In this document: one piece after another, positions 1-17,167 of the stretch
How the letters are laid out: each line of letters starts with the position of its first letter
Numbering within the stretch: position 1 is the first letter of the stretch
DNA from: Nanobdellota archaeon
Lineage (GTDB): Archaea; Nanobdellota; Nanobdellia; Woesearchaeales; JAHWHD01
Reading direction: 5' to 3'
Length of the DNA stretch: 17,167 bases
NCBI GenBank assembly: GCA_034722435.1
Contig: JAYENX010000013.1
Coordinates: forward strand, 1 to 17,167
Program-made: the position numbers and the translations under genes
Notes under the pieces: generated by a model
The model's input: only the letters and a program-made list of their open reading frames with translations
Told to the model about the DNA's origin: nothing
The model's database searches: none

Positions 1-1
1 T

Positions 2-2299
2 ATGTTAGTTGATGGTCAGGGTAATTTTGGTTCAATTGATGGGGATTCACCTGCTGCAATGAGATATACTGAGGCCAGGTTAGCAAAAACTGCAGAAGAA
101 CTTCTTGATGATATTAAAAAAGAAACTGTAGATTTCATTCCTAATTTTGATGCTTCATTAAACGAACCTTCAGTTTTACCGGGGAAATTACCTAACCTTT
201 TGATAAACGGTTCTTCAGGTATTGCTGTTGGAATGGCAACAAATATCCCTCCTCACAATCTTCACGAAGTTATTGATGGCGCTATTTGTTTAATCGAAAA
301 CCCTGAATGTACAATTCCTGATTTAATGGCTCATATTAAAGGTCCCGATTTTCCTACTGGTGGCATTATAACTGGTAGAACGGGTATATTGAGCGCTTAT
401 TCAACTGGTCGCGGTAAAGTTATAGTTAAGGCAAAGGCCGAAATTGAAGAATATAATAAAAAGCAAAGAATAATTATTACAGAAATTCCTTATATGGTTA
501 ATAAATCTGTTCTTATTAAACAGATTGCAGATTTGGTTAGAAACAAAAAGATTGTAGGAATTTCCGATATACGTGACGAATCCGATAGGGAAGGTATGAG
601 GATAGTAATAGAACTTAGACAATCTGCAAATTCTGATATAATCTTAAACCAGTTATATAAACATTCAAGACTCCGAACAAGCTTTGGAATAATCATGCTG
701 TCCTTAGTTGATAGAACTCCTCATGTTCTTAACTTAAAACAGATGCTTGAGTATTATGTTAAACATAGACAAGAGGTTGTTAGACGAAGAACTCAGTTTG
801 ATTTGACTAAAGCTGAAAAACGTCAGCACATTATTGAAGGTTTAATAATTGCTCTTAACAATATTGATCCTGCTATTAAAATGATTAAAGAATCTTCTTC
901 TGTTAGTCAGGCAAAGGATTCATTAATGTCTTCTTTTAGTTTAACGGTTGTTCAGGCTCAAGCAATTTTAGATATGAAACTTCAGAAACTTACTAGTCTT
1001 GAACAAGATAAAATTCGAGATGAACATAAAGAACTAGAAAAATGGATTGAAGAGTTAAAATCTATCTTGGAATCTGAACCTAAAATTCTAGATATTATAA
1101 AATCTGAACTCGTAACTCTTAAAGATAAATTTGGTGATACACGAAGAACTCAAATAATTGATGGCGGAGATGAAAGTATTGAAATTGAAGACCTGATTGA
1201 GGAGGAGGAAATGGTTGTAACCATTACTCATTCCGGGTACATTAAAAGGGTCCACCTTAGCGAGTATAAACAACAAAAACGTGGCGGGAAAGGAATTATA
1301 GCTACTTCAACTAGGGAAGAAGATTTTGTAGAACTTCTCTTTACAGCATCTACTCATTCGTATATGCTTTTCTTTACAAATCTTGGGAAAATTTATTGGC
1401 TTAAAGTTTATAATGTTCCTCTCGGTAGACGTTCAGCATTAGGTAAAGCTATAGTCAATCTCTTAAACTTATCAAAAGATGAAAAAATATCAGCGGTTAT
1501 ACCTGTTCGAAATTTCGAGCCAGGCAAGTATCTTATGATTGCAACTAAGAAAGGTATTGTCAAGAAAACTCCTCTCGAAGAATATTCTCGACCTAGAAAG
1601 GGAGGGATTATTGCAATCACTCTCGACCCTGGAAACTCCTTGATTAATGTAATTCTCACTTCGGGAGATGATCAAATAATTCTAGCAACTGAAAACGGAA
1701 TGGCTGTTCGTTTTTCAGAGAAAGGTATTAGATCTATTGGTAGGAGCGGTAAAGGTGTAAGGGGAATTTCTTTGAAAACTGGCGACGCTGTAGTTGGAAT
1801 GGTAAAAGCAGAAGACAATCAAAATCTTTTAACTATTACAGAGAACGGGTATGGTAAACGTACTCGCGTTACTGATTATAGACTCATCTCTAGAGGTGGT
1901 GTAGGGGTAAGAAACATAATTTGTTCAGAACGTAATGGTAAGGTTGTAACTATACGTTCTGTGAAAGATTCTGTAGAGGTTATGTTCATTTCCCAGAATG
2001 GAATTGTAATTCGAATTCCTGCTAAAGGTATCTCCATTATTGGGAGAAATACTCAGGGCTTAAGATTAATGCGTCTTAATCCAGGGGATAAAGTTGTTGC
2101 AGCTGCCAAGATTATTGATAATGGAACTGATGATGCTGATGACACTGATGATTTGAATTCTGAAAGTGTAACCGAAGAAAATACTGCTAGTAATAATACT
2201 GAAGAAAATACTGTTATTGATAATACTGATGACAATGGTGGTGAGGAAGTATTGGAGAATGAAGAATCTGAAAATGAAAAGTCTAACGATAACATATGA
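2..2299 (+). CDS. gyrA: DNA gyrase subunit A (5'-truncated by window edge)
   Basis: Catalytic PAAMRYTE (Tyr codon 65-67), LPNLLINGSSGIAVGMATNIPPHN, IRDESDREG, GyrA box QKRGGKG (1274-1294), repeated beta-pinwheel blades (RGGKG, KGGII, RSGKGVRGI, RGGVGVRNI, RNTQGLRLM), acidic C-terminal tail. The GyrA box argues for GyrA rather than ParC. Confidence 0.97.
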   Translation: MLVDGQGNFGSIDGDSPAAMRYTEARLAKTAEELLDDIKKETVDFIPNFDASLNEPSVLPGKLPNLLINGSSGIAVGMATNIPPHNLHEVIDGAICLIENPECTIPDLMAHIKGPDFPTGGIITGRTGILSAYSTGRGKVIVKAKAEIEEYNKKQRIIITEIPYMVNKSVLIKQIADLVRNKKIVGISDIRDESDREGMRIVIELRQSANSDIILNQLYKHSRLRTSFGIIMLSLVDRTPHVLNLKQMLEYYVKHRQEVVRRRTQFDLTKAEKRQHIIEGLIIALNNIDPAIKMIKESSSVSQAKDSLMSSFSLTVVQAQAILDMKLQKLTSLEQDKIRDEHKELEKWIEELKSILESEPKILDIIKSELVTLKDKFGDTRRTQIIDGGDESIEIEDLIEEEEMVVTITHSGYIKRVHLSEYKQQKRGGKGIIATSTREEDFVELLFTASTHSYMLFFTNLGKIYWLKVYNVPLGRRSALGKAIVNLLNLSKDEKISAVIPVRNFEPGKYLMIATKKGIVKKTPLEEYSRPRKGGIIAITLDPGNSLINVILTSGDDQIILATENGMAVRFSEKGIRSIGRSGKGVRGISLKTGDAVVGMVKAEDNQNLLTITENGYGKRTRVTDYRLISRGGVGVRNIICSERNGKVVTIRSVKDSVEVMFISQNGIVIRIPAKGISIIGRNTQGLRLMRLNPGDKVVAAAKIIDNGTDDADDTDDLNSESVTEENTASNNTEENTVIDNTDDNGGEEVLENEESENEKSNDNI

Positions 2300-3383
2300 A
2301 GGTCTTGAAGATTCTTGTTCAAAGGAGATTAAAGAACTTTTGAACATTTCTTCTGAAATTAGAGATTCAGTTGCGATAACTGATGTTAAATCTGAAAAAG
2401 ATATTTGTCTTTTAACTTATAAACTTCAATCTGCAAGAAAAGTTTTACAATTGTTGGATTCATTTGAATTTAAAGAAATTTCTGAAATAGAAAAATCAAT
2501 TTCTAAGATTGACCTGACTCCGTTTTTAAAAGATAAAATTTCTTTTGTTGTTAGATGTCTCAGGTTTGGAGATCACGATTTCCAAGCTGGCGATGTTGAA
2601 CGTAGTATTGGTTCAGTCATTTTTGAAAAATATAAAAACAAAGTCGACCTTGAAAATCCTGACTATATTTTCTATATCTATATTCATTCTAATTCGGTAT
2701 TTTTCGGTATAGATTATGCTGGTATAGACCTTAGTAAACGAGAATATAAAATATTTAGTCACCCTTCCGCTTTAAGAGGTCCTGTAGCTTTTTTATTGCT
2801 AAAACTTGTAGGATATGATAAAACAAAACTTCTTCTAGACCCATTCTGCGGTTCTGGAACCATACCTATAGAGGCCGCTCTTCACTCATCTGGATTATCT
2901 CATAATTTTTATAGTAAAAAGAAGTTAGCTTTCACTAAATTTATTGATTTTGACTTTGAATCTGTAGATGTGAACATAGACAAAAAATCTAAACTAACTG
3001 TTCAAGGCTTTGATCATAATCTACAATCTGTTTCTGCATCTAATAAAAATGCGAAGATTGCGGGTATAGATAAAATCATTAATTTTTCAAGAGTGGATAT
3101 AGAATGGCTTGATACTAAATATGAGAAAGAATCAGTTGACCTTATTGTAACAAACCCTCCTATGATTTCTAAGATACATCCTTCTGCGATGATTGAAAAA
3201 ATTTACAAAGAGCTATTTTACCAGCTTGAGTTTGTAATGAAAAAATCAGGAGTTATTTTATTTGTTTCAAGAAAAACAGATCTTCTTAAGAAACAAGCCG
3301 CTATTAAAGATTTCAAAATTAAAAAAGAATTAGCTATATTAATTGGTAAAGAAACTTTCAGGGTGCTAATTCTCTCAAAATAA
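2274..3383 (+). CDS. THUMP-domain RNA m2G methyltransferase, Trm14-like (tRNA G6 N2-methyltransferase)
   Basis: THUMP segment (SFVVRCLRFGDHDF...KVDLENPD), Trm14/RlmL-like LSKREYKIFSHPSAL, SAM motif LDPFCGSGTIPIEAA, NPP motif. Start placed at ATG 2274 (MKSLTITYEGLED) rather than 2217 of the ORF track, leaving a 26-nt overlap with gyrA. Confidence 0.8.
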   Translation: MKSLTITYEGLEDSCSKEIKELLNISSEIRDSVAITDVKSEKDICLLTYKLQSARKVLQLLDSFEFKEISEIEKSISKIDLTPFLKDKISFVVRCLRFGDHDFQAGDVERSIGSVIFEKYKNKVDLENPDYIFYIYIHSNSVFFGIDYAGIDLSKREYKIFSHPSALRGPVAFLLLKLVGYDKTKLLLDPFCGSGTIPIEAALHSSGLSHNFYSKKKLAFTKFIDFDFESVDVNIDKKSKLTVQGFDHNLQSVSASNKNAKIAGIDKIINFSRVDIEWLDTKYEKESVDLIVTNPPMISKIHPSAMIEKIYKELFYQLEFVMKKSGVILFVSRKTDLLKKQAAIKDFKIKKELAILIGKETFRVLILSK

Positions 3384-3385
3384 GA

Positions 3386-3401
3386 CGAAAAGCTTTATAA
3401 A
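3386..3401 (+). promoter_or_regulatory. Archaeal BRE/TATA promoter of the RNase P RNA gene
   Basis: CGAAAAG-C-TTTATAAA. The first T of the TATA box (3394) is 31 nt upstream of the P1 5' end. Confidence 0.75.
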
Positions 3402-3424
3402 CAACTTAAAACACATTATTCTTG

Positions 3425-3747
3425 GTAGGAAGGTGGTTAACTACGGAAATGTTATCTTGTGCTTAGATGTATTGGATGGCTGTCTGAGGAAAGTCCACCC
3501 ACTGTTAAACGCCACTCTTAGGAGCTCTGGAAACAGAGGGCAATGGCACAGAAAAGATACTGCCTTTAGATAATGGGAAGATGCTGAGAAGTTCCTGGTG
3601 ACAGGTTACAAGAACAGTTGACGTCTCTAAAGGTTAGTTGAAACTGCTTAATCCTGGCGAGTGCAACTTCAGTTTGGAGGCTCAGTAGAATGTTAACAAG
3701 GACCGTCCGTAAGGGGTCCTACAGAAGGTGGCTTATAACCTTCCTAC
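3425..3747 (+). ncRNA. rnpB: Archaeal RNase P RNA
   Basis: P1 GTAGGAAGGT (3425-3434) pairs with ACCTTCCTAC (3738-3747). CR-I GAGGAAAGTCC (3486-3496), CR-V ACAGAAGGTGGCTTA (3721-3735) with complementary CCACC/GGTGG for P4, P9 CTCTG-GAAA-CAGAG, ACAGAAA and TGAAAC conserved regions, P7 CGCCA/TGGCG, long P12, P19 AGGACC/GGTCCT. Followed by a T-run (3749-3753). Confidence 0.97.
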
Positions 3748-3760
3748 ATTTTTCATTTAG

Positions 3761-3772
3761 TAAATTATATAA
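3761..3772 (+). promoter_or_regulatory. Probable TATA box for the secG-nac pair
   Basis: TAAA-TTATATAA about 35 nt upstream of ATG 3800, in an AT-rich gap, so the match is not very specific. Confidence 0.45.
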
Positions 3773-3799
3773 ATTAAATCAAACTTTATACTAATTAAA

Positions 3800-3973
3800 A
3801 TGGCTAAAGATAAAATTTCAATGCCGTCATCGACGGCCGGTATCACTAGATACTTTGACGACTATCATAGCAAAATTAGCTTCAGACCAGAATATATTAT
3901 AGTTTTAGTTGTTATTGTTGTTACAATCGTAATTCTACTTAACAAGTACGGCGCAATCTGGTTCGGATTATAG
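3800..3973 (+). CDS. secG: Preprotein translocase subunit Sec61beta / SecG (57 aa, not in ORF track)
   Basis: Manual translation MAKDKISMPSSTAGITRYFDDYHSKISFRPEYIIVLVVIVVTIVILLNKYGAIWFGL. It has the archaeal Sec61beta signature AG(I/L)xRYFD followed by PExII and a single C-terminal TM helix. Confidence 0.9.
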   Translation: MAKDKISMPSSTAGITRYFDDYHSKISFRPEYIIVLVVIVVTIVILLNKYGAIWFGL

Positions 3974-3982
3974 GTGATAAAT

Positions 3983-4324
3983 TTGTTTCCTGGAATGAAT
4001 CCTAAAAAAATGCAACAAATGATGAAGAAAATGGGTATGCAACAGATTGACATACCTGCTGTAGAGGTTATCATCAAGACTGCAGATAAAGAACTTGTTA
4101 TTACTGAACCACAAGTTAGCAAAGTTAACATGATGGGTAAAGATACTTACCAAATTGTTGGTGCTGTTCATGAACGAGCAAGAACATCTGAACAGGTAGA
4201 AATTAACGACGAAGACATTAAAACAGTTGCAGAACAAGCTAATGTTTCTGAAGAAGTTGCTAAAAAGGCTATTGAAGGCGCTAAAGGTGATTTAGCTGAA
4301 GCAATACTAAATTTAACTGCTTAA
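3983..4324 (+). CDS. nac: Nascent polypeptide-associated complex protein (archaeal NAC)
   Basis: MNPKKMQQMMKKMGM, NAC beta-barrel region (EVIIKT...VSKVNMMGKDTYQIVG), C-terminal UBA (DIKTVAEQANVSEEVAKKAIEGAKGDLAEAILNL). TTG 3983 is preferred as start because Shine-Dalgarno AGGTGAT (3972-3978) lies just upstream; the ORF track uses GTG 3974. Confidence 0.93.
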   Translation: MFPGMNPKKMQQMMKKMGMQQIDIPAVEVIIKTADKELVITEPQVSKVNMMGKDTYQIVGAVHERARTSEQVEINDEDIKTVAEQANVSEEVAKKAIEGAKGDLAEAILNLTA

Positions 4325-4388
4325 AACACTAACAGAACATAAATAAAACACAAACTATATATATTTATAAACCTTAACAATATAAACC

Positions 4389-4874
4389 ATGGAGAAATAT
4401 CAGGAGGCAAGAGAGGCAGCTAAAAAATATATTAAAACTGCCGACCACATGATTTCTGTCACATATCTGCTTGTAAAAGATCCCAAGTTGTTGGTTGCCG
4501 TGATGGATAACGTGTTCCTTGCACTTACAAACTCTGTTGGAGCTATATTACTTCACGATAGACTTTTTAAAAAAATCCCTCCTTTCCATAATACTTTCGA
4601 ATCAAAGTATCGTATGTTTAGGGAAAAGTCTGCAGAGATTCATAACATTGATAAAACTTACTTGACATTCATATTAGACATTAAAGATACTATCTTACAA
4701 CACAAGAAAAGTCCTATAGAATTTTCGCGAAAAGATAGTTTTGTTATATGTTCAAAAGATTATAAATTAAAAACTTTAACTGTACCTGATATCAAAGGTT
4801 ACATAGTAAAAACAAAAACTTTTGTTGACCGGATGGTCAAGATAGTGAGCAAATACGATGGAATATTTAAATGA
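4389..4874 (+). CDS. Hypothetical protein, HEPN-like helical pattern (paralog A)
   Basis: Intact 161-aa ORF with TATATATA (4356-4363) about 33 nt upstream. It aligns without gaps to the downstream ORF. The fold call is inference from the helical pattern only. Confidence 0.6.
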   Translation: MEKYQEAREAAKKYIKTADHMISVTYLLVKDPKLLVAVMDNVFLALTNSVGAILLHDRLFKKIPPFHNTFESKYRMFREKSAEIHNIDKTYLTFILDIKDTILQHKKSPIEFSRKDSFVICSKDYKLKTLTVPDIKGYIVKTKTFVDRMVKIVSKYDGIFK

Positions 4875-5328
4875 TTCAAAAGAAGAACTGAAACGCGTAG
4901 ATCATCTTATTTACGTTAGTTTGAAATATACTAGGACTGTCGACGTAATTAGAAGTATTATTGATAGATTGATAAACGCGGCAGATTTTTTGGTTGACCA
5001 AATTCTATATACTGCAAAACAAGAAAAAAAGATTTCTGAACTTCCTAAATTACCTGGCATCAAGTGCGATAAAGTCAAAAGTTTGTATAAAGACGATAAA
5101 AAACTTGTTGGATATATTGATTATTACTTAAAACTTAGAAAGATTATGCGACTCGATTTCATTCGAAGTACTGAATATAGAAGACATGTTTATATGGGTG
5201 TAACTCTTAACGGTGAAGAGTTAAGAATTAACATTGATTTAATGGTTGAATATAATGAAATATCTAAAGATTTTTTTGAATATGTGAAAGAGATGGTCTC
5301 TGATAAATCTGAAGAATCTGACGATTAA
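4858..5328 (+). CDS. Hypothetical protein, HEPN-like helical pattern (paralog B)
   Basis: Intact 156-aa ORF overlapping paralog A by 17 nt. It shares the K-x3-K-x2-DH-x-I-x-V pattern and the C-terminal Y-x4-K-x-F-x7-VS pattern with A. Confidence 0.6.
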   Translation: MEYLNDSKEELKRVDHLIYVSLKYTRTVDVIRSIIDRLINAADFLVDQILYTAKQEKKISELPKLPGIKCDKVKSLYKDDKKLVGYIDYYLKLRKIMRLDFIRSTEYRRHVYMGVTLNGEELRINIDLMVEYNEISKDFFEYVKEMVSDKSEESDD

Positions 5329-5342
5329 AAAAAGGTTTTTTT

Positions 5343-5843
5343 ATGGCAAAGATTGACAAAAAGCTAAGGGCTAAAGGCTGGTCTGATCACGAGATAAATA
5401 AAGTTCATTCTATAATTAATACTAAAGGTGCTAAACACATAGAATTTGGTAAAGGACTTAACCGTATACTTTTCATGACTGCTCTTATTGTTATGACTTT
5501 ATGCATAATCGCAGTTTCTTTATTTTTAATACCTTTTTTGATTGTTATTAGTAATTATTTTATATATTTTATAATTGCGGCTTTAGGTATAAGTTTTGGT
5601 TTACTGTTTAATTTCATTATTCAAGATATAGAACATCTTGAGAGGAAGCATCATTGGTTTGCAGCTATTTACATGCCTGCTATATCCATTTTTGCATTAA
5701 CTGTCTCAGTCCATGCTGCTAATCGTGTTGAAGAACTTTTAGGGTATTCTCTTCGTCATAACCCTTGGACTGTTGGCGCAATATTTATCATAGTATTTAT
5801 GATGCCTTACATTATATCTTCAATAAAGAAGAAATCTTTATAA
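5343..5843 (+). CDS. Hypothetical membrane protein (about 4 TM helices)
   Basis: 166-aa ORF with a soluble N-terminus (LRAKGWSDHEI) followed by about four hydrophobic segments. It starts 14 nt after paralog B, so it is probably in the same transcript. Confidence 0.7.
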   Translation: MAKIDKKLRAKGWSDHEINKVHSIINTKGAKHIEFGKGLNRILFMTALIVMTLCIIAVSLFLIPFLIVISNYFIYFIIAALGISFGLLFNFIIQDIEHLERKHHWFAAIYMPAISIFALTVSVHAANRVEELLGYSLRHNPWTVGAIFIIVFMMPYIISSIKKKSL

Positions 5844-5844
5844 A
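5829..5844 (+). promoter_or_regulatory. BRE/TATA promoter of tRNA-His
   Basis: AAGAAATC-TTTATAAA (TATA 5837-5844, overlapping the upstream stop codon), 33 nt upstream of G-1. Confidence 0.65.
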
Positions 5845-5869
5845 AACCAGATTTTTCTAATCTTGTTAT

Positions 5870-5979
5870 GGCGGTCGTGGTGTAGCCTGGTAGCACTGGA
5901 GACTGTGGATCTCCCAGCCCGGGTTCAAATCACTGATGCTTTAAATATTAGCATCGGTCTGAAAGTCCCGGCGACCGCC
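5870..5979 (+). tRNA. tRNA-His(GUG) with encoded G-1 and a T-loop intron; CCA not encoded
   Basis: Acceptor GCGGTCG (5871-5877)/CGACCGC (5972-5978), G-1 (5870) opposite C73 (5979), D stem GTGT/GCAC, anticodon arm GGAGA-CTGTGGA-TCTCC, T stem CCGGG (5919-5923)/CCCGG (5967-5971) interrupted by a 36-nt insertion. Confidence 0.96.
5930..5965 (+). other. tRNA intron at position 59/60 with bulge-helix-bulge-like splice motif
   Basis: Central 4-bp helix TTCA (5924-5927)/TGAA (5960-5963), 3-nt bulges AAT (5928-5930) and AGT (5964-5966), intron hairpin ACTGATGCT/AGCATCGGT. Cleavage after the second bulge nucleotide restores T-loop TTCAAAT. Confidence 0.88.
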
Positions 5980-5993
5980 CTTTTAACTATAAC

Positions 5994-6008
5994 AAAAACC
6001 TTTAAATA
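5994..6008 (+). promoter_or_regulatory. BRE/TATA promoter of the rps13 operon
   Basis: AAAAACC-TTTAAATA. The same spacing as the RNase P promoter predicts a start near 6031. Confidence 0.65.
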
Positions 6009-6030
6009 CTACCTATCAACTTCAACCAAT

Positions 6031-6141
6031 ATCAAGTCTGGAGCATTCAATAAGTCTCCTGGTCTTAACAATAGATTAAGGCCGTAAGTCAAAGCTTATG
6101 ACATTATAGCTGTTCTATAATGTTTTTGAAAATTGTTAAAA
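6031..6141 (+). promoter_or_regulatory. Structured 5' leader (four adjacent hairpins) upstream of rps13
   Basis: Stems GGAG/CTCC (6040-6059), GGTCTTAA/TTAAGGCC (6061-6083), GTAAG/CTTAT (6084-6099) and perfect 9-bp ACATTATAG/CTATAATGT (6101-6123), followed by a T-run. Function is inferred. Confidence 0.55.
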
Positions 6142-6603
6142 ATGGCAGAAATAGAATTCCAACACATTGTAAGGGTAAGAAACACCGACCTTAACGGTAA
6201 CTTAAACATAGTTAATGCTCTAAGAAAAATTAGAGGCGTTTCATTTATGTTTGCTAACATGGCTTGTGTTCTTACAAATCTGGATAAATCTAAACAAACA
6301 GGTATACTTTCTGCAGACGAAATTAAGAAACTAGAAGACTTCTTTCTAGATCCTGTTAAATTTGGTGCACCAGAATGGGCTCTTAACAGAAGAAAAGATC
6401 CTTATGACGGAAAATCTTCACAATTACTTTCTACAGATATAAGATTTGTTACTGATAACGATATAAAACGTCTTAAGATGATTAAGTGTTACAGAGGTAC
6501 TAGACATATGTCAGGACTTCCTTCACGAGGTCAAAAGACTAAATCAAACTTTCGAAGACATAAGGGTAAAAGTGTTGGAGTAAAGAAGAAAAAAGGTAAA
6601 TAA
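6142..6603 (+). CDS. rps13: 30S ribosomal protein uS13
   Basis: FQHIVRVRNTDLNG, ALRKIRGV, PEWALNRRKDPYDG, IKCYRGTRHMSGLPSRGQKTKSNFR. Start set to ATG 6142. Confidence 0.96.
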   Translation: MAEIEFQHIVRVRNTDLNGNLNIVNALRKIRGVSFMFANMACVLTNLDKSKQTGILSADEIKKLEDFFLDPVKFGAPEWALNRRKDPYDGKSSQLLSTDIRFVTDNDIKRLKMIKCYRGTRHMSGLPSRGQKTKSNFRRHKGKSVGVKKKKGK

Positions 6604-6605
6604 AC

Positions 6606-7388
6606 ATGGGAGATCCAAAAAAGATTAGGAAAAAGTATAGGACACCTCAACATCCTTGGGAAGCTACAAGATTGGCAGAGGAATCAATTCTTATCAAAGG
6701 ATACGGTCTCAAAAACAAAAAAGAGATCTGGAAAGTTTCTTCTCTCATGAGAAAATACACTCATAATGCAAAAAACCTAATTACATCTCGAACAAAACAA
6801 GCAGAGGTTGAAAAATTACAATTACTTACAAAACTTCTTAAATTAGGATTATTACAAGAAGGTGCAAAGATTGAAGACGTCCTTGGCTTGGATATTAAAG
6901 ATTTTATGGAGAGAAGACTTCAAAGCGTAGTTTTTAAGAAAGGTCTGGCGCGTTCGATGAAACAGGCAAGACAATTTATTACTCATGAACATATTCTTGT
7001 TAACGGTAAAAAGATTTCAGTTCCTTCATATTTAGTTTTAAGAGATGAAGAACCTACTGTGGCTTTTATAGATTCATCTTCACTTTCAAATCCTGACCAT
7101 GCTGAAAGAAATCTTCCTGAAAAAGTTGAAGAAGTGAAACCTGAGTCAGATAAAAAAGAAAAATCTAAACCTAAGAAAACTAAAGAATCTAAAAAATCTA
7201 AAGAGAATAAAGATACTAAAAATACTGAAGATACTGAAACTAAAGAAGTAAAAGAATCTGAAGAAGAAACTAAAAAAGAAGTGAAAGAGGAAGTAAAAAC
7301 TGAATCTGTAGACGTAAAAGAAGACAAGTCTAAAGAAGAATCTGAAGTTCCTGAAGCAACTAAAGAAGAAGTTGGAGATAAAAAATAA
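6606..7388 (+). CDS. rps4: 30S ribosomal protein uS4 with long charged C-terminal extension
   Basis: [29 protein letters not shown]4 domain [33 protein letters not shown]. Confidence 0.97.
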
Positions 7389-7392
7389 TAAA

Positions 7393-7860
7393 ATGGCAGA
7401 GCAAACAAAACCTAAAAGGGATTTTAAGAAAACCACGGGTAGAGATTGGAAAAGACCTGTAAGAAAACCTTTCAATGCAAGGTGGGGAATCGCTCACATA
7501 TTTTCATCTTATAATAATACGATAATTCATATTACTGATATTACTGGTACTGAAACCATTTCAAAGGGTTCCGGTGGCATGGTTGTCAAGGCACACCGTC
7601 TTGAAGGATCGCCTACTGCAGCAATGACTGCTGCAAAAAAGGCTGCAGAGATTGCACGAGATAAAGGAATCACTGCTATTCATGTTAAAATCAAAGCTCC
7701 AGGTGGACATAACGGACCTAACAATCCAGGACCTGGTGCACAAGCAGCTGTAAGAGCTCTTTCCAGAATGGGTTTAAGAATTGGCATAATTGAAGATGTT
7801 ACCCCAATTCCGCACGATGGTTGCAGAAAGAAAGGTGGAAGGAGAGGTAGACGTGTATAA
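7393..7860 (+). CDS. rps11: 30S ribosomal protein uS11
   Basis: [57 protein letters not shown]. Start set to ATG 7393. Confidence 0.97.
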
Positions 7861-7861
7861 A

Positions 7862-8650
7862 ATGGAAATTCAATATCTCTCGAAGGATAAAGAAAAAGTT
7901 TCTTTTTTGATAAAGGACTCTACAGCAGCATTCGCTAACACATTACGAAGAACTATCGTTGACGAAGTTCCTACTATGGCAATTGAAGATGTGGAGATTA
8001 GAAAAAATAACTGCATACTTTATGACGAAATAGTCGCACACAGACTAGGATTAGTTGTATTAAAGACAGACTTAAAATCTTACAATCTTCCTTCTGAATG
8101 TAAATGTGGTGGTGAGGGTTGTGCAAGATGTCAATGCAAATTAACTTTAAAATCTAAATCTCAGATTGTTACTGCTTCAGAACTTACATCTACAGATCCT
8201 AAAATTGTTCCTGTTTACTCTGAAACTCCTATTGCTAAGTTGATTAAGGGTCAAGAGCTTGAACTTGAAGCAACTGCAGTTCTTGGTAAAGGTAAAGAAC
8301 ACGCAAAATGGTCTCCAGGTTTAGCTTTTTACAAACATCCTGTTAATATTAAAATTAATCAATCAAAGATAAAAAATAATGACGAAATTGTTGAAGCTTG
8401 TCCTCTTAACATATTTGAATCTAAAAGTGGTAAGTTAGCAATTAATGATAAAAATGTTATCAAGTGTCATCTTTGTGAAGCTTGTACTGATTTATGTCCT
8501 CAAGGTATAGAGCTTAACGCTGACCGTTCAAGTTTTATATTCACAATCGAATCTTGGGGCCAATTAAAACCTAAAGATATTATAAAAAAAGCTGTCGAAG
8601 TTTTAGATTCAAAATTCGACGAATTTACTAAGAAGGTTAAAGAACTATGA
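7862..8650 (+). CDS. rpoD: DNA-directed RNA polymerase subunit D (Rpo3) with ferredoxin-like Fe-S domain
   Basis: AFANTLRRTIVDEVPTMAIE, LYDEIVAHRLGL, CKCGGEGCARC, GKGKEHAKWSP, EACP...CHLCEACTDLCP, FIFTIESWGQLKP. Start set to ATG 7862. Confidence 0.96.
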   Translation: MEIQYLSKDKEKVSFLIKDSTAAFANTLRRTIVDEVPTMAIEDVEIRKNNCILYDEIVAHRLGLVVLKTDLKSYNLPSECKCGGEGCARCQCKLTLKSKSQIVTASELTSTDPKIVPVYSETPIAKLIKGQELELEATAVLGKGKEHAKWSPGLAFYKHPVNIKINQSKIKNNDEIVEACPLNIFESKSGKLAINDKNVIKCHLCEACTDLCPQGIELNADRSSFIFTIESWGQLKPKDIIKKAVEVLDSKFDEFTKKVKEL

Positions 8651-9009
8651 AGAGAACAGGTCCAACAAATCTAGAACTTAAGAATTTAATACTTGAACTT
8701 AAAAAGAAATCTTCAGATTCAAAAATCCTTCTTTGGAAAAGAATTGCTAGAGATCTTGAAAAACCCTCTAGACAACGAAGAAAAGCTAATTTATACAGAA
8801 TCAATAGATATACTAGAGATGACGAAATTGCTTTAGTTCCTGGAAAAGTACTTTCTTTAGGAAATATAGAGAAAAAAATCACAATCGCAGCTTTAAACTT
8901 TTCAGATCATGCAATTATTAAGATTAATGCCGCCGGTGCAAAAGCAATCACAATTAAAGAATTACTTAAACAAAATCCTGAAGGTAAAAAAGTGAGGATT
9001 ATAGGATAA
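8647..9009 (+). CDS. rpl18e: 50S ribosomal protein eL18
   Basis: TGPTN, LWKRIARDLEKPSRQRRKANLYRINR, VPGKVLSLG, AALNFS. ATGA overlap with rpoD; canonical position in the operon. Confidence 0.95.
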   Translation: MKRTGPTNLELKNLILELKKKSSDSKILLWKRIARDLEKPSRQRRKANLYRINRYTRDDEIALVPGKVLSLGNIEKKITIAALNFSDHAIIKINAAGAKAITIKELLKQNPEGKKVRIIG

Positions 9010-9010
9010 A

Positions 9011-9424
9011 ATGATAATTGACGCAACAGATTTAATAGTGGGAAGACTTGCTACAAAAGCAGCAAAAGCAGCTTTGTTAGGTGAGAAAGTAGACGTTATT
9101 AATTGTGAAAGTGCAATTCTTTCAGGAACCCGACAATCTGTTCTAGCCAAATATAGAAGAAAGAGAGAACTCGGTATTCCATTAAAAGGACCTTATTTCC
9201 CTCGACTTCCTGACAGGTTTGTTAGAAGAATTATAAGAGGTATGCTCCCTTACAAAAGGGCAAGAGGTTCTGAAGCTTTCAAAAGAGTCATGTGTCACGT
9301 TGGCGTACCTGTACAATTTAGAGATAAGAAAACAGAAACTTTTAAAGATGCTAATGTTGGAAAACTTCCTACACTTAAATATGTTAAAGTATTAGAAATA
9401 TGTAAATATCTTGGAGCAAAATGA
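9011..9424 (+). CDS. rpl13: 50S ribosomal protein uL13
   Basis: IIDATDLIVGRLA, VINCESAILSG, GPYFPRLPDRFVRRIIRGMLPYK. Confidence 0.96.
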   Translation: MIIDATDLIVGRLATKAAKAALLGEKVDVINCESAILSGTRQSVLAKYRRKRELGIPLKGPYFPRLPDRFVRRIIRGMLPYKRARGSEAFKRVMCHVGVPVQFRDKKTETFKDANVGKLPTLKYVKVLEICKYLGAK

Positions 9425-9822
9425 CAAAAATAATTCATACATCAGGAAAAAGAAAACGCGCAATAGCAAGAGCTACGCTTAAGTCCGGAACTGGTAAGGT
9501 AAAAGTTAACGGAGTTCTTCTAGACGTTTACGGTACTGAGATTACTAGGACAAAGTTAATGGAACCTTTGATTCTTGCAGATAAATACTCTTCAAAGATT
9601 GATCTCAACGTGAAAGTTATGGGAGGCGGTTTTATGTCTCAAGCAGATGCTGCCCGTCTTGCAATTGGCAGAGCATTAGTTCAATTTGCTAAGAATGATA
9701 AACTAAAGGAACTATTCCTTGAATACGATAGAAACCTTTTAGTTGCAGATACAAGACGAAAAGAAACTTGTAAACCTAACGATTCAAAAGCTCGTGCAAA
9801 ACGACAAAAATCTTACAGGTGA
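9421..9822 (+). CDS. rps9: 30S ribosomal protein uS9
   Basis: SGKRKRAIARA, VMGGGFMSQADAARLAIGRAL, YDRNLLVADTRR, ARAKRQKSYR. Confidence 0.97.
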   Translation: MTKIIHTSGKRKRAIARATLKSGTGKVKVNGVLLDVYGTEITRTKLMEPLILADKYSSKIDLNVKVMGGGFMSQADAARLAIGRALVQFAKNDKLKELFLEYDRNLLVADTRRKETCKPNDSKARAKRQKSYR

Positions 9823-9829
9823 TTAAAAA

Positions 9830-10027
9830 ATGATAATACCTATACGATGTTTCAGCTGTGGAAAACCTATCGCCCACCTCTGGGAAGAATACAAAGAACG
9901 TGTTAAGAACGGAGAAGAACCTAAAAAGGTAATGGACGAACTAGGTCTTGAAAGATATTGTTGTAGAGCTATGTTCTTGGGACATGTAGATCTTATTGAC
10001 ACAACTGGACGATTTAAGAAATTTTAA
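9830..10027 (+). CDS. rpoN: DNA-directed RNA polymerase subunit N (Rpo10)
   Basis: MIIPIRCFSCGK...LGLERYCCRAM zinc motif; Shine-Dalgarno AGGTGAT at 9817-9823. Confidence 0.97.
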   Translation: MIIPIRCFSCGKPIAHLWEEYKERVKNGEEPKKVMDELGLERYCCRAMFLGHVDLIDTTGRFKKF

Positions 10028-10044
10028 TATTTATTTGTTAATTT

Positions 10045-10092
10045 ATTTCTTTATTTTCTTACTTTTTTTCAACTTTCTTTATTTTTTCTTTC
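10045..10092 (+). terminator. Oligo-T rich archaeal terminator region after rpoN
   Basis: Several T-runs including T7 (10063-10069) and T6 (10082-10087) directly after the operon. Confidence 0.55.
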
Positions 10093-10109
10093 CTATATTG
10101 ATTTTACCA

Positions 10110-10122
10110 TAATATTTATATA
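10110..10122 (+). promoter_or_regulatory. TATA box of leuS (predicts a leaderless mRNA)
   Basis: TTTATATA at 10115-10122, with the first T 31 nt upstream of ATG 10146. Confidence 0.55.
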
Positions 10123-10145
10123 ACCAATACTTCTTTATTTTTAAA

Positions 10146-13022
10146 ATGCTCGACTTTAAAAAAATCCAAGATAAATGGCAGAAGAGATGGAAGAAAGATA
10201 ATGTTTTCCGTGTTGATGTTAAAGATTATAAAAAACCTAAATATTATATTACTACTCCTTACCCTTACATGAGCGGACTTTTACATATTGGTCATATTTT
10301 TACTTATATTTATCCTGAAGTAATGTCTCGTTTCAAGAGAATGCAAGGTAACAATGTCCTCTTTAAATGGGGATTTCATTGTACTGGTACGCCACTTGTT
10401 GCAGCTGCTAAACGTGTAGCTGAAGGTGAAGAAAAACAAATAGAAATTCTTAAACAGATGGGCATTCCTGATAAAGATATTTCTAAGTTCGAAAAACCTG
10501 AACACTGGGCAAATCATTTTTCAAAAGAAACATTGAAAGATGTAAAAGCTATGGGTTTCTCTATTGATGAACGTTACACTTTCATAACAACTTCATTAAA
10601 CCCGCCTTATGATTCATTTATCAGGTGGCAATTTAATAAGTTAAAGGATAAAGGTTATGTTAAGAAAGGAAAACATCCTGTTGTATGGTGTCCAAAGGAT
10701 AATGCACCTGTTGGAGACCATGCTAGAGCAGAAGGCGAAGGTGAGACTCCTCAGCAGTTCTGTCTTTTCAAGTTTAAACTTGATGATGATAGATTTGTAG
10801 TTACAGCAACTCTAAGACCCGACACTGCTTGGGGTATTACTAACGTTTATGCAAATCCTGAGATTGAATATGTTGAAATCGATGTTAAAGGTCAGAAATG
10901 GATAGTTGGTGAACCAATTATTGAGAAACTTAATAATCAAGATTATCATGTTAAAGTTATTGGCAAGGTTTCTGGCAAAGACTTAGTTGGCAAGAAAGTT
11001 GAAAGTTTTGGTGGTACTAAAATCTTAATTTTGCCTGCAACATTCTTAGACCCTGAATACGGTACAGGACTCGTACATTCAGTTCCTTCAGATTCTGCAG
11101 ATGACCTTATTGCATTACAAGATTTACAAAAAGATGATGATACTATAAACAAATTCGGGCTTAACATTGATGAAGTAAAAGCTATTAAACCTATTGAAAT
11201 ATTTGACACTCCTGAGATTGGTGGTAACCCTGCACAATACTTTCTGGATAAGTATAAAGTAAATTCTCAAAACCAGAGAGATATTTTAGATAAGATTAAG
11301 AAAGAACTTTACAAACTAACTTTTAATCAAGCTAAATTTAATAGTAAATATAAAAAAGGTTTTTCAAAAGACCTTTCTGGCACGATTGTTAAAGATGGCC
11401 AGGACATTATTAAGAAAGATTTACTCAAACAAGGCATTATTGAACTGTTCTACGAATTAACTGGCGAAGTTGTTTGTCGTTGCCTCACTAAATGTGTTGT
11501 TAAAATTGTTTCCGACCAATGGTTTATAGAATATAACGACCCTAAATGGAAAAAGATAACTCATAAATGTTTGGATGGAATGACAATTTATCCGGACATT
11601 GTCCGAAAACAGTTTGAATATGTTCTTGATTGGTTACATAGGTGGGCCTGTGCCAGAGAATTAGGTCTGGGAACAAAACTGCCTTGGGACGAGAATTGGG
11701 TGATTGAAAGTCTTTCAGATTCTACCTTGCAAATGGTTTATTGCACAATATCTAAATATCTTCAACACCCTAAAGATTACGGTTTTAAAGTTGATAAATT
11801 AAATGATGATTTTTTTGATTACGTTTTTATGTCTAAAGGTAAAATTGCGGATATAGAATCATCTACGGGCATACCTAAGGATATGATTGAAAAAATGAAG
11901 GGTGATTTCGAATATTGGTACCCTTTTGATTTCAGAAACTCCGCTAAAGATCTTTTACAAAATCATCTTTCCTTTTGTTTATTTATACATACCGCTTTGT
12001 TTGATAAGAAGTATTGGCCAAAAGCTTACTCTTTGAATGGCAGGGTGATGGTTGATAATCAGAAAATGTCAAAGTCTAAAGGCAATTTTTATACTACTAG
12101 GGAACTGTATGAAAAAAACTCTTCGGATGTTGTAAGGTTAGCTGCTGCGAATGCCGGTGAAGGCGTTGATGATGCTAACTACGATATGTCTTTCATGGAC
12201 ACTGCAGCTAAAAAGTTAAATGATGTGTATACGTTTGCAGCTCAGAATTATAATAAGGGTAGGAGCGATAGAAAACCTGTTGATGATTGGTTTGAATCAA
12301 TCATAAACGGCGCTGTGCTGAAAACTACTGAGTTGATGGAAAATGTTCAGTTTAAATCTGCACTTTATGTTGGCTTTTTTGAATTACAAAGAAAACTTAA
12401 ATGGTACACTAGAAGAACTAATGGAGATTATAATAAGAATTTGATAAATAAATTCATAGATGTTCAAATTAAAATACTCTCTCCATTTACTCCGCATATC
12501 TGTGAGGACATTTGGGAACTTATCAAAGGAAAAGGTTATATTGCAAATGCTGAATGGCCTAAATGCGATAAGGCGAAAATCAATATCGAATCTCAGAAAG
12601 GTGAAGAGTTGATAACTCAGGTAATGGTTGATATGCAAGCAGTCCTTAAATTAGCCAACCTTAAACAACCTAAAAAGATTACTTTGATTGTGGCTCATAA
12701 ATGGAAGTATAAGTTCATGGATACTTTACGAAAGGTTCTGGCAGATACACGCGATTTCAAACAAATTCTTGGAAAGGTTTTGTCAGGCGATTTGAAACAA
12801 TACGGTAAACATATAACTAAGTTAATTCCTAAATATGTTAAAGCAGGGTCTGTTCCTGAATCAATGACGCAAAAATTTGAATCAGATATTCTTAATGCTT
12901 CAAAAGACTTTTTTTCAAAAGAATATTACGATTCTGAAATTGTTATTGAGATCGCTGATAGATCTGAACACGTTAAAGCCAAACAATCAATGCCTGGTAA
13001 ACCGGCTATTTTGATAGAATGA
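10146..13022 (+). CDS. leuS: Leucine--tRNA ligase (archaeal/eukaryotic type)
   Basis: PYPYMSGLLHIGH (HIGH), ATLRPDT editing-domain start, GTGLVHSVPSDSADD, LPWDENWVIESLSDST, EYWYPFDFRNSAKDL, KMSKS, PFTPHICEDIW, archaeal C-terminus PGKPAILIE. Confidence 0.96.
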   Translation: MLDFKKIQDKWQKRWKKDNVFRVDVKDYKKPKYYITTPYPYMSGLLHIGHIFTYIYPEVMSRFKRMQGNNVLFKWGFHCTGTPLVAAAKRVAEGEEKQIEILKQMGIPDKDISKFEKPEHWANHFSKETLKDVKAMGFSIDERYTFITTSLNPPYDSFIRWQFNKLKDKGYVKKGKHPVVWCPKDNAPVGDHARAEGEGETPQQFCLFKFKLDDDRFVVTATLRPDTAWGITNVYANPEIEYVEIDVKGQKWIVGEPIIEKLNNQDYHVKVIGKVSGKDLVGKKVESFGGTKILILPATFLDPEYGTGLVHSVPSDSADDLIALQDLQKDDDTINKFGLNIDEVKAIKPIEIFDTPEIGGNPAQYFLDKYKVNSQNQRDILDKIKKELYKLTFNQAKFNSKYKKGFSKDLSGTIVKDGQDIIKKDLLKQGIIELFYELTGEVVCRCLTKCVVKIVSDQWFIEYNDPKWKKITHKCLDGMTIYPDIVRKQFEYVLDWLHRWACARELGLGTKLPWDENWVIESLSDSTLQMVYCTISKYLQHPKDYGFKVDKLNDDFFDYVFMSKGKIADIESSTGIPKDMIEKMKGDFEYWYPFDFRNSAKDLLQNHLSFCLFIHTALFDKKYWPKAYSLNGRVMVDNQKMSKSKGNFYTTRELYEKNSSDVVRLAAANAGEGVDDANYDMSFMDTAAKKLNDVYTFAAQNYNKGRSDRKPVDDWFESIINGAVLKTTELMENVQFKSALYVGFFELQRKLKWYTRRTNGDYNKNLINKFIDVQIKILSPFTPHICEDIWELIKGKGYIANAEWPKCDKAKINIESQKGEELITQVMVDMQAVLKLANLKQPKKITLIVAHKWKYKFMDTLRKVLADTRDFKQILGKVLSGDLKQYGKHITKLIPKYVKAGSVPESMTQKFESDILNASKDFFSKEYYDSEIVIEIADRSEHVKAKQSMPGKPAILIE

Positions 13023-13753
13023 AAAAACTCGATAAAGTTATATTATTGATGATCTTTGAATTAATTTTAGCTATAGGACTTATCAGCCTTTCAACAGTTT
13101 CAAAACTTTTGGTAGCAATATTTTTTCCTCCTGTTATTGCAGTCACACTTTTTGCATTGATGGTATCAATAGTGGACATGGATACACATCAAAGAAAAAC
13201 TGCTTATTTCGTTTTTGCACTTTTCTTAGTGGGTATTGCACTATTTTCAACAAGTATAGGTTTTCATTATGCTTCTGATGAGATAAATGAAGCTTTTTTT
13301 CCGTATAAAACAGACTTTTCTTTGGACGACATACTTTTTACAAAAGAAAGAATATATTTCTTAGACGAAATGTTTTCACATTATTTAATGATTGCAGGGG
13401 CAGTAGGTATGGTTTTAGGCATTTTTTCTTGGTGGTACTTTTTCAAGAAAAAAGCACTTCCTGGTTTTGACCCTGATAAAAAAGATTCTTTAGTGGGCAC
13501 ATTTATGCCTGTATTTTTAGGTGCCATATTAGGCGGACTTTCATCTTTTGGTTGTATAGAAGCACAATTAACTTCGTACGCATTAATTATTGCCTTAGCT
13601 GTACTTCCTCCAATATTATTAAAGTTAAGAACTGTAAAAATGGACCGTGCACACATCTCCTTTCTTTTTTTGTTTGGAATAACTACGATAGGCTCTTATC
13701 TTGGTATAATCCTTGCTTATTTGATAACTGTTAAAGCTTTTCCTAATGTATAA
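13019..13753 (+). CDS. Hypothetical polytopic membrane protein
   Basis: 244-aa ORF with about 7 hydrophobic segments and an ATGA overlap with the leuS stop. I do not confidently recognise a family. Confidence 0.7.
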   Translation: MKKLDKVILLMIFELILAIGLISLSTVSKLLVAIFFPPVIAVTLFALMVSIVDMDTHQRKTAYFVFALFLVGIALFSTSIGFHYASDEINEAFFPYKTDFSLDDILFTKERIYFLDEMFSHYLMIAGAVGMVLGIFSWWYFFKKKALPGFDPDKKDSLVGTFMPVFLGAILGGLSSFGCIEAQLTSYALIIALAVLPPILLKLRTVKMDRAHISFLFLFGITTIGSYLGIILAYLITVKAFPNV

Positions 13754-13762
13754 TATAAGAAG

Positions 13763-14037
13763 TGAGCAGGCGCGCCTCTGGTTTGACATAATCCAAAACA
13801 ACCAGTTAATCTTAATCTCTTCTCAATTCCGCAACCCTCTGAGCATCAGTATCAAAAGTTAGGGCTGCTCTGTTCCCAGCCTGACCCGGTTCCTGATAAC
13901 ACCAATCCCAAAGGACAGAATGTCATAGTCCAGACCAAGACTGATTATCTTGAAAAATACCTCGCCAAAGACTCACCCCGCCATATAGCCCAGTTGCGGT
14001 GATAGGTAGGGACTAGCTACCCGGTCGAACCTGCTCA
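13763..14037 (-). ncRNA. ffs: Archaeal SRP RNA (7S)
   Basis: On the - strand: helix 8 GGGTCAGGCTG-GGAA-CAGAGCAGCCC (SRP54-binding loop), terminal helix TGAGCAGG/CCTGCTCA, and an Alu-like 5' domain with hairpins GGGTAG/CTACCT and TCACCGC/GCGG-GGTGA whose loops (TAGTCC, GGGCTA) are complementary. Confidence 0.94.
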
Positions 14038-14058
14038 GTCCTTCCTACTAGAAGTTCA

Positions 14059-14073
14059 TTTTTAAATGTTTCT
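14059..14073 (-). promoter_or_regulatory. BRE/TATA promoter of SRP RNA
   Basis: - strand AGAAACA-TTTAAAAA, with the first T (14066) 30 nt upstream of G at 14036. Confidence 0.65.
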
Positions 14074-14083
14074 ATTGCAGGAT

Positions 14084-14098
14084 AGAAATATTTATTAA
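14084..14098 (+). promoter_or_regulatory. BRE/TATA promoter of the MBL gene, divergent from the SRP promoter
   Basis: GAAATA-TTTATTAA, with the first T (14091) 30 nt upstream of ATG 14121. Confidence 0.55.
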
Positions 14099-14120
14099 CC
14101 TTCAAATAAGGGATTCATTA

Positions 14121-14990
14121 ATGGCTTCACGCATTATCTTTCTTGGGACTGCAGGCGATCATTATGTCTATGGTAAACAGTATAAAGCATCTGGCGGCAT
14201 AGTTTTACAAATTGACGGTAACCAATTTCACATTGATCCTGGTCCTGGCGCATTAGTAAGAGCTGCACAGAATAATATAAACATGCGAGAAACTACAGCC
14301 ATCTTAGTTTCACATAATCATCTCGGACATTCTAATGATGCGAATGCACTCATAGATGCTATGACTCATTCAGGTTTGGATAAGAAAGGAATACTTATTT
14401 CTAACAAAAGTTTTATTGAAGGTAACGACGATATTAGACCTTCGTTAACCCCTTACCATAAAAATTGTGTTGAAAAAGTTATTATGTTAGAACCTGGAAA
14501 AAGAGTAGGTATAGAAAATATTGAGATAGCTGCTTTACCTGCTCAACATTTAGATGCTGACACGATTGGTTTTAAATTCTATACTCCTTATTTTGTACTT
14601 TCATATTCATCGGATACTAAATTTTTTAACGATTTATACAAAGCATATGAAGGTTCGGATATACTTATACTGAACGTTACAAATCCTGATAACGAAAAAT
14701 CCGATAAACTTAATATTGAAGATGCCATAAATTTAGTATCTAAGGTCAAACCTCGACTTGTTATTATTACACATTTCGGTATTAAACTATTAAAAAAAGA
14801 TCCTATACTTCAAGCAAGAGAGGTTCAAAGACAAACTGGTATCCAAACAATTGCTGCTAAAGATGGGATGGTTATAACTCCTGGTACTTACTCTGCAAGA
14901 TCGCAGCAAAAAACTTTGTTAGATATGAAGAGATACAAACCTGCTAATTCTGAAACTGTAAATGTAGATATTTCTGAAGAAACAATTTAA
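14121..14990 (+). CDS. MBL-fold metallo-hydrolase
   Basis: IIFLGTAG, HIDPGPG, SHNHLGH (variant of HxHxDH), AQH, YSSDT, IITHFG. Substrate unknown. Confidence 0.85.
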   Translation: MASRIIFLGTAGDHYVYGKQYKASGGIVLQIDGNQFHIDPGPGALVRAAQNNINMRETTAILVSHNHLGHSNDANALIDAMTHSGLDKKGILISNKSFIEGNDDIRPSLTPYHKNCVEKVIMLEPGKRVGIENIEIAALPAQHLDADTIGFKFYTPYFVLSYSSDTKFFNDLYKAYEGSDILILNVTNPDNEKSDKLNIEDAINLVSKVKPRLVIITHFGIKLLKKDPILQAREVQRQTGIQTIAAKDGMVITPGTYSARSQQKTLLDMKRYKPANSETVNVDISEETI

Positions 14991-14994
14991 GTTT

Positions 14995-16122
14995 TTAAAT
15001 AATCATTGCAATAAGTGAGGTAGCGCTTGTTATTGAAAATCCTGCGAAGAAATTTCCTCCCAATATCAAAAGTGTGGTTAATATAGATACTCTTCCCGCT
15101 GTAAGTGCAATCTCTCTAAATATCATGAATTCTAACGGATTCTTTTTGGCAGCTGTTTTCAAAGCTAAAGTATAAAATGGCATTTCTACAAGAATCATAA
15201 CAGTTCCTACAAAAAAACTTGCTAAATATATTGCAATGTTACCTCTTATATATGGAACTATACTAAAAACAATAAACGCCCCGAATCCGCCAACCTTTAT
15301 TAACGTAATTAAAGTAACCTTTTTGGCCAGGTATCCTAAAATTAAAGGAAATGATACTACGCTTATGGAAACAATTGTACCTGTTATACCTAACGAAACA
15401 TAATCTTTTAAAATAGAATATACAAATAAAGGCCACAAAACTGCCGCGGCAATGTATATTACCCCGTGCAAAAAGAACCCTGCAAAAAATTTTGTATGTT
15501 CTTTATCCAATACATCTTTTAACAAAAACTTTTTTCTTGGCCTAAAATCTTTAGTGGAGAATAAAGGTATTAATGACGTAAATAATAATATTGAAATTAT
15601 TAGTAATAAAACTTTGAATCCGAACGTGATAATTATACCGCCTCCTATCAAAGGGCCGAGTATTGAAAAAATCCCTGGAACTGAAAAAATATAACTTACT
15701 TGTTTTCTAGCTTTTTTCTTTTGACTATATTTAGCAAATAAACTATGTAAAGGAACCCAATAAAAAGCACTTGCAAAACCTTCAACAGCGCTAAGACTGT
15801 ATAATAAGTTCATATTCACGCCATTCAAGAGATATAATAAAACAAAGAATATAATATAAAAAGGGATACTGGCCATTATTAAATGTTTCAGACCTATTTT
15901 CCTTGCTAATTTTGCAGTTAATAAAGCTGCAAATCCGAATACTGTAAACGTAAGTATATAATACGTAAACACTAATTCAAGAGTAAAACCTATTTTCAGA
16001 AGATATATTGGAATGAATATTATTCCCATGCTCAAAGCAAAACTTCTTATTGCAAGATTCATATATATTTCAATTATCTCGGATTTCAACCAATGATGAT
16101 AATGAAAATGTTTGCCGTGCAT
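14995..16122 (-). CDS. MFS transporter
   Basis: About 12 hydrophobic segments in two halves, motif-A-like AKLARKIGLK, IFSILGPLIGG, N-terminal IRSFALSMGIIFIPIYL. Confidence 0.8.
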   Translation of the reverse strand: MHGKHFHYHHWLKSEIIEIYMNLAIRSFALSMGIIFIPIYLLKIGFTLELVFTYYILTFTVFGFAALLTAKLARKIGLKHLIMASIPFYIIFFVLLYLLNGVNMNLLYSLSAVEGFASAFYWVPLHSLFAKYSQKKKARKQVSYIFSVPGIFSILGPLIGGGIIITFGFKVLLLIISILLFTSLIPLFSTKDFRPRKKFLLKDVLDKEHTKFFAGFFLHGVIYIAAAVLWPLFVYSILKDYVSLGITGTIVSISVVSFPLILGYLAKKVTLITLIKVGGFGAFIVFSIVPYIRGNIAIYLASFFVGTVMILVEMPFYTLALKTAAKKNPLEFMIFREIALTAGRVSILTTLLILGGNFFAGFSITSATSLIAMII

Positions 16123-16123
16123 A

Positions 16124-17029
16124 TTAAAAACCTATAAAACCTAGTATTGCAAGTATTATGAATCCTGCTACACATCCTATACTTAAGAAAGGCATTGCAG
16201 GGTAAAACTTATCTTTTTTAGCTGCTGTCAATAACCAAAACAATGCTACTGTTGTAGTGACTGTAATAATTACAGTTTTTAAGAAGCCTATTGCGATTGT
16301 ATTGGTTAACATTAACTGTTTCATCATAACTCCTGCAAACAATAATGTAAAACCTATATCTCCTCCGCCAAGAACTGCAGTTTTCACTTTAACTTTCTTA
16401 GATTTCTTTTTACCCATTTTACTCATCTTGGGCAATTTATACGGTACAAGTAAACCTGCAAAAACTTTACTATCCGTTTGGAACTTTGCAAGTTTTACCA
16501 TGTGCTTACTTTTCCAAACTGCGATCATATCATATATGGATATTATCAGTAAAAGTATAAATGCACCTTTAACACTTATTATAGGAACAAATATTGCTGC
16601 GAGTCCTCCATAGATAAATAGTTCTGTCCCATTATGAACCCATATATTAGGTTTGAAAACTTTCCAGATTCCTAACGCGAGCGCAAGTATTACTGCTAGT
16701 AACTGATTAACAAAAGCTCCGAATGCAATTGAAAGAGCTAACCATACGCTGATAAAGAACCAAAATTTCCATATATTAACTCTTCTGAATCTTATTAATA
16801 ATAACAATAACGCCGTACCTATTAAAATGGCTGCCATTATCCATGCGTACGAACTTGTTTCTTCAATTTCAGGCCTTTCAAGATCATACGGTAGATTTGA
16901 CCACGTAATATTTCCCGTCTCCTCGGTTTGTTCGTGGTCCATATACTGATTAATTACTCCTAAACCAATAATTTGTGCACAGAAGAAAATTATTACCAAG
17001 AATATAGTCACTTTCAGTGTATGTTTCAT
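16124..17029 (-). CDS. Presenilin-family intramembrane aspartyl protease (PSH-like)
   Basis: Catalytic YD (ISIYDMIAVW, 16529-16534), GxGD (LGGGDIG, 16358-16369), PAL-like YPAMPFL, about 9 TM segments. Confidence 0.92.
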   Translation of the reverse strand: MKHTLKVTIFLVIIFFCAQIIGLGVINQYMDHEQTEETGNITWSNLPYDLERPEIEETSSYAWIMAAILIGTALLLLLIRFRRVNIWKFWFFISVWLALSIAFGAFVNQLLAVILALALGIWKVFKPNIWVHNGTELFIYGGLAAIFVPIISVKGAFILLLIISIYDMIAVWKSKHMVKLAKFQTDSKVFAGLLVPYKLPKMSKMGKKKSKKVKVKTAVLGGGDIGFTLLFAGVMMKQLMLTNTIAIGFLKTVIITVTTTVALFWLLTAAKKDKFYPAMPFLSIGCVAGFIILAILGFIGF

Positions 17030-17130
17030 TTCTGCCTCTTTTAGTTGATATTACTTTATTATTGTCATATTCTTTCTATTAATAGTTATTGTCTATTTTT
17101 ACTATTATTTTATATTCTTATTTTACTATT

Positions 17131-17151
17131 TATTATTATTATTATTATTAT
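17131..17151. repeat. (TAT)7 simple repeat in AT-rich intergenic DNA
   Basis: TATTATTATTATTATTATTAT read directly from the sequence. Confidence 0.8.
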
Positions 17152-17167
17152 ATTTTTATTATTTTAC

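Follow-up and report, generated by a model that had tools for sequence, protein, structure and literature searches.

Small stand-alone HEPN proteins of prokaryotes are, to our knowledge, almost always interpreted as toxins or defence effectors. Among them, the single-domain proteins of the AF_0298/UPF0332 type (2hsb; TT1696, 1ufb; ST0689, 1wol) and the dimeric HepT of the HepT-MntA toxin-antitoxin modules (5yep, 7bxo, 8xdj), which acts with an AMPylating MNT partner, offer structural comparison for the archaeal gene pair described in this study. The MinCDE and archaeal MinD systems are relevant on account of an ATPase encoded in the operon of related genomes, and we know of no MinC or MinE equivalents for archaeal MinD. 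Closest of all is the 'archaeal dual HEPN system' of a preprint dated 22 October 2026, composed of ParA and two previously uncharacterised HEPN genes and restricted to Nanobdellati (bioRxiv 10.64898/2026.10.19.760177, section 30). In the view of its authors, the HEPN domains diverge rapidly and are catalytically dead, and the system is proposed to sense RNA in immunity and to set off ParA polymerisation (bioRxiv 10.64898/2026.10.19.760177). Among the DPANN-specific clusters listed by Makarova et al. 2019 is one without a name, cls.004340 (NEQ484), described as 'alpha helical protein in house-keeping context' (PMC6393860), which may represent the same family.

The locus under study is contained in a stretch of 17,167 nt (the window, by which the whole of the DNA analysed is meant) and centres on two overlapping genes, here called A and B. 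The features of the region are the following.

2-2299, GyrA
2217-3383, THUMP methyltransferase
3425-3747, RNase P RNA, about 640 nt upstream of A
3800-3973, Sec61beta
3974-4324, NAC
4363..4373, plus strand, AT-rich, promoter-like motif ATTTATAAACC, with its first base 26 nt before the A ATG
4389..4874, plus strand, ORF A, 161 aa, the faster-evolving paralog, HEPN by predicted fold
4858..5328, plus strand, ORF B, 156 aa, the near-universal and slowly evolving paralog, HEPN by predicted fold
4858..4874, plus strand, 17-nt overlap of A and B, with the B ATG at 4858 and the A TGA at 4872-4874
5343..5843, plus strand, membrane protein, 166 aa, 4-5 predicted TM segments, 14 nt after B
about 5872-5979, tRNA-His with intron
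further downstream, a series of S13, S4, S11, RpoD, L18e, L13, S9, a class I aminoacyl-tRNA synthetase, SRP RNA and more genes

The coordinates given for A and B in the first-pass annotation are correct, as is their 17-nt overlap, which points to probable translational coupling; an overlap, or a gap of few nucleotides, recurs in most related loci that have both genes. The position of the ATTTATAAACC motif suggests that A may head its own, nearly leaderless transcription unit from a putative start at this site. Near-copies of the motif occur 22-31 nt ahead of the RNase P RNA and, at 21-30 nt, ahead of an ATG at 14121, with the count of such motifs not above chance (6 matches, 3.9 expected). Based on the motif together with the 17-nt overlap and the 14-nt spacing after B, we read A, B and the membrane protein gene as one probable operon, in which the promoter before A would drive all three as a single unit. 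The membrane protein has conserved residues distributed along its chain (KGW near the N-terminus, GN, LIPF, FG..FN, DIE, HH, NP and PY), and no Pfam or NCBIfam family was found for it. The first-pass annotation had passed over this gene, as well as the MinD-type ATPase that is typical of most relatives.

The description of the surroundings as a housekeeping block holds, with the pair placed amid Sec61beta, NAC, tRNA and ribosomal genes and with nothing mobile- or defence-looking seen in the window. The neighbouring tRNA is real and is an intron-containing tRNA-His; it was missed by ARAGORN and by Rfam at the gathering threshold and becomes visible at a relaxed threshold only, due to the intron inside it. 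The entire region from GyrA through THUMP, RNase P RNA, Sec61beta and NAC to S13 is syntenic across the whole class, so that adjacency to NAC and ribosomal genes is in itself no proof of a functional link. A role of A and B as new protein subunits of RNase P was considered and dropped: the RNase P RNA is separated from A by Sec61beta and NAC, and it belongs to a region that is syntenic as a whole.

That A and B are divergent paralogs had been proposed from an ungapped alignment at an offset of four residues. The 14 identities noted there are all present and E6/E2 adds another, giving 15 in 62 positions and a score of 47 when summed by BLOSUM62. On the fixed diagonal, 0 of 5000 shuffles reached these values, and the score was reached on any diagonal by 0 of 500. 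The pairwise BLASTP comparison of A and B is not significant by itself (E 0.54) and profiles were required. With 60 orthologues in each profile, hhalign joined A and B over 152 columns at a probability of 96.8% and an E-value of 2.4e-10, and the profile-profile register is that of the original offset, extended to full length. The paralogy claim is thus upheld and, as judged from the profiles, A and B are true paralogs. The C-terminal correspondence (EFSR/EYRR and the matches in the last helix) is likewise reproduced in the joint alignment.

The residues common to both paralogs include the DH motif in helix 1 to which the first-pass annotation had drawn attention: D19 and H20 of A are conserved at 100% and 92%, and the equivalent D15 and H16 of B at 92% and 100%, respectively. 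Further common positions are T25/S21, E111-F-x-R114/E106-Y-x-R109 and K143..F145/K137..F139, and the core shared by the paralogs can be written as D-H...E-aromatic-x-R. Conserved within A are A18, D19, H20, T25, D31, K33, N41 and R58 in the first part of the chain and H105, S108, E111, F112, R114, C121 and Y125 in the second. The B alignment has 18 invariant columns among 60 sequences, comprising E10, R13, H16, V20-S-L-K-Y-T-R-T27, D29 and R37 as well as E106, R109, H110, V111 and D127. The homologues retrieved (123 for A, 2519 for B) are all labelled as hypothetical proteins of Woesearchaeota or Nanoarchaeota.

AlphaFold2 models of high confidence were obtained for both proteins (pLDDT 91 and pTM 0.84 for A; pLDDT 90 and pTM 0.84 for B), and the order of elements in the two is identical, beginning with four helices, continuing with a beta element of three strands and ending in a long helix. 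A Foldseek comparison of the predicted structures with the PDB, as had been proposed in the first-pass annotation, placed the HEPN protein AF_0298 (2hsb) first for both A and B (for A, E 2.9e-3, probability 1.0, target TM-score 0.84), followed at lower rank by HepT, ST0689, TM0613, the sacsin HEPN domain and TT1696. In VIA-align searches of 48,161 chains, 2hsb was matched by A with a Z of 15.4 (rmsd 2.3 Å, 125 of 126 residues) and by B with a Z of 13.3 (rmsd 2.6 Å, 118 residues), to be read with the caveat that helical bundles may reach a Z of about 13 through a widespread arrangement of helices. The next 15-20 rows belong mostly to the HEPN superfamily, including HepT, sacsin, Roquin, LsoA, Csm6 and the C-terminal domains of KNTase-type enzymes. 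The initial guess of a HEPN-like pattern therefore finds support at the level of the fold, where the top matches are nearly all HEPN, and on the strength of the models we accept A and B as HEPN in this sense. Each would be a HEPN-type helical bundle with the three-stranded beta element inserted.

At the sequence level, the link of A and B to HEPN lies at about the limit of detection. A search of A and B (P0001, P0002) against the Pfam HEPN clan gave no match at E ≤ 1, and HEPN_AbiU2 was matched by two of 60 A members at 4.5e-4. Against 26 PF05168 proteins of related genomes, hhalign aligned A weakly (E 4.5e-4, probability 33%) and colinearly over 120 columns; the alignment of B with the same proteins was confined to the last helix. 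Sequence and profile searches of the PDB with A and B returned no HEPN match and nothing relevant, no credible family emerged from Pfam, NCBIfam or PADLOC for A, for B or for the membrane protein, and the matches in the ESM Atlas were unnamed clusters of Woesearchaeota or Nanobdellota only. Compared to the AF_0298/UPF0332-type proteins, which provide the best whole-domain structural matches and are of similar size and single-domain architecture, A and B show just 8-14% identity, do not match PF05168, carry the extra three-stranded beta element and a longer loop between helices 2 and 3, lack the R-x4-6-H/Y motif and an MNT neighbour, and represent core rather than patchily distributed genes.

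The distribution of B among relatives is that of a core gene. Of 301 genomes sampled from the phylum, each at least 90% complete, 286 contain a match to its profile, usually a single one; two unpublished genomes, G243 and G244, enter into this figure alone, which is 284 of 299 without both. A pattern scan shows that at least 583 GTDB species genomes carry B, and in an exhaustive profile search only 461 of 1.84 billion representatives of 50%-identity clusters matched at E ≤ 0.001. The record titles of the carriers read Woesearchaeota, Nanoarchaeota or Nanoarchaeia, bar exceptions that are generic ('archaeon') or mislabelled, namely MAGs evidently misnamed 'Methanosarcinales' and one 'Aminicenantes' MAG. 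The canonical Pfam HEPN domain (PF05168), by comparison, occurs in 21 of 61 genomes, often in multiple copies (up to 9), and is absent from the genome of the window.

Synteny was analysed in 40 loci around B, taken from genomes of different families and with ORFs labelled by profile. The usual order is Sec61beta-NAC-[A]-B-[MinD]-[membrane protein]...S13-S4-S11, with NAC directly upstream in 34 of the 40 loci; the phyletic and synteny profiling suggested at the outset hence places B in a fixed position. A is present in 29 loci, 28 of them having it as A-B, and a MinD/ParA ATPase follows B directly in 28, the stop and start codons often overlapping. The combinations found are A+B+MinD (19/40), A+B without MinD (9/40), B+MinD (9/40), B alone (2/40) and an A-like gene alone (1/40). 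The membrane protein occurs in about 20 of the 40 loci, all from the taxonomic order of the window; it lies directly after B or MinD in 19 (after MinD in 13), and one further locus encodes it on the opposite strand. No operon-type MinD orthologue was detected in the window's genome, which is 94.5% complete, the best match there being partial (E 8.8e-8), and this genome accordingly has the MinD-less form in which A and B are followed by the membrane protein. A is absent from the locus in 11 of the 40 relatives, and whole-genome searches with the A profile in five genomes having B only revealed no second copy, just a weak match to B itself. The obligate heterodimer put forward in the first-pass annotation thus does not hold across these relatives in general.

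In a tree of 70 sequences, the A and B clades are split by a branch with 100% SH-aLRT support, both clades hold genomes of the window's order as well as of other orders of the class, and sequences of the same family mostly cluster. The clade split, the taxonomic spread and the grouping by family are together understood to reflect an old duplication followed by mainly vertical descent and several losses of A. A is therefore best regarded as an ancient duplicate kept by many lineages and lost by some. Rates were compared as median identity on matched genome pairs. The value for B (0.44) is close to those for S4 (0.46) and S13 (0.49), and the THUMP methyltransferase and MinD (each 0.34), A (0.30) and the membrane protein (0.30) have lower identity. 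B thus diverges about as slowly as the ribosomal proteins S4 and S13 and is not fast-evolving, whereas the divergence of A and of the membrane protein is fairly fast. One B subfamily has long lysine-rich C-terminal tails, and when longer or fused versions of B were sought, no informative domain fusion emerged, only low-complexity lysine-rich tails; among the longer forms, P0241 is an apparent assembly or frameshift chimera.

Given the matching architecture and taxon, it is very likely that A and B belong to the family that the preprint calls dual HEPN. The taxon labels of A and B (Woesearchaeota, Nanoarchaeota, Nanobdellota) fit the restriction of that system to Nanobdellati, and both consist of two tandem HEPN-fold genes of DPANN archaea in which the catalytic residues are lost and which, in the case of A and B, adjoin ParA/MinD in 28 of the 40 relatives' loci. 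The suggestion of an undescribed system consequently did not stand, a dual-HEPN and ParA system of Nanobdellati being already on record (bioRxiv 10.64898/2026.10.19.760177). With respect to the fold, the loss of the canonical motif and the linkage to ParA in relatives, our results are consistent with the preprint. The differences are that the window lacks ParA/MinD and has the membrane-protein gene directly after B, and that 'rapidly diverging' is contradicted here at least for paralog B (median identity 0.44; A, 0.30). The window shows a variant of the newly described family that lacks ParA and is linked to a membrane protein; the distribution, synteny and rates of the family argue for a housekeeping function rather than immunity.

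Based on this evidence, the interpretation that we favour, with somewhat better than even confidence, is that A and B are ancient HEPN-fold paralogs of which B is the core gene, and that they act as a dimeric binder of a phosphate-bearing ligand within a membrane-associated housekeeping complex. B would be a vertically inherited core gene of the Woesearchaeota/Nanoarchaeia-type DPANN archaea. HEPN domains elsewhere, HepT for example, are dimeric, and by analogy with these we infer that A and B would pair with each other where A exists and that B would form B/B dimers elsewhere. In B, the site of the canonical Rx4-6H motif appears to be replaced by an invariant polar cluster (E10, R13, H16, K23-Y-T-R-T27, D29, R37, E106, R109, H110 and D127), and this surface would be suited to bind a ligand that carries phosphate, for which RNA or a nucleotide is the most likely candidate. 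Lysine-rich tails are typical of nucleic-acid binders; those of the one B subfamily, together with the invariant Arg, Lys, His and Thr residues of the cluster, are the reason why ligand binding is preferred to classical HEPN cleavage, and we infer that A and B are most likely a dimeric RNA or nucleotide binder, either non-catalytic or atypically catalytic. The MinD/ParA-type ATPase that follows B in most relatives and the membrane protein in the window's order suggest a membrane-associated housekeeping complex, and the family looks like a core factor, not a toxin or defence module. Some lineages do without A, some without MinD and some without the membrane protein, which speaks against a firm composition of any such complex. 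The proposal of an RNA-processing or translation-linked factor distinct from MNT-HEPN modules is retained in its negative part, as the pair is not such a module; its positive part, a role in RNA or translation, is an extrapolation.

An enzymatic function was considered as well, in which A and B would constitute an active, non-canonical RNase with a site formed from R108-R109-H110 and the helix-1 residues R13 and H16 of B, completed or regulated by A, and would process tRNA, rRNA, RNase P/SRP RNA or some other housekeeping RNA. This we consider unlikely. Invariant Arg and His residues do appear in B about 70% along the chain, where HEPN enzymes bear their catalytic motif, and a PF05168 protein in L058 has a similar 'KKRHV' at the corresponding place; the near-universal conservation of B would also be compatible with an enzyme. 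However, the canonical Rx4-6H RNase motif is absent from both A and B. In B, R108-R109-H110 is contiguous (R114-K115 is found at the aligned place in A), and the alternative R103-x6-H110 does not meet the Rx4-6H spacing and involves an arginine, R103, that is conserved in just 47% of sequences. The Arg/His stretch is, moreover, modelled in or beside beta strands and not at a helix N-terminus. The presence of RNase P RNA, the intron-containing tRNA and ribosomal genes nearby would fit an RNase, yet this argument from context is weakened by the synteny of the whole region, and the preprint judges the domains to be inactive (bioRxiv 10.64898/2026.10.19.760177).

The immune function proposed for the dual HEPN system, in which a dead and fast-evolving HEPN pair senses the RNA of selfish elements and triggers polymerisation of the neighbouring ParA/MinD, appears to us rather improbable for A and B. 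It draws on the matching architecture of relatives (A-B-MinD in 19 of 40 loci, B-MinD in 28), on the absence of the canonical Rx4-6H motif, and on the faster evolution of A relative to B and the variable presence of A, MinD and the membrane protein. B, however, is near-universal, mostly gives a single match per genome and keeps a fixed housekeeping position; its tree follows taxonomic families, as expected under vertical descent, and it evolves no faster than S4/S13 and more slowly than the tRNA methyltransferase. The HEPN genes persist without adjacent MinD in the window's genome and in 10 other loci, and no orthologue of that MinD was detected anywhere in the window's genome. A, B and the membrane protein have no match among the PADLOC defence models, and the true Pfam HEPN proteins of the same genomes are patchy and multi-copy, as is expected of defence or toxin-antitoxin genes.

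A reading centred on the ATPase regards A and B as adaptors or regulators of archaeal MinD, analogous to MinE or MinC, that link the ATPase to the membrane protein for positioning of a cell structure and have no nucleic-acid role. The operon of relatives does encode a MinD/ParA-family ATPase with deviant Walker-A motif, located directly after B in 28 of 40 loci, often with overlap, and followed by the membrane protein in 13. A and B nevertheless have no homology to MinC or MinE, and the window's genome, at 94.5% completeness, keeps A, B and the membrane protein without a detectable orthologue of that MinD; ten other loci likewise lack an adjacent MinD. The R/K/H/T-rich surface of B and the lysine tails of its subfamily look more like nucleic-acid or nucleotide binding, and we hold this reading to be improbable, with any regulatory link to MinD remaining speculative.

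Finally, that A and B are the remnant of a classical MNT-HEPN (MntA-HepT-like) toxin-antitoxin module with its nucleotidyltransferase elsewhere in the genome is close to refuted and can be set aside as extremely improbable: the fold is indeed similar to HepT structures (Z 10-11) and about nine NTP_transf_2 genes occur on other contigs of the genome, but there is no nucleotidyltransferase gene in the window and none labelled beside the pair in the 40 related loci (in line with the first-pass annotation, which had noted the missing partner), the RX4HXY motif, an AMPylating MNT partner and signs of mobility are all lacking, Pfam HEPN/HepT models are unmatched, and the distribution of B is near-universal, single-copy and syntenic in a housekeeping position, as compared to the 21 of 61 genomes having Pfam HEPN.

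Returning to the favoured interpretation of a housekeeping phosphate-ligand binder, its importance lies in B being a HEPN-fold protein that behaves as a lineage-wide core gene, conserved to a degree resembling ribosomal proteins and placed amid genes of translation and secretion. As a tentative extension, for which we claim no more than a modest chance, B (with A) may be a lineage-defining and probably essential factor, that is, an RNase-dead HEPN scaffold re-used as a membrane-linked binder of RNA or nucleotide working with a MinD-type ATPase. Under this extension, A and B would offer a counter-example to the view of small prokaryotic HEPN genes as genes of conflict or defence, and would provide the first candidate partner set for archaeal MinD. 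If the housekeeping interpretation is true, B would point to an essential process not yet recognised in the DPANN archaea, whose reduced genomes otherwise consist mostly of well-known core functions; the relatives would offer candidate partners for archaeal MinD, and a freshly published immune interpretation would be corrected.

The archaeon's own genome holds about nine genes for MNT-type nucleotidyltransferases (NTP_transf_2), distributed over contigs C50, C20, C15, C25, C45 and C18 (loci L045-L052); despite these, no match to the Pfam HEPN family PF05168 was found in that genome. A DPANN-wide MNT-HEPN fusion in housekeeping context has been mentioned by Makarova et al. 2019 (PMC6393860).

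Of the two paralogous HEPN-fold genes, A and B, the latter has a subfamily (P0245, P0254, P0272; 277-395 aa) whose proteins are extended at the C-terminus by a long, low-complexity tail with abundant Lys and Pro (KKKVSKKK repeats), whereas the tail of the window's B is acidic (SDKSEESDD). One locus (L041, genome G092) has a single A-like copy, placed on a long branch within the A clade, in a genome without B; the order there is the A-like gene, a 135-aa ORF without family and a VTT-domain membrane protein. Woesearchaeota-type B genes are also present in numerous MAGs whose records bear the title 'uncultured Methanosarcinales archaeon' (L085, L088, L090 and others) and in one MAG entitled 'Candidatus Aminicenantes bacterium' (L150); for these B-bearing records, either the taxonomic labelling or the binning looks wrong.

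Further RNA and protein features of the window are as follows.

3425-3747, forward strand: archaeal RNase P RNA (130.5 bits)
5872-5979, forward strand: tRNA-His, anticodon GTG, 5' part scored by Rfam
6606-7388, forward strand: ribosomal protein S4, 260 aa, C-terminal extension of ~90 aa
13019-13753, forward strand: 244-aa ORF directly after a class I aminoacyl-tRNA synthetase gene
13764-14036, reverse strand: archaeal SRP RNA (136.9 bits)

Upstream of the RNase P RNA, at 22-31 nt, lies a TTTATAAACA box, and in related loci the genes for the THUMP methyltransferase and Sec61beta, which flank this RNA in the window, are again separated by a gap of matching size. The tRNA-His is likewise preceded, by ~30 nt, by a TTTATAAA box; its G-1 is encoded in the genome and pairs with C73, and an insert of ~35 nt in the T-arm region is probably a non-canonical intron. 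ARAGORN did not detect this tRNA, and the Rfam match is confined to its 5' part (5878-5935; 21.4 bits, under the gathering score). The extension of S4 is rich in Lys, Glu and Ser, and is absent from orthologues in many related loci, which measure 172-237 aa. For the 244-aa ORF, no Pfam family was found at E <= 1e-5.

In the membrane protein encoded downstream of B (5343-5843, forward strand), polar residues in or near the transmembrane segments (GN, DIE, HH, NP, PY) are conserved, as is a cytosolic KGW motif. Because of this conservation, the sequence suggests a putative binding or catalytic site in the protein, as opposed to a plain anchor role.
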